This document shows positions 1 to 64,000 of a stretch of DNA of 64,000 bases, one piece after another. The notes beneath the pieces are model-generated. The model did no database searches, was not told where the DNA came from, and worked only from the letters and a program-made list of their open reading frames with translations. The stretch comes from Deferrisomatales bacterium. Its GTDB lineage: Bacteria > Desulfobacterota > Deferrisomatia > Deferrisomatales > JACRMM01. Location of the stretch: positions 1-64,000 of the forward strand of contig JAWSUI010000012.1 in NCBI GenBank assembly GCA_033551855.1, written 5' to 3'. The translations under genes were made by a program, and so were the position numbers. Each line of letters starts with the position of its first letter. The stretch's first letter is position 1.

Positions 1-351
1 CGTGGCGGTTTTCCGTTCTCCCTGGCCTCTGTGGTTCCCCTTGGCGACCTTGGCGCCTTGGCGGTTTTTCGTTCTCCTTCGCCTCTGTGGTTCCCCTTGG
101 CGACCTTGGCGCCTTGGCGGTTCCCACTTCTCCCGCTCCTCCCCGGTTCCCCCTTGGCGACCTTGGCGCCTTGGCGGTTCCAACTTCCCCCCGCCTCTGC
201 GGTTCTCCCCTGGCGACCTTGGCGCCTTGGCGGTTCCCACTTCTCCCGCTCCTCCCCGGTTCCCCCTTGGCGACCTTGGCGCCTTGGCGGTTCCAACTTC
301 CCCCCGCCTCTGCGGTTCTCCCCTGGCGACCTTGGCGCCTTGGCGGTCCAG
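1..351. repeat. Tandem array of a 28-nt motif CCTTGGCGACCTTGGCGCCTTGGCGGTT with ~56-57 nt period
   Basis: Copies at 39-66, 95-122, 152-179, 208-235, 265-292 and 321-348, plus a partial copy at 1-10. The 28-29 nt linkers recur (A,A',B,C,B,C) and end in GGTTC. The array may extend left of the window. Confidence 0.95.
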
Positions 352-357
352 TCCTGG

Positions 358-402
358 TTGCCCCAGCCCAGCACGTGGATTATCATAGCTACATCGATCC
401 AC
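358..402 (+). promoter_or_regulatory. Sigma70-like promoter and operator of the TA pair
   Basis: TTGCCC(358-363)-17 nt-TATCAT(381-386). Inverted repeat GTGGAT(375-380)/ATCCAC(397-402) flanks the -10, as expected for an RHH antitoxin operator. Confidence 0.6.
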
Positions 403-423
403 ACTCAACCGGAGAGGTGTCCC

Positions 424-657
424 ATGCGAACCGTTCAGATGACCCTTGACGAGGGGCTCGTGGACGAGGTGGACCGGGTGGCGGAGGAGCTCCACACGAC
501 GCGGTCGGCGTTTGCCCGCGAGGCCCTGCGCCAGGCCGTGGAGAGGTTCCGGACCCGAAAGCTCGAGCAGCGGCACCGCGAGGGATACGAAAGGCGTCCC
601 GTCGATCCCGCCGAGCTCGCCCTGTGGGAAGGGGAGCACGAGTGGGGGGAGGAATGA
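424..657 (+). CDS. Ribbon-helix-helix (CopG/MazE-like) antitoxin
   Basis: MRTVQMTLDEGLVDEVDRVAEELHTTRSAFAREAL is an RHH pattern. GGAGAGG RBS; ATGA overlap with the toxin. Confidence 0.85.
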   Translation: MRTVQMTLDEGLVDEVDRVAEELHTTRSAFAREALRQAVERFRTRKLEQRHREGYERRPVDPAELALWEGEHEWGEE

Positions 658-965
658 GGCGCGGAGAGGTTCGCTGGTACAAGTTCGCGCGCCCCGACAA
701 GAAGCGGCCGGTCCTGGTGCTGACCCGGGACTCGATCTTGGAGTACCTGGGGGAGGTCACCGTGGCCCCGGTGACATCGACCGTGCGCGACATCCCGAGC
801 GAGGTCTTTCTCTCGACGAACGACGGGATGCCCCGCGACTGTGCGGTCAACTGCGACCACATCCAGACGGTCTCCAAGGCGAGACTCGGCCCTTTGATCG
901 CGACCCTTCCGGACGAGAAGATGGCGGAAGTGGGCGAAGCGATCCGGTTCGCCCTGGGGTTGTGA
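654..965 (+). CDS. PemK/MazF family endoribonuclease toxin
   Basis: MRRGEVRW...KKRPVLVLTRD...VTVAPVTS...NCDHIQTVSK; 103 aa. Confidence 0.92.
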   Translation: MRRGEVRWYKFARPDKKRPVLVLTRDSILEYLGEVTVAPVTSTVRDIPSEVFLSTNDGMPRDCAVNCDHIQTVSKARLGPLIATLPDEKMAEVGEAIRFALGL

Positions 966-978
966 ACGGAAGGCTCTG

Positions 979-1243
979 GACCGCCAAGACGCCAAGGACG
1001 CCAAGGGGGGTTTGAACCGCAGAGGCGATTGAGGACGCAGAGGAAACCGGTGCGTGGTTCGGGAAAGGCAGGCAGAATCCCGACTCCCCTGTTCTTTGAA
1101 GCCCCGCCTCATCGTTCTCTCTGGCCTTCCCCTCCGCGCTCTCTGCGCCTCGGCGGTTCCCACCCGTGCCTTTCCCCGGCTCTCCCTCAGCGTCCTCTGC
1201 GCCTCTGCGGTTCACTCGCTCCTACCTTGGCGTCTTGGCGGTT
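979..1243. repeat. Nested palindromic intergenic element, copy 1
   Basis: Outer arms ACCGCCAAGACGCCAAGG / CCTTGGCGTCTTGGCGGTT. Inner arms AACCGCAGAGGCG..GAGGACGCAGAGG / CCTCTGCGCCTCTGCGGTT. Core 1056-1160 closely matches 1911-2011. Confidence 0.9.
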
Positions 1244-1256
1244 CCAGCGCGAAACG

Positions 1257-1285
1257 TTGCGCGTGTGCATTCGGCCGACTAGACT
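1257..1285 (+). promoter_or_regulatory. Sigma70-like promoter
   Basis: TTGCGC-17 nt-TAGACT upstream of the 1374 ORF. Confidence 0.55.
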
Positions 1286-1373
1286 TCTTTGAACGCTGCC
1301 AATCCGAACAAGTGGCCCGGCACACCCACGGAACCGCCCCCGGCGGATCGGTTCATCAAGAGGAGGCAAGGGG

Positions 1374-1775
1374 ATGGATGTCGGCGACAGCGTCCGGCGG
1401 GCGCTTCAGGAGATGGTTCTCCCCGAGCTCAGCATCATTCGCCAGGAGAATGCGGAGATCAAGGTCCACCTGCAGCTCACCAACAAGCGCCTCGATGACA
1501 TCAACGGCCATCTCATCGATCAAAGCCGACGGATCGACGAGACCAACAAGCGGATCGACGAAACCAACAAGCGGATCGATGAGCTGCGCGCCGAGCTGAC
1601 CCACCGAATGAAAGAGCTGCGGGCTGATCTGACTCATCGGGTCGATGAGATCAACAGGCGAATGGACCGGCTCTACGAAGTGATCGTGCGCCGTGAGGAG
1701 CACGAAAGACTCGAACATCGGCTGGCCCGCCTCGAGAACGAAGTGGCGGAGCTGCGCGCACGCGTCGCCGCGTGA
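1374..1775 (+). CDS. Coiled-coil hypothetical protein with heptad (RIDETNK) and 11-residue (ELRAELTHRMK/ELRADLTHRVD) repeats
   Basis: AGGAGG RBS; 133 aa; internal repeats; lower GC than the flanks. Confidence 0.8.
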   Translation: MDVGDSVRRALQEMVLPELSIIRQENAEIKVHLQLTNKRLDDINGHLIDQSRRIDETNKRIDETNKRIDELRAELTHRMKELRADLTHRVDEINRRMDRLYEVIVRREEHERLEHRLARLENEVAELRARVAA

Positions 1776-1834
1776 TTCTTGAGGTCTGGAAGCTCGATCA
1801 CAAGAAGCCACGCCAAGGACAACGAGAGGTTCTG

Positions 1835-2041
1835 AACCGCCAAGACGCCAAGGACGCCGGGGGCTCTTCGACCGCCAAGACGCCAAGGACGCCAAGAAAA
1901 GCCACTGGGGGGTTCGGGAAAGGCAGAACCCCGACACCCCTGTTCTTCGAGGACCCGTCTCGTCGTCCTCTCCGGTCTTCCCCTCAGAGCCCTCTGCGCC
2001 TCTGCGGTTCCAACCTTGGCGTCCTTGGCGCCTTGGCGGTT
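1835..2041. repeat. Nested palindromic intergenic element, copy 2
   Basis: Left arm (A/G)ACCGCCAAGACGCCAAGGACGCC twice, then the shared core, then CCTTGGCGTCCTTGGCGCCTTGGCGGTT. Confidence 0.9.
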
Positions 2042-2076
2042 CTCGCCTCCGCGGCCCCCCCCCGGTCCGCCCCCCC

Positions 2077-5000
2077 CTACTCTCCCAGCAGGCCGCTCGC
2101 CTCGATGGCCTCCCACCACAGGCTCGCCATCGAGACGTAGCCCGCGCCGTTGGGGTGGAGGGGGTCGACGTACTCTTCGGGGCGGGTGCTGAAGTAGGCG
2201 TAGAAGTCCGGCGGCGTCACGGGGATGCCGTGCTCGGCCACGAGCTCGTCGATGACCACGTTGTACTCTCGGATCCTCTCGTTCTGCGGCTCGTTGTGGG
2301 GATCGGCAAACCACGTGCACCCGCTGCAGGCCCCGAAGCGGATCGGCAGCTTGGCGAGGAGGGGCGTCTTTCCCGAAGCCTGGAGCGTGGTGACGATCTG
2401 CCTCATGGAGGTCCGGAACGAGTCGACCGAGACCAGGCTGCCGGCGTCGTTGGTCCCGAACTGGACGAGCCAGACCTGGGACCGGGGGTGGCGGGCCAGG
2501 GCGGCCGCGAGGCGGGCCGAGGACGCTCCGTCGGCAGCCGTCGTGCCCCCCACGCCCTCGTTCATCACGGTGAAGGGCCGTGTCAGCGAGGCGGTCAGGA
2601 GGTCGTTGAGCACCGGGGCGTAGCCCTTGTGCAGGTTTCGGCCATCTGCGGAGGCATCGTCGTGGGTCCAATCGTCCCCGCCCCCGTTGGTGATGCTGTC
2701 CCCGTAGGCCACGAGGTACGCGCCCCCGACCCCCACCGCAGGGTCGAAATCCCCCGCCCAGGCCCCGAGAACGGGGGCCCCTGCGGCGTCCACGAGCCAG
2801 GCCTCGACCCCACGCTCCCCGGTCGGGACGTTGTCGAAGACGTGCAGATACGGGACGGCATCGTCGACCGCCTCCCGCTCGTTGTCGAGACGAAAGAGGA
2901 TCCCGGCCCCCGACGGAACGTTCACCGCCACGGCAGAGACAGGCAGAGCGTAGGGCGGGTCCTCGGCGTCGGTAACCGCGACGGAGAACGCGCCGGGTGA
3001 CGCGAGCACGACCCTGGGGTCGGGGGAGACCGCCTCGACGACCACGTCGTCGAAGGCGTCTGCCCCTCCGGCGAACAGGGCCACGGTGCCGGAGGGAAGC
3101 GCGGCATCCTCTGCCGCGAACCGTGCCTCCCCGTCCACGTACACGAGGATCTTCGGACCGGAGAGCACGACTTGGAGGTCCAACATCACCCCGTCTTCCC
3201 TGCCGTACCCCCGGCCGTCCACCGCCAGGGTGGAGAAGTCGCCGTTCACCCGCTTCTCGAGCCGCCCGTAGCCCATGCTCCGGCTCAAGGTGAGCCGGTA
3301 GTAGTTCCCTGGGTCCGTGTACCGGAACATGACCCCCAGCCCCTGGGTCACCCCCGGGAATGCCCGAACGCTCACCTGGTAGTCGGAGAGACCGAATCCG
3401 CCGTCGTAGACCGCAAAGCTCCCCCGGAAGAACCCCCCCGAGTGGCTCCCCACGCCCGTATTCGACTGCACCAGCCTGCCGTCGGCCACGTACCAGTTGG
3501 AGGCGTTGCCCCCGTCGTCCACCGGGGTCCAGGTGTCAAGGCCGCCGTCGCTGAAGTCGTCGAAGAAGTAGTGGTGAACCGTGATGGTGATCGTCTCTCT
3601 GTCGGTGAGCCCGCCGGCCGTGGCCGTGAAAGTCACGGGGTAGCTGCCCGCCTGAGTGAAGCCCGGCGTCCAGCTGAAGGTCGTCCCGTCGAAGGTCGCA
3701 CCGGTCGGGAGTGCCGACGTGGTGATCGTCACCGGGTCCCCGTCGGGGTCCGCGGCGCTGACCGTGAAGTTCAGGAGCGAGCCCTCGGCCACGGTCTTGT
3801 TGCCGATGGGCGCCAGCACGGGCGGCCGGTCGACGTCGGTCACCGTGATGGTGATCGTCTCGCTGTCGGTGAGCCCGTTGGCCGTGGCCGTGAAGGTCAC
3901 GGGGTAGCTGCCCGCCTGAGTGAAGCCCGGCGTCCAGCTGAAGGTCGTCCCGTCGAACGCCGCCCCGGACGGGAGCGGTGCGGCGCCGATCGTCACCGGG
4001 TCCCCGTCGGGGTCCGCGGCGCTGACCGTGAAGCTCAGGAGCGAGCCCTCGCCCACGGTCTTGTTGCCGATGGGCGCCAGCACCGGCGGCCGATCGACGT
4101 CGGTCACCGTGATGGTGATCGTCTCGCTGTCGGTGAGCCCGCCGGCCGTGGCCGTGAAGGTCACGGGGTAGCTGCCCGCCTGAGTGAAGCCCGGCGTCCA
4201 GCTGAAGGTCGTCCCGTCGAAGGTCGCACCGGTCGGGAGTGCCGACGTGGTGATCGTCACGGGGTCCCCGTCGGGGTCCGTGGCGCTCACGGTGAAGCTC
4301 AGGAGCTGGCCCTCGGCCACGGTCTTGCTTCCGATGGGCGAGAGCTGGGGGGGGCGGTCGACGAACCCAACCGACAAGGTGAAGCTCTCGGAATCCGAAA
4401 GCGGTGGACTCCCGTGATCCGTTGCCGTAACGATCACGCCGTAGTTGCCTGCGTGCCCGAAATTTGGCGAGCACTCGATGGAGCCGGTCCCGTTGCCCGC
4501 ATCGGTCAGGGAGCAGAAGCTCGGCAGGCCGGTGGCCGACAGCCGCAGGCCGTCCTCGTCCGGATCCGAGGCCGCCAGCTGTATCGTGATCGACTGCCCC
4601 TCCGGAACACTCTGATTGGGGATGGCCGTGAGGACAGGGGCTCGGTTCACGTTGGTCACCGTGACGGCGATCGTCTCGGAATCCGTGAGCCCGTTCGCCG
4701 TGGCCGTGAACGGCACCTGATAGCTGCCCGCCTGGGTGAAGGTCGGCGTCCAGGAGAAGGTCGTCCCGTTGAAGGTCGCACCGCTCGGGAGCGGCGCGGC
4801 CGTGATGGTCACGGGGTCGCCGTCTGGGTCGGACGCGCTCACCGTGAAGACCAGAGACTGGTTCTCCGCGACGCTCTTGTTCCCGATGGGGGCCAGCACG
4901 GGGGGCCGGTCCACCGCGCCCACTGAGAGCGTGAAGGTCTTCGAATCCTCGAGAGGGGGCGAGCCGTCGTCGGTCGCCGCCACGGTCACCAGGTAGTTTC

Positions 5001-5568
5001 CCGCATCGCCGAATCCCGCCGAGCAGGTCAGGGACCCGGTGCCGCCGCCTGCATCGTGCAAGGCGCAGAACGCCGGCAGTCCGGTCACGGAAAGGCGCAG
5101 CACATCCCCGTCCGGGTCCGAGGCCGAGAGGTCCACCGCCATCGTCTGTCCCTCGGGGACGCTTTGATTCGGAACGGGGAGCAGCACCGGCGGCCGGTTG
5201 GCGGCAATGACGGCGATGGTGACCGTGGCCGGTGCGGAGAGGAGGTCCCCGTCGCTTGCCGCGTAGGAGAAAGCGTCGGTGTCGTGGAAGTCGGCTGCCG
5301 GCTGGTAGCGGAAGGACCCGTCGGGACTCAGGGTGAGGGTCCCGTTGGCGGGGCCGGTGAGAAGGATGGCCGTCACCGGGTCGCCGTCCGGGTCCTCGTC
5401 GTTGTCGAGGACCCCGGGGGCCTCGATCTCGAGAATCTCCCCCCGGTCTATGTGGTAGGCGACATCTCGGGCCACGGGGGGCGCGTTGCCCCCCGAATCC
5501 CCGCCCCCGCCGGACGAGCCGCAGGCGGCGAGGAACAGGGCCAGAAGAACCGTGACCCCAAACCGCAT
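2077..5568 (-). CDS. Large surface lipoprotein: cadherin/Ig-like repeats, beta-sandwich domain, C-terminal SGNH/GDSL hydrolase
   Basis: Lipobox LAAC. Repeated ..D/NRPPVL..DPDGD..FSWTP..G.Y.VTFTAT units. SGNH blocks GDSIT, GVGG, FGTND and DPLHP. Confidence 0.85.
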   Translation of the reverse strand: MRFGVTVLLALFLAACGSSGGGGDSGGNAPPVARDVAYHIDRGEILEIEAPGVLDNDEDPDGDPVTAILLTGPANGTLTLSPDGSFRYQPAADFHDTDAFSYAASDGDLLSAPATVTIAVIAANRPPVLLPVPNQSVPEGQTMAVDLSASDPDGDVLRLSVTGLPAFCALHDAGGGTGSLTCSAGFGDAGNYLVTVAATDDGSPPLEDSKTFTLSVGAVDRPPVLAPIGNKSVAENQSLVFTVSASDPDGDPVTITAAPLPSGATFNGTTFSWTPTFTQAGSYQVPFTATANGLTDSETIAVTVTNVNRAPVLTAIPNQSVPEGQSITIQLAASDPDEDGLRLSATGLPSFCSLTDAGNGTGSIECSPNFGHAGNYGVIVTATDHGSPPLSDSESFTLSVGFVDRPPQLSPIGSKTVAEGQLLSFTVSATDPDGDPVTITTSALPTGATFDGTTFSWTPGFTQAGSYPVTFTATAGGLTDSETITITVTDVDRPPVLAPIGNKTVGEGSLLSFTVSAADPDGDPVTIGAAPLPSGAAFDGTTFSWTPGFTQAGSYPVTFTATANGLTDSETITITVTDVDRPPVLAPIGNKTVAEGSLLNFTVSAADPDGDPVTITTSALPTGATFDGTTFSWTPGFTQAGSYPVTFTATAGGLTDRETITITVHHYFFDDFSDGGLDTWTPVDDGGNASNWYVADGRLVQSNTGVGSHSGGFFRGSFAVYDGGFGLSDYQVSVRAFPGVTQGLGVMFRYTDPGNYYRLTLSRSMGYGRLEKRVNGDFSTLAVDGRGYGREDGVMLDLQVVLSGPKILVYVDGEARFAAEDAALPSGTVALFAGGADAFDDVVVEAVSPDPRVVLASPGAFSVAVTDAEDPPYALPVSAVAVNVPSGAGILFRLDNEREAVDDAVPYLHVFDNVPTGERGVEAWLVDAAGAPVLGAWAGDFDPAVGVGGAYLVAYGDSITNGGGDDWTHDDASADGRNLHKGYAPVLNDLLTASLTRPFTVMNEGVGGTTAADGASSARLAAALARHPRSQVWLVQFGTNDAGSLVSVDSFRTSMRQIVTTLQASGKTPLLAKLPIRFGACSGCTWFADPHNEPQNERIREYNVVIDELVAEHGIPVTPPDFYAYFSTRPEEYVDPLHPNGAGYVSMASLWWEAIEASGLLGE
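3580..4340. repeat. Near-identical 264-bp intragenic tandem repeats (about 3 copies)
   Basis: GTGAAGCCCGGCGTCCAGCTGAAGGTCGTCCCGTCGAA recurs at 3656, 3920 and 4184. Confidence 0.9.
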
Positions 5569-5753
5569 GGGGCATCCCCCTTCCCTGGGACTCCTTCGGG
5601 AAACGGTTCCGAAGAAGCAGCTTTTCCGAGCAGCCACAAACTCTGGGGCGTTCGTCTCAGGGCAAGAACGTGCGGAGTGGCAGGGAAGGCGGAAAGCCGG
5701 GGGGCACACTGCTCAGAGCCCTCCGACTTTCCCGCCTTCCGGTTCCTTCGTTC

Positions 5754-7145
5754 CTACGGGGTCAGGAGCCGGTACTGGATCTGGATGGTCGATCCATTGC
5801 TGCCCGCATAGTCGAGCAGCACCACCTCGTGGGTCGCCAGCTCGTAACGAAACTGGGTCGGCTCCAGCGACACGCCGTCCACCAGGACCACGATGCTCTC
5901 CGGGTTCACCTCGCCCTCCCTCAAGAGAAAACGTCTCTGGAAGTCGGCGGTCAGAGCGTTGATGGCCTGGCCGAATCTCTGGGCGGCGCCGGAGAAGTCG
6001 GCCGCCGCCAGCTCCTCGGGCACGCCGCCGCTGAGCTCGATGGCCTCCAGGTACCCGTACCCGACCTCGTTCTCGCTCCCCGCGGGCACCGTGTTCTCAT
6101 CCACGTACAGCAGGCCGGTGAGGAGCAGGTTGTCCGCGCCCACGACCGCCTCGGCCGTGTCGTAGACCGTCTGGGGGGTTACCGGGGGATCCACGCAGTA
6201 GGTGATGAATCCGTGCTCCTCGAGGCCGTCGGGGTCGGGTACCGGCGTGACCCCCGGCGGGTAGATCGCGCAGATGTCGTTCTCGTCGGCAATGAAGATG
6301 ACCGCCAGCTTCCTGCCCGGCACCAGAAAATCCCTATCCCGCGCGGTCTCGATGTGAGTCGTCAGGAGTCGGTTGAACGCATAGAGCCCGGCCTCGCCCC
6401 CATCGGTGGACAGGTCTCCGGGCGGCTCGCTGGCCAGGGTTGCGGCAACGGCCTCGACCATCTCTTCCCTCGACAGAAGGTCCGAGTCGAGAACCCAGCC
6501 GTTGTCCTCGAATTGGTAGAGGTGGCCGCTGCCCTCATAACCGTTGGACAGTCCCGGCCAGCCCCAGGCGAGAAGGAACGCAAAGCGGTGGGTGCCGACA
6601 TCGGTGAGCTGGTCGAGGATCAGCGGGACTTCCGCGCCCAGCGTTGCCCGCTTGTCGCGCATGGAGTCCGAGGTGTCCAGGACGAACAGCACGTCGACCT
6701 CCCCGTCGATTTGTGCCACCGCCTGGGTGAAGACATCCGAGACCGCCTCACCCTCGTCCGGCGGGAGGGGAGTGTGGTTCACGGTGATGGTGATCCACTG
6801 GCTGGCACTGAGACCTCCCGCCGTGGCTGTGAACTGCACGTCATGGACGCGCGCCTGGTCAATTTCCGGGGTCCAACGGAAGGTCGTGCCGTCGAAAATC
6901 GCGCCGCGGGGACGGGGATCGGCCGCGATCGTGACCGGCTCCCCTTCCGGGTGGGTTGCCGTCACCTGGAACTCCAACGGAACCCCCGCTTCGACCACCT
7001 GGTTCTGCAAGGTGCCGAACACCGGCGGGACGCCGGGATCCGGTTGCCCGCTCGAGGAAGAACCCGAACTCCCGCACCCCTGGACCAGGAGCAGCCCCAA
7101 GAACACCGCCAGCCCTCCCACGCCCCATCTCCTTGAATCCCTCAT
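5754..7145 (-). CDS. Lipoprotein with one Ig-like repeat and a vWA domain
   Basis: Lipobox VQGC; MIDAS DVLFVLDTSDSM; the Ig unit FDGTTFRWTP matches the neighbouring gene. Confidence 0.8.
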   Translation of the reverse strand: MRDSRRWGVGGLAVFLGLLLVQGCGSSGSSSSGQPDPGVPPVFGTLQNQVVEAGVPLEFQVTATHPEGEPVTIAADPRPRGAIFDGTTFRWTPEIDQARVHDVQFTATAGGLSASQWITITVNHTPLPPDEGEAVSDVFTQAVAQIDGEVDVLFVLDTSDSMRDKRATLGAEVPLILDQLTDVGTHRFAFLLAWGWPGLSNGYEGSGHLYQFEDNGWVLDSDLLSREEMVEAVAATLASEPPGDLSTDGGEAGLYAFNRLLTTHIETARDRDFLVPGRKLAVIFIADENDICAIYPPGVTPVPDPDGLEEHGFITYCVDPPVTPQTVYDTAEAVVGADNLLLTGLLYVDENTVPAGSENEVGYGYLEAIELSGGVPEELAAADFSGAAQRFGQAINALTADFQRRFLLREGEVNPESIVVLVDGVSLEPTQFRYELATHEVVLLDYAGSNGSTIQIQYRLLTP

Positions 7146-7252
7146 TCTCGCTCCTCCTGTCTCGGTCAAGCGGGCCCTACGAGACCGCTACCCGTTTACT
7201 CCCTCGTGAACCCCCGTAAGCGCGTCCGTCCTCCATGTCGGGCGGAGCCAAG

Positions 7253-7268
7253 TGCACGATCCGTACCC
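7253..7268 (-). promoter_or_regulatory. Putative sigma54 (-24/-12) promoter
   Basis: Minus strand GGGTACGGATCGTGCA gives GG-N10-GC, ~110 nt upstream of the vWA lipoprotein. Confidence 0.45.
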
Positions 7269-7303
7269 GATGGGACCTCCGCTTCCCATCCCCGACGCGA
7301 GCC

Positions 7304-7362
7304 GGGCCCTTCCGAAAACTCAGTGGGTCAATCAAGGGCAGGGACGATCTCGCGCAGGGCCG
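7304..7362. repeat. Dispersed ~60-bp intergenic repeat (second copy 54167-54226)
   Basis: GGCCCTTCCG..AACTC.GTGG.TCAATCAAGGGCA.GACGATCTCGCGCAG.GCCGC is shared between the two copies. Confidence 0.85.
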
Positions 7363-7378
7363 CCTCCTCCCCCTGTAC

Positions 7379-7579
7379 GACAACCCATCCCCACCCTCGC
7401 CCTCCCCTTGAAGGGGAGGGAAACCTGGGGCCGGGAAGGGCACCCGACAACCCATCCCCACCCTCGCCCTCCCCTTGAAGGGGAGGGAAGCCTGGGGCCG
7501 GGAAGGGCACCCGACAATCCATCCCCACCCTCGCCCTCCCCTTGAAGGGGAGGGAAGCCTGGGGCCGGGAAGGGCACCG
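7379..7579. repeat. Three tandem 67-bp REP-like units
   Basis: CCATCCCCACCCTCGCCCTCCCCTTGAAGGGGAGGGAA unit starts at 7383, 7450 and 7517. Related copies at 12211-12250 (inverted), 12400-12438 and 35950-35986. Confidence 0.95.
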
Positions 7580-7658
7580 CGGGAGGCGGGAACCCACGGG
7601 ACCCGGAAGAGACCCCTTCTTCACACGAGCGGAAGTTGGTCGCCGCAAGGTCGCTCTT

Positions 7659-7676
7659 TGGGAAATTTCTTGCCCA
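7659..7676. promoter_or_regulatory. Palindromic putative activator site
   Basis: TGGGAAATTTCTTGCCCA; a matching site lies at 12291-12308. Confidence 0.45.
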
Positions 7677-7740
7677 CTAGTGGCACCCGGGTCACCACAC
7701 CGGGAACGGCGCGCGCCTCGCCGAAGCGTCCCTACCCCCG

Positions 7741-8673
7741 TCACTCCAACACCTCCGCCACGGCGTACTCCTTCTTCCCGCGGCCTTGGGTGAAGGCCAC
7801 GATCTCGCCGAGGAGGCCGAGGCCCGCGAGCTGGACGCCGAAGACCTGGAGGATGACGGCCACGAGGAGGAGGGGCCGGTTCCCGATCCCCTGGTCCCCC
7901 AGGAGCCTCGCGGCGAAGAAGTAGACCATGACGAGGGCGCCGACGGCAACGAAGGTCATCCCCGCGCCCCCGAAGAACCGCAGGGGCTTTCGCGCGAAGG
8001 CGGTGTTGAAGTAGAGCACCAGCACGTCGAGGAGCCGGCTCGGCGCCAGGCCCCACCCCTGGAGGTGGGCCTTCTCGGGCTCCAGGTAGCAGTGGTCGCA
8101 GGGGACCTCCAGGGTCTCGTACCCCTGGCGCGCCGCGACGACCGGGAGGAACCGGTACATGCCGCCGTAGAGGTCGAGGCGCTCCAGCACCTCGCGCCGC
8201 AGGACCCGCACGGTGCAGCTCACGTCGTGGAGGGGGGTTCCCAGGACCGTCCGCACGATGCCGTTGAAGAGCCGCGACCGCCATTGGCCCACCCGGTGAT
8301 CGACGCGGTTTCGCCGCCACGGGATGACGATGTCGGCGCTCCCGTCGGCCTCCCGGAGCAGCCGCCGGAGGCCGTCGTCGGTGATCTGCCGGTAGGAGCC
8401 GAGGACGACGACGGTTTCCCCGGACGCCTCGCCCAGGACCCCCTTGAGGCAGGTGGACTGATGGGTCGCGGCCCCGAACTCGAAGCACTTGAGGTTGTCG
8501 AGCTCGAGGCGGCCGGCCGCGAGGAGCTCCCGGAGGTAGCCCTGGGTGCCGTTGTCCACCACCAGGATCTCGAAGGGCAGACCCAGCTCGGCGAACACCC
8601 GGTGGGTGTCCTCGACGAACTGGGGGAAGGTGGACCGGCGCTCCTCCAGGAGAAAGACGACCGAGTATTTCAC
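7741..8673 (-). CDS. GT2 (ArnC/DPM1-like) glycosyltransferase with degenerate DxD motif
   Basis: EILVVDNG, LHDVSCTVR, MYRFLP, C-terminal TM helices. The usual MDGDLQ motif reads LGSYRQ. Confidence 0.8.
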   Translation of the reverse strand: MKYSVVFLLEERRSTFPQFVEDTHRVFAELGLPFEILVVDNGTQGYLRELLAAGRLELDNLKCFEFGAATHQSTCLKGVLGEASGETVVVLGSYRQITDDGLRRLLREADGSADIVIPWRRNRVDHRVGQWRSRLFNGIVRTVLGTPLHDVSCTVRVLRREVLERLDLYGGMYRFLPVVAARQGYETLEVPCDHCYLEPEKAHLQGWGLAPSRLLDVLVLYFNTAFARKPLRFFGGAGMTFVAVGALVMVYFFAARLLGDQGIGNRPLLLVAVILQVFGVQLAGLGLLGEIVAFTQGRGKKEYAVAEVLE

Positions 8674-9716
8674 GGCCCCCCCTCCCCCGTCGCGGCGGAG
8701 GGCGCCGCGAAGCGCACCCCGGATTCCTCCCCCGTCGCGGTCTCCCCCGGAGCGGGAGCCGGCCGCGGGATCTTCTGGAGCGCCCGGCGCGTCACCTCCG
8801 GGAGGCGCGTGTGGGAGAGGTCGCTGGTGTTCACCACGAGCTCCCCCAGCACCCCCAGGGCCGCCAGGTAGAGCACGGCCACGGCGTTCAGGACCATGGC
8901 CGTCAGGAAGAAGTTCGCCTTGCCCGGCGTCCAGTCCCCGGCCGCCGCCGCAACCGAGAGCACGCCGAAGAACCCGGCCAGCGCCGCGAAGGGAATCGCG
9001 CACACGGCAAACCCCTTCAAGGGGGTGGCGGAGAAGCGGATGATCAGGTTCATGGAGAAGATGTCGCTGAAGACCTTGAGGATCCGGTTGAACCCGTACT
9101 TCGACGTGCCGAAGCGGCGCGGGTGGTGCCGGACCGGCAGCTCCGCGACCCGGGCGCCGGTCATGCTGGCCAGGGCCGGGAAGAACCGGTGCATCTCCCC
9201 GTAGGCGTTTACGGACCGGATGCACGCCGTCCGGTAGGCCTTGAGGGAGCAGCCGTAGTCGTGGAGCCGCACGCCGGTGGTGCGGGAGATGAGCCAGTTG
9301 GCGACCCGGGAGGGCAGCACCCGGGAGGTGTGGTCCTTCCGGTCCCGGCGCCACCCGCTGACGATGTCGTACCCCTCGTCGAGCTTGCCCAGCAGGGCCG
9401 GGATGTCGGCGGGGTCGTTCTGGAGGTCGCCGTCCATGGTGACGATGACCTCCCCCCGGGCGTGGTCGAAGCCGGCGACCATGGCGCTCGTCTGGCCGCA
9501 GTTGCGCCGGAAGCGCAGGGCCCGAAGCACCGGGGTGGACGCCTGGAGCCGGCGGACGACCTCCCAGGTGCGGTCGGTGGAGCCGTCGTCCACCAGGAGG
9601 AGCTCGTAGGGAACCCCGAAGGTCGGCGCGGCCTCGAGCACCCCGGCGACGAGCCGCTCCACGGACTCCTCTTCGTTGTAAAGGGGGACGACGATGCTGA
9701 GGACGGGGTCGCTCAT
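8670..9716 (-). CDS. GT2 polyprenol-phosphate glycosyltransferase (ArnC-like)
   Basis: SIVVPLYNEE, VDDGSTD, TMDGDLQNDP, DYGCSLKAYR, GEMHRF. Confidence 0.92.
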   Translation of the reverse strand: MSDPVLSIVVPLYNEEESVERLVAGVLEAAPTFGVPYELLLVDDGSTDRTWEVVRRLQASTPVLRALRFRRNCGQTSAMVAGFDHARGEVIVTMDGDLQNDPADIPALLGKLDEGYDIVSGWRRDRKDHTSRVLPSRVANWLISRTTGVRLHDYGCSLKAYRTACIRSVNAYGEMHRFFPALASMTGARVAELPVRHHPRRFGTSKYGFNRILKVFSDIFSMNLIIRFSATPLKGFAVCAIPFAALAGFFGVLSVAAAAGDWTPGKANFFLTAMVLNAVAVLYLAALGVLGELVVNTSDLSHTRLPEVTRRALQKIPRPAPAPGETATGEESGVRFAAPSAATGEGGP

Positions 9717-10066
9717 CTCCGGAACCCCCGAGGAACCTCTTCCCCGCCGGTTCCGGCGGGAATCCGACCAGACTCGGGCCATCTCGCCGCACCCCCCGGA
9801 AAGGCCCCACGAAGAGCTTCTCTCGGGAAGGCACAGGGGGCACGCGGGCGACTCGCTTCCGAAAACGCTTCGGAACCGGGCACGAGGGGATGTGCGCGAC
9901 GGATGGTCCTCACCGGGCGGCTCCCAGGTAGCGGGCCCTCGAACCGTTGGATGGTCGCGTCGCGCACGATGATCGAGTACGGCTCGTTCAGAGCCTCCTC
10001 GAGGGTCCTCACTGCCTTCTCGAGCACGCTCAGGTGAAGAGCGAGCTCTTCCGCCCGGTCTTCCAT
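9713..10066 (-). pseudogene. Decayed HEPN (HI0074-like) toxin
   Basis: The N-terminus ..IVRDATIQRFE is typical, then similarity breaks. A remnant CAFPREALRGAF survives. No RxxxxH motif. Confidence 0.65.
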
Positions 10067-10479
10067 ATCTCCACGCCCCGTTTCCCCTGCAGCACGAGCT
10101 CCGCAAACCGGCCCGGCACCGCTCCGAAATCGACGAGCTCCACACGGCTCGGGATCGGCAGGTCTTCCAAACTCTCCCGCAACTGCGAGAGCTTCCCGGC
10201 AGGAACGGGGTCCCGGGTGCGGAAACCGATGTCGTAGTCCGACCCCTCCCACCCCCCTCCGGCGCCCCGCGATCCGAAGAGGAAGACGTCGGCGTCGAGG
10301 TCCCGAAAGAATTCGAGGACCAGGAGTCGGATGGCGTCCCTCTCGTGCCGGACGGTCAGCCCGTCCGGCGCAGGCACGCGATAACCCTTCGACTTCCACG
10401 GGCGCCACTCCCTCCGCCGCGAGCGGCGGTCCTTCGCTTCGAGCCGGATCGCCCGTCCGTCTTCGATCACTTCGGCCAT
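10030..10479 (-). CDS. Minimal nucleotidyltransferase (MNT) antitoxin
   Basis: VFLFGSRGAGGGWEGSDYDIG and VELVD motifs; overlaps the HEPN start. Confidence 0.85.
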   Translation of the reverse strand: MAEVIEDGRAIRLEAKDRRSRRREWRPWKSKGYRVPAPDGLTVRHERDAIRLLVLEFFRDLDADVFLFGSRGAGGGWEGSDYDIGFRTRDPVPAGKLSQLRESLEDLPIPSRVELVDFGAVPGRFAELVLQGKRGVEIWKTGRKSSLFT

Positions 10480-10514
10480 GCCGCGCCTTTCGGAGTTGGG
10501 CTCCGCCAAACAGT

Positions 10515-11903
10515 CTACTCCAAGCCCGCCTCCCGAATCTTGTACAGGAGCGCCTTGTAGCTGATGTCGAGCAGGCTCGAGGCCCGTCTCCGGTTCCAGC
10601 GGGTCTTCTCCAGCACCACCGCCAGGACTTCGCGCTCGGCCTGACGCGCCGCCTCCTTGGCGACGTCCTTGAGGGTCATGCCTTCGTAGTCGCTCATGTC
10701 CGCGGGGGCCTCGGCCGCCCGGGCCTCGGCGGCGGTCCTCCGCTGGACCAGGCGCAGCTCGCGCCGTACCCCGTCGGCGTCGCCGGCGACGACGAGGCGC
10801 TTCATGTAGTTCTCGAGCTCCCGGATGTTGCCGGGCCAGTGGTGGTTCTGCAGGCCCCGGAGCAGATCCTCCGGTACCTGCGCGTCGGGCCGCCGGTACT
10901 GCTCGCGGTACTTGTGCAGGAAGTGCTCCACCAGGTGGGGGATCTCTTCGGCGCGCTCCCGCAGGGGCGGGATGTGAATGCTCACCACGTTGAGGCGGTA
11001 GAAGAGGTCGCTGCGAAACCGCTTCTCCCGGATCTCGTCCTCGATGGTCCGGTTCGAGGCGGCGATGATCCGCACGTCCACGGGCACGGGCTCCTTGCCC
11101 CCCACCCGGCAGAACTCGGCGTCCTGGAGGACGTGGAGGAGCTTGGCCTGCAGGTCCACGTGCATCTCGGTGATCTCGTCGAGGAACACCGTGCCGCCGT
11201 TGGCGTACTCGAACCTTCCCTGCTTGGTCCGGTGCGCCCCGGTGAACGCCCCCTGCTCGTAGCCGAAGAGCTCGCTCTCGAGGAGGTCGCGGGGAAGCGC
11301 AGCGCAGTTGACCTTGACGAACCGCCCGTTCCGGCGCCGGGAGCACTCCCAGATGGTGCGCGCGAAGAGGTCCTTGCCGGTGCCGCTCTCGCCCCGGAGC
11401 AGGACGGTGATGTCGGTGTCGGCGATCTGGTCCACGATCGCCTGCACGTCGCGCATCCGCCGACTGCGCCCGAAGAGGAGCTGGTAGGGGGAACCCCGCT
11501 GCACCTCGAGGCGCAGGCGCCGCACCTCGCGCTCCAGGGACAGGCGGTCCTCGGCGCGCCGCAGGCTGAGCCAGAACTCCTCGGGGTTGAAGGGCTTCTC
11601 GAGGAAGTCCAGGGCCCCCAGCCGCATGCACTCGACCACCGCCGAGAGGTTCTTCCGGCCCGAGACCATCAGCACCCGGGTCTCGAGCCCCGCGGTGGAG
11701 GCCTCGGCGAGGAGCGTTCGGCCGTCCATGTCGGGCAGGTACAGGTCGATGAAGGCCACGTCGGGGCGCAGGGTCTTCAACGACGCCAACCCGGCCCGGC
11801 CCGTGTCCTCGTGGTGCACCGCGTACCCGTTTTCCCGAAAGTACCGGCTCAGGTGGTCTGCGGTGTAGCCGTCCCCCTCTACGACGAGAATCGACGTCTG
11901 CAT
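10515..11903 (-). CDS. Sigma54-dependent response regulator (NtrC/AtoC family)
   Basis: REC domain, GESGTGKD, GAFTGA, WPGNIRELEN, Fis-type HTH. Confidence 0.95.
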   Translation of the reverse strand: MQTSILVVEGDGYTADHLSRYFRENGYAVHHEDTGRAGLASLKTLRPDVAFIDLYLPDMDGRTLLAEASTAGLETRVLMVSGRKNLSAVVECMRLGALDFLEKPFNPEEFWLSLRRAEDRLSLEREVRRLRLEVQRGSPYQLLFGRSRRMRDVQAIVDQIADTDITVLLRGESGTGKDLFARTIWECSRRRNGRFVKVNCAALPRDLLESELFGYEQGAFTGAHRTKQGRFEYANGGTVFLDEITEMHVDLQAKLLHVLQDAEFCRVGGKEPVPVDVRIIAASNRTIEDEIREKRFRSDLFYRLNVVSIHIPPLRERAEEIPHLVEHFLHKYREQYRRPDAQVPEDLLRGLQNHHWPGNIRELENYMKRLVVAGDADGVRRELRLVQRRTAAEARAAEAPADMSDYEGMTLKDVAKEAARQAEREVLAVVLEKTRWNRRRASSLLDISYKALLYKIREAGLE

Positions 11904-11960
11904 GGGCCCCTTCTTGCCTGCTGCGGTGTGGAGACGCCATCCTACGAGAACCGGTGAGCT

Positions 11961-11976
11961 AGCAAGGGCCGTGCCG
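11961..11976 (-). promoter_or_regulatory. Sigma54 promoter
   Basis: Minus strand CGGCACGGCCCTTGCT matches TGGCAC-N5-TTGCW, ~58 nt upstream of the ATG. Confidence 0.7.
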
Positions 11977-12123
11977 CACCCGGGGCAGGCAGGAAAGAGG
12001 ATCATCCGCAAAACGGCCGCGTGGGCCCGCCCACTCCGGCGGACGATGCCGGACGCTCCGACGCTTGCGGGCCCTCGGGTCCTCCGGAACACCCCAAGGG
12101 ACCAGGGGACCCAGCGGGGACAC

Positions 12124-12188
12124 GGTCTTCGAGCGGCCGTCCGCCTGCGCCGTCGGGCCCACCCGGCCGCCCTCGGGTGCGGCAGCCG
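12124..12188. repeat. Dispersed ~65-bp intergenic repeat (second copy 49841-49906)
   Basis: TCGAGCGGCCGTCC.CCTGCGCCGTCGG.CCC.CCCGGCCGCCCTCGGGTGCGGCA is shared. Confidence 0.85.
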
Positions 12189-12290
12189 TCAGTGCCCGAA
12201 AGAGCCGGTTTTCCCTCCCCTTCAAGGGGAGGGAAAGGGTGGGGATGGGTCGCCGTAAGGGGGGAGGAGCAAAGAAGGAGACGGGGGGTG

Positions 12291-12308
12291 TGGGTAACGT
12301 CTTGCCCA
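12291..12308. promoter_or_regulatory. Palindromic putative activator site
   Basis: TGGGTAACGTCTTGCCCA, with a weaker adjacent copy at ~12311-12328. Confidence 0.45.
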
Positions 12309-12451
12309 CCAGGGAATAAAATGACCCATGTTTCCCCCCCTGTTGCTTTCCCATCGCGCCAGCCTGCGCATCCATTCCCTTCAAGGGGAGCGCATCCACC
12401 CCACCCTCACCCCAGCCCTGTCCCTGAGGGAGAGGGGGCTCTTGGGGTTGC

Positions 12452-12472
12452 GGTGGGCGGTGCCCACCCTAC
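12452..12472. repeat. GTAG-type REP (single, inverted)
   Basis: GGTGGGCGGTGCCCACCCTAC; same family as 37181 and 40166. Confidence 0.85.
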
Positions 12473-12490
12473 GGGCTGTGAAACAGGCCG

Positions 12491-13630
12491 TCACAGGCTC
12501 TCGGGTCGGAGGAGGAGCCAGGAGCCCACGGCGAACCTGCCGGTGGCGGCGTGCCGCAGGCTCACCAGGACGCGGTTCCGGCGGAGGGTGAGGGGTTCCC
12601 CTCCGGCCCCGACGACCCGGCCGGAGGCCGGGTCGAAGTGGGCCTCACGCCGCCCGAGCTCGCTCACGAAGAGGCTCAGGCTGTCGGGCACGTACGCTCC
12701 GGGATCGCGGACCACGGCGGTGAAACGGGGAGGGTCTTCGGCGTCGAGGGCCCCCGGGGCCGGCTCCGGGGCCTCGAGGGCCAGGGGAAGATACCCCATC
12801 CTCTCGATGAAGACGGGCATCTCCGCCAAGGTTCCCACCACGGCGAACCGGGGCAGGCACAAGGGGTCGTGGGACCGCCCCAGGGCCCCGGTGTCCTGGG
12901 AGAAACCCAGGGTGAAGCCCGCCTCCCGCGCCTCGCGCAGGACCTCGGCGCCGTACTCCCCGTAGGGGTACGCCACCCACGCGGCGGGAAAGCCCTGCCG
13001 GGCGAGGCGGCGGGCCCCCTCCCGGAGCTCCTCCCGGATCCTTTGGAGATAGGCCGGCGGCGCCTCCCCGGGCTCGGGGGTGCCGAGGGCCAGGTGGCGG
13101 TGCCCGTGGGCCCCGATGCTCGCCCCGGCCCCGGCCATCTCCCGGACCATCTCCCAGGTGACGTAGTCCGGGTACTGCCCGTCCACGGCCTCGGTGGGGA
13201 GGAGCACGGTGAACGGGAGCCCCCGCTCCCGCAGAAGCGGGAAGGCGTTGTCGTAGACGCTCCGGAAGCCGTCGTCGAAGTGGATGGCCACGGCCCGATC
13301 CGGGAGCCCCTGCCCCCGCAGCAGAAACCCCTCGATCGCCTCCGTGGGGACGACCGTGAAGCCGTTCTCCGCCAGCCAGTCCAGTTGGGCCCGGAAGGCT
13401 TCCGTCGAGACGTTCGTCGAGGGGTAGCGGGGGTCCCCCACCCGGTGGTAGAGGAGGACCCGGGCGTGGGGGGGCTCGGCCGGCAGTGCCGGGGACCCGA
13501 ACGCCAGGAGCGCGCCGAGGAGGAGAAGGAAGCGGGAAGCTAGAAGCTTGAAGCTAGAAGATTGAAGCCTCAAGCCTTCAGCCTCCAGCTTCCCCGTCTC
13601 AAGCTTCCCAGCCTCCAGCTTCCAGCCCAC
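12491..13630 (-). CDS. Polysaccharide deacetylase (NodB/CE4), secreted; start uncertain
   Basis: LLYHRV, HFDDGFRS, GAHGHRH, AYPYGE, LPRF. The GTG overlaps the upstream TAG; an alternative TTG lies near 13573. Confidence 0.85.
   Translation of the reverse strand: MGWKLEAGKLETGKLEAEGLRLQSSSFKLLASRFLLLLGALLAFGSPALPAEPPHARVLLYHRVGDPRYPSTNVSTEAFRAQLDWLAENGFTVVPTEAIEGFLLRGQGLPDRAVAIHFDDGFRSVYDNAFPLLRERGLPFTVLLPTEAVDGQYPDYVTWEMVREMAGAGASIGAHGHRHLALGTPEPGEAPPAYLQRIREELREGARRLARQGFPAAWVAYPYGEYGAEVLREAREAGFTLGFSQDTGALGRSHDPLCLPRFAVVGTLAEMPVFIERMGYLPLALEAPEPAPGALDAEDPPRFTAVVRDPGAYVPDSLSLFVSELGRREAHFDPASGRVVGAGGEPLTLRRNRVLVSLRHAATGRFAVGSWLLLRPESL
13536..13628. repeat. Inverted heptamer (GAAGCTG/CAGCTTC-type) repeat hairpin
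   Basis: GAAGCTAGAAGCTTGAAGCTAGAAG faces CTCCAGCTTC..CTCCAGCTTCCAGC. Confidence 0.8.
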
Positions 13631-14937
13631 TAGCGCTGCCTGTGGAAGAGCGGCGAGACCAGGTAGACCAGGGAGCCGACGAAGACGATCCCGAGGGGAA
13701 GAAAGTAGTCGTCGCGGCGCACCCCCTGGGCCAGGAGGACGAGGAAGAACGCCAGGAAGAGGACCCGGCCGGCCTTCGGGACCCGGGGGAGCACCGTGCG
13801 GCCGAAGTGGGGGTACGGGAGCCTCGAGACCATGGCGACGGAGGTGGCGGCCACGAGGACCCCCTTCCAGAGCTCCGGGCCCACGAGAAGGCACGCGGTG
13901 CCGGCCATGAGCGCCGCCGCGGGGGAAGGCAGCCCGGCGAAGGCCGAAACCCCCCCGGGGATCCCGGCCTTGCGCTTTTCCCGGACGAACCGGATCAGCC
14001 GGTAGACGGTGGCCCCCAGGTGCAGCAGCCCCAGGGCGGCCCCCACCCAGAGCTCCCGGAAGGAGACGGCAACGATCAACCCTACCGTGGCGCCGAAGCT
14101 CGTGCCGTCGGCCACGTCGTCGAAGACCTCCCCCTTGGGGGTCGACCCCCACCGCTCCGCAGCCCGTCCGTCGAAGAGGTCCAGGAACTGCCCGAGGAAC
14201 ACGAGCCCGAAGGCGTACACGGGAGGGCCGCCGGAGAGGATCACCCCGATCCCCGCCAGGCCGCAGGTGAGGTTGAGCAGGCTGAGGATGTTGGCGTACC
14301 AGTAGTTGGGGATGACCCGGAACGCCATGGAGCAGAAGGCCAGGCCCGTGCAGAAGGCCAGGAGGGGCCGGATGGTGCGGGACAGGGGCAGGAGGTGCGC
14401 CGCGGGGCCGTAGATCCAGACGACGGCCGTGATGGAGAGCAGCACCACCACCAGGAAGGTCTTGGCCTTCCCGAAGAGGTTGGCGGCCTTCCTGGGGATG
14501 AAGCGCCGGGAGAACTGGCCGGTGAAGTCGAAGACGAGGAAGAGGCCCACCAGCCAGGGCGTCAGGAGCCCCTGCCAGGCGAAGTAGAGCAGGACCGGCG
14601 TGTACATGAGCTTGTCGGAGAGGGGGTCGATGGTCTCCCCGCGCTCCGTCGAGAGGCCGCAGCGCCGCGCGATGTCGCCGTCGGTGATGTCGGTGATCAT
14701 CCAGAAGGCGAAGAACAGGAAGGCGAGCTTCGGCCACCCCAGGTGCATCACCGCCACGGCGACGAACCCCATGGGGTAGCGCAGGCGGCTGATGGAATTG
14801 GGCCACAGGATGGAGTGGCTCCGGACCCACGCCACCTGGGCGGGTGTCCGCAGGAACCGGTACACGGCAAACCGCTCTGCGGCCAGCAGGACGAGGACGG
14901 GCAGGACGATCTCGAGCAGGATGGGCAGATAGGCCAC
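13630..14937 (-). CDS. Tandem two-domain CDP-alcohol phosphatidyltransferase
   Basis: Two motifs: DITDGDIARR..GETIDPLSD and DLFDGRAAER..GEVFDDVAD; also GLPSPAAA (PssA-like). Confidence 0.88.
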   Translation of the reverse strand: MAYLPILLEIVLPVLVLLAAERFAVYRFLRTPAQVAWVRSHSILWPNSISRLRYPMGFVAVAVMHLGWPKLAFLFFAFWMITDITDGDIARRCGLSTERGETIDPLSDKLMYTPVLLYFAWQGLLTPWLVGLFLVFDFTGQFSRRFIPRKAANLFGKAKTFLVVVLLSITAVVWIYGPAAHLLPLSRTIRPLLAFCTGLAFCSMAFRVIPNYWYANILSLLNLTCGLAGIGVILSGGPPVYAFGLVFLGQFLDLFDGRAAERWGSTPKGEVFDDVADGTSFGATVGLIVAVSFRELWVGAALGLLHLGATVYRLIRFVREKRKAGIPGGVSAFAGLPSPAAALMAGTACLLVGPELWKGVLVAATSVAMVSRLPYPHFGRTVLPRVPKAGRVLFLAFFLVLLAQGVRRDDYFLPLGIVFVGSLVYLVSPLFHRQR

Positions 14938-15052
14938 GGGGCGCTCCCCGGATCGCGAGGGACGGGCCCGCAGGGTAGCAGAACGGGAAAGGGGTCGCTA
15001 GCGGACGAACCCCAGAACGGTGCGTCGTGACCGGTCGTCGGATCTCCGCACG

Positions 15053-15232
15053 TCGAACCTCGAACAGCCCTTCACCTCGAACAGCCCTTCACCTCGAACA
15101 GCCCTTCACCTCGAACAGCCCTTCACCTCGAACATTGAACAGCCCCTAACCTCGAACCGGACGTGTGACTCGGCACGCGTCCTGGACTCGGTCTTCCGTC
15201 CTCCGTCTTCCGTCCTCCGTCCGCGGTCCTCT
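15053..15232. repeat. 17-bp tandem (GAACAGCCCTTCACCTC x4-5) plus heptamer tract (TCCGTCC/TCCGTCT)
   Basis: Read directly; a composite of the same kind lies at 36035-36101. Confidence 0.9.
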
Positions 15233-15245
15233 GTGCGGTCCGGCG

Positions 15246-17273
15246 TCAAAGCACCCGGGTCCAGGAGGCGACGGGCCGCTCCAGGTCGATGTCCCCGGGC
15301 GTCGCGTAGGCCACGACCCGGTTGCGGCCTTGGGCCTTTGCCAGGTACAGGGCCCGGTCCGCCCTCTGGACGAGGGACTTCAAGTCCTGGGCGTCCTCGG
15401 GGAGGCCCGCCACGCCGAGGGAGATGGTGAGACGCCCGAGGGGCAGGGCCTCCTCCCCCGGGAAGTACAGGCCCTCGATCTCCTTCCGGATCCTCTCCGC
15501 GATCTCCAGCGCCCCGTCTACGGGGGTCTCCGGAAGGATGACCGCAAACTCCTCCCCCCCGAACCGGCTCACCACGTCGATGGCGCGGATGCTCGCCCGC
15601 AGGGCCCGCCCGGCGAGAACCAGCGCCCGGTCCCCGGCGGGGTGACCGTTGGCGTCGTTGTAGACCTTGAAGTAGTCGATGTCGAGCAGGACCAGGGAGA
15701 GGGAGTGGCCGTGCCGGATGGCGCGCTCGGCCTCCTCGGTCAGGCGCTCCTGGAAGTACCGCCGGTTGAGAAGCCCGGTGAGGGGGTCGGTGATGGAGAT
15801 CTTGCGCAGCTCCACGCTCTGGGCGTAGTAGGTGGAGCGCTCCATGGCGATGGTGGCCTGGGCCGCCATGGCCTGGAGCAGGTGGAGGTCCCGCTCGGAG
15901 AAGGGCTCGCCGCCCTTCTTGTCTGCGAGGTTCAGGACTCCCGCCGTGCGCCCTTCGAGCACGATGGGGAGCGACAGGAAGCTCTTGGTCGCGTACCGGG
16001 CGCGGTTGCGGCGGTGGAACCGGCCGTCCTTCTCCAGGTTGCCCACGACCACCGGCTTCCCGGTAGCGAACACCTGGCCCGCGATCCCCCGCCCCGAGGT
16101 CACCCGGAGCTTCTCCACGATCCGATCGTGAAGGCCGCTGACCGACCGGATCCGGAGCTCCCCCGTGCCGTTGACCGCGAGCATCAGGCTGCCCTTATGG
16201 GCCCCCGTGATCCGGCGCGCCTCGTCCAGGATGGCGTCGAAGACGTCTTCGGGCGCGAGGCACGTGAGGAACCGGGTGCTGGTCTCCTGGAGCGTCTGGA
16301 ACTCCACGCCCTTGGCCCCGAGCTCCTCCCGGAGCCGGCGGTTCTCCAGCGCCACGGAGAGCTGGCCGGCGAACCCGCGGATGAGCTGCTCCTCCTCCGG
16401 CGCGAGCTCGGCGTTCAAGAGCGCGACGAGGCCCAGGAGCGTTTCGCCGGTGGCCAGAGGGATCAGGCAGAGGGAGTCCACGGGTTCCGGCACGCCCAGG
16501 CGGCCGAGCTCCTGGGGGTCCTCGATCCGAACGGCCCCGCCCGGCTCCCCGAGACGCTCCCGGAGGCGTCCGGCGGGAGCGGGTGTCCAGGCACCGAGCG
16601 CCCGCTCCGTCCCCCCCATGGAGGAGTGCAGGCGGTAGGTCTCGCCCCCCGGGTCGCAGAGGTACAGCGCGGCGTCCTCCACCTCGAAGAGGACTCCGAG
16701 GGCGTTGAGGCCCAGGGCCAGCACCTCGTGCGGCGAGAGGGCGTGGCCCAGGTCTCCGGCCAGGTCGAAGAGCCCGGTCACCTGGGCGTGCCGCCGCTGG
16801 TAGTCTTCCCGCTGCCGGAACCCCTCGACCGCCGCCTGCAGGGTCCACTGGGCGAGGCGGGCCAGGGACAGCAGCTCCGCCGGCGTGCGCTCCGGGGCTT
16901 CGGAATCCCCCGACACCCCCCTGCCCACCAGGAGCAGCGACGGCGGGTCCTCGGAGGCGTGACGGCCCACGGGGGCCCCGATGACCAGACTGCCCGCGGG
17001 GCACCGAAAGAGCAGCGGTTCTCGGCTCGGGCCGAAATGGGCCGCGAGCTTTCGATAGAACGCCAGGCACCGGACCCGGTCGATCCCCGCCAGGTCCGCG
17101 CAGGGGGGCCGGGCCCCCTCCCCCGCCGGCACGAGCTCTCCCCGGGGGTCCAGGAGTGCCAGGGCCAGCCCCGACAACCCTTCGAAGCGCTCCCGGAACC
17201 CCTCCCAGAGGGCGTCCGGGAGCACGCGGCCCCAATCCCCGGAATGCTTGGCTTCCGACGCGTGCTGTGTCAC
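15246..17273 (-). CDS. Diguanylate cyclase with PocR-like and GAF domains
   Basis: TDPLTGLLNRR, DIDYFK.YND..GH, RxxD I-site, SRFGGEEF; start uncertain. Confidence 0.92.
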   Translation of the reverse strand: MTQHASEAKHSGDWGRVLPDALWEGFRERFEGLSGLALALLDPRGELVPAGEGARPPCADLAGIDRVRCLAFYRKLAAHFGPSREPLLFRCPAGSLVIGAPVGRHASEDPPSLLLVGRGVSGDSEAPERTPAELLSLARLAQWTLQAAVEGFRQREDYQRRHAQVTGLFDLAGDLGHALSPHEVLALGLNALGVLFEVEDAALYLCDPGGETYRLHSSMGGTERALGAWTPAPAGRLRERLGEPGGAVRIEDPQELGRLGVPEPVDSLCLIPLATGETLLGLVALLNAELAPEEEQLIRGFAGQLSVALENRRLREELGAKGVEFQTLQETSTRFLTCLAPEDVFDAILDEARRITGAHKGSLMLAVNGTGELRIRSVSGLHDRIVEKLRVTSGRGIAGQVFATGKPVVVGNLEKDGRFHRRNRARYATKSFLSLPIVLEGRTAGVLNLADKKGGEPFSERDLHLLQAMAAQATIAMERSTYYAQSVELRKISITDPLTGLLNRRYFQERLTEEAERAIRHGHSLSLVLLDIDYFKVYNDANGHPAGDRALVLAGRALRASIRAIDVVSRFGGEEFAVILPETPVDGALEIAERIRKEIEGLYFPGEEALPLGRLTISLGVAGLPEDAQDLKSLVQRADRALYLAKAQGRNRVVAYATPGDIDLERPVASWTRVL

Positions 17274-17465
17274 GTGACGTTCCCCCCGGGCGGCGCTTTC
17301 GCGCGGTAGTCCCCCCACACCCTCTCCCACCCGTCCGGCCCTGCCGCCGCGTTCCGACGCGGGAGTCCGGCCGGGCTTGGCCCCGGGGCGCCGCACTGGT
17401 AACGTACTGTGGTGGGGCGCGACCCGGGCCCGGGGCGTCCCGGCACCTCTGCGCCGGAGGCAGGC

Positions 17466-18140
17466 ATGAGGATCCTGGTGGTCGAAGACGAAGAAAAGGT
17501 CGCGTCGTTCATTCGCAAAGGCCTGGAGGAAGAGCACTACGCCGTGGACGTCTCGTCCGACGGCGAGGAGGGCCTCTCGCTGGCCCAGGTCAACCCCTAT
17601 GATCTTATCGTCCTGGACCTCATGTTACCCAAGCTCGACGGCTTCAAGTTCCTGAGCCTGCTCCGGGAGGAGGGCATCCACACCCCGGTGCTGATCCTCA
17701 CGGCCCGAGACCGCCTGGACGACAAGGTGCGGGGGCTCGACCTCGGCGCCGACGACTATCTTACCAAGCCTTTCGCGTTTTCCGAGCTCTTGGCCAGGGT
17801 GCGCGCCCTGCTGCGGCGCGGCAAGCCCAGCCGATCCCCTACGCTCTCCCTGGCGGACCTGACCCTCGACCCCGCCTCCCGCCGGGTGACCCGGGGCGGC
17901 CAGGTGATCGAGCTGACCGCGAAGGAGTACTCCCTGCTGGAGTACTTCCTGCGGCACCCGGGGCAGGTGCTGACGCGGACGATGATCTCGGAGCACGTCT
18001 GGGACCAGTCCTTCGACTCCTACACCAACGTGATCGACGTGTACGTGAACTACCTGCGGAAGAAGATCGACCAGGGCTTCGACCCGAAGCTCCTCCACAC
18101 GGTGCGCGGCGTCGGGTACGTTCTGCGAGAGGAACCGTGA
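17466..18140 (+). CDS. OmpR-family response regulator (CusR/CzcR-like)
   Basis: MRILVVEDE, DLMLP, GADDYLTKPF, TVRGVGY. Confidence 0.95.
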   Translation: MRILVVEDEEKVASFIRKGLEEEHYAVDVSSDGEEGLSLAQVNPYDLIVLDLMLPKLDGFKFLSLLREEGIHTPVLILTARDRLDDKVRGLDLGADDYLTKPFAFSELLARVRALLRRGKPSRSPTLSLADLTLDPASRRVTRGGQVIELTAKEYSLLEYFLRHPGQVLTRTMISEHVWDQSFDSYTNVIDVYVNYLRKKIDQGFDPKLLHTVRGVGYVLREEP

Positions 18141-19546
18141 AACCACAGACCCTGCGGGCCCAACTCACCCTCTGGTACGGCGCCTTCGTCTTCTGCATCC
18201 TCCTGGCCTTCGGGGGGGCCCTCTATTCGATCCTCGCCCACAACCTGTACCGGAGCGTGGACCAGCGCCTCCTGGCCCTGGCCGACGTGGTGGCCGAGTC
18301 CTCGGTGCGGAACTTCCTGCGCCCGGGCTTCACCGACTTTACGCGCCTCCTGGAGGAGTTCTTCGGGGTGCCCACGGCGGGACAGTTCATCCAGGTGCTG
18401 GACCCCTCGGGGAACATCGGCCCCCGCAGCCCCAACCTGGAGCGCCGGCGACTTCCGGTCTCCCCGATGGCCTTCCAGCGGGCGGTCCACGGCGAGCTCA
18501 GCTACGAGACGTTCGAGGAGGAGCCCGCGCCGATCCGGATGCTGACCTACCCCGTCGTGGTGGGCTCCCGGGTGCGCAACGTGGTGCAGGTGGGCACGAG
18601 CCTCGGCCCCGTGATCGAGACCCTGAACCAGGTGCTGTGGATCCTGGCGGTGGGCATCCCGGGGCTCCTGTTCCTCGCCCTCCTCGGGGGGTGGTTCCTG
18701 GCCGGCAGGGCCCTGCGCCCCCTGGACTCGGTGGTGGGGGAGCTGCGGGAGATGGACGCGGACCGCCTGGGCGTGCGGCTGCCCCAGGCGGCGGGCACCC
18801 TGGAAGTGCGGGAGCTCGCGGAAAACGTGAACGCCCTGCTCGGCCGCCTGGAGGGGGCCTTCCGGCAGATGCGGGCGTTCACCGCCGACGCCTCCCACGA
18901 GCTGCGCACCCCCCTCACCGTGCTCCGCGGGGAGGCGGAGGTGGCCCTGCGCAAGCCGCGCACCGCCGAGGAGTACCAGGCCGTGCTGGCCTCGAGCCTC
19001 GACGAGATCCACCGGATGGGCCGGATCGTCGAGGACCTTCTCCTGCTGGCGAAGGGAGACCTGGGGGAGGCCCCCGCCCACAAGGTGCCCCTGGAGCTCG
19101 GAGGGCTCCTCGACGAGGTGGCCTCCCAGGCGACCCTGCTGGCCGAGGCCAAGGGGATCCGGTTCACCTACGCGGGGGGGCCGCCCTCGCCCCTATCGGC
19201 GGACCCCCTGCGGCTGCGCCAGCTCTTCTGGAACCTCCTGGACAACGCCGTCAAGTACACCCCCGCGGGGGGCAGGGTCTTCCTCTCCCACGGCCACACG
19301 GACGAGGGCTGGGTTCGGGTGACGGTGAAGGACACGGGGATCGGGATCCCCCCGGAGGACCAAGAGCGGATCTTCGAGCGGTTCTACCGGGTCGACAAGC
19401 ACCGCGCCCGGGCCCAGGGCGGCAGCGGCCTCGGCCTCGCCATCTGCCGGTGGATCGCGGAGGTCCACGGCGGCCGGATCGAGGTGCAGTCGACCGTGGA
19501 CGCAGGGAGCTCCTTCACGGTCTACCTGCCCCCGGGGGAGGCGTGA
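18137..19546 (+). CDS. HAMP sensor histidine kinase
   Basis: ASHELRTP, NLLDNAVKY, DTGIGI, GSGLGL; two TM segments. Confidence 0.95.
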   Translation: MKPQTLRAQLTLWYGAFVFCILLAFGGALYSILAHNLYRSVDQRLLALADVVAESSVRNFLRPGFTDFTRLLEEFFGVPTAGQFIQVLDPSGNIGPRSPNLERRRLPVSPMAFQRAVHGELSYETFEEEPAPIRMLTYPVVVGSRVRNVVQVGTSLGPVIETLNQVLWILAVGIPGLLFLALLGGWFLAGRALRPLDSVVGELREMDADRLGVRLPQAAGTLEVRELAENVNALLGRLEGAFRQMRAFTADASHELRTPLTVLRGEAEVALRKPRTAEEYQAVLASSLDEIHRMGRIVEDLLLLAKGDLGEAPAHKVPLELGGLLDEVASQATLLAEAKGIRFTYAGGPPSPLSADPLRLRQLFWNLLDNAVKYTPAGGRVFLSHGHTDEGWVRVTVKDTGIGIPPEDQERIFERFYRVDKHRARAQGGSGLGLAICRWIAEVHGGRIEVQSTVDAGSSFTVYLPPGEA

Positions 19547-20597
19547 CCCCCGTCCCAGGGTCCCAGCGGTCCAGGATCCCCGTGCCCCCCAGGGCGGCGG
19601 ACCACATGGAGGGGGGCTCCATGCAGAGGTAGACGGGGACGCCGGGTCCCCCCTCCCGGCGCAGGGCTTCGACCACGGCCCGGTACACGGCCCGCCGGAG
19701 GGGCCAGAAGGTGCGGAGCTTGCCGTCCTCGCCCGGGAGCAGCTCGCCGAAGAACGCCCGGTGACCCCGGAGCTCGGGACCCCAGACCTCGAGAAAGCGG
19801 GGGGGGAACCGCAGGGTGCCGAGGCTCACCCAGGCGACGCGGCCGGGGTCCACCGCCTCGAAGAGCCGGCCGGCCAGCTCCCGGTACGCCCCCTCCCACC
19901 CCTCTTCCACCAGGATCGGGTCGAAGTGGAAGGCCACCCGGTAGCCGGCCCGGGCCGCCCGGGCGGCGGCACCCAGGCGGGCCGGGAGGCTCGCGGTCCC
20001 CTGCTCTTCCCGGGCGATGACCCCCGGCGGGTTCACCGACCACGCCGCGACGGCGTTGGGCGGGGGGCGCACCGCCAGGAGCCCCTCCACCCGGTCGCTC
20101 TTCGTCTTGAGCTCGAGCTCCACCCGGGGCAGGCCCCGCACCACTTCCAGGAGCCAGGGGGCGTGCCCGGTCCAGGGGTCCAGGGCGAGGGAGTCCGCGA
20201 ACTGCCCGGTCCCGAGCCGCACCGGGCCGGTCCAGGACCGGGCCGCTCGGGCCAGCTCCTCCCGGCCGTCCTCCCGGTTGGCGTAGAGGGTGAGGGGAGC
20301 CTCGGGGGCGTACAGGCGCAGGAAGCAGTAGGTGCAGTCGAAGGGGCACTGGAAGGCGGGGGTGAACACCCGGTAGCCGCACCGGACGTTGCCCGGGCTG
20401 CAGGGGCAGGGCTTGAGGAAGGCCCCGGCCTCCCGGGTCACGTGCACCGTGGCCTTGCCCCGGGGCGGGGGGTCCCCGGGCCGGCGCACCGTCACCGGGA
20501 CCGACGCGGGAAGCCGGGCAAGGAGCTCGCGGGTGAACGGGGCCGCGGCGACCTCCGGGTCGATCTCGACCCGACGGAAGGGGGTGTCGGCGGTCAC
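19515..20597 (-). CDS. Spore photoproduct lyase-like radical SAM protein
   Basis: CPFDCTYC, ELKTKS, AWSVNP, FHFDPI, YLCME. Confidence 0.85.
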   Translation of the reverse strand: MTADTPFRRVEIDPEVAAAPFTRELLARLPASVPVTVRRPGDPPPRGKATVHVTREAGAFLKPCPCSPGNVRCGYRVFTPAFQCPFDCTYCFLRLYAPEAPLTLYANREDGREELARAARSWTGPVRLGTGQFADSLALDPWTGHAPWLLEVVRGLPRVELELKTKSDRVEGLLAVRPPPNAVAAWSVNPPGVIAREEQGTASLPARLGAAARAARAGYRVAFHFDPILVEEGWEGAYRELAGRLFEAVDPGRVAWVSLGTLRFPPRFLEVWGPELRGHRAFFGELLPGEDGKLRTFWPLRRAVYRAVVEALRREGGPGVPVYLCMEPPSMWSAALGGTGILDRWDPGTGVTPPPGAGRP

Positions 20598-21547
20598 CCC
20601 AGGTACCGCCCCAGGGGGTCCAGCCGCCCCTGCCGGAGGAGCCCCAGGAGGGTCTCCAGGGCCTCCTCGAGCTCCCCCAGGGCCGCGAAGGACAGGGTGC
20701 AGCTCAGCCTGCCCCCCTCGAAGGAAGGGGCGTGGGAGAGGCGGGCCCCGGAGGGGAGGCCGAGGGCCCGCGCGTCCTCACGGAAGCTCTCCTCCCACGC
20801 GCTGAGCTCGGGGTAGCGGCGGCGCCGGACCTCGAGGCGCAACCGGTCGGGCCGGCCGGAGAAGGCGGCCAGGTTCTCCTGCGCGAGCCACCGGTCCAAG
20901 GGCACGCCGCGCCCCCACGCACACTCCAGGGCCCAGCGGGCCAGCTCGGAGAGCTTGTTGACCCCGACCGCCGCCCCGGCCAGGAGATCCAGGAGGGCCA
21001 GCGCGTCGTCCCGGGGGGCCCGGGACAGCACCCGCACCCCCTGGAGGGGAAGCCGCCCGGAGGCGAAGGCGTCCCGGTGCCGGGGGGGGAGGTCGGCGAT
21101 CCAGAGGAAGTCGTCGAGAACCCGGGGGCGCGGGGGAAACCCCAGGCGCTCGAAGACCGCCGGGGGGAAATCGTCCGGGCCCTCCCCCGTGTCCGCCGTG
21201 CGGCGGCGGGCGTAGAGCCCCACCTCCACGGGGTTGAGGGGCCGGGCGGCCAGATGGTCCTCCAGGAGGAGGGCCCACAGGTCCCGCCGATCCGCGGGAG
21301 GGGCGACCAGCCGGACCCAGGCGGAGCCCTCGCCCAGACCCTGGAGGATCGCCGCCCGGCGGTACCCTGCCGCGAGGACCGGACGCGGACCCGCCTCCCA
21401 CAGGACGAGCAGCGGGCGCAACTGGCCGTGGCGGGCGAGGCTCTCCCGCAGGCCGGCGTCGTCGCCGGGCCACGAGAAGGGGTAGCGCTCGGGCTCGGGG
21501 AGGACCTCCCCCAGGCTCAATCGCCGCCAGGAATCCGCTGCAGACAC
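20594..21547 (-). CDS. ParB N-terminal domain protein
   Basis: LRESLARHGQLRPLLV..AGYRR..RPLNPVE; C-terminal PSFEGG. Confidence 0.7.
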   Translation of the reverse strand: MSAADSWRRLSLGEVLPEPERYPFSWPGDDAGLRESLARHGQLRPLLVLWEAGPRPVLAAGYRRAAILQGLGEGSAWVRLVAPPADRRDLWALLLEDHLAARPLNPVEVGLYARRRTADTGEGPDDFPPAVFERLGFPPRPRVLDDFLWIADLPPRHRDAFASGRLPLQGVRVLSRAPRDDALALLDLLAGAAVGVNKLSELARWALECAWGRGVPLDRWLAQENLAAFSGRPDRLRLEVRRRRYPELSAWEESFREDARALGLPSGARLSHAPSFEGGRLSCTLSFAALGELEEALETLLGLLRQGRLDPLGRYLG

Positions 21548-22383
21548 CGCTGTGCCTCCCGCCCGGAGTGCCGAAAGACCGCGGCCCGGGCCCCTTCTCC
21601 CCTCTTTTCCGCCCCCAGCGCCACCACCCCGGCCTTGCGCACGAGCTCCTCCAGGGCCTGGCGCCGGTACTCGGCCCGGATCCTGGAGTCCAGGGCCACC
21701 TTCCAGAGGGCCCGCACCCGGAAGCGGTCCAGGCCCCAGTGCTCCCGGGAGAGCTGGCCGGGGTGGCCGTTGCGCTTGACCGTGAGCCGCTCGGGGACCA
21801 GGAGCACCGGGTGGAAGGCGGTGAGGCGGAGCCAAAGGTCGTAGTCTTCGCAGGCCGGCAAGGACTCGTCGAAACCCCCGAGGGCCTCGAAGACCCGGCG
21901 GCGCAGCAGAATCGAGGACGGGCTGATCACGCACAGGGGCACGCACGCGGGGAAGACCCATCCCCCGGGCGTGGTGGGCTTGGCGTGGATCTTTCGGGGG
22001 TTGGCCCACCGGCCCCTGCGGTACCAGGCCTCCTCCGTGTGGCAGGCGACCCACCCGGGCGGCTCGGCGGCGGCGGCGAGCTGGCGCTCGAGCTTGCGGG
22101 GGAGCCAGAGGTCGTCCGAGTCCAGGAAGGCGACCCACTCGCCGGAGGTCTCGGCCACCCCACGGTTTCGGGCGGCGCTGACGCCCCGGTGCTCCTGCCG
22201 GACCACCCGCAGGCGCGGGTCGGGGTAGAGGGCCCCCAGGTGCTCGGCGACACCGTCGGTCCCCCCGTCGTCCACCACCAGGAGCTCCAGGTCGTGCCAG
22301 GTCTGAGACAGGACGCTCCCGACGGCCTCCGCCGCGAGCTCGCGGCGGTCGCGGGTCGGGATGATCACCGAGACCCGGGGCAC
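21517..22383 (-). CDS. GT2 glycosyltransferase
   Basis: VSVIIPT, VVDDGGTD, AFLDSDDLW, CEDYDLWLR. Confidence 0.92.
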   Translation of the reverse strand: MPRVSVIIPTRDRRELAAEAVGSVLSQTWHDLELLVVDDGGTDGVAEHLGALYPDPRLRVVRQEHRGVSAARNRGVAETSGEWVAFLDSDDLWLPRKLERQLAAAAEPPGWVACHTEEAWYRRGRWANPRKIHAKPTTPGGWVFPACVPLCVISPSSILLRRRVFEALGGFDESLPACEDYDLWLRLTAFHPVLLVPERLTVKRNGHPGQLSREHWGLDRFRVRALWKVALDSRIRAEYRRQALEELVRKAGVVALGAEKRGEGARAAVFRHSGREAQRCLQRIPGGD

Positions 22384-22394
22384 GGGCTGGGCCT

Positions 22395-23405
22395 TCAGCG
22401 GCTCCACCGCTCCAGGAGCTTCCCCCCGGTGAGGTCGTCGAAGAACCCCTCGTCCCCCTCGACGGCCCGGCCGCCCCCGTGGACCAGGTTGTGGCCGGCC
22501 ACCCTCCCCTGCCGGGCCGCGCTGAGCCAGCCGAAGTTCACGCGCTGCCAGTTGCCCTCGCTGTCGAAGACCCGGGCCGCGTCGCCCGCGGCGAAGATCG
22601 TGTCGAAGTTGGTGCGCAGCTCCCGGTCCACCACGACCCCGTGGTCCTGCACGATGCCGCTCCCGTCCAGGTACTCCACCGCGGGCACGAGCTCCCGGGC
22701 CTCGCAGACCAGCCCCACGTCGATCGTGCGGCGGCTCGAGGTGACGACCCGGTACCCCTCGCCGTTGAGGTCCAGGACGTCGAGGACGGCCTCGTCGAAG
22801 AGCACCTCCACCTTCTCGGTCAGGAGCCGCTGGACCACGTCGGCCCGGGCCACCGGGGAGGCCGGGCTCCAGAAACGGGTGTGGGTGGTGAGGTAGACGA
22901 CCCGGTGCCCGCGCTTGACGAAGGCCCGCACCACTTCGAGCCCGGTGTGCCCCTCGCCGGAGACCACCACCCAGGCGTCCCGGGCCAGCCCCAGGCGGCT
23001 CAGGCGCACCGCGTCGCTGAAGCACGCCAGGGTGTGGACCTTGTTCCGGAGCCGCGCGGCGTAGTCGGCGAGCCGCGGGGTCGAGCCGCTGGCGAGGAGC
23101 AGTCGGTCGAAGTAGAGGCTGGTGCCGTCGGAGAGGAGGACCCGGGACTCGTGGGGGAAGAGCCGGTAGACCCGGCACCCGGCCCGCACGGTCACCCCGG
23201 GGTCCCCGGTGAGGTCGGGGTCCGGGACGACCAGCTCGCGCCGCCCCAGGGTGCCGGCCACGTAGTCGGCCAGGGCGGGCCGGAGGTAGATGGGGGTGAA
23301 CTCCCGGGAGACGAGGGTGACCTCCCCCTTGGGGTCCTGGCGGCGCACCTCCACCGCGGCGGCACGGCCGGCCGGACCGCACCCGAGAATCACGTACTGT
23401 CGCAT
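22395..23405 (-). CDS. FAD-dependent pyridine nucleotide-disulfide-type oxidoreductase
   Basis: ILGCGPAG, LLLASGS, IFAAGD; the second Rossmann motif is degenerate (GEGHTG). Confidence 0.85.
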   Translation of the reverse strand: MRQYVILGCGPAGRAAAVEVRRQDPKGEVTLVSREFTPIYLRPALADYVAGTLGRRELVVPDPDLTGDPGVTVRAGCRVYRLFPHESRVLLSDGTSLYFDRLLLASGSTPRLADYAARLRNKVHTLACFSDAVRLSRLGLARDAWVVVSGEGHTGLEVVRAFVKRGHRVVYLTTHTRFWSPASPVARADVVQRLLTEKVEVLFDEAVLDVLDLNGEGYRVVTSSRRTIDVGLVCEARELVPAVEYLDGSGIVQDHGVVVDRELRTNFDTIFAAGDAARVFDSEGNWQRVNFGWLSAARQGRVAGHNLVHGGGRAVEGDEGFFDDLTGGKLLERWSR

Positions 23406-23490
23406 GGCCCTTCTCCGCGCCTACGGGGGTGGGGGGCTACGGGAGCGAGGGGGTCAGTGTACGGGCCCGGGGGCCGGTGTCAACTCGGAA

Positions 23491-23540
23491 GCGGAGGACC
23501 GAGGACGGAGGACGGAAGACCGAAGACGGAGGGCGGAGGG
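23491..23540. repeat. Heptamer tract (GAGGACG/GAAGACG) abutting the vapC stop
   Basis: GGAGGACCGAGGACGGAGGACGGAAGACCGAAGACGGAGG. Confidence 0.8.
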
Positions 23541-23542
23541 CC

Positions 23543-23977
23543 CTAGGCGGAAATCAGGCCAAACCCCAGCCCCTCGGCTGCCCTCACCAGGGCGTCGTCG
23601 AAACCTGCGAAGCGAAAGTCCACACCGGACCCGAGCCCGTCCCGCACGGATTCGGCTGCTGCCAAGTGGACGCTGTCGTAGCCCCGAAGGCCGAAACGTT
23701 CCGCGAGGTCTGCGGCCCGGCGAATCTGTCCCTCTGTCGGCAACACCACTCGAAACCGCTCCCATGCCTCATCGAGCTCCCGCTTGTGCAGGATGAGCCC
23801 CTCCGGCGTTTCCCGCCGTTGGCGCAGCGCCTTGGCCAGACCCGCGCGGACCTCGGCATAGGCGATCAGATGAGTGCAGGAGGCAACTGACTCCCGCAGC
23901 GCCTGTCGGACGAGGTCCGCATGCGGCTCTGCGATATAGAGCTTCACGATGGCCGAGGAGTCGAGATACAGGATCAC
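23543..23977 (-). CDS. VapC PIN-domain toxin
   Basis: YLDSSAIVKLY, YAEV, LRGYDSVHLAAA, FD. Confidence 0.92.
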   Translation of the reverse strand: MILYLDSSAIVKLYIAEPHADLVRQALRESVASCTHLIAYAEVRAGLAKALRQRRETPEGLILHKRELDEAWERFRVVLPTEGQIRRAADLAERFGLRGYDSVHLAAAESVRDGLGSGVDFRFAGFDDALVRAAEGLGFGLISA

Positions 23978-24270
23978 TCCCGGTCCTCGCAGATCATTTC
24001 GGAGATCATCTCGTCACCGGGCTTCCAGGGAATCGGCTGCTTGGAGCCTCGAGGTTTGCCTCCCTTGCCCGGGCGAATCCAGGGCAAGGCGTCCAGCCGC
24101 GCGAGCGCTTCCGCTTCTCCGCCGGCCGGACTCTCGCCGGAAACCGGGTCCGCGGGGACCAGCCTGGCAATGGGCCTTCCCCCGTCGGTCACCACGATCT
24201 CTTCTCCCCCTTGCATTCGGCGGAGATACTCCGTGAAGCGGCTTTCGATCTCCTGCACGGCCACCCTCAT
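23974..24270 (-). CDS. Phd/YefM antitoxin
   Basis: SRFTEYLRRMQGGEEIVVTDGGRPIARLVP; overlaps vapC. Confidence 0.88.
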   Translation of the reverse strand: MRVAVQEIESRFTEYLRRMQGGEEIVVTDGGRPIARLVPADPVSGESPAGGEAEALARLDALPWIRPGKGGKPRGSKQPIPWKPGDEMISEMICEDRE

Positions 24271-24378
24271 GGTCTCGTCCTCCCTGCAACCGAGAAACAG
24301 GCACTCAGTATAGCCGTGAGGTCCGTCCCCCGCCACGCCGGCTGGGTGCCGGCCACGGACGGAGGGCGGCGGGCCGGC

Positions 24379-24549
24379 TCACGCTCCGCAGCGGCCGCAG
24401 GCGGAGCAGCCGGGGCAGGAGTCGAGCTCCCGCCGGCACCGGGGGCAGACCCTCCAGCCGGGGTCCAGAAGGGGGCAGCCGCAGCCGGGGCACGCCCGGG
24501 CGGGGGCCTGGGGCTGCCGGGAGGCGGGGCTCCTGCGGCGGGCCCTCAC
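24379..24549 (-). CDS. Small Cys-rich protein coupled to feoB
   Basis: GTG overlaps the feoB TGA; CPGCGC..CPRC..CPGCSACGRC; 56 aa. Confidence 0.65.
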   Translation of the reverse strand: MRARRRSPASRQPQAPARACPGCGCPLLDPGWRVCPRCRRELDSCPGCSACGRCGA

Positions 24550-26390
24550 AGCACCACCTGGGCGACCGTGCCCCCCACCGCGAAGGCGAGGGCGCACGCC
24601 GTCAGCCAGATGAGCACCGCCTCCCGGACGCCCCGCTCCTTGAAGAGGATCATCAGGCTCGCGATGCAGGGAACGAAGAGGGTGATGGTGACCAGCGACA
24701 CCACGGTCTGCCAGGGGCTGAGGGAGAGCTCGGTGAGCCCGGCGGCCCCGAAGTCCCGCCGGACCATCCCCATGACGAAGGCCGTGGCCGCCTCCCGGGG
24801 CAACTTCAACCACCCCTCGGTCAGGGGGGCCAACCCGCGCTGCCAGGCGGCCAGGCCGCCGCTCACCTGGAGGAGCGAGACGCCCAGGGCCCCCACCACG
24901 AACCAGACGTAGGCCTCTCGCATGAAGAAGTAACTGCGCACGAAGATCTTGCGCACCACGTTGCCCGGCCGAGGCCAGCGCATGGGGGGCAGGTCGATGA
25001 GGAGCGCGGTGCTCTGCCCCGGGATGATCCGGTGCAGGAGGGTTCCCACCGCCACCAGGCACGCGAAGATGACCAGGGCGTAGGCCGCCGTGTACCCGGC
25101 CCCCACCGCCGCGAGCATGCCCACGATCACCCCGAGCTGGGCGGAGCACGGGATGACGAAGTTCAGGATGGAGGTGGCGATGGTGCGTTCCCGCTGGGAG
25201 CCCAGGATGCGGGTGGTGATCGTACCGAGCTGGACGCACCCGAACCCCAGTATCACGGGGATGACGGCACGGCCGTTGAGCCCCACGGCGTTCATCAAGC
25301 GATCCAGGAGGGCCGCGAGCCGGGGGAGGTAGCCCGAGTCCTCCAGCAGGGAGAGGGCCGTGTAGAACCCCATCACCAGTGGCAGGAGCAGCCCCAGGAG
25401 GTAGGTCACGGTCATGGTCAGGACGCCGAACTCCCCGACCAGGATCCGGCCCAGGACCGACGCCCCGGGCACCCACCGGCCCACGAGGCCCCGCATCCAG
25501 GGCTCGTAGTAGCCCCGCAGGAGGGTCCCCTCGGTGAGATCCACCACCCCCCCGGCCACCCACACGCCGATGAGTTGGTAGCAGCCCCAGAGGACGAGGA
25601 ACAGGATGGGGAGCCCGGTGAGGGGCTCGAGGCAAAGGCGCCCCAGACGGTCCCGAAACCGGACGGACCCCTCGGGGCGGCGCACGTGCCGCTCCACCAG
25701 CTCGTCGACCCGCCGCCGGCGCAGAAGGTAGACGCCCTCCCTGCCCTCGAGGGGGGCCACCCCGTGGCGGGCCGCCACCACCGGGTCCCCCTCCAGGAGG
25801 AGAAGGGCCTCGGGGCGGGAGGGAACCCGGTCCAGGAGCCGCACGACCTGCGCCTCCAACTCCGGGTGGGCCTTTCCGGGCACCGCCCGGTCCAGCGCCT
25901 GGTACACCTCCTGGAGGCCCCGACCGTGGGCCGCCGCCGTGGGGATCACCGGCACCCCGAGGGCCTCGGCCAGGCCGGGCACGTCGATCTCGAGGCCTGC
26001 CGCCTCCGCCTCGTCGCAGAAGTTCAGGGCGACCAGGGTGGGCAGCCCCATGTCCAGGAGTTGGAGGGTGAGGAAGAGATCGCGCTCCAGGTGGGTGGCG
26101 TCGACGACGTTCACCACCAGGTCGGCCCCCAGGACCACGTCCCGGGCCACCCGCTCCTCGTCGTTGAAGGACCCGACGCCGTAGACGCCGGGGGTGTCGA
26201 AGAGGTCGTCGTCCCCGGCGCGGCCCCGGTGAACCTCCACGGTGGTGCCCGGGAAGTTGGACACCTCCACGTACACCCCGCTCCAGGACCCGAAGAAGAT
26301 GGACTTCCCCACGTTGGGGTTGCCCACCAGGACCACTCTGCGGCGCCTCGCCTCCCCCTGGGGAAGCGAGGCCGCCGGGGAATGCCTCAA
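24546..26390 (-). CDS. feoB: Ferrous iron transporter B
   Basis: GNPNVGKS, NFPGTTVE, DTPG, LEDSGYLPR, PCSAQ, PCIAS. Confidence 0.95.
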   Translation of the reverse strand: MRHSPAASLPQGEARRRRVVLVGNPNVGKSIFFGSWSGVYVEVSNFPGTTVEVHRGRAGDDDLFDTPGVYGVGSFNDEERVARDVVLGADLVVNVVDATHLERDLFLTLQLLDMGLPTLVALNFCDEAEAAGLEIDVPGLAEALGVPVIPTAAAHGRGLQEVYQALDRAVPGKAHPELEAQVVRLLDRVPSRPEALLLLEGDPVVAARHGVAPLEGREGVYLLRRRRVDELVERHVRRPEGSVRFRDRLGRLCLEPLTGLPILFLVLWGCYQLIGVWVAGGVVDLTEGTLLRGYYEPWMRGLVGRWVPGASVLGRILVGEFGVLTMTVTYLLGLLLPLVMGFYTALSLLEDSGYLPRLAALLDRLMNAVGLNGRAVIPVILGFGCVQLGTITTRILGSQRERTIATSILNFVIPCSAQLGVIVGMLAAVGAGYTAAYALVIFACLVAVGTLLHRIIPGQSTALLIDLPPMRWPRPGNVVRKIFVRSYFFMREAYVWFVVGALGVSLLQVSGGLAAWQRGLAPLTEGWLKLPREAATAFVMGMVRRDFGAAGLTELSLSPWQTVVSLVTITLFVPCIASLMILFKERGVREAVLIWLTACALAFAVGGTVAQVVL

Positions 26391-26644
26391 AGGGGTCCCC
26401 TACCCCCCCGATGCCGGTGCCCCCCGCCTTCCCCCTCCACCTGGATGGTGCGCGCCAACTGGCGGCCCACCGCGATCTCCTGCCCGCCGTACCGGAGGAC
26501 CACGGGCCCCAGGGGGAGCTTGGCGTGGCAGCGCACCCGGGACCCGTCGCCGATGCCGAACCGCAGGAGTTGCACCCGGAGATCGTCGTCCGGGATCCGG
26601 GTCACCCGTGCCCACTCGCCCCGCCGCATATCGCTCAAACACAT
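26387..26644 (-). CDS. feoA: FeoA protein
   Basis: LLRFGIGDG..LPLGPV..EIAVGRQLA; AGGAGG RBS. Confidence 0.9.
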   Translation of the reverse strand: MCLSDMRRGEWARVTRIPDDDLRVQLLRFGIGDGSRVRCHAKLPLGPVVLRYGGQEIAVGRQLARTIQVEGEGGGHRHRGGRGPL

Positions 26645-26662
26645 CGCCCCTGGCCTCCTATT

Positions 26663-26681
26663 GATAACGACAGTCATCATA
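26663..26681. promoter_or_regulatory. Fur box upstream of feoA
   Basis: GATAACGACAGTCATCATA matches GATAATGATAATCATTATC at 14/19. A second candidate is GTGAGATTCGTTTTCAG at 26712-26728. Confidence 0.7.
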
Positions 26682-26769
26682 GGGACCCGCGGGCCCCGGG
26701 TCAAGGGGAAAGTGAGATTCGTTTTCAGGACGTTCGTGACGCGTGCCCGTGGTGTTCCTTCGTGATACC

Positions 26770-26787
26770 CCTTGACCTCGATCAAGG
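26770..26787. promoter_or_regulatory. Crp/Fnr-family (HcpR-like) box
   Basis: CCTTGA-N6-TCAAGG palindrome 63 nt upstream of the ferredoxin. Confidence 0.65.
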
Positions 26788-26850
26788 CGTGCCCCGGCCG
26801 CCCACGCCCATACTGCGACCCACGATCCACCCGAGACCAAGGAGGACGCC

Positions 26851-27627
26851 ATGAAGCGTCAGATCATCCGTATCGACGAGTCCAAGTGCAACGGCTGCGG
26901 CCTGTGCGTGCCCAGCTGTGCGGAGGGCAGCCTCGAGATCCGCGACGGCAAGGCCGTGCTGGTCGAGGACGCCCTGTGCGACGGTCTGGGAGCCTGCCTG
27001 GGCCACTGCCCGGAAGGGGCGCTCGTGGTCGAGGAGCGGGAGGCCGACGCCTTCGACGAGAAGCTCGTGGAGCAGCGCCTGACCGAGCTCGGCCGGGAGC
27101 CCCTCCACCCCCCGCCCTCGGCGTGCCCCTCGGTCCAGCCCCTGTCCCCGGGGGGCGGCTGCCCCTCGGCTCGCGTCATGACCCCCGGCGGTCCGCGGCA
27201 ATCCGATGCGGAGGCCCGGGCCGGCGCCCCAGGGCCTGCCGCGGTCTCGGAGCTAACCCAGTGGCCGGTCCAGCTCGGGCTCCTTCCCCCGACGGCGCCC
27301 TTCTTCCGCGGGGCCGAGCTGCTGTTGACCGCCGACTGCGTGCCCTTCGCGCTCCCGGACTTTCACCGGCGCCTGCTGCGGGGCAAGGCGGTGGCGGTGG
27401 CCTGCCCCAAGCTCGACAACGCCGGGGCCCACTTCCAGAAGCTCATCCAGGTGTTTCGCGAGGGGGGCCTGAAGGGGGTCACGGTGGTGCGCATGGAGGT
27501 TCCGTGCTGCGGCGGCCTGAGCGCCCTGGCCACCCAGGCGCTCCAAGAAAGCGGCGCCGACCTGCCCTTGAGGGAGATCGTCGTCAGCCGCGACGGCACG
27601 GTCCTCGAGGAGAAAGCGGTCGCGTAG
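26851..27627 (+). CDS. 4Fe-4S ferredoxin-domain protein (hcp-regulon type)
   Basis: CNGCGLCVPSC, CDGLGACLGHCP, QWPVQL, ACPKLD, MEVPCCGGL. Confidence 0.9.
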   Translation: MKRQIIRIDESKCNGCGLCVPSCAEGSLEIRDGKAVLVEDALCDGLGACLGHCPEGALVVEEREADAFDEKLVEQRLTELGREPLHPPPSACPSVQPLSPGGGCPSARVMTPGGPRQSDAEARAGAPGPAAVSELTQWPVQLGLLPPTAPFFRGAELLLTADCVPFALPDFHRRLLRGKAVAVACPKLDNAGAHFQKLIQVFREGGLKGVTVVRMEVPCCGGLSALATQALQESGADLPLREIVVSRDGTVLEEKAVA

Positions 27628-27637
27628 CAACCGTTCT

Positions 27638-28402
27638 TCACCCCCCCCGTCTCCGCTCCCTCGCCTCTTCCGCCTCGCTCCGGCGAAGGTAGACGGGGGC
27701 CAGGGCGGCAGGGGGGGAGGCCCGCCCTTCCCGGAAGGCGCGCTCCCCGAGGAGGGCCACCTGGGCGGGGGAGATGTGCCAGCGGGAGGGGGGAGCGCAG
27801 CAGAGCCCCTCCCCCAGGGCTTCCTCGAAGACGGCCCGGTAGGGCCCCAGGCCGGACCCGAGGGCCAGGAAGGGCCCGCCCAGCTCCCGGGCCCGGTCCG
27901 CGAGCTCCCGCGGAAGCCACGCCCCGGGCAGGACCCCGCAGGCCCCGCTCCGGCCGTGGTAGGCGGCGCCGTACACCTGCCCCTTGCGGGCATCCAGGGC
28001 CGGGACCACCCAGCCGGGAAACGGCATCGCCCCGCGGGCCAGCGCCTCGAGGGTCGAGACCCCCGCGGCGGGAAGCCCCAAGGCGAAGGCCATGCCCTTG
28101 GCCGTGGCGAGGCCCACCCGGAGCCCGGTGAAGGACCCCGGGCCCACCGTCACGGCGACCCCCCCCAGCTCCCCCGGTCCGATCCCGGCCCCGGCCAGGG
28201 CCTCGTCCACCAGGGCGAAGAGCCTCTCCGAGTGGCGGTACGCCGAGGCCTCCACGAGCTCGGCCACGACGCGGCCCTCCACCAGCAGGGCCACGCCCGC
28301 GGTGCCGTCGGCCGTGTCGAGGGCGAGCAGCGGCCGGAATCCACCACCACATCTCGGGGCGGAGTCCGGGAGCCCGGGAGTGCAGCCCCGCACCGCATCC
28401 AC
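27638..28402 (-). CDS. tsaB: tRNA threonylcarbamoyladenosine protein TsaB (start uncertain)
   Basis: LLALDTA, GPGSFTGLRVG, DARKGQVY, PVYLRRSEAE. Confidence 0.92.
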   Translation of the reverse strand: MDAVRGCTPGLPDSAPRCGGGFRPLLALDTADGTAGVALLVEGRVVAELVEASAYRHSERLFALVDEALAGAGIGPGELGGVAVTVGPGSFTGLRVGLATAKGMAFALGLPAAGVSTLEALARGAMPFPGWVVPALDARKGQVYGAAYHGRSGACGVLPGAWLPRELADRARELGGPFLALGSGLGPYRAVFEEALGEGLCCAPPSRWHISPAQVALLGERAFREGRASPPAALAPVYLRRSEAEEARERRRGG

Positions 28403-28548
28403 CGACCCGACCAGGCCGGCGCAAGCGGGTGAAGCCCGGCGCACCGGGGACTGCGGGGACACCCCTTCGAGCGGTCGCGGATTGCGGGGCGAAACCCAGG
28501 GGCTCCCGGACCCCGCTTGCCGACCAGCCGGTGGATCCGGCAGCGGGC

Positions 28549-29622
28549 TCATCCGGTGACGAGGCGGGCCACGTCGTTGTACATGACGTAGGCCATGAGC
28601 ATCAGGAGGATCATCAGGCCCACCTGCTGGGCCACCTCCCGGTTGCGCACGCTCACCGGCTTGCCCCGCACGGCCTCGATCCCGAAGAAGAGCAGGTGCC
28701 CGCCGTCGAGAATCGGGATGGGCAGCAGGTTCAGCACAGCCAGGTTCACCGAGAGCACCGCCACCAGGAAGAGGAAGCTCACGAAACCCGCACGGGCCGT
28801 CTCGCCGGCCATCTGGGCGATGGCGATGGGCCCCCCCAGGTTGCGCGGGCTCACCCGCCCGACGATCATCTTGGCCAGGACCTCCACGGTCAGGGAGGTC
28901 CAGCGGGCGGTCTCTCGCAGGCCGACCCAGGGGGCCGCCCAGACGGGGTACCGGTGGATCTCCACGTCGCCCGAGGGGGCGATGCCGATCATGGGCCGCT
29001 CCACCACCTCACCCAGGAGGTTCCGCGAGGTCCTGCGCGTCGGCACCACGGAGATGGTCAGGAGCTCCCCGTCCCGCTCCACGCCCAGGGCGATCTCGGC
29101 GGCGCCGCCCGAGCCGGCGATGGCTTCCGCCATCTCCTCCCAGGACCCCACCGGCGCGTCCCCCACGGCCACCACCCGGTCGCCGGGCCGCAGGCCTGCC
29201 GCCGCGGCCGGCATGTCGGGGGAGACCTCCCCCACCACCGCCTGGAGGACGGGGCTGCCGAAGAGGCTCAGGAGCCCGAACACGATCACCGCCAGGACGA
29301 AGTTCATCAGGGGGCCGGCCGCGACGATGGACAGGCGGTGGGAGACCGGCCGCGCGCTGAAGCTGACCCGCCCCTCCTCGGGGGGCAGCTCCTCCTCCGG
29401 GTCCTCCCCGTGGAGCTTCACGTACCCCCCCAGGGGGATGGCGGAGATGACGTACTCGGTCTCCGCACGCTTGGTGCCCACGAGCGTGGGCCCGAACCCG
29501 AGGGAAAACTTCAGCACCCGGACCCCGAGCCGTTTGGCCACCAGGAAGTGGCCGAGCTCGTGGACGAAGATCAGGATGCCGAGCAGGACCAGAAACGGGA
29601 CGGTAAAGTGGAAGAAGGACAT
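28549..29622 (-). CDS. rseP: RIP metalloprotease RseP
   Basis: HELGH, PDZ domain, NLLPIPILDGG. Confidence 0.95.
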   Translation of the reverse strand: MSFFHFTVPFLVLLGILIFVHELGHFLVAKRLGVRVLKFSLGFGPTLVGTKRAETEYVISAIPLGGYVKLHGEDPEEELPPEEGRVSFSARPVSHRLSIVAAGPLMNFVLAVIVFGLLSLFGSPVLQAVVGEVSPDMPAAAAGLRPGDRVVAVGDAPVGSWEEMAEAIAGSGGAAEIALGVERDGELLTISVVPTRRTSRNLLGEVVERPMIGIAPSGDVEIHRYPVWAAPWVGLRETARWTSLTVEVLAKMIVGRVSPRNLGGPIAIAQMAGETARAGFVSFLFLVAVLSVNLAVLNLLPIPILDGGHLLFFGIEAVRGKPVSVRNREVAQQVGLMILLMLMAYVMYNDVARLVTG

Positions 29623-30794
29623 CAGCGCATGCTCCTGGCGCCCCTCACGGCGACCCAGTCCCGGGTGAAGGCCCGGGCCCAGCGGTCCACCTCCAGGGCG
29701 GTGTGGACCGTGTCGAGGGGGCGGGGTGAGTGGGTCTGGAGGGCCGCGTCGACCGCCTCCGGAATGGCCAGAAAGGGGAGTCGGCCCTCCAGGAAGGCCG
29801 CCACCGCGGCCTCGTTGGCCCCGGACAGGACCGCAGGGGCGGTTCCCCCCGCCCGCAGGGCCCGGTAGGCCAGGTCCAGGCAGGGGAAGGTCTGCCGGTC
29901 GGGCGGCTCGAAGGTCAGGGGGCCCGCCTCCCAGAGGTCCAGGGAGAGGTCGGGGAGGGGGAGCCGGTCCGGGTAGTGGAGGGCGTAGGCGATGGGCCCC
30001 CGCATGTCCGGAACCCCGAGCTGCGCCAGCAGGGACCCGTCGATGAACTCCACCAGGGAGTGGACGACGCTCTGGGGGTGCAGCGTGACGTCGATCCGCT
30101 CCGGCGGCACCCCGAACAGCCAGTGGGCTTCGATGACCTCGAGGCCCTTGTTCATGAGGGTAGCCGAGTCCACGGTGATCTTCGGTCCCATGGACCAGCG
30201 GGGGTGGTTCAGGGCATCGGCCACCCCGACCTCCCGGAGCCCGGCCCTGCCCTTGCCCCGAAAGGGCCCCCCGGAGGCGGTGAGGATGAGCCGGCGCACG
30301 CTCTCGGGGCTCCGCCCCTCCAGCACCTGGAAGAGCGCCGAGTGCTCGCTGTCCACGGGCAGAAGCCGGGCGCCGCTGCGCCGGGCCGCCTCCATCACCA
30401 ACTCCCCCGCGGCCACCAGGGTCTCCTTGTTGGCCACGGCCACGTCCTTCCCCTCCAGGAGGGCCGCGTAGGTGGGGAGGAGCCCGGCGGCCCCGACGAT
30501 GGCGGCCACGACGAGGTCCACCTCCGGTGCCGACACCACCCGGACCAGGCCCTCGGCACCCCACACGACCTCGGTGGGGCTCCGGAGGAGAGCCGACAGC
30601 CGCTCCGCGTCCTCCGCCGTCGGCACCCCCACGAGGGTCGCCCCGGTCCGGGCCGCCTGCTCGGCGAGGCGCTCCAGCCGGCCGCCGCCGGCGGCCAGGG
30701 AGCGCACGCGAAAGTGGTCGGGGAAGCGGGACACCACGTCGAGGGTGCTCTCCCCGATGGAACCCGTGGAACCGATGACCGCCAGGCCCTTCAC
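29622..30794 (-). CDS. dxr: DXP reductoisomerase
   Basis: GSTGSIG, ANKE, PVDSEH, MGPKITVDSATLMNKGLE. Confidence 0.97.
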   Translation of the reverse strand: MKGLAVIGSTGSIGESTLDVVSRFPDHFRVRSLAAGGGRLERLAEQAARTGATLVGVPTAEDAERLSALLRSPTEVVWGAEGLVRVVSAPEVDLVVAAIVGAAGLLPTYAALLEGKDVAVANKETLVAAGELVMEAARRSGARLLPVDSEHSALFQVLEGRSPESVRRLILTASGGPFRGKGRAGLREVGVADALNHPRWSMGPKITVDSATLMNKGLEVIEAHWLFGVPPERIDVTLHPQSVVHSLVEFIDGSLLAQLGVPDMRGPIAYALHYPDRLPLPDLSLDLWEAGPLTFEPPDRQTFPCLDLAYRALRAGGTAPAVLSGANEAAVAAFLEGRLPFLAIPEAVDAALQTHSPRPLDTVHTALEVDRWARAFTRDWVAVRGARSMR

Positions 30795-30800
30795 GGGCTC

Positions 30801-31589
30801 TCAGCCTCCCAAGGAGAGAATCGCGGCATAGAGGGGCAGGGTGGGGAGGAAGCCGTCCACCCGGTCCAACACCCCCCCGTGGCCGGGAAAGACGGTTCCG
30901 GAATCCTTGACTCCCGCGCAGCGCTTGAGCAGCGACTCCAGGAGATCTCCTGCCTGGGCCACCAGGTTCAGCCCCGCCCCCAACAGGAGCCCTCCCCCGA
31001 GGGAGTGGGGTACGGGAAGGAGCACGGTCAGGAGCACGGCCACCGTCGCCGAGGCCACGAGACCCCCGGCGGACCCCTCGAGGGTCTTGTTGGGGCTCAC
31101 GGCCGGGGCGAGGGGGGACGAGCCGAAGGCCCGGCCCGTGTAGTACGCCGCGGTGTCGCCCGCCCACACGACCCCCAGGAGGAAGAGCACGGCGGAGATC
31201 CCGTGGCTCCGCACCCACACCGCGTGACCCAGGAAGAAGGCCACCAGGAGCCAGGCCCCCGCCACCGCCCCCCACCGGCGCAGGGTCTCGGCGGTCGGGC
31301 CGGGCCCGAAGGCCCATCCGCCCAGGTACAGCAAGACCCCCAGCGCCAGGAGGCCCCCCGGAACCGCCGCGGAGCCGGAGAGGAAGCCCAACACGATGAC
31401 CCCCGCCCAGGCGGCCACGAAGGCCTCTTCCAGGGGGTTCGCCTCGGGGCAGAACAGGCGCCGGGCCTCCCAGGCCCCGCCGGCGGCCGCCAGGGCCACC
31501 ACCACCGCGAACACCGCGACCCCGCCGAGGAAGAGCACGGCGAGGAAGAGAGGACCGAGGACCAGGGCGGTCTTGACGCGGTCGTTCAC
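30801..31589 (-). CDS. cdsA: Phosphatidate cytidylyltransferase
   Basis: SPNKTLEG, GDLLESLLKR, KDSG..PGHGGVLDRVD. Confidence 0.95.
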   Translation of the reverse strand: MNDRVKTALVLGPLFLAVLFLGGVAVFAVVVALAAAGGAWEARRLFCPEANPLEEAFVAAWAGVIVLGFLSGSAAVPGGLLALGVLLYLGGWAFGPGPTAETLRRWGAVAGAWLLVAFFLGHAVWVRSHGISAVLFLLGVVWAGDTAAYYTGRAFGSSPLAPAVSPNKTLEGSAGGLVASATVAVLLTVLLPVPHSLGGGLLLGAGLNLVAQAGDLLESLLKRCAGVKDSGTVFPGHGGVLDRVDGFLPTLPLYAAILSLGG

Positions 31590-32326
31590 GGGCTGCCTCC
31601 GTTGAGCTGCTCGGTGGTCAGGCCGAATCTCCTTTCCCGCCGGGAGAACTCCCGCAGGGCCTCGCCGAAGGCGTCTTCCCGGAAGTCCGGCCACAGGGCG
31701 TCGGCGACATAGATCTCCGTGTACGCGATCTGCCAGAGGAGGAAGTTGGAGACCCGCACCTCTCCGCTGGTCCGGATCAGCAGGTCCGGGTCGGGGACGT
31801 CCGGTGCGTAGAGGTGCCGGCGGAAGGACGCCTCGTCCAGGGCGGCGGGGTCCGCGCCTTCGGCCAGGAGGGCCCGCACCGCCGCCACGATCTCGGCCCG
31901 GCCCCCATAGGACAGCGCCAGGACGAGGTCGAGCCCGGAGCACTCGCGGGTCTGCTCCTCGGCCCAGCGCAGGGCCGCCAGGCTGGCCGCCGGGAGCCGC
32001 TCCACGTCGCCGATGGAGCGCACCCGAACCCCCCGGGCCCGGAGCTCCGGCACCTCCGCCCGCAGGAAGCGGCCCAGGAGCCCCATGATCGCCCGCACTT
32101 CCCGGGCGGGGCGCTTCCAGTTTTCGGAGGAGAAGGCGTACAGGGTCAGGTAGCGGACGCCGCTCTCCCGTGCCGCCCGGACCACCGCCCGGACCGACTC
32201 GATGCCTTCCCGGTGCCCCCGGATGCGGTGCCAGCCCCGTGCCCGGGCCCAGCGCCCGTTGCCGTCCATGATGAGGGCCACGTGTCGGGGCACGGTCGGG
32301 CTGGGGGGAGCACGGCGCGAAGGCAT
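31586..32326 (-). CDS. uppS: Undecaprenyl diphosphate synthase
   Basis: IMDGNGRW, FSSENWKRP, IRTSGE.RVSNF. Confidence 0.97.
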   Translation of the reverse strand: MPSRRAPPSPTVPRHVALIMDGNGRWARARGWHRIRGHREGIESVRAVVRAARESGVRYLTLYAFSSENWKRPAREVRAIMGLLGRFLRAEVPELRARGVRVRSIGDVERLPAASLAALRWAEEQTRECSGLDLVLALSYGGRAEIVAAVRALLAEGADPAALDEASFRRHLYAPDVPDPDLLIRTSGEVRVSNFLLWQIAYTEIYVADALWPDFREDAFGEALREFSRRERRFGLTTEQLNGGSP

Positions 32327-32353
32327 GGCGAAGGAGGCATCTCCGAGGGGCGG

Positions 32354-32920
32354 CTACACCTCGAGGATCTCGGCCTCTTTCTTCTTCTGGAGCTCGTCTG
32401 CCTTTTGCACGTACTGGTCCGTGATCTTCTGGACCTCATCCTTCGTCCGCCGGACCCCGTCCTCGGGAAGGGACTCCTCCTTCTGGAGGGCGTCGAGCTG
32501 GGCGTTGGCGTCGCGCCGGGTGTTGCGGATCGCCACCTTGGCGTCCTCCGTCATCCCCCTGACGACCTTCGCGAGCTCCTTCCGGCGTTCCTCGGTGAGC
32601 TTCGGGATCGGGATGCGGATCACGTTTCCGTCGTTCGTGGGGTTGAGGTCCATCTGGGACTGGAGGATGGCCCGCTCGATGGCGGGGATGAGGGACCTGT
32701 CCCAGGGCTGGATCGCGATGAGGCGAGGCTCCGGGATGGAGAGGCTGCCCACCTGGTTGAGGGGCGTGGGCGTGCCGTAATACTCGACCCGGATGCCGTC
32801 TACCAGGCTCAGGCTCGCACGGCCCGTGCGCACCCGGCCGAAGTTGCGCTGGAGAGCCTCCAGGGCCCGCTCCATGCCCTGTTTCGCCTCGTTGACGACT
32901 GCGTCGGGGGTGTCGGCCAT
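32354..32920 (-). CDS. frr: Ribosome recycling factor
   Basis: RTGRA, YYG, PKLTEERRKEL. Confidence 0.97.
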   Translation of the reverse strand: MADTPDAVVNEAKQGMERALEALQRNFGRVRTGRASLSLVDGIRVEYYGTPTPLNQVGSLSIPEPRLIAIQPWDRSLIPAIERAILQSQMDLNPTNDGNVIRIPIPKLTEERRKELAKVVRGMTEDAKVAIRNTRRDANAQLDALQKEESLPEDGVRRTKDEVQKITDQYVQKADELQKKKEAEILEV

Positions 32921-32924
32921 GGCT

Positions 32925-34305
<1,381 letters not shown>

Positions 34306-34366
34306 GGCGTCACACCCTCGCGAAAAAAGTCATGTCGAGACGACACGAAAGGTACTCCATCGACTC

Positions 34367-35146
34367 TCACGCCTCCGGCTCCACCTCGAAGGCCTCGGCC
34401 CCTTCGGGCTCGGCGCTCTCCACGGGGGAGAGCTCCCCCTCTTCCTGGGCGAAGTACTCCTGCTGCCGGCCCTTGCCCTCGAGAACGGCGTCCGCCACCT
34501 TCGAAGTGAAGAGCTTGATGGACCGGATGGCGTCGTCGTTGCCCGGGATGGGGTGGTCGATGAGCTCGGGGTCGCAGTTGGTGTCGGCGATGGCCACGAT
34601 CGGGATTCCCAGCCGGTTCGCCTCGCGCACGGCGATGTCCTCCCGGGCCGGGTCGACGATGAAGACGACCTTCGGCAGGTTCTTCATGTCCTTGATCCCG
34701 CCCAGTGCCCGCTCCGCCTTGGCCTTTTCCCGCTGGATCCTGAGACCCTCCTTCTTGGGCAGCAGATCGAGGGTGCCGTCGGTGAGGATGCGCTCCATCT
34801 CCCGGTAGCGCTCGATGCTGCGCTTGATGGTCTGGAAGTTGGTCAGGGTGCCCCCCAGCCAGCGGTGGTTGACGAAGTACTCGCCGCAGCGGTTCGCCTC
34901 TTCCTGGATGATGTCTGCCGCCTGGCGCTTGGTGCCCACGAAGAGCACGCGCCCCCCGCGGGAGGCCACGTCCCGGATGACGTCGTAGGACGTCCGGAAC
35001 AGCTTGACGGTCTGGGACAGGTCCACGATGTGGATCCCGTTGCGCTCCGTGAAGATGAAGCGTTTCATCTTGGGGTTCCACCGGTGGGTCTGGTGGCCGA
35101 AGTGGACGCCGGCCTCCAGCATTTCTCGCATTGTTGCCGTTGCCAT
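34367..35146 (-). CDS. rpsB: 30S ribosomal protein S2
   Basis: [32 protein letters not shown]. Confidence 0.98.
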
Positions 35147-35293
35147 GGGGTTCCTCCGCGTGTGGTTTTTTGTTCCTCCGCCCCCTTCGTCCCGCCTTCC
35201 GACGTCGGGACCGCCCCGACGCACCACCGGCAGTCAGGGGGCGTGTGAAATGGCAAGCGCGTATTTATAGGACAGAGGGGCGCGACAGTTCAA
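35147..35293 (-). promoter_or_regulatory. rpsB promoter and structured leader (probable S2 autoregulatory RNA)
   Basis: TTGAAC-18 nt-TATAAA on the minus strand. The leader starts CACACGCCCCC and pairs with GGGGGCG. Confidence 0.55.
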
Positions 35294-35521
35294 GAAAAAA
35301 GCCCGTTCCGGGGTCCACCGCCCGGGACGTGCCCGGGGCCGGGGAGCCCCTCCGCTGCACTCCAGGGCTCCCCGGCCCCGCCCGGAAACCTGTCGAGATC
35401 CTCTTGGTCGCCGGCGACGGTGCGCCCCCCGGCTTGACGTCCCCCTCGGGGGGTGCTTGACTGGCGGAGCCGGCCTGCGCAGGGCGCCGGCTCGTGCATC
35501 CCGAACCCCGGGAGGTGCCCC

Positions 35522-35863
35522 GTGAAGCTGATCCAGGCCATCGTCAACACCGACCGACTCGACGCCATCCGGGATCGGCTCTTCGAGCTCGGCGCCCCGG
35601 GGCTCACCGTGGACAGCGTGACCGGGATCGGAAAGCCCCTCGGCCAGATGCGCTACTCCGAGACTCGGGGGTTCGTGCCGAGGTTCTTCCCCAACAGCCG
35701 GGTACAGGTGGTCCTGGAAGACGACCGGGTGCCCGAGGTGGTGGCGGCGATCCAGGAGGTCTGCCGGACGGGGCACTTCGGCGACGGCAAGATCTTCGTC
35801 ATCCCGGTGGAGGAGGTCGTGCGGATCCGCACCGGGGAGACGGGCAAGCAGGCCCTGTACTGA
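35522..35863 (+). CDS. P-II family protein, non-canonical
   Basis: GLTV..V.G.G, RTGHFGDGKIFVIPVEEVVRIRTGE; 113 aa. Confidence 0.92.
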   Translation: MKLIQAIVNTDRLDAIRDRLFELGAPGLTVDSVTGIGKPLGQMRYSETRGFVPRFFPNSRVQVVLEDDRVPEVVAAIQEVCRTGHFGDGKIFVIPVEEVVRIRTGETGKQALY

Positions 35864-36034
35864 CTGCCGCCCCCCCGGGGACGAGTGAGTTGCCCATGCC
35901 CTTCGGGTCACCCCGAGGGATGAAACGCCGACCGGTCGCGGGCCGGTCGCCCTCACCCCAGTCCCCTCTCCCGGGGGGAGAGGGGATTCAAGGAAGGTGC
36001 GTTTCTTTCCGGGCGCGGCGGGTCCGAGACCGGA

Positions 36035-36101
36035 GCTTCGAACCTGGAACCTCGAACTTCGAACCTCGAACAGCCCCCAGCCCTCCGTCCTCAGTCCTCG
36101 G
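36035..36101. repeat. Heptamer tracts (GAACCTC; TCCGTCC)
   Basis: CTTCGAACCTGGAACCTCGAACTTCGAACCTCGAACAGCCC..CCTCCGTCCTCAGTCCTC. Confidence 0.8.
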
Positions 36102-37014
36102 GCCTCCGGAGCAAGGGGGACTCCAGGGGCACGAGTTGGATCTCGATCCGCCGGTTTCGGGCCCGCCCCTCGGGCGTGTCGTTGGGGCCCACCGGCCGAT
36201 AGGGGCCGAAGCCGGCGGCCGACAGCCTCTCGGGGGGGATCCCCGCCGACTCCTGGAGGTAGCGCACCACACTCGTGGCGCGGGCCGTCGAGAGCTCCCA
36301 GTTGGTGGGAAACACCCTGGCCAGCTCCCCGGAGATCCGCCGGTCGTCGGTGTGCCCCTCGATGACGATGGCCTTGTCCTCGAGGCCCTTGAGGACCTCG
36401 CCGACCCGGGCCAGGACCTCCCTCCCCTCGGCCTTGACGGCAGCGCTGCCCGAGTCGAACAGGATCTCGTCGAGCAGGTTGACGCTGAGCTGCCCCTTGA
36501 GCTGGGAGATGGTGACCCGGCCCCGCTCCACCTCCTCCCGCATCCCCTCCACCAACCCGTCGTAGGTGCGGGCGATCTCGTCGAGCTTCTCGCGCTTCTC
36601 CCGCTCCAGCCGCTCCTTCTCCAGGGCGAGAACCTCGATCTGCGCGTCGCGCTGGGCCAACTGCCCCCGGAAGGACTCCTCCGCCGCGACCCTGGACCGC
36701 CTTTGGAGGTCCAGGTCGGCCTGGAGCCCGGCCTCCCGGTCCAGGCACCGCTCCAGCTCCCCGCTGACCTGCCCCCCCGCGCCCTCGGCCCGGCGCACGT
36801 CCTCCTGCAGCCGGACGTTCTCGTTCCGGCAGGCGGAGAGGCCCGCCTCCGCCTCGCCCCGCCGGGCCGCCTCCGCCTCGAGACGGGCCTGGAGGTCCGC
36901 GGTCCGGGCTTCCAGGTCCTGGGTCCGGACCACCTGCCCCTGGTAGAGCTCCTTGGAGACCCCGCACCCGGCCAGCGCGGCCGCTGTCACCAAGAGGATG
37001 CCGATACGTCTCAT
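36091..37014 (-). CDS. OmpA/MotB-family coiled-coil lipoprotein
   Basis: Lipobox LAGC; EGHTD, NWELSTARA, NRRIEI. Confidence 0.92.
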   Translation of the reverse strand: MRRIGILLVTAAALAGCGVSKELYQGQVVRTQDLEARTADLQARLEAEAARRGEAEAGLSACRNENVRLQEDVRRAEGAGGQVSGELERCLDREAGLQADLDLQRRSRVAAEESFRGQLAQRDAQIEVLALEKERLEREKREKLDEIARTYDGLVEGMREEVERGRVTISQLKGQLSVNLLDEILFDSGSAAVKAEGREVLARVGEVLKGLEDKAIVIEGHTDDRRISGELARVFPTNWELSTARATSVVRYLQESAGIPPERLSAAGFGPYRPVGPNDTPEGRARNRRIEIQLVPLESPLLRRPED

Positions 37015-37180
37015 GCCTTTCCTCCCTTCCTCCCATACCTCGTCGATATCTTGGGTGCTTCTCTGGGCAAGGAGCCGGAACACCTTGGCTCACCCGGTGA
37101 ATGACCGGGTACTCGTCTCCAGGGACGATCGGGTGGGCCCGACCACGTAGCTCGACCGGACCAGCTGCTTCGGGAGACCC

Positions 37181-37247
37181 GTAGGGTGGGCACCGCCCAC
37201 CGCAACCACGGCCACGACCGGAAACCGGTGGGCCGTGCCCACCCTAC
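37181..37247. repeat. GTAG-type REP doublet (BIME-like)
   Basis: GTAGGGTGGGCACCGCCCACC..GGTGGGCCGTGCCCACCCTAC; near-identical to 40166-40232. Confidence 0.9.
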
Positions 37248-37346
37248 CGCCGGCCTTCGGCCCGTCTCGTGGTCCGGAGACCCCTCCCACAACGGCTCAA
37301 GCACGACGGCCTCCGGCCCACAACCTCTCCGGACGACCCCCCCCTC

Positions 37347-38201
37347 TCACCGGGGGGCCGGGTGGCCGGCAGGGCAGCCTGCCGCCGCCCTGCCCCCCTC
37401 CTCCCCGCCCTCCTCCGGGGAAAACACGGTGGTCACCGTGATCGCCTCGCAGGCGGTGCAGTCGAGACATCGGATGCAGTGCCCGGTGTTCGCGCCTTCG
37501 TAGACCCGGATCTCCATCGGGCACACGGCGAGGCACTTGTCGCAGTGGGTGCACCGGTCGGCGTCCCAGCGCAGGCGCAGGAAGCTCAGGCGGTTGAAGA
37601 GCCCCAGGAGCGCCCCGAGGGGGCAGGATGTCTGGCAGAACGGCCGCCGGGCCACCACCGAGGAGGCCAGGAAGAAGAGCAGAATCGCCATCTTGATCCA
37701 GAACAGGTCCCGGACCAGGGCCCGGATGTCGGGGCTGAGGACCACCCACGGCACCCCCCCCATGAGGGTGCCCACAGGGCAGAGCTTCGAGAACCAGCTC
37801 TCCCCGCTGAACCAGGGCACCACGAAGACCAGGGAGATCAGGAAGAGGTATGGGAAAGGGCGCACGTAGCGCGGCAGGGCGATCTTGACGGACGGCACCT
37901 TGTAGAGGAGCTCCTGGAGAAACCCGAAAGGGCAGAGGGTGCCGCAGGGCATGCGCCCCACGAGGGCGCCGACGGCCCCCAGGGACCCCAGGACGTAGTA
38001 CGGCACCCGGTGGAGGACCATGAAGTGCTGGATCGCCCCGATGGGGCAGGAGAAGAGGGCCGAGGGGCACGCGTAGCAGTTGAGGACCGGGACGCACACG
38101 CCCTTGGCCCGCCCCTGATACAAGGTCTTGGCGAGGAAGCCCTGGACGTAGGCGTTGGCGCCGAGGGCCGCCGCGAGCTGTGCGTACCGCCTCGTCCTCA
38201 T
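37347..38201 (-). CDS. Membrane polyferredoxin (NapH/MauN-like 4Fe-4S binding protein)
   Basis: CVPVLNCYACP, CGTLCPFG, RPFCQTSCPLG, CTHCDKCLAVCPM, CIRCLDC. Confidence 0.9.
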   Translation of the reverse strand: MRTRRYAQLAAALGANAYVQGFLAKTLYQGRAKGVCVPVLNCYACPSALFSCPIGAIQHFMVLHRVPYYVLGSLGAVGALVGRMPCGTLCPFGFLQELLYKVPSVKIALPRYVRPFPYLFLISLVFVVPWFSGESWFSKLCPVGTLMGGVPWVVLSPDIRALVRDLFWIKMAILLFFLASSVVARRPFCQTSCPLGALLGLFNRLSFLRLRWDADRCTHCDKCLAVCPMEIRVYEGANTGHCIRCLDCTACEAITVTTVFSPEEGGEEGGRAAAGCPAGHPAPR

Positions 38202-38252
38202 GACCTCTCCGGGGCGCGGCGACGTGCCCCCGGTGCCTCCGGTGCCTGTCGT

Positions 38253-38268
38253 GGGGTCACCCGACCCC
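38253..38268 (-). promoter_or_regulatory. Putative bacterial SECIS hairpin
   Basis: mRNA GGGGUC-GGGU-GACCCC (6-bp stem, G-rich loop) 12 nt after the UGA. Confidence 0.7.
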
Positions 38269-38505
38269 GATGCAGCTCAGTCAGAGGAGCTGGCCGTTGA
38301 GGAGGACGGTCCCCCATTCCCCGAGCGAGAGCCCCAGGGTCAAGGACACCACCGCGAGCACGAGGACTGCGACCCAGGCCGTGCGCCTCCAGGCCAGGGC
38401 CCGGCGCCCGCCCCCCGCCGTCGCGGCCAGCAGCCCGAGCAGCCCGAGAAGGACCGCCAACCCGCCCGCCTCCCCCCAGGTCAGGAGTTCGTCCCAGCGT
38501 TCCAT
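38257..38505 (-). CDS. Probable selenoprotein, CD1871A-type small membrane protein with C-terminal UxxC (..NGQLL-U-LSCIGVG)
   Basis: Read-through of TGA 38281-38283 restores the C-x-x-C-I-G-x-G family tail. A hairpin starts 12 nt downstream of the TGA. Confidence 0.8.
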
Positions 38506-38560
38506 CCTACCTCCCCGCCCCTGTTCGGCCCCGCGCCCGCCCCCCCGGACCCGGGGCGCC

Positions 38561-39937
38561 TCACGACCCCAGCACCTCGCTCACCCTGCCCGTCAGCTCG
38601 CCGAAGCGGCGCTCGAAGGACATGCGGTTCCGGCTCGCGTTGCCTCCGAGGAACACGTGGGTTCCCTTGGCGTCCTCCTGGACCCGGGCCCACACCCTCC
38701 GGTGGCTGGCGAGGAACGCCACCACGCACCCCAGGGTGATGAGAAACGACCCGGCCCAGATGAGCGGGACACCGGGATCGTAGGCCACCTGGAGCCCCGT
38801 GTACCAGACCACGTCCACCTCCTCCAGCCGCACCGTGTAGTCCCCCAGGCGTCGCATGTTCCCCTGGGCCGCCTGGAAGACCACGATGGACTCGGGGGCC
38901 TGCCCCGGCCGCTCCAGGGCAACCTCCACGGCCGGCCCCATCCGCCGGAAGTCGCCGGTCAGGTCCCGGAGCAGGAGCCGCTCGCCCTCCTCCAGCTCGA
39001 CGCGCCCTCCCCGGGCCACGGTCTCGCGGTGCACGAGGATGTTGCGGCGGGGCCCGAAGACCGTGAGAACGGCCCACCGGCCCCCTCCCTGGCCGTAGGA
39101 GGCCTGGTAGAAGAAGATCCCCTGGTGGATGAGGGGGTCGTTGACCACGATGGTCTTCTGCACCGTCTCCTCGCCGTCCTCGATCACCACCAGGTCGCTC
39201 CGATAGGCCTTGGGCCGTCCGGTGGGCCTGCCCTCGGGATCGGTGTAGTACTCCAACTCGAACCTGTCGCAGCGCACGGCGAACCCCAGGTCGTGGAGGC
39301 CGCCGCTCCGGAGCTGGATCTGTTCCACGGTGGTACCTTCGGGGATCTGCACGAACCCCTTGAAACCCCACTGGGCGCCGACGAGCGCCCCCACGGCGAA
39401 GAGAAACAGGCTCGCGTGGGTCGCGTAGACCCCCATGCGGCTCCAGGCCTGCTTGGAGGCGAAGAGGTAGATCTTTCCGTCCACCTCCTTGCGCTCCACC
39501 TTGCCGACCCGCTCGGCCAACACCTGGGAAACCGCCTCCGCGGCCTCCGCCGCGGAGCGGCCCTTGACCCGGTGCTCCCACCGCTCCTGGATCGCCACCG
39601 GGCGGCCGTCGAAGACCGGGTCCCGGTCCCGCATCAGACGGATGGCTTGGGGCAGGCGCCGGATCGAGCAGACCGTGATGTTCACCAGCAGCAGGAGCAG
39701 CAGCAACTGGAACCACCACGAGTGGTACATGTCGCTCAGGTTCAGGACTTCGATGATCCGGGCCACCGTGGGGCCATACGTCTGCACGTAGACCGCGGGG
39801 TCCTTTTCCTGCTGGATCACGGTGCCGAAGATGCTCGTCACCGCCAGGGTGATGAGCACCACGATGCTGAGCTTGATCGAGGAAAAGAAGTCCTTCAGTT
39901 CCTTGAGCAGCCCCTTCTTGGGCGTTTCCGTTCCCAT
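38561..39937 (-). CDS. resB: Cytochrome c biogenesis protein ResB
   Basis: FSSIKL, GTVIQQ, DMYHSWWF, CSIRR, YATH, VNDPL, YQASYG, TGLQVAYDPG. Confidence 0.93.
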   Translation of the reverse strand: MGTETPKKGLLKELKDFFSSIKLSIVVLITLAVTSIFGTVIQQEKDPAVYVQTYGPTVARIIEVLNLSDMYHSWWFQLLLLLLLVNITVCSIRRLPQAIRLMRDRDPVFDGRPVAIQERWEHRVKGRSAAEAAEAVSQVLAERVGKVERKEVDGKIYLFASKQAWSRMGVYATHASLFLFAVGALVGAQWGFKGFVQIPEGTTVEQIQLRSGGLHDLGFAVRCDRFELEYYTDPEGRPTGRPKAYRSDLVVIEDGEETVQKTIVVNDPLIHQGIFFYQASYGQGGGRWAVLTVFGPRRNILVHRETVARGGRVELEEGERLLLRDLTGDFRRMGPAVEVALERPGQAPESIVVFQAAQGNMRRLGDYTVRLEEVDVVWYTGLQVAYDPGVPLIWAGSFLITLGCVVAFLASHRRVWARVQEDAKGTHVFLGGNASRNRMSFERRFGELTGRVSEVLGS

Positions 39938-40107
39938 GTCGTTCGTCCTCCGGTGACGCCGGAGGCGCGCCCTCTCCCCCGGACCGGGGTCCGAGGGCAG
40001 GCCGCGCTCCGGCGACGGCTTGCGGTCCTGCTCCCTTGTATCCTATGGCTTCGACCGGCGGGGCCCCACCTCGGGGCCCTCCGGCTCTCACAGTCCGTGA
40101 AGCAACC

Positions 40108-40232
40108 TGGTTCTGTTTCGAGCTGTGTGGGTTTCCACCGGGCCCCCGGTCTCGGCGACGGACCCGTAGGGTGGGCACTGCCACCGCAACCAAGCCCCAC
40201 GACCGGAAACCGGTGGGCCCTACCCACCCTAC
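40108..40232. repeat. 58-bp dispersed repeat (inverted copy 54323-54380) fused to a GTAG REP doublet
   Basis: TGGTTCTGTTTCGA.CTGTGTGGGTTTCCA.CGGGCCCCCG.TCTCGGCGA.GGACCC is shared. Confidence 0.88.
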
Positions 40233-40304
40233 CTACCGCCGCCCCTCGGCCAGTCTCGTCGCTCCTTTACGCGCCTGTGCTCGGGTCTGCTCACCACGAT
40301 TTCT

Positions 40305-42098
40305 TCACAACTCACGGTGGCACTGGAGGCACCGTCCCGCCTCCCGCCGGGCGGCCGGCTCCCCGTACCCCTCCTCGACCTCTCCGAAGCCGCCCCGACG
40401 GACGTCCACGGGCAGCCGGGGCATCTCCTCCCGGACCCGGGCCGCCGCCGTCTCCCGGTGCCCGGGGAAGGGCCTCCGGAGCCTCCGGTCCGCCAGGCGC
40501 TCGGCCGGGAGCTCCTCGGGGGCACACGCGGCATACAGGGCCAGGGCCGCCCGGCGCCCCTGGAACATCGCCTCCACCGCCGTGGCCGCCCCCAGCACGG
40601 CGTCGCCCCCGGCGTAGACCCGCTCCAGCGTGGTCCGCTGGGTGCGCGCCTCCGCCCAGACCCTCCCGTCCGGGAGCCGGCGAAGGCCTTGGAGCGCCGG
40701 GTCGTCGAAGAGGTCTCCGCCCACCCGCTGCCCCAGCGCCGCCACCAGCGCGTCCACCCCCAGGGTCCAGCCCTCCTCCCCCTCCACCAGGACCGGGGGG
40801 GCGTGCCGGGAGCCGCTCCGGGGCCCCGGCCGGGTCCGGCGGAGCAACAACTCCCCACCGCCCCCTGCCGTGGGGAGGTAACGGTCCGGCGCCGCCTGGA
40901 AGTGGAAGCGGACGCCCTCCCGGGCGGCCTCCGCCACCTCGTCGGCCCGGGCCGGCATCTCCTCCCGGGTCCTCCGGTAGATCAAGTGCACCTCCCCGGC
41001 CCCGGTGCGCAGGGCGGTCCGACACACGTCCACGGCGGCGTCACCCCCCCCGACCACGGCGACCCGCTCCCCGAGCGGGAGGGGGGATCCCCCCTTGGCG
41101 CCCCGCAGCACGTCCTGAAAGTCCAGGGCCGCCTCCGCCCCGGGGATCTGGAGCCCGACGGACCGCTGGGCCCCCACGGCCAGGAAGAGGGCACGGTGCT
41201 CCTCGAGGAGCTCCCCGATCCCCCTGCCGCCGGGGCCGATCCGGCACCCGGTCCGGATGTCGATCCCCCGCGCCCGCAGGGCCTCGAGCTCCCCCTCGAG
41301 GACCCTGCCCGGCAACCGGTACTCGGGGATCGACCAGGCCAGCCGCCCCCCGGGTCTCTCGTCCGCCTCGTACACCGTCACCGAGGCCCCGAGGACGCTC
41401 AGATAGTAGGCGCACGACAAGCCGGCCGGCCCCGAGCCCACGATCCCGACGCTGGGGCCCGCCCCCCCCCTCCCGCCCCGTCCCCCGTGGGAATCCAGCG
41501 GCGGCCCCCGTTGCCCGTCCGCCAGGAACCGCTTGCAGCCGTTGATGGAGATCGGCTGGCCGTCGATCCCTCGGAGGCAGCGCTCCTCGCAGGGCTGGTG
41601 GCAGATGCGGCCGATCACCCCGACGAGGGGGATCCGCGTCTGGATGAGCGCGTACCCCTGCTCGTCCTCACCTTCGCGGGCGAGCTCGAGGTAGTCCGGG
41701 ACGTCCACGCCCGCGGGGCAGGCGGCCCGGCACGGTGCCACGGGCTCCGTCGGCCCCCGAAAGGCGTCCAGAGCCGCAAGGGCCGCCACGAAGAGCACGG
41801 CTGCGACCGCGAAGACGTGCCCGTGGCCGAGGGGGGTCGCGACCACCGCCGCCAGGGCCAGGACGAGGAGCGGGAGGGCCGCCAGCAGGGCCCCGGTGAG
41901 GGGCCGGCGCCGATACCACTGCCCCAACCCGGGCAGGAAGGCCGAGAGGAGCGCCGCCCGGCGACGGGCCCCCGCCCCGTCCGCGATCTCCCGGAGGAGG
42001 CGGTCCCGGCCCCGCAGCCTGCCTCGGCAGGTGCGGCACCGGGGGGCCTCAGCCTTATTTTCGACGCGGCACAGGCCGCAGTCCCAGTGCTGCTCCAT
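40305..42098 (-). CDS. GltD/SudA-like Fe-S flavoprotein with N-terminal zinc ribbon and TM helices
   Basis: WDCGLC..CRTC, LPGLGQWY, PCRAACP, GRICHQPCEERC, GSGPAG, GGGDAAVD, EAGRCLQC. Confidence 0.85.
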   Translation of the reverse strand: MEQHWDCGLCRVENKAEAPRCRTCRGRLRGRDRLLREIADGAGARRRAALLSAFLPGLGQWYRRRPLTGALLAALPLLVLALAAVVATPLGHGHVFAVAAVLFVAALAALDAFRGPTEPVAPCRAACPAGVDVPDYLELAREGEDEQGYALIQTRIPLVGVIGRICHQPCEERCLRGIDGQPISINGCKRFLADGQRGPPLDSHGGRGGRGGAGPSVGIVGSGPAGLSCAYYLSVLGASVTVYEADERPGGRLAWSIPEYRLPGRVLEGELEALRARGIDIRTGCRIGPGGRGIGELLEEHRALFLAVGAQRSVGLQIPGAEAALDFQDVLRGAKGGSPLPLGERVAVVGGGDAAVDVCRTALRTGAGEVHLIYRRTREEMPARADEVAEAAREGVRFHFQAAPDRYLPTAGGGGELLLRRTRPGPRSGSRHAPPVLVEGEEGWTLGVDALVAALGQRVGGDLFDDPALQGLRRLPDGRVWAEARTQRTTLERVYAGGDAVLGAATAVEAMFQGRRAALALYAACAPEELPAERLADRRLRRPFPGHRETAAARVREEMPRLPVDVRRGGFGEVEEGYGEPAARREAGRCLQCHREL

Positions 42099-42196
42099 GG
42101 GCTTCCGAACCGTCCAGGGGGGCGGGCACGGGTGTCCCGAGCACCCCGCGACCCCCGCCATCCTACCCCGCGGGGTGGCCGTACATCATCGGAAAC

Positions 42197-42982
42197 TCAG
42201 TACTTTTCCACATAGGCGTACGCGTTGTGGTTGTGGATGCTTTCGAAGTTCTCCGCCTCCACCGAGAACCACGTCACGTTGGGATCCTTGAGGAGCATCT
42301 GGGCGACGTCGCGCACGATGTCCTCGACGAACTTCGGGTTGTTGTAGGCCTTCTCCGTGACGTACTTCTCGTCCGAGCGCTTCAGCAGGCTGTACACCTC
42401 GGCCGAGGCGCGACCCTCCACCATGCGCACCAGGTCCTCGATCCAGACGAACTCGGAGAACCGCACGTTCACGGTCACCTCCGAGCGCTGGTTATGCGCC
42501 CCCGCGGCGCTGATCGCCTTCGAGCAGGGGCAGACGCTGGTGACCGGCACCTTCACCTGCACGAGCAGGTCGTACTCTCCCTCCCGGATCGAGCCCTTCA
42601 GGGAGCATTGGTAGGACATGATCGACGTCTCGCGGCTCACCGGGGCACGCTTCTCCATGAAGTAGGGGAAGCAGATCTCCAGGTGGGCCGACACGGCGTC
42701 GAGCTTCTCGCGGATCTTCTCCAGGATCTGGGGGAGGCTGCGCACGGTGATGCCGTGCCGGTACTCGTTGAGCACCTCCACGAAGCGGCTCATGTGGGTG
42801 CCCTTGAAGTGGTGCGGCAGGCTCACGTACATGTTCACCCGGGCGACCGTGTGCTGCTCCCCGTGGGTCTTGTCGAGCACGGTCACCGGGTACGTGATGT
42901 TCTTGACCCCCACCTTGTCGATGGCGATCCGGCGATGGTCCCGGGAGTTCTGGAGGTCCTCGAGGGGCATGGGGTGCCGCAT
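42197..42982 (-). CDS. folE2: GTP cyclohydrolase FolE2
   Basis: IDKVGVK, KGTHMSRF, CPCSK, AHNQR, ESIHNHNA. Confidence 0.96.
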   Translation of the reverse strand: MRHPMPLEDLQNSRDHRRIAIDKVGVKNITYPVTVLDKTHGEQHTVARVNMYVSLPHHFKGTHMSRFVEVLNEYRHGITVRSLPQILEKIREKLDAVSAHLEICFPYFMEKRAPVSRETSIMSYQCSLKGSIREGEYDLLVQVKVPVTSVCPCSKAISAAGAHNQRSEVTVNVRFSEFVWIEDLVRMVEGRASAEVYSLLKRSDEKYVTEKAYNNPKFVEDIVRDVAQMLLKDPNVTWFSVEAENFESIHNHNAYAYVEKY

Positions 42983-43353
42983 CACCCGCGCAGGTAGCTC
43001 GCGCTTGCCTTGTCGCTCTCCCAGGCGGTGACCCGGTGCACCCACAGGCCTTCGCGCTCGATGAGGCGGGTGAGCTCCTCGAAGATGAACCGGGCGATGA
43101 TCTCGGACGAGGGGTTCTGGTCCCGGAAGGCCGGGTGCTCGTTCAGGTAGCCGTGGTCGAGCGTGTCGAGGACCTTGGCGGTGGCTCCCTTGAGCTCCTG
43201 GAAGTCGATGGCCAGGCCGGTGTCGTCGAGGCGGTCGGCCCGGACCACGACCTCCACCTTCCAGTTGTGCCCGTGGAGGGCCTCGCACTGCCCCTTGTAA
43301 CCACGCAGGTTGTGGGCTGCCGCAAACGAATCTTCGATCTTCAGCTCGTACAT
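42982..43353 (-). CDS. queD: 6-carboxytetrahydropterin synthase
   Basis: FAAAH.L, CEALHGHN, LDH..LN, PSSE, WES. Confidence 0.95.
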   Translation of the reverse strand: MYELKIEDSFAAAHNLRGYKGQCEALHGHNWKVEVVVRADRLDDTGLAIDFQELKGATAKVLDTLDHGYLNEHPAFRDQNPSSEIIARFIFEELTRLIEREGLWVHRVTAWESDKASASYLRG

Positions 43354-43492
43354 GTGCGCCGCGCTTCTCGTGCCGAGAGGAACAAGACGCGCAGGGTATC
43401 ATCGGCCCTGGATGCTTTCCAAGTATTTTCCCCGGCACGTCCCGTGACGCGTGACGGGTTGCATGCTCCGGGTTTCCGGTACGTCCCCCGTT

Positions 43493-43560
43493 CGTCCTCC
43501 GTCTTCATGCTCCGTTTCCCGTCTGCCGTCTTCCGATGTCTGTCTTCGGTCCTCAGCCCG
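43493..43560. repeat. Degenerate heptamer tract (CCGTCTT/CCGTCCT)
   Basis: Same family as 15190 and 23491. Confidence 0.65.
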
Positions 43561-43582
43561 TGCCCGCTTCCCGGGTCGCGGG

Positions 43583-44983
43583 TCAGTTGGCGCCCACCAG
43601 CAGCACCTGGACGTCCATGACGTTGGTCCGGGTGGGCCCTGTGAGCAGGAGGTCCCCCAGGGCGGCGAAGAGGGGGTAGCTGTCGTTCCCCTCCAGGTGC
43701 CGCCGGGGCTCGAGACCCAGCGCACGGGCCCGGGCTGCGGTGGCCTCGTCGCACACCGCGCCTGCGGCATCGGTGGGCCCATCGGTCCCATCGGTACCTC
43801 CGGAGAGACCGACGATCCCCGGGCAGCCCGCGAGCTCGAGGGCCAGGGCCAGGGCCAACTCCTGGTTCCTGCCCCCCTTTCCTTTCCCTCGCAGGGTCAC
43901 CGTGGTCTCCCCTCCGGCGAGGAGGCACGCCGGGGGGGAGACCGGCTCCCCGGAGGCCCGGCTCTCCACGGCGATCGCGGCGAGAAACCGGGCGGCCTCC
44001 CGGGCCTCGCCCTGGAGCCGGGAGCTCAGGATCAGCGGCCGGTAGCCCAGCTCCCGGGCCTTGACGGCCGCCGCCTCGAGGCTGAGGCGGTTGGACCCGA
44101 CCACGGCGTGCACCACCGCACCCAGGGCGGGATCCCCGGGCTTGGGGGTCTCGGCAAGCTCGCCCCGCTCCCCGGCCTCCAGGGCTCGGAGCACCGCAGG
44201 GGGCACCCGGGGGGTCAGGCGGTACCGTTCCAGGATCCCGCGGGCCTCCGAGAAGGTGCTGGGATCCGCCGTGAAAGGCCCGGAGGCGATGACGTCGAGG
44301 CGGTCCCCCACGACGTCGGAGAGCACGAGGTTCACGACCCGTGCCGGCTGGGCTGCGGCCGCCAGCCGGCCGCCCTTGACCTGGGAGAGGTGCTTCCGCA
44401 GCGCGTTGATCTGGCCGATGTCGGCCCCGCTCGCGAGCAGCAGGTCCGTCAGGGCACGCAGATCGTCGAGGCTCACCCCGGGCGCGGGCAGCGTCAGCAG
44501 GGCGGACCCCCCGCCGGAGAGGACCGAGAGGACCAGATCCCCTTCGCCCGCGCCCCTCACCAGGTCCAGGATCTGCTCCGCCGCGCGGACCCCCCGCTCG
44601 TCCGGCATCGGGTGGGCGGCCTCGAGAACCCGGACCCTCTCGAGGGGTGAGCCGTGCCCGTCCTTCACGCACACGACCCCGCCCCACACCTGCCCCTCCA
44701 GGATCTCCTCCACCGCCCGGGCCATGGGAGCCGCCCCCTTGCCCGCACCCACGACGATGACCCTCCCCCGCCCGGGCCGGGGCAGGGGCACGAAGACCTC
44801 GCCCGCCCCGGCGCGCACGGCCAGGCGGTCCCCGTCTCGGCGCAGGTGGGCGTGCACCGCCCGCCGCGGGTCCGCCGCATCGACCGCTGCGTGGAACACG
44901 GCGACCGCGTGCTCCCGGAGGTTCAGCCCTCCGGGATGGGGTTCACCACCACGCCCCCCTCTGCGATCTTGCGTTCGATCCAT
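43583..44983 (-). CDS. Glycerate kinase class II (TtuD/MOFRL); start uncertain
   Basis: GAGKGA, SGGGSAL, LSQVKGG, GGETTV, GGRNQE, TGPTRTNVMD. Confidence 0.93.
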   Translation of the reverse strand: MDRTQDRRGGRGGEPHPGGLNLREHAVAVFHAAVDAADPRRAVHAHLRRDGDRLAVRAGAGEVFVPLPRPGRGRVIVVGAGKGAAPMARAVEEILEGQVWGGVVCVKDGHGSPLERVRVLEAAHPMPDERGVRAAEQILDLVRGAGEGDLVLSVLSGGGSALLTLPAPGVSLDDLRALTDLLLASGADIGQINALRKHLSQVKGGRLAAAAQPARVVNLVLSDVVGDRLDVIASGPFTADPSTFSEARGILERYRLTPRVPPAVLRALEAGERGELAETPKPGDPALGAVVHAVVGSNRLSLEAAAVKARELGYRPLILSSRLQGEAREAARFLAAIAVESRASGEPVSPPACLLAGGETTVTLRGKGKGGRNQELALALALELAGCPGIVGLSGGTDGTDGPTDAAGAVCDEATAARARALGLEPRRHLEGNDSYPLFAALGDLLLTGPTRTNVMDVQVLLVGAN

Positions 44984-45555
44984 TGCTCGAGCTCCCGTTG
45001 GAATGCGCTCTCCGCCAGGCGGGCCCTCACCTCGTCCCGGACCTCGTCCAGCGGCCTCCCGCCGAAATCCTCGGCCTCCGTCGCGTAGGCCGCCCGGACG
45101 TCCCGCTCGGGAACAAAGGTCATCTCTCGCCGGAAGGAAAGAAACTGCTCCGCGACCAATTGGCGCCGCACCCGCTCCGCCACCTGCGCCCGGCCCACAC
45201 CGTATCGGGCCAGGCTCTCCCACTCCGCCTCCCCCCACGCCGCGACCAAGACGGCAGCCTGGTGGGCCGCGCTCTCTGCATCGACGGTGAGGCGCAGCCT
45301 CTCGGCCTCCGCATAGAGCAGCTCGCGGCGCAACAGCTCATCTCGGACCCGAAGCGCGGAGGGCTGCGCCTCGGCCCCCTTCTCCACCCGCTGGACCTCC
45401 GCCTCCTGGAGCACATGGCTCCAGGTGATCACCCGGCTTCCCACCCGGACGGCGATAAAGTCGAGCAACTGGGCGGCCGAGGGGGCCACTCCCCAGCCCA
45501 GGAGGACGAGGAGGGCCGCGATCGTCCGCCCCACGGCGCAGCCGTGCCCCCTCAC
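44923..45555 (-). CDS. SurA N-terminal-like periplasmic chaperone
   Basis: Signal peptide; LLDFIAVRVGSRVITWS; PLDEVRDEV. Confidence 0.65.
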   Translation of the reverse strand: MRGHGCAVGRTIAALLVLLGWGVAPSAAQLLDFIAVRVGSRVITWSHVLQEAEVQRVEKGAEAQPSALRVRDELLRRELLYAEAERLRLTVDAESAAHQAAVLVAAWGEAEWESLARYGVGRAQVAERVRRQLVAEQFLSFRREMTFVPERDVRAAYATEAEDFGGRPLDEVRDEVRARLAESAFQRELEQWIERKIAEGGVVVNPIPEG

Positions 45556-46556
45556 CGCCCCCCTCCCCCCCCCTGATGCCGGAGCACGTGCTGCCGGTGC
45601 TCGTCGTAGGTGATGGAAAACACGTGGGTCCCGTCGTTGCGGCTCACGAAGAAGAGGAACGGCACCGGGGCCGGCCGGAGGGCGGCCTCGAGGCTGGCTC
45701 GGCCCGGGCTGGCGATGGGGCCCGGCGGAAGCCCCGGGCGCGTGTACGTGTTGTAGGGGGTGTCGGTCTGCAGGTGAACCCGGCGGAGCCGCCCCTCGAG
45801 CCCCTCGACCCCGTAGATCACCGTGGGGTCGCTCTGGAGCCGCATCCCGCGAGTCAGGCGGTTGTGGAAGACGGCGGACACCAGGCTCCGCTCTTCCGGC
45901 GCACCGGTCTCCTTCTCCACGATGGAGGCCAGGGTCACCCAGGCGCCCAGGTCCAGCCCCGCGGCCTCGGCCTCCGCCGTCAGGGGTGCCGTCACCTCCC
46001 GGAACCGGAGGATGAGGGCCTCCGCCACCGTCTCGGGCTCGAGCCCCCGGGCGAACCGGTAGGTGTCGGGGAAGAGGTACCCCTCGAGAGTGGGCCCCGG
46101 AAGGCCCCAGCGGGCCGGCGCCTCGGGGTCCCGCGCCAGGCGCAGGAAGGGCTCCGCCTCCAGGATGCCGGCACTCTCCAGGGCCGCCGCGATCTCCCTC
46201 AGGTTGGACCCCTCGGGGAGGGTGACCGCCACCAGCTCCACCCGCCCTGCCTCCAGGTCGGCGAACACGTCGACGAGCCGCACCGGGGCCGCGAAGGAGT
46301 AAGTGCCGGCCTTGAGGCGGTCGGGCCGCCCCCAGACCCGGAGCCCCAACCGGGTTCCCTGCTCCCAGGACCCCAGCCCGGCCTCCGTGAGGAGCCGCGC
46401 CACCGTTCCCCCCCCGGCCCCGGCGGGGATCTCCACCCGCACGGTCCCCGCGCCCACGGGAGTGTGCACGTACTGGGCCAGGCGCAGCGGGGCCAGCACC
46501 GCCAGGACGAGGAGCGCCCAGGCGGTCATCCAAGCGCCCCGGGCAAGAATCGACAT
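45552..46556 (-). CDS. mltG: Endolytic transglycosylase MltG
   Basis: LEGYLFPDTY, ASIVEKE, LQSDPTV, GLPPGPI. Confidence 0.96.
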   Translation of the reverse strand: MSILARGAWMTAWALLVLAVLAPLRLAQYVHTPVGAGTVRVEIPAGAGGGTVARLLTEAGLGSWEQGTRLGLRVWGRPDRLKAGTYSFAAPVRLVDVFADLEAGRVELVAVTLPEGSNLREIAAALESAGILEAEPFLRLARDPEAPARWGLPGPTLEGYLFPDTYRFARGLEPETVAEALILRFREVTAPLTAEAEAAGLDLGAWVTLASIVEKETGAPEERSLVSAVFHNRLTRGMRLQSDPTVIYGVEGLEGRLRRVHLQTDTPYNTYTRPGLPPGPIASPGRASLEAALRPAPVPFLFFVSRNDGTHVFSITYDEHRQHVLRHQGGGGGR

Positions 46557-47303
46557 CTACCGGGTCAGCCAGTTCTTCACGAAGTACCAGGTCGTCGCCC
46601 GGTTCAGGTCGGCGATGGCGGTGGTCAAGGGCACCTCCTTCGGGCACGCCTTCACGCAGTTCTGGGCGTTGCCGCACTCGGTGATCCCCCCGTCACCCAT
46701 GATCGCTTCCAGGCGCTCCTCCGCCAGGGCCTTCCCGATGGGGGAGATGTTGAAGTAGAGGGCCTGGGCCAGGGGAGCGGGGCCCATGAAATTCGCCCGG
46801 GCGTTCACCTGGGGGCACGCCTCCATGCAGCACCCGCAGGTCATGCACCGGCTCAGGCGGTACCCGAACTGCCGGCGCTTTTCCATCAGGCGGGGGCCGG
46901 GGCCGAGGTTGTGGGTGCCGTCGACCGGGACCCACCCCTTGATCCGCTTGAGGCTCTCGAACATGGCGCCGCGGTCCACCATCAGATCCCGCACCAGGGG
47001 AAACTTGGACAGGGGCTCGAGGACGATGGGCTCGGTCAGGTCGTCCACCAGGGCCGTGCAGGCCTGGCGGGCCCGCCCGTTGACCACCATGGAGCAGGCC
47101 CCGCACACCTCCTCGAGGCAGTTGCAGTCCCACACCACCGGGGTGGTGGGCCGGCCCGCCGCGTCCACGGGCTCCCGCTGAAGGTGCTGGAGGCAGGTGA
47201 TCACGTTCATGTGGGCGACGCGCGGGATCTCGAACTCCTCCCACTGCGACGCGGCCCCCGGGCCCTCCTGGCGTCGGATGCGCAGCCGCACGGTCCGGCC
47301 CAT
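46557..47303 (-). CDS. sdhB: Succinate dehydrogenase/fumarate reductase Fe-S subunit
   Basis: CLEEVCGAC, CMTCGCCMEACP, CGNAQNCVKACP. Confidence 0.96.
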   Translation of the reverse strand: MGRTVRLRIRRQEGPGAASQWEEFEIPRVAHMNVITCLQHLQREPVDAAGRPTTPVVWDCNCLEEVCGACSMVVNGRARQACTALVDDLTEPIVLEPLSKFPLVRDLMVDRGAMFESLKRIKGWVPVDGTHNLGPGPRLMEKRRQFGYRLSRCMTCGCCMEACPQVNARANFMGPAPLAQALYFNISPIGKALAEERLEAIMGDGGITECGNAQNCVKACPKEVPLTTAIADLNRATTWYFVKNWLTR

Positions 47304-49051
47304 CAGACGGCCTCCTTCTTGTCGATGTCGTACTTGCGCGGCCGGGGCGGAATGTACTGGGTGTCCACCCCCTCGTAGTCGATCCGGGGCCCCTCGGGAG
47401 TCCAGGTGGCGAGGGTCGTCTTCAGGAACCGCTGGTCGTCCCGCTCGGGGAAGTCGGGCTTGTAGTGGGCCCCGCGGCTCTCGTCCCGGAGGCGGGCCCC
47501 CAGGGTCATGGCGTGGGCGAGCTCCAGCATGTAGTAGAGCTGCCGGGTGAAGTGCAGCGACTGGTTGACCCGGCGGCCCCGGTCCGCGAGCCCCACCCGC
47601 TGCCACCGCTCCCGCAGCTCGCCGAGCTTCTCGAGGGTCTGGTCCAGCCGGGCGTTGTCCCGGACCACCGTCATGTTCTCGGTCATGGTTCGGCCGAGCT
47701 CCCGGTGCAGGCGAAAGGGGTTCTCCTCCCCCGACCGGGTCCCGATGTGCTCGAGGAGGTCGCGCTGCCGCTTCGCCTCGGCCTCCAGGTCGCCGGGCGC
47801 CCCGGGGCCGGGCCCGGCGCCCGCGTACTCCATGGCCTGCTGCGCGGCCTCCTGCCCGCCGTAAATGCAGGAGAGGAGGCTGTTGGCCCCCAGGCGGTTG
47901 GCCCCGTGGTACTGGTACTCGCACTCCCCGGCGGCGAAGAGGCCGGGCACGTTGGTCATCTGGTCGAAGTCCACCCACAGGCCGCCCATGGAGTAGTGGA
48001 CCGCGGGGAACACCCGCATGGGGACCCGGGAGGGGTCCTGCCCGGTGAACTTGCGGTAGATCTCCAGGATGCCGCCCAGCTTCACTTCCAGGAAGTCCGC
48101 CGGAAGGTGGGTGAGGTCCAGGTACACCTGCATCCCTTGGTCGACCCCCAGCCCCTGGTTGACGCAGACGTCGAAGATCTCGCGGGTGGCGATGTCCCGC
48201 GGCACGAGATTCCCGTAAGCGGGGTATTTCTCCTCCAGGAAGTACCAGGGCTTTCCGTCCTTCGGCACCCAGACGCGCCCCCCCTCCCCCCGCGCCGACT
48301 CGCTCATGAGCCGCAGCTTGTCCTCTCCCGGGATCGCCGTGGGGTGCACCTGGATGAACTCGCCGTTGGCGTAGCGCACCCCCTGGGTGTAGACGCTCGC
48401 CACCGCGGCCCCGGTGTTGATCACAGAGTTCGTGGACATCCCGAAGATGAGCCCGGGCCCCCCGGTGGCCAGGATGACCGCGCCGGCCGGGAAGGACCGC
48501 ACCTCGCCGGCCACCAGATCCAGGGCCGCGACGCCGCGGCAGGCGCCGTTGCCGTCGAGGACCGCCGAGAGGAACTCCCAGCCCTCCCGCTTGGTCACCA
48601 GGCCCGCCGCCTCGTACCGCCGCACCTGCTCGTCCAGCGCGTAGAGGAGCTGCTGACCGGTGGTCGCCCCGGCGTAGGCCGTGCGGTGGTGCTTCGTGCC
48701 CCCGAAGCGCCGGAAGTCCAGGAGCCCCTCCGCCGTGCGGTTGAACATCACCCCCAGGCGGTCGAACAGGTAGATGATCCCGGGGGCGGCTTCGCACATC
48801 CGCTTGACGGGGGTCTGGTTGGCCAGGAAGTCCCCGCCGTAGACCGTGTCGTCGAAGTGCTCCCAGGGGCTGTCGCCCTCCCCCTTGGTGTTGACCGCCG
48901 CGTTGATCCCGCCCTGGGCGCAGACGGAGTGGGAGCGGCGCACCGGGACGATGCTGAGGAGGTCGACGTGGAAGTTCTGCTCCGCAGCGCGCACGGCGGC
49001 CATCAGACCCGCCAGCCCGCCCCCCACCACGACGATGTTCTTGCGGTCCAC
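47303..49051 (-). CDS. sdhA: Succinate dehydrogenase/fumarate reductase flavoprotein
   Basis: RSHSVCAQGG, HYSMGG, HGANRLGANSL, ESRGAH. Confidence 0.97.
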   Translation of the reverse strand: MDRKNIVVVGGGLAGLMAAVRAAEQNFHVDLLSIVPVRRSHSVCAQGGINAAVNTKGEGDSPWEHFDDTVYGGDFLANQTPVKRMCEAAPGIIYLFDRLGVMFNRTAEGLLDFRRFGGTKHHRTAYAGATTGQQLLYALDEQVRRYEAAGLVTKREGWEFLSAVLDGNGACRGVAALDLVAGEVRSFPAGAVILATGGPGLIFGMSTNSVINTGAAVASVYTQGVRYANGEFIQVHPTAIPGEDKLRLMSESARGEGGRVWVPKDGKPWYFLEEKYPAYGNLVPRDIATREIFDVCVNQGLGVDQGMQVYLDLTHLPADFLEVKLGGILEIYRKFTGQDPSRVPMRVFPAVHYSMGGLWVDFDQMTNVPGLFAAGECEYQYHGANRLGANSLLSCIYGGQEAAQQAMEYAGAGPGPGAPGDLEAEAKRQRDLLEHIGTRSGEENPFRLHRELGRTMTENMTVVRDNARLDQTLEKLGELRERWQRVGLADRGRRVNQSLHFTRQLYYMLELAHAMTLGARLRDESRGAHYKPDFPERDDQRFLKTTLATWTPEGPRIDYEGVDTQYIPPRPRKYDIDKKEAV

Positions 49052-49066
49052 CGGTCGCCTCCTCGA

Positions 49067-49594
49067 TCAGAACAGGGACAGGGTGTAGAGCCCGTAGGCC
49101 GAGAGGAGGACGAAGGCCCCCAGGCTCAGGGCGACGAAGACCCGCTGGCTGTGGGGGCCCACCGTGATGCCCCAGTCGATGACCGTGCCGAACAGGCCGT
49201 TGGCCAGGTGGAACACGGCGGCCAAGAGCCCTGCGTACCAGAGGGCCGCGTACCAGGAGGACAGCCCGTACGCCGCCCCGCCGAACATGTCGCCGAGGTG
49301 CAGGGGGATGAACAGGATCAGGAACAGGCCGGTGGCCCGCTGGCCGACGTACATCCAGTTCCGGGCCGAGGGGTACCGGAAGAGGTTCGGGCTGGACTCG
49401 TAGGTGATGAAGAGGCCGTAGAACCCATGGAAGACGAGGGGGACATACAGGAACAGGAGCTTGAAGGCCGGGCTCCCGTACACGGTCTCCCCCTGCACGT
49501 GGAGAAACAAGAAGTACCCCAGGAAGAGAAAGCCGGTGAGGCTGTGCAGCTTTCGGAGCCAGAACTGGGTGCAGCAGACCCGATTGCCCGACAT
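49067..49594 (-). CDS. sdhC: Succinate dehydrogenase cytochrome b558 subunit
   Basis: LHSLTG, FHG.YG, QRATG, FHLANGL, WGITV. Confidence 0.92.
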   Translation of the reverse strand: MSGNRVCCTQFWLRKLHSLTGFLFLGYFLFLHVQGETVYGSPAFKLLFLYVPLVFHGFYGLFITYESSPNLFRYPSARNWMYVGQRATGLFLILFIPLHLGDMFGGAAYGLSSWYAALWYAGLLAAVFHLANGLFGTVIDWGITVGPHSQRVFVALSLGAFVLLSAYGLYTLSLF

Positions 49595-49685
49595 CCCCGC
49601 CCTCCTCTCCCGCCGCCGATACCCCGGTCCGCCGCGGCAGTGTAGCATCCTCCGAGGGGTCGCACCAACGGGGAGCGCGGCCTGG

Positions 49686-49777
49686 ATCCACCACCCGGCA
49701 CGTGCTCGGGGTCGGGGAGCCCCTCCGCTTCGCCCCGCAATCCGCGATATCCGGACGAGGTGTTGGCGAGGAAACGG
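49686..49777. repeat. Dispersed ~90-bp repeat (copies 62972-63063; inverted partial 28475-28536)
   Basis: GTGCTCGGG.TCGGGG.GCCCCTCCGCT.CGCCC.GCAATCCGCGATATCCGGACGAGG is shared. Confidence 0.88.
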
Positions 49778-49998
49778 GTCCGCCCGACTTCACCCGGTTC
49801 CGGGGGCTTCGGCCCATCGGTCGAGGCGCTACGGGGCTGCGGTCCTCGAGCGGCCGTCCCCCTGCGCCGTCGGACCCGCCCGGCCGCCCTCGGGTGCGGC
49901 AACCCGTGCTTCCCCGGAAGGGCCGGAAACGAGAGAGCGCCCCCCGGAGGAAGGGCGCCCTGGTCCTCTGCGTTCCACTCCGGGTGGCGAGATCGGGG

Positions 49999-50502
49999 TC
50001 AGGGATCGCCTGCGTGACGGTCCGCCACCTCTTCCAGAAGGGCCTCCGCCCGCTCCACCTGGGCCGCCAGCTCCGGGGGCAGGCCCCTTCGCAGGGCCTC
50101 GAGCTCCGCTCGGGCCCGCAAGAGTGCGCCTCGGGTCTGCAGTGCCTCGAGCCTCTCCGTGCGGTCCAGACCCGCCGCCACCCGGGCCTCCAGCGCCCCC
50201 AGATCCCGGCGGACCTGCCAGGTGACCAGCCCTCCCCCCCACGCGAGGAGGAGCACCAGCACGAGGGCCACGAGCCCGAAGGGGAAGGGCCGGTCGCTCG
50301 GCTTGGGGGCGGCGGCGCCGGTCGCCGGGGTGGAGGCGGCCGCCGCCACGGTGCGCTGCTCGTCTTCCAGGGCGGCGGCGTCCTCGGCGGTCAGAAAGCT
50401 CCCCTCACCCGCCTCGGGCCCCGGCCCTTCCGGCCCCTGCGACCCCTCCCCGCCCGGGGGAACGGCAGGGCCCTCGCCTTCCTTCCCGACCTCGCGATCC
50501 AT
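49999..50502 (-). CDS. Hypothetical single-TM coiled-coil protein
   Basis: GAGGAG RBS; TM segment FGLVALVLVLLLAW. Confidence 0.6.
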   Translation of the reverse strand: MDREVGKEGEGPAVPPGGEGSQGPEGPGPEAGEGSFLTAEDAAALEDEQRTVAAAASTPATGAAAPKPSDRPFPFGLVALVLVLLLAWGGGLVTWQVRRDLGALEARVAAGLDRTERLEALQTRGALLRARAELEALRRGLPPELAAQVERAEALLEEVADRHAGDP

Positions 50503-50546
50503 GGCCTCTCCTCTCTCGGGGGCCGCGCCCCCACCCGGGGGCAGCC

Positions 50547-51128
50547 TCACACGGCCGGGCTCCAGATCACCGCGAGCACTTGGGCGGGCTCCCCCCCATG
50601 GCACGACACCCGGTGGGGGACCGAGGCGTCGTAGAGGATGCTGTCACCGGGCTCGAGGATGTCTTGGTGCCCCCCGAGGCGGACCTCCATGCGCCCGGAG
50701 AGGACGAAGAGGAACTCCTCACCCTCGTGGACCGAGGGCTGGAGCTCCTTCACGGTGGGAGGCTCGAGGGTGATCAGGAAGGGCTCCACGTGGCGTGCCT
50801 TCTTCCCGGAGCCGAGGGACTCGTAGACGTAACCGTAGGCGACGCCCTCCTTCGAGGCGAACCGGGAGACCCGCCGACGCTCCCCCTTGCGCACGATGGC
50901 GTAGGGCTCACCCGCCTTCTCCCCCCACAGGTCCCCGATGCGCACCCCCAGGGCCTGGGCGATCTTGCCGAGGGCCCCCAGGGGAGGGCTCATCAGGTGG
51001 TTCTCGATCTGGTTCATGAGCGCGGAAGAGTACCCCGTGCGCTCCGCGAGCTGCTGCAGGCTGAGCCCTGTCTGCTCGCGAACCTCCTTGATCCGCTCTC
51101 CGACCCGGATGAGATCGGTCTCGCTCAT
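50547..51128 (-). CDS. XRE HTH-cupin regulator
   Basis: LSLQQLAERTG..IEN; HEGEEFLFVLSG; PGDSI.YDA..PH. Confidence 0.93.
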   Translation of the reverse strand: MSETDLIRVGERIKEVREQTGLSLQQLAERTGYSSALMNQIENHLMSPPLGALGKIAQALGVRIGDLWGEKAGEPYAIVRKGERRRVSRFASKEGVAYGYVYESLGSGKKARHVEPFLITLEPPTVKELQPSVHEGEEFLFVLSGRMEVRLGGHQDILEPGDSILYDASVPHRVSCHGGEPAQVLAVIWSPAV

Positions 51129-51141
51129 CGTCCCCTCCTGA

Positions 51142-51302
51142 GGGCCCGTCCAGAAATAACTGATTCAGTTGCGGCGTCGGTGCATCCCGCCTGACTGCGT
51201 TGCTCGTCGATTACATACCACAGCGGGTATGCGCCCTCCTCGCGCCTTGTCAGCCGGGCGCCTCGCCACCGCTCTTTGGACCACTTATCTCTGGACGGAC
51301 CC
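51142..51302. mobile_element. 161-bp MITE-like element
   Basis: TIRs GGGCCCGTCCAGAAATAA / TTATCTCTGGACGGACCC (16/18), flanked by TGA on both sides; no ORF. Confidence 0.7.
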
Positions 51303-51407
51303 TGAGGGCCCGCACAAGCCCCGCCCCTGCCCCTCCGCACCGGTTCCCCGAGCAGGGCAGGGACGACGTTTCCCTGCCGCCGGCGCCCCCTTCCCTCGCT
51401 GCGGCGG

Positions 51408-51974
51408 TCAGGCCGCGGAACCCGCCCGCCCGCCGGCGGCCGCCCACTCGGCCCCGACCTCCAGGGCCCGGAGGTTCGAGGGGATCAGTTTGTGGTGCTT
51501 CTCGGGAAGGACCTCCGGGAGCGCCTCTTGGAGGTGCTCGAACCCTACCACCCGGGTGGCCCCCACGTAAGCCCCCAGGGCCACCATGCTCGCCAGGCGG
51601 CCGTCGCCGAGTTCGAGCGCCGCCTCGTTGCACGGGACCCGGAGCACCCGGATGTCCTCCCGGGGGACCGCCCCGGCCGAGATCAGCGACGCGTTCACCA
51701 CCGCCACCCCCCCCGGGCGCACCCGCGGCCCGAACTTGACGGCCGAGGGCTCGTTCATGGCTATGAGGCCCAGGGGGGTCTGGGTCACCGGGCTGCCGAT
51801 CTCCTGGCTCGCCAGGGTCACGGTGCAGTTTGCCGTGCCTCCCCGCATCTCGACCCCGTAGGACGGGAAGTAGGTCGCCCGCAGGCCCTTGCGCAGCCCC
51901 GCGACCGCCAGGAGATTTCCGATCATCAGGATTCCCTGGCCCCCGAAACCGGCCAGGATCGTGTCGTGGTGCAT
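51408..51974 (-). CDS. 2-oxoacid:ferredoxin oxidoreductase gamma subunit
   Basis: AGFGGQG, PSYGVEMRGGTANC. Confidence 0.93.
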   Translation of the reverse strand: MHHDTILAGFGGQGILMIGNLLAVAGLRKGLRATYFPSYGVEMRGGTANCTVTLASQEIGSPVTQTPLGLIAMNEPSAVKFGPRVRPGGVAVVNASLISAGAVPREDIRVLRVPCNEAALELGDGRLASMVALGAYVGATRVVGFEHLQEALPEVLPEKHHKLIPSNLRALEVGAEWAAAGGRAGSAA

Positions 51975-52048
51975 CGGTGCTCCGCCGTGTCGAGCCCTCG
52001 GCCCCGGGAGCCCCCCCTCGGGCGGGGCTGGGGGGCGAGGGGGGCCCA

Positions 52049-52801
52049 CTACAGAAAATCGGTTCCCGTGCGCTCCTTGAAGACCCCCAAGGGGAAGTAG
52101 GGGATCATCTCCTTACGGATGTGCTCCACCGCCGCCAAGGGGGACACCCCCCAATTGGTGGGGCAGCTCGAGAGGACCTCGACGAAGCCCATCCCCCGCC
52201 GCTCGAGCTGGGTCTCGAAGGCCTTGAAGATGGCCTTTCGCGCCTGATTGTGGTGAGCCGGCGTGTCGACCGAGACCCGGGCCGCGAACCCCACCCCCTC
52301 GAGCTGCGCCAGCATCTCCGTCATCTTGATCGGGTAGCCGTCCTGGGCGAAATCCCGGCCGTAGGGGCTCGTGGTGGTGCGCTGGCCGAGGGTGGTCGTG
52401 GGCGCCATCTGCCCCCCGGTCATCCCGTAGATCCCGTTGTTGACGAAGACCGTGGTGAGGTTCTCACCCCGGTTGGCTGCGTGGATGCTCTCGGCCGTGC
52501 CGATGGCCGCGAAGTCACCGTCTCCCTGGTAGAGCAGGACGAACTTGTCCGGGTTCGCCCGCTTGATCCCGGTGGCGACCGCCTGGGCACGGCCGTGGGG
52601 CGCCTCCACCACGTCGATGTCGAAGTAGTCGTACAGGAAGACGCTGCACCCCACGCACGCCGCCCCGATGGTCTTCTCCCGCACCCCGAAGTGGTCGATC
52701 GCCTCCGCCACGAGCCGGTGGATCACCCCGTGGTGGCAACCGGGGCAGAAGTGGAAGGGCTTCTCCGTGAGGCTCTTGGGCCTCGTGAAGACGGGCTTCA
52801 T
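52049..52801 (-). CDS. 2-oxoacid:ferredoxin oxidoreductase beta (TPP) subunit
   Basis: [26 protein letters not shown]. Confidence 0.94.
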
Positions 52802-53865
52802 GCGCGTTTCTCCTGGGGGTCCAGCCGCCGGACGATCTCCTCGTACACGTCGTCGGGGCTCGGCAGGTACCCGGGTGGATACCCGGCAAAGGAGACGGGG
52901 GCGCGCCCCTCCACCGCCAGCCGCACGTCCTCGACCATCTGGCCGGTGTTGAGCTCGACCACCAGCAGGGGCACGCCGTCGCCCGCCACCCTCCGCACGT
53001 GTTCGGTGGGGAAGGGCCACAGGGTGATCGGGCGGACCAGCCCCACCCGGCGCCCCTCTTCGTTCGCGCGGTCCACGGCGCTCTTGGCGATCCGTGCGGC
53101 CGAGCCGAAGGCCACCACGGCGAGCTCGCACCCCGAGGGCACCTCGAGGTGGGCCCGGGCCTCCTTGGCCTGTATCTCGGCGTACTTGCGGGACAGGTGC
53201 CAGTTGTGGTCGGCGAGCTCGCCGTCGCCGAGGTACAGGGACTTGATCTTCCGGGCGGGCCGCCCCGCGGCGCCCGTGAGCGCCCAGCCTTCCTTGCCGA
53301 AGTCCTTGTGCTCCGGTGCCCACTCCTCGAGCTGCTCCTTCATCTGGGCGAGCATGGCGTCGGCCAGGAGCACCACCGGGTTCCGGTACTGGTCCGCGAG
53401 GTCGAAGGCGAGCACCGTGAGATCGTACATCTCCTGCACCGAGGCCGGCGCCAAGACCACCGTGCGGTAGTCGCCGTGCCCACCCCCGCGGGTGGCCTGG
53501 AAGTAGTCCCCCTGGCTGGGGGAGATTCCGCCCAGCCCCGGACCGGAGCGCTGCACGTTCACCACGACGGCCGGCACCTCGCTGCCCGCGAGGTAGCTCA
53601 GGCCCTCCTGCATGAGGCTGATGCCCGGGCTGGACGAGCTGGTCATGCAGCGCTTGCCGGTGGCACCGGTGCCCAGGAGCATGTTGATGGAGCCGATCTC
53701 GCTCTCTGCCTGTACGAACTGGCCGCCCAGCGCCGGGAGCACCTGGCTCAGGTACTCCGGGATCTCGTTCTGGGGCGTGATGGGGTAGCCGAAGTAGTAG
53801 CGGCAGCCCGCCGCCACGGCGGCCTTCGCCACTGCCACGTTGCCCCGCTCGAAGGCCTTCTTCAC
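52798..53865 (-). CDS. 2-oxoacid:ferredoxin oxidoreductase alpha subunit (VorB-like)
   Basis: YPITPQ, QAESEI, SSSPG, PSQGDY. Confidence 0.94.
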
Positions 53866-53874
53866 CGCCTCACC

Positions 53875-54078
53875 TCACTTCCACACTTCGATCACCACGT
53901 CCGGGCACATGCGGGCGCAGATGGCGCAGCCGGTGCACTCGGCGTCGGGCTTGAGGCCGGCGGGGCGGTATCCCTGGGGGTTCAGGCGCTCCGAGATCTC
54001 GAGGCACCCCCGCGGGCAGTACTCGACGCACAGAGCACAACTCTTGCAACGTTCTTCCCGAAATTCAAGCCTGGGCAT
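53875..54078 (-). CDS. Delta subunit, 2x[4Fe-4S] ferredoxin
   Basis: CKSCALCVEYCP, CTGCAICARMCPD. Confidence 0.92.
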   Translation of the reverse strand: MPRLEFREERCKSCALCVEYCPRGCLEISERLNPQGYRPAGLKPDAECTGCAICARMCPDVVIEVWK

Positions 54079-54565
54079 CGGGCCGTGACCTCCCGCGAAA
54101 AGGCGCAAGTGAGAAACGCTACCAGCCCGCTCCGAAGCTTGTCAACCGGCACTTCGGGCCTGGAATCGGCCCTTCCGGCAACTCGGTGGATCAATCAAGG
54201 GCAAGAACGATCTCGCGCAGAGCCGCGTGGGCGCGGAGGAGTTCTTTGGGCTCTCTTCCGGACCGTGTGGGTAGTCCCGCTGTATCGGCTTTGGTTGCGA
54301 AGCCGGCCGAGGGCCGGCGGCAGGGTCCATCGCCGAGATCGGGGGCCCGATGGAAACCCACACAGATCGAAACAGAACCATTCTTTGTCTTTCCCGGCGC
54401 CTCTGCGCAAGAACACGATGGTTCCTCGCACCCACGAAAAACCCGGAAGCTCCCCGGAATCGGCCGCCCGTCCGTCCGAAAATCCGGTGGTGGATCTGCG
54501 CGGGCGGCACGACGGTCACCGCGGGTGTCCGGCTCCCCGGCGAGCCCGAGTCCTCCGGGGGGGCG

Positions 54566-55111
54566 TCACGGGAACACCTCGGCGGCGGCCAGGCGGGGGG
54601 CCGCGCTGTCCTTGGGGGAGAGGATCGGCTCCCCCTCCAGCGGCCACCCCACCGCGAGATCGGGGTCGTCCCAGCGCACGGTCCGCTCCCATCGCGGAGC
54701 GTAGTAGTCCGTGGCCTTGTAGAGGACCTCTGCGGCCTCGGAGAGGACGAGGAACCCGTGGGCGAAGCCCTCGGGGATCCACAACTGGCGCTTGTTCTCG
54801 GCGGAGAGCCGGAAGCCCTCCCACTTCCCGAACGAGGGAGAGCTCCGCCGCAGGTCCACGGCGACGTCGAAGACCTCGCCCGCCGTCACCCGGACCAGCT
54901 TCCCCTGGGTCTGGCGGACCTGGTAGTGGAGGCCCCGCAGCACACCCCGGGACGAGCGGGAATGGTTGTCCTGCACGAACCGGGTTCGAAGCCCCGTCGC
55001 GTCCTCCCAGGTCCTCTGGTTGAAGCTCTCGAAGAAGAACCCCCGCGCGTCGCCGAAGACGCGGGGCTCGACGAGGAGGACGCCGGGCAGGGTCGTGGGA
55101 AGGATGGTCAT
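54566..55111 (-). CDS. rfbC: dTDP-4-dehydrorhamnose 3,5-epimerase
   Basis: DARGFF, QDNHS, LRGLH, GFAHGF. Confidence 0.96.
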   Translation of the reverse strand: MTILPTTLPGVLLVEPRVFGDARGFFFESFNQRTWEDATGLRTRFVQDNHSRSSRGVLRGLHYQVRQTQGKLVRVTAGEVFDVAVDLRRSSPSFGKWEGFRLSAENKRQLWIPEGFAHGFLVLSEAAEVLYKATDYYAPRWERTVRWDDPDLAVGWPLEGEPILSPKDSAAPRLAAAEVFP

Positions 55112-55139
55112 CGTGAAGACCTGGGCGAACAGGGCTCGT

Positions 55140-56030
55140 TCACCCACTTCCTCCCTGTTCGTCCCCCTCCCCCAACACCCTCTCCAAGTACTGCCGATAG
55201 CCCGAACGCGGGGTGTCCGCGATGAGGCGCTGCATCTGCGCGCCGTCGATGAAGCCCAGGCGCCAGGCGATCTCCTCCAGGCAGGCGATCTTGAGGCCCT
55301 GGCGGGCCTCGAGGGTCCCGATGAAGTGGCTCGCCTCGAGCAGGCTCATGTGGGTACCGGTGTCGAGCCAGGCGATCCCGCGGCCCAGCCTCTCGACCTG
55401 GAGCTCCCCACGGCGCAGGTACTCCAGGTTCAGATCGGTGATCTCGAGCTCTCCCCGCCGGGACGGCCTCAGGGCCCTGGCGATCTCCACCACCTTGCGG
55501 TCGTAGAGATAGAGGCCGGGCACGGCGTAGTGGGACTTGGGCCTGGCGGGCTTCTCCTCGATGCTCAGCACCCGGCCGTCCCTGTCGAACTCCACCACGC
55601 CGTAGCGCTCCGGGTCGGTGACCGGGTACCCGAAAATCCGGGCCCCGGCGTCGAACTGCCGGACGATCCGGTCCAGGCCCAGCTTCCCGTAGAACAGGTT
55701 GTCCCCCAGGATCAGGCAGGCCGGCCCGCCGGCCAGGAACTCCTCGCCGATCAGGAAGGCCTGGGCGATGCCCTTGGGCTCGGGCTGCACCGCGTAGCGG
55801 AAGCGTACCCCCAGCCGTGCCCCGTCCCCCAGCAGGTCCTGGAAGCGGGGCGTGTCGTGGGGGGTCGAGATGATGAGGAGGTCTCGAATCCCTGCCGTCA
55901 TCAGCGTGGCGATCGGGTAGTAGATGAGGGGTTTGTCGTACACGGGCTGGAGCTGTTTGCTGGCCACCAACGTCAAGGGGTAGAGCCTGCTGCCGGCCCC
56001 GCCGGCGAGAATGATGCCTTTCTCGATCAT
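55140..56030 (-). CDS. rfbA: Glucose-1-phosphate thymidylyltransferase
   Basis: GIILAGG.G.RLYP, SKQL.PVYDKP, WLDTGT. Confidence 0.97.
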
Positions 56031-56135
56031 GGGTGCCCTCGGTCTTCGGTGCAGGTGGACGGGGAGGAAACCAGGGGCCACGGGGTGCGGTGGCCCGCGG
56101 CTGGGGGGCGCTCCAGGCCCTCGGGTGGCGGAGGC

Positions 56136-57041
56136 TTACGACTTTCGCGACTCGAAGTAGCGGGTCAGTCCGTCCTTCCAGTGGGGCACCGGCTGCCCCG
56201 TCGCCGTGATGTACTTCTGCTTGGACAGGATCGAGTACGGCGGCCGGCGTGCCGGGGTGGGATACTCTGCCGTCGAGATCGGCAGGACGGCCCGTGCCCT
56301 CACCGGGCCCCGCTCCCGAAGGCGGGCCGTGATCTCGAGGGCGAAGCCGTGCCAACTGCAACTCCCCTCGTTGGAGAAGTGGTAGATCCCGTAGGGAGGT
56401 GCCCGGTTGCCGGTGCCGGGGGAGGTCGGGACGAGGGCGAGCAGGGTGACGAGGGCCCGCGCCAGGTCCTCGGTGTAGGTGGGACACCCCACCTGGTCCG
56501 CCACCACCCGCAGCTCCTCCCGCTCTCCGGCGAGCCGGGCGATGGTTTCCACGAAGTTCTTCCCCCCGGGCCCGTAGAGCCAGCTCGTGCGCACGACGAA
56601 GCAGCGGGAGTGGCCGCTTGCGAGCACCCGCTGCTCGCCCAGGAGCTTGGAGCGGCCGTAGGCGCCGAGCGGGCTCGGGGGGTCGTCCTCGACGTAGGGC
56701 TCGTTCTTGGTCCCGTCGAAGACGTAGTCGGTGGAGAGATGGACCAGGACGGCGTCGAGCCTCCGGGCGGCCTCGGCCAGATGGCCCGGGCCCTCGCCGT
56801 TCACCCGGTTGGCCAGGTCTTCACGGGCCTCGCAGCCGTCCACGTCGGTGTACGCCGCGCAGTTCACGATGACCTCGGGCCCGAGCCCCTCCAGGGTGCG
56901 CAGCACCCCGTCCCGGTCCGCGAGGTCGAGCTCCGGCAGGTCGTACCCCACCACCCGCCACCCGGCGGGCACCCCCCGGGCCACGGCCCCGGCCAGCATC
57001 CCCTTGGCGCCGATCAGGGCCAAGGTCGGGTGACCCGTCAC
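56136..57041 (-). CDS. rfbD: dTDP-4-dehydrorhamnose reductase
   Basis: GAKGML, STDYVFDG, YGRSKL.GE, PARRP. Confidence 0.96.
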   Translation of the reverse strand: MTGHPTLALIGAKGMLAGAVARGVPAGWRVVGYDLPELDLADRDGVLRTLEGLGPEVIVNCAAYTDVDGCEAREDLANRVNGEGPGHLAEAARRLDAVLVHLSTDYVFDGTKNEPYVEDDPPSPLGAYGRSKLLGEQRVLASGHSRCFVVRTSWLYGPGGKNFVETIARLAGEREELRVVADQVGCPTYTEDLARALVTLLALVPTSPGTGNRAPPYGIYHFSNEGSCSWHGFALEITARLRERGPVRARAVLPISTAEYPTPARRPPYSILSKQKYITATGQPVPHWKDGLTRYFESRKS

Positions 57042-57044
57042 GCC

Positions 57045-58145
57045 TCACCTCCCTTGGTACATCCTCGCGTAATACTCCCGGTAGGAGCCGTCCATGACCG
57101 AGCCCAGCCATTCCCCATGGGCCAAGTACCAGTCGACGGTGCGCGCGATGCCCTGCTCGAAGGTCACCGACGGCCGCCAACCGAGCTCGGTCTTGATCTT
57201 CGTGGCGTCGATCGCGTAACGGCGGTCGTGGCCGGGCCGGTCCTTCACGAACCGGATCAGCGACCGGCGCTCCTCCCCCCCAGGGAGGGGACCCAGCCGC
57301 TCCTCCACCAGGTCGCACACGGTCCGGACGATCTCGATGTTGGGCCGCTCGTTGTCACCCCCGATGTTGTAGGTCTCCCCGGGCCGCCCCCTCTCCAGGA
57401 CCGTCAGGAGGGCCGCGCAGTGGTCCTCCACGTAGAGCCAGTCGCGCACGTTGCGCCCGTCGCCGTAGACCGGAAGCTCCTTCCCGCCCGCCGCGTTGTG
57501 GATCATGAGGGGGATGAGCTTCTCCGGGAACTGGTAGGGGCCGTAGTTGTTGGAGCAGTTCGTCACGACCGCCGGCAGGTCGTAGGTGTGGTGGTACGCC
57601 CGCACCAGATGGTCGGACGACGCCTTGCTCGCGGAGTAGGGCGAGCGGGGGTCGTAGGGGGTGTTCTCGGTGAAGTACCCCGTCTCCCCCAGGGAGCCGT
57701 ACACTTCGTCGGTGGAGACGTGGAGGAAGCAGCGACGCGCGGCCGGCGGCCGGCGGCCGGCGGAGGCGTCGAGCCAGGCGGTGCGCGCGGCCTCGAGGAG
57801 CGCGAAGGTGCCCGTGACGTTGCTGCGGATGAACTCGGCCGGCCCCTCGATGCTTCGGTCCACGTGGGACTCGGCCGCGAAGTGGACGACCGCGTCGAAC
57901 CCCTCCTCGGCGAAGAGCCGGCCCACGAGCTCCCCGTCGCAGATGTCGCCCCGCACGAACCGATACCGGGGGTCCCCGGCCACGTCCGCCAGGTTCTCGG
58001 GGTTTCCGGCGTAGGTGAGCGCGTCCAGGTTCACGAGGCGGCAGCCGGGCAGCGCCTGCAGGGCCAGGCGCACGAAGTTGCTCCCGATGAAGCCGCACCC
58101 GCCGGTCACGAGGAGGCGGGGGGGGGTCGGTTCCGGCATGGGCAT
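57045..58145 (-). CDS. rfbB: dTDP-glucose 4,6-dehydratase
   Basis: [33 protein letters not shown]. Confidence 0.97.
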
Positions 58146-58255
58146 GCCTCCGGGGAAAGGGGGACGTGGGCCGTCCCCGGCGTGTATAGCAGCTGGCTGC
58201 CGGGGCCCGCAAGGACGTCGCCGCTTGCGGCAACCCGGCATTCCCCCGAAGGGTC

Positions 58256-59130
58256 TTACAGCGCTTCCCCGCCCTGCCCCCCGGAGGCGGGGGCCCTGCC
58301 CGACGCCCCGTCCCCGATCGCCCGAACCAGCCGCCCGTCCTGCCAGGTCACCGGGACGGCCTCCCCGCCCTCGGGCCAGACCGCCGGGAGCCGCGCCCGG
58401 AAGGCCGGCGCCGGGCCGCTGGTGTAGAGGCGGACACGCCCCGCCGCCCCTCCGGGGCCGCGCCACCCTTGCCCCTCGAGCACGCGCAGGACCTGCCGCG
58501 CCACCGCGGGGGCCGGGTCGATGACGTCCACCCCCGGCCCGCAGACCTCGCGGATGGTCTCCAGCGCATGGGGGTAGTGGGTACAACCGAGGACGAGGGC
58601 GTCGATCCCCTCCCGCAGGAGGGGAGCCAGAGCCTCCTCGACGAGGGCCCGCAGGCGGGGACCGGCGGTCTCCCCGGCCTCCACCGCGTCCACCAGCCCC
58701 GGGCAGGTGGCGGTGAGCACCCGCACGCCCCGGGCGAAGCGCTCCACGACGCTGCAGAAGGGCCTCCCCCGGAAGGTGCCGGGGGTGGCGAGCACCCCCA
58801 CGGCCCCGGACCGGCTCGCCTGGGCCGCGGGCTTCACCGCCGGCTCCATCCCCACGAAGGAAACCCGGGGAAAGACCTCGCGCAGATGGTGCAGGGCTGC
58901 CGCCGAGGCCGTGTTGCAGGCGACCACCACCACCGCGGCCCCCTCGTCCAGGAGGAAGCGGACGGCGCCCCGGCACAGGGCCCGCACCTCGTCGGCCGGG
59001 CGGGGACCGTAGGGCACGTGGGCCTGGTCCGCCAGGTAGCAGAGGTCCTCCCCGGGAAGGAGCCGGCGGATCTCCCGGAGGACCGTGAGCCCCCCGATCC
59101 CGGAGTCGAACACGGCCACGGGGCCCCGCC

Positions 59131-59134
<4 letters not shown>
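58256..59134 (-). CDS. murI: Glutamate racemase
   Basis: FDSGIGG, VACNTA, LGCTHY. Confidence 0.96.
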
Positions 59135-61176
<2,042 letters not shown>

Positions 61177-61332
61177 GGGGAGGGTGTCGGCGGTGTGGGG
61201 TGGGGCTCCCGGGGCCAGGCGTCCCCGAGCGTCTACCCGCCGTCCTTCACGGGCCCGCGGAGGAAGCGGCCCGGGGAGCCCGTCCGACGGCCTCCCGGCG
61301 GCCGGCCCGGTGCGAGGCCGGGGGGGCGGTGC

Positions 61333-62805
61333 TCACTTCAACTTCCAGGTGGTGCCGGCGGGGCCGTCCTCCAGGACCACCCCCAGGGCGGCGAGCTCGT
61401 CCCGAACGGCGTCGGCCCTCATCCAGTCCTTCTCCTTGCGGGCCCGGTTCCGCTCGGCGATCTTGGCCTCCACCTCCGCCGGGTCCAGCCCCCTCGCCTC
61501 CACCGCACCCTGTTTCACGGCGCCGAAGTAAGCCTCCGGCGGCGCCTGGAGCAGTCCCAGCACGCCCCCCAGCCCACGGACGCTCTGGGCGGCGTAGCGG
61601 AGCACGGCGAGGTTCTTGGGGCTCGGCTCGCACCCCTCGTGGAGGAACGACCCCACCTGCCGGGCGCAGCGGTGCAGGTGCCCCAGGGCCTCGGCCGTGT
61701 TGAAGTCGTCGTTCATGGCGTCTTCGAACTGGAAGAGCAGACCCAGGACGGCCTCGTGGGTCGCCCTCGCCCCGTTGGACAGCTCCGCCACGGGCACCTG
61801 GGCGGGGGCATCCCGACCATCGAGGGCCTCGCCGATGCGCCCCAGCAGCCCGTAGAGCCGCTCCAGGCCGGCCGCCGCCTCCCGCACCGCCCCCTCGGAG
61901 TAATCCAAGGGGCTGCGGTAGTGGTGGGAGAGCAGGAAGAACCGGAGCACCTCCGGGTGGACCTGCCGCAGCACGTCGCGGATCGTGAAGAAGTTGCCCA
62001 GGCTCTTGGACATCTTCTCCTGGTTGATGTTCACGAACCCGTTGTGCATCCAGACCCGCACGAAGGGCTCTCCCGAGGCGGCCTCGGCCTGGGCCACCTC
62101 GTTCTCGTGGTGGGGGAAGACCAGGTCCAGGCCGCCCCCGTGGATGTCCAGGGTGGGCCCCAGGTACTTCTGCCCCATCACCGTGCACTCGATGTGCCAG
62201 CCGGGGCGCCCCGGCCCCCACGGGCTGGGCCACGAAGGCTCGCCGGGCTTCGACGCCTTCCAGAGGGCGAAGTCCAGGGGGCTCCGCTTGCGGGGGTCGA
62301 CGTCCACCCGGGCGCCCGACGCCAACTCGTCGAGGGGGCGGCGGGAGAGCTTCCCGTAGGGGGGATAGCTCCCGACGTCGAAGTAGACGTCGCCGTCGAC
62401 CGCGTAGGCGTGCCCGCGCTCGACGAGGGCCTCCACGTGGGCGATCATCTCGGGGACATGCTCCGTGGCCCGGGGCTCCCGGGTGGGGCGCAGCACCCCC
62501 AAGGCGTCCATGTCCTCGTAAAACGCGGCGATGTACCGCTCGGCGATCTCCCGGGCCGACACTCCCTCCTCGTTGGCCCGCCGGATGATCTTGTCGTCGA
62601 TGTCGGTGAAGTTGCGGACGTACGTCACGTCGTACCCGGAGTGGCGCAGGTAGCGGTACACCACGTCGAACACCACCGCGGACCGGGCGTGGCCCACGTG
62701 ACACCGGTCGTACACGGTGACGCCGCAGACGTACATCCCCACGCGGCCTTGCTTCAGGGGCGTGAACGCCTCCTTGCTGCCGGCCAGGGTGTTGAAGATC
62801 TTCAT
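61333..62805 (-). CDS. cysS: Cysteine--tRNA ligase
   Basis: CGVTVYD..HVGH, GRPGWHIEC, KMSKS. Confidence 0.98.
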   Translation of the reverse strand: MKIFNTLAGSKEAFTPLKQGRVGMYVCGVTVYDRCHVGHARSAVVFDVVYRYLRHSGYDVTYVRNFTDIDDKIIRRANEEGVSAREIAERYIAAFYEDMDALGVLRPTREPRATEHVPEMIAHVEALVERGHAYAVDGDVYFDVGSYPPYGKLSRRPLDELASGARVDVDPRKRSPLDFALWKASKPGEPSWPSPWGPGRPGWHIECTVMGQKYLGPTLDIHGGGLDLVFPHHENEVAQAEAASGEPFVRVWMHNGFVNINQEKMSKSLGNFFTIRDVLRQVHPEVLRFFLLSHHYRSPLDYSEGAVREAAAGLERLYGLLGRIGEALDGRDAPAQVPVAELSNGARATHEAVLGLLFQFEDAMNDDFNTAEALGHLHRCARQVGSFLHEGCEPSPKNLAVLRYAAQSVRGLGGVLGLLQAPPEAYFGAVKQGAVEARGLDPAEVEAKIAERNRARKEKDWMRADAVRDELAALGVVLEDGPAGTTWKLK

Positions 62806-63101
62806 GGACAAGTCTGTTCCATCCTTTCGCCTCCGCCGAAGAACCGGAGCCGAAGCGCACCGGGAGCCGCCCCTGTGCCCCTCCGGCGCCGCCGGCCCGC
62901 CTTCTCTCGAAAGCAGCCGCGGACGGTACCAGAGGAGGCGCTCCGAAGTAAAGCGGGGGGCGGGCCCCAGAATCCACCGGCCGGCAAGTGCTCGGGCTCG
63001 GGGGGCCCCTCCGCTCCGCCCTGCAATCCGCGATATCCGGACGAGGCGTTGGGGAGGAAGCGGCCACGCCCAACAGGTGGCGGTGGAGGTGGGGCAGACC
63101 C

Positions 63102-64000
63102 TTACTCCCGGCGCCGCCCGTCCCGGAGCTCCTGGAGGACCTCCTGGACCCGGCGCCTCTCGTCCCCTTCCGGGAGCCGCCGGATGGCCTCTTCGTAGTG
63201 GCGGCGGGCCAGGGAGCCGCGCCCCTCTTCCCGGTGGTAGTCCCCCAGGGCCGCGTGGGCCTCCCCTTCCCTGCCGGCCCTGCCAAGGGCCATCCCACGG
63301 TAGTACTGTACCCTCCCCCACCCGGGGTCGCGCCGGGCGAGCTCGTCGTACACCCCCAGGGCCGCCTCCCCCTGGTCCTTCTCCAGATACGCCCACCCCA
63401 GGTCCCGCAGGGCCGGGGTCGGGGCGTCCCCCTGGACCCGGAGGGCCTCGAGCTGGGCCACGCCCTCCTGCGGCCTTCCCTGGCGGATCCGCACCCTCGC
63501 CTGCTCGTGGAGCACCTCGGGGTCCGCCGGGTCCAGCCGTTGGGCCTCCCGGAGGTGCTCCAGTGCCTCTTCGTAGCGTCCCTGGCGCTGCAGGAGCACC
63601 CCGAGGCCCAAGCGGGCGTCGGCGCTCCCCGGGTTCTCCTCCACCCGCGCGCGGTAGGCCGCCGGCCCCCAGGTTCGGGGGTCCTGGGCGAGCACCCGGG
63701 CCTGGGCCCGCCACAGGGGTCCGAGCGCCCGGGCGTCGGTTTGCGGCGCGGGCGGCTGGCGCAGGGCGTCGGAGAGGTAGGCGGAGCGGTTCTCGGGCAG
63801 GGGGTGGGTGAACAGGTACGCAGGCACCCCCTCGGGGGCCGGGGACTCCCGCCGGATGGTGTCCATGAACCGGACCAGGCCCCAGGGGTCGTAACCGGCC
63901 GCCACGAGGGCCCGGGCCGCCCGCCGGTCCGCGTCCTCCTCGTCGGCCCGGCTGTATTGGAGCATCTTGGTCTGGGCCCCGGCCACCCCAAAGCTCGCGA
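63102..64000 (-). CDS. M48 metalloprotease with TPRs (BepA-like), 5'-truncated by the window
   Basis: YSRADEEDAD, GYDP, YLFTHP, TPR helices. Confidence 0.85.
   Translation of the reverse strand, partial: ASFGVAGAQTKMLQYSRADEEDADRRAARALVAAGYDPWGLVRFMDTIRRESPAPEGVPAYLFTHPLPENRSAYLSDALRQPPAPQTDARALGPLWRAQARVLAQDPRTWGPAAYRARVEENPGSADARLGLGVLLQRQGRYEEALEHLREAQRLDPADPEVLHEQARVRIRQGRPQEGVAQLEALRVQGDAPTPALRDLGWAYLEKDQGEAALGVYDELARRDPGWGRVQYYRGMALGRAGREGEAHAALGDYHREEGRGSLARRHYEEAIRRLPEGDERRRVQEVLQELRDGRRRE

Follow-up and report, generated by a model that had tools for sequence, protein, structure and literature searches.

The inverted repeats at the start of this contig are probably the arms of gene-less hairpins that lie between small genes, and not the matched brackets of a gene-capture system. 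The explanation that we favor, and consider likely, is that REPIN-like hairpins of a family associated with GxxExxY nuclease genes alternate, in a hot spot of rearrangement, with small genes that are mobile in their own right. A first-pass annotation had read the locus as an array in which each small gene is bracketed by its own matched inverted repeats; taken by itself as evidence of a new, matched-bracket cassette system, this does not hold.

Repeats and genes at the start of the contig

The window, a 64,000-nt stretch of DNA from a Deferrisomatales bacterium (GCA_033551855.1), starts at the beginning of contig C12 of a 4.24-Mb assembly in 132 contigs (C-numbers denote its contigs). An arm 17-mer occurs 11 times in the window, always within positions 49-2040, compared to an expectation of 0.00 from 100 shuffles. 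The arms to the left (330-351) and right (976-997) of the mazEF pair are complementary at 21 of 22 positions, and the 20-mer to the left of the coiled-coil gene (1225-1244) is the exact reverse complement of the one to its right (1834-1853). Most arms begin with an AAC triplet and finish with its complement. The repeats of the first-pass annotation are thus borne out, as are its co-oriented MazEF pair and coiled-coil gene, all on the + strand; it had seen no recombinase in the window, and we found neither a recombinase nor a transposase there. Contigs from a sequencing run of a close strain (X1) have the same gene order. The contig-level data, which could miss such forms, showed no empty, inverted, or circular form of the locus.

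Table 1 Features at the start of the window.
Feature	Position	Strand	Details
Tandem arm run H1, six arms, 56/57-nt units	1..351	-	Period 56, 5.9 copies; truncated by contig end
mazEF promoter	358..402	+	-35 at 358-363, -10 at 381-386; 9/12 matches over 358-386
Palindromic operator candidate	375-380 / 397-402		Within mazEF promoter region
RHH antitoxin, MazE-like, 77 aa	424..657	+	PF01402, E=1e-5
MazF/PemK toxin, 103 aa	654..965	+	PF02452, E=2e-20
Hairpin element H2	976..1244	.	DNA z -6.8, RNA z -7.9
H2 outer CGCCAAG arms	about 980-1004 pairing with 1225-1242		
H2 nested inner CGCAGAG arms	about 1015-1045 pairing with 1185-1214		
Weak promoter candidate, coiled-coil gene	1257..1285	+	7/12 consensus matches, 17-nt spacer; read from sequence, sub-threshold
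Coiled-coil protein, 133 aa, 7-residue internal repeat	1374..1775	+	No family over cut-off
Hairpin element H3, direct paralog of H2	1832..2042	.	RNA z -5.1
Flanking gene, Ig/cadherin repeats and GDSL domain	2077..5709	-	

Two further claims were confirmed for one gene only. Each gene was said to carry its own -35/-10 elements; this is true of mazEF, whose promoter layout is conserved by eye at homologous loci, but the promoter scan found nothing above its threshold for the coiled-coil gene. Lower GC than the flanks is seen in the coiled-coil stretch (60.3%) but not in mazEF (65.7%, versus 67.8% and 65.1% in the immediate flanks), although the two stretches both fall under the window mean of 70.7%. 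Because RHH antitoxins autoregulate, we propose an operator role for the palindrome in the mazEF promoter region.

The MazF/PemK toxin belongs to a mobile module, with homologs 63-81% identical across many lineages, and none of 81 other mazEF loci has arms of the window type. Coiled-coil homologs, which 17 of the 301 phylum genomes encode (this genome counted), also exist without such arms. In a DNA search of seven other genomes of the family, the matches were limited to one solo hairpin, arms, and a homolog of the coiled-coil gene that has RAYT-type REPs in its flanks; a search of 30 relatives gave no match to the C-terminal 207 aa of the downstream flanking gene.

The self-complementary unit is the spacer between genes

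The idea that the arms co-vary with their cassette was based on one short flank variant. The last arm of the tandem run (330-351) bears a CTGG flank, and this arm variant has exactly two copies in the assembly, both of them the mazEF brackets. CTGG differs from CTGA by one base, and the spacers that show this difference are paralogs whose homology continues for ~14 nt beyond the arm. The claim of co-variation was not confirmed: the mazEF arms are unlike each other at two of three variable arm positions, and the coiled-coil bracket 20-mer is simply the family consensus, with seven copies in the genome (five exact ones outside the bracket).

The nested symmetry is centered on the intergenic spacer, and the second arm word pairs inward only. 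The self-complementary unit is the spacer between genes, not a gene plus its bracket. H2 and H3 are 79% identical over 193 nt, and 84% identical over a 95-nt core that has no other copy anywhere in the assembly; the H2 core does have a solo homolog at an unrelated site in the same-genus genome G002. The arm/hairpin unit is also found alone, with no genes between copies, in several phyla. Wherever two adjacent junctions each carry a hairpin, the intervening gene will appear bracketed by outward-facing repeats. We detected no target-site duplication of at least 4 nt at the ends of H2 or H3, and no recognizable GxxExxY remnant inside either element by six-frame reading or by tblastn of the genome; both results count against the explanation that we favor.

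The folds are very stable and lie immediately 3' of stop codons, and arms are retained at orthologous junctions (C82 versus G002; C29 versus locus L335 of G002). These properties could point to a regulatory role, with the hairpins acting as host RNA elements (terminator, stabilizer, or insulator) or as protein-binding sites. But the arm words are lineage-specific and patchy, with this genome among the 8 of 401 in the phylum that have them, and the same word is present in unrelated phyla; an Rfam search gave no credible match, and the hairpins are tied to a nuclease gene, as described below. We therefore consider a regulatory role improbable as an explanation of the locus, while a transcriptional side effect of the hairpins is compatible with the REPIN-like reading that we favor.

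Arm pairs mostly face inward across genomes

Each gene could alternatively be a unit bounded by outward inverted repeats, such as a pdif module or an invertible segment, that is moved by a recombinase encoded elsewhere. In the window, successive arms have opposite orientations, with arms near both the promoter and the stop codon of mazEF, the mazEF pair joins its near-perfect complementarity to a private flank, and there are six tyrosine-recombinase matches in the genome. Across genomes, however, arms pair outward far less often than inward. In other genomes, the same arm has a partner within 280 nt that faces inward at 67 of 113 loci and one that faces outward at 2 of 114; within 3.5 kb, the counts are 43 of 68 and 6 of 62. 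These loci are not independent, many being from Sorangium or from toxin-antitoxin islands, and the polarity and pair-likeness counts leave out 3 of 121 loci as presumed overlaps, one of which (L052) is in fact a distinct site. Both genes in the window also point in the same direction, in an order shared by the close strain, and homologs of both occur without arms. On C77 and C99, a toxin-antitoxin module is followed by a solo arm. There are 0 matches to an XerC/XerD-like 11-6-11 (28-bp) site in positions 1-2300 at up to 7 mismatches, with two dif-like patterns as queries. We regard outward-bracketed units as a very improbable explanation.

In genome G008, the arms of inward pairs are more similar than those of outward pairs (identity 0.71 versus 0.55; n=9 each), and the same is true of the loci of our collection (0.84, n=55, versus 0.67, n=8). 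In this genome taken alone, outward pairs are no less alike than inward ones (0.88 versus 0.84; n=4 each), which we counted against reading the repeats as hairpin arms. In G008, larger capsule and glycosyltransferase-type genes are 'bracketed' by arms in the same manner as the small genes.

Complete hairpins carry GxxExxY nuclease genes

Complete members of this hairpin design carry a GxxExxY (PD-(D/E)XK, PF13366) gene in the loop or between hairpin copies. Inward arms of the same word as in the window enclose an intact GxxExxY gene in G008 (L011) and in Sorangium (L031); in this genome, they enclose an in-frame, internally deleted GxxExxY gene (C82:1086-1292). The H1 arms match the C82 arms at 87-93% and are of the same type as the 5' arm of this remnant. 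More generally, inverted arms are found in the gene's own flanks at 22 of 32 GxxExxY genes, compared to 61 of 992 cross-pairs, with a word that differs between loci. This genome holds both forms of one element, hairpin-gene-hairpin (on C9) and the single hairpin (~20 near-full gene-less copies). Gene-less hairpins number in the tens to hundreds and are scattered over gene junctions, as REPINs are. H2 and H3 are gene-less members of these GxxExxY-associated word-repeat hairpins. One finding that we counted against this interpretation is that the sole intact GxxExxY gene of the assembly has arms of another word.

GxxExxY proteins are encoded in 15 of 61 sampled genomes of the phylum. On a tree of 38 GxxExxY proteins, labeled by a crude rule as 'gene in loop' or 'gene between hairpins', neither label showed significant clustering (values as low arose in 47-48 of 500 shuffles). 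PF13366 is listed as a family of unknown function (PMC3424549). In the openly accessible papers covered by our search, we found no published link between such hairpins and GxxExxY.

Hairpins and toxin-antitoxin modules

In this genome, 7 of 68 toxin-antitoxin modules have an arm nearby, compared to 8 of 2561 other genes, an enrichment of the motif beside such modules. Direct repeats are present in both flanks of 12 of 60 modules versus 8 of 600 control intervals. These numbers are consistent with an integron-like form of capture, in which the hairpin is an attC-like site and the unit 'gene plus one hairpin' moves as a circle, with GxxExxY or a host enzyme as the catalyst. Such a circle would take its outermost base pairs from both cassette ends, and the model predicts direct hairpins around genes together with a cassette-specific flank match. 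H2 and H3 are paralogs in direct orientation, with a core that no other site in the assembly shares, the CTGG flank is private to mazEF, and a matching 4-nt flank also surrounds the PIN module of G008. In genome G001 (L318), a GxxExxY gene has a 153-nt hairpin copy on either side, with 3 differences between the copies; at one orthologous site, G000 and G002 both retain the arm but differ in loop and neighbor gene; and in a soil contig (X3) a mazE-like gene stands between arms on one side and an arm on the other, a hint that involves a short joint and relaxed likeness.

Several results speak against integron-like capture. In this genome, 9.4% of arm pairs have at least 4 flank bases in common, and the chance of one match among 4 outward pairs is therefore 0.33. 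No circle or empty allele was seen. Among six small-gene brackets, two have a flank match of at least 4 nt (the background being 9-22% per pair), and in two more bracketed modules (2/6) the arms do not share a word; only 2 flank bases match in the brackets of the coiled-coil gene and of BrnT/BrnA. Most of the direct repeats that flank toxin-antitoxin modules are of other kinds, host gene ends among them, and no arm was detected at 52 of the 68 modules. Among 110 distinct toxin-antitoxin loci in repeat-bearing genomes, two are truly bracketed, both by arms of different words, a count that favors gene-less hairpins. On balance, integron-like capture seems to us unlikely. Two observations stand apart as counted against gene-less hairpins: the confinement of the CTGG flank to the mazEF brackets and the flank match at the G008 PIN module. 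The remaining one of three distinct bracket candidates, L459, was excluded because its apparent arm was a false one within the antitoxin start codon region.

Comparison with known repeat systems

REP/REPIN-RAYT systems offer a close likeness. In the parts of the reports covered by our search (PMC5581495, PMC3184786), these comprise gene-less intergenic hairpins of inverted short repeats in many dispersed copies, together with a small gene of nuclease type that is seldom present and has such repeats on both sides. Unlike those, the arms here are tandem 8-9-nt words, and the gene is a PD-(D/E)XK GxxExxY gene, not a Y1 HUH gene. The suggested co-occurrence of a Y1/RAYT gene with the motif was not seen: none of the 11 Y1_Tnp matches in the genome is on C12, no RAYT gene is flanked by the arms, and among the listed arms of the window word only the Y1_Tnp match of C101 shares a contig (~2.8 kb from a single arm). 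Classical RAYT/REP loci are present separately in this genome, and a RAYT-like ORF on C24 has other REPs.

Geobacter metallireducens has paired tandem octa- and heptanucleotide sites (classes 1-3) that were proposed as IHF/HU binding sites (PMC2700814). They resemble the window arms in being opposite-strand pairs at gene junctions, with variable spacing and 3-5 tandem 7-8-nt words; the words differ, and the passages of that report covered by our search describe no tie to GxxExxY or toxin-antitoxin arrays.

In integrons, small genes likewise alternate with long, imperfect, direct-oriented hairpins that have AAC-type arm ends, whereas the window hairpins are 210-270 nt long with near-perfect word arms (as judged from the sections of PMC5027507 that we covered). 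Neither H2 nor H3 contains the attC boxes RYYYAAC/GTTRRRY, and the best match to the integron integrase profile TIGR02249 in the 132-contig assembly, fragmented enough that an integrase could be missed, scores 84 bits against a cut-off of 265. A strict attC detector was positive at 2 of 82 mazEF loci and negative in the window, and a loose one placed 0 of 99 loci above the 99th percentile of shuffles. It is therefore only by eye that some homologs of the window mazEF resemble true attC cassettes; the window copy does not.

The pdif/dif modules of Acinetobacter, in which accessory and toxin-antitoxin genes lie between alternately oriented sites, come nearest to the matched-bracket model, but the window sites pair into hairpins (compared with the covered parts of PMC13141974 and PMC9455709). 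Composite MITE units (IMU) carry a passenger gene between two direct copies of a folded non-autonomous element, according to the portion of PMC3184786 consulted; here, in contrast, there is no target-site duplication at H2/H3, the copies are only 79% alike, and no related transposase was seen.

Discussion

We propose that the locus is a short run of non-autonomous hairpins, H1 (truncated by the contig end), H2, and H3, with small mobile genes between them, and that each hairpin has inward-facing arms built of tandem 8-9-nt words. A GxxExxY nuclease may recognize or nick the extruded hairpin and so spread it. Nicking, together with recombination or slippage between direct copies, could create hot spots and duplicate hairpins, as in H2/H3 and the 56-nt run, and self-promoted addiction modules such as mazEF would land and persist at such sites. 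Gain or loss of a 'gene plus one hairpin' through ordinary recombination of direct copies would then likely be a by-product, not dedicated capture. What remains of the array reading is that small accessory genes alternate with a repeated structured element; the matched-bracket unit is not supported.

We consider it unlikely that GxxExxY hairpins are the attC-like single-strand sites of a second, integrase-free cassette system, in which the PD-(D/E)XK protein would nick the folded hairpin, 'gene plus hairpin' circles would integrate at existing hairpins and build the toxin-antitoxin islands of this genome, and CTGG on both sides of mazEF would be the scar of the closing base pairs of the circle. 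If this were true, the cargo of the circles would be either the gene for the nuclease or a passenger, for instance a toxin-antitoxin module.

GxxExxY-associated word-repeat hairpins are undescribed in the literature that we searched. To our knowledge, how chromosomal toxin-antitoxin modules move without mobility genes of their own is an open question; the hairpins and the other direct repeats enriched around these modules point to testable routes of movement. GxxExxY proteins are widespread, and a REPIN-like repeat family tied to them offers a direct candidate substrate to test.

Hairpin spacers as the repeat unit

The window lies at the beginning of contig C12 of a 4.24-Mb, 69.6% GC assembly. 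Its repeats sit exactly where the first-pass annotation placed them: of the 22 positions of the arms around mazEF (330-351, 976-997), 21 are complementary; around the coiled-coil gene, 1834-1853 is the exact reverse complement of 1225-1244. The 17-mer core of the arms occurs 11 times in the window, always inside 49-2040 (0 in 100 shuffles), and 27 times genome-wide with a gap of 1-2 bases permitted. The bracketed genes encode an RHH antitoxin, a MazF/PemK toxin and a coiled-coil protein without an assigned family. Both cassettes had been credited with promoters of their own and with GC below the flanks. A mazEF promoter was detected and, by eye, is kept in homologs, but the coiled-coil gene has just a 7/12 candidate; low GC holds for the coiled-coil stretch (60.3%) but not for mazEF (65.7% versus flanks of 67.8% and 65.1%).

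The annotation took each gene plus its own brackets as the unit; the repeats are real, but the unit is the hairpin spacer. H2, the spacer between mazEF and the coiled-coil gene, folds as a long hairpin (z -6.8 as DNA, -7.9 as RNA) with two nested arm pairs that differ in word and have the spacer as their common centre; H3, beyond the coiled-coil gene, folds likewise (z -5.1 as RNA). The two are direct paralogs (79% over 193 nt), a local duplication whose homology runs on for ~14 nt beyond the left arm and whose shared core has no other copy in the assembly. In a genome of the same genus, a homolog of H2 stands alone, with unrelated genes on both sides.

The arms, built of tandem 8-9-nt words, are widely dispersed: a search of GTDB contigs found at least 121 loci, those listed coming from Cyanobacteria, Myxococcota, Chloroflexota, Planctomycetota, Lentisphaerae, Proteobacteria and other phyla. 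Among the matches listed, an opposite arm lies within 280 nt inward at 67 of 113 testable loci versus outward at 2 of 114, and within 3.5 kb at 43 of 68 versus 6 of 62 (counts drawn from 118 of the at least 121 loci, which are not independent). Twelve arm-bearing genomes hold 23-256 copies each, mostly inward pairs among the matches listed. In genome G008, a row of hairpins brackets D-aminopeptidase, capsule (PGA_cap), deacetylase-like and ATP-grasp genes outward, the same as mazEF; weighed with the inward counts, units bracketed by outward-facing repeats, as first proposed, are highly improbable.

Features of the window and of other contigs (C-numbers) of the same assembly
Feature	Location	Remarks
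RHH antitoxin gene	424..657 (+)	
MazF/PemK toxin gene	654..965 (+)	
Spacer H2	976-1244	hairpin
Coiled-coil gene	1374..1775 (+)	
Spacer H3	1832-2042	hairpin
Large secreted-type protein	2077-5709	264-bp Ig repeats, C-terminal GDSL domain; C-terminus without a match in 30 relatives
Another palindromic repeat	7378-7578	67-nt unit, three tandem copies; presumably akin to repeats found beside DUF559 endonuclease genes
PIN + Phd-like toxin-antitoxin pair	23543-24336	heptamer repeat at about 23494
~155-nt MITE	7301-7363; 54168-54453; genome-wide, e.g. C55:5657-5811, C109, C114, C48	
MITE copy with GxxExxY fragment	C9:84330-84960	
GxxExxY remnant	C82:1086-1292	
Arm + heptamer repeats	C24:46344-46400	in frame within membrane-protein coding sequence
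Dense toxin-antitoxin islands	C24:1-16200; C99; C122; C77	
Apparent gene tail + solo arm	C99:1760-1960, 5064-5362, 6464-6746	three direct repeats, different modules
Module between direct duplications	C22:49842-50171	

Arm co-variation

The claim that arms co-vary per cassette did not reach significance. The perfect match of the coiled-coil bracket is uninformative because the genome contains its 20-mer 7 times without a mismatch. Of the three variable positions within the arm, two differ between the mazEF arms. Their common 4-base outer flank is present on 2 of 30 arms; at least 4 flank bases are shared by 9.4% of all 435 arm pairs in the assembly, and the chance of one such match among 4 outward pairs is 0.33. 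In this assembly, inward pairs have an arm identity of 0.84 and outward pairs one of 0.88 (n=4 each); the corresponding values are 0.71 and 0.55 for G008 (n=9 each), and 0.84 (n=55) and 0.67 (n=8) at the collection loci. Among six small-gene brackets, 4 flank bases agree for mazEF and for the PIN module of G008, and 2 for the coiled-coil and BrnT/BrnA genes; in the other two brackets the arm words differ. In a close strain (X1, contigs only), arm base 1233 differs and its inward partner, 989, is unchanged. The remaining flank match around small genes is suggestive, not significant.

Link to GxxExxY genes

The arms are tied to GxxExxY genes (PF13366, PD-(D/E)XK nuclease-type), a family listed in PMC3424549 as of unknown function. 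An intact PF13366 gene lies between inward arms of the window word in G008 and again in Sorangium (L031), and on C82 such arms surround an in-frame GxxExxY gene whose middle is deleted; window run 1-351 matches the 5' arm of this remnant at up to 93%. Weighing against the link, the sole intact GxxExxY gene of the assembly has arms of a different word. Inverted arms whose word is particular to the locus occur in the gene's own flanks at 22 of 32 testable GxxExxY genes versus 61 of 992 cross-pairs; the real co-variation is that of arm word with GxxExxY locus. In a second layout (L290, L318) the GxxExxY gene stands between two whole hairpins, exactly as the window genes sit; at L318 (G001:C235) the 153-nt copies differ at 3 positions. 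This L318 array directly follows a Phd antitoxin gene and apparently truncates the toxin gene after it. A GxxExxY match was found in only 4 of the 121 arm loci listed, and therefore most copies are gene-less; also weighing against the link, no GxxExxY remnant was found inside H2 and H3.

Paired tandem-word sites in Geobacter metallireducens are described in PMC2700814 as putative regulator sites. Set beside the tie to a nuclease-type gene, a regulatory role of the hairpins is quite improbable. Our literature search found no paper in which these arms are connected with GxxExxY or with toxin-antitoxin arrays.

The assembly also carries a ~155-nt multicopy MITE with terminal inverted repeats and a GxxExxY-type hairpin as its core (48 BLAST matches, 20 near full length), with 8-10-bp target duplications at 9 of 17 scored copies. 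The C9 copy reads hairpin-GxxExxY fragment-hairpin, and the 20 near-full copies elsewhere are single hairpins; some copies hold other inserts. The window locus failed membership tests for integrons, for pdif modules and, at H2/H3, for MITEs with target duplications.

Toxin-antitoxin neighbourhood

Arms are enriched beside toxin-antitoxin modules. In this assembly, 7 of 68 modules have a window-word arm no more than 600 nt away, versus 8 of 2561 other genes (crudely called); with any word repeat counted, it is 16 of 68 versus 161 of 2561. Direct repeats flank both sides of 12 of 60 modules versus 8 of 600 random intervals, an imperfect control that is mostly coding. Among 120 toxin-antitoxin loci (110 distinct) from repeat-bearing genomes, a subset of matches, 28 have an arm and 2 are truly bracketed. 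On C24, C77, C99 and C122 several unrelated hairpin families lie between modules, often as solo or direct copies.

Genome-wide matches include 40 PIN, 23 Phd and 10 ParE, and the island separators include RAYT-type REPs, octamer arms and heptamer arms. The thrice-repeated unit on C99 suggests stepwise accretion. At L182, L181, L223, L193, L186 and L192, as on C22, modules lie between direct duplications, 25-135 nt long, of the local host sequence, gene ends included, a hint of insertion at tandem-duplication junctions.

The genes themselves travel without these arms. Among mazEF homologs (63-81% identity), the window word was found at 0 of 81 testable loci, some different word repeat at 6 of 81 and inverted repeats at 1 of 81; direct repeats occupy both flanks at 8 of 81 (controls: 2/59 same-locus, 0/405 shuffles). 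Inspection of the coiled-coil homologs by eye (30 loci, with the window's own and duplicates counted) revealed no such arms, and different repeats at some of them. Both mazEF and the coiled-coil gene therefore move independently and in many settings. Eight mazEF homologs (L180, L185, L189, L190, L201, L218, L251, L279) are apparently integron gene cassettes with attC-like flanks by eye, an impression that attC detectors did not confirm. As first reported, a search of the window found no recombinase. An integron-like system with the hairpin as its recombination site is unlikely.

Proposed mechanism

We think it probable that three processes act jointly. The GxxExxY nuclease would nick or bind the hairpin and so spread it; recombination between direct hairpin copies would gain or lose 'gene plus hairpin'; and addiction modules, once landed, would persist. 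For passenger capture by hairpins there is a modest hint. The hairpins work like those of REPIN/RAYT systems, but the enzyme family differs: the locus holds a local variant of REPIN-like hairpins that is associated with an uncharacterised nuclease.
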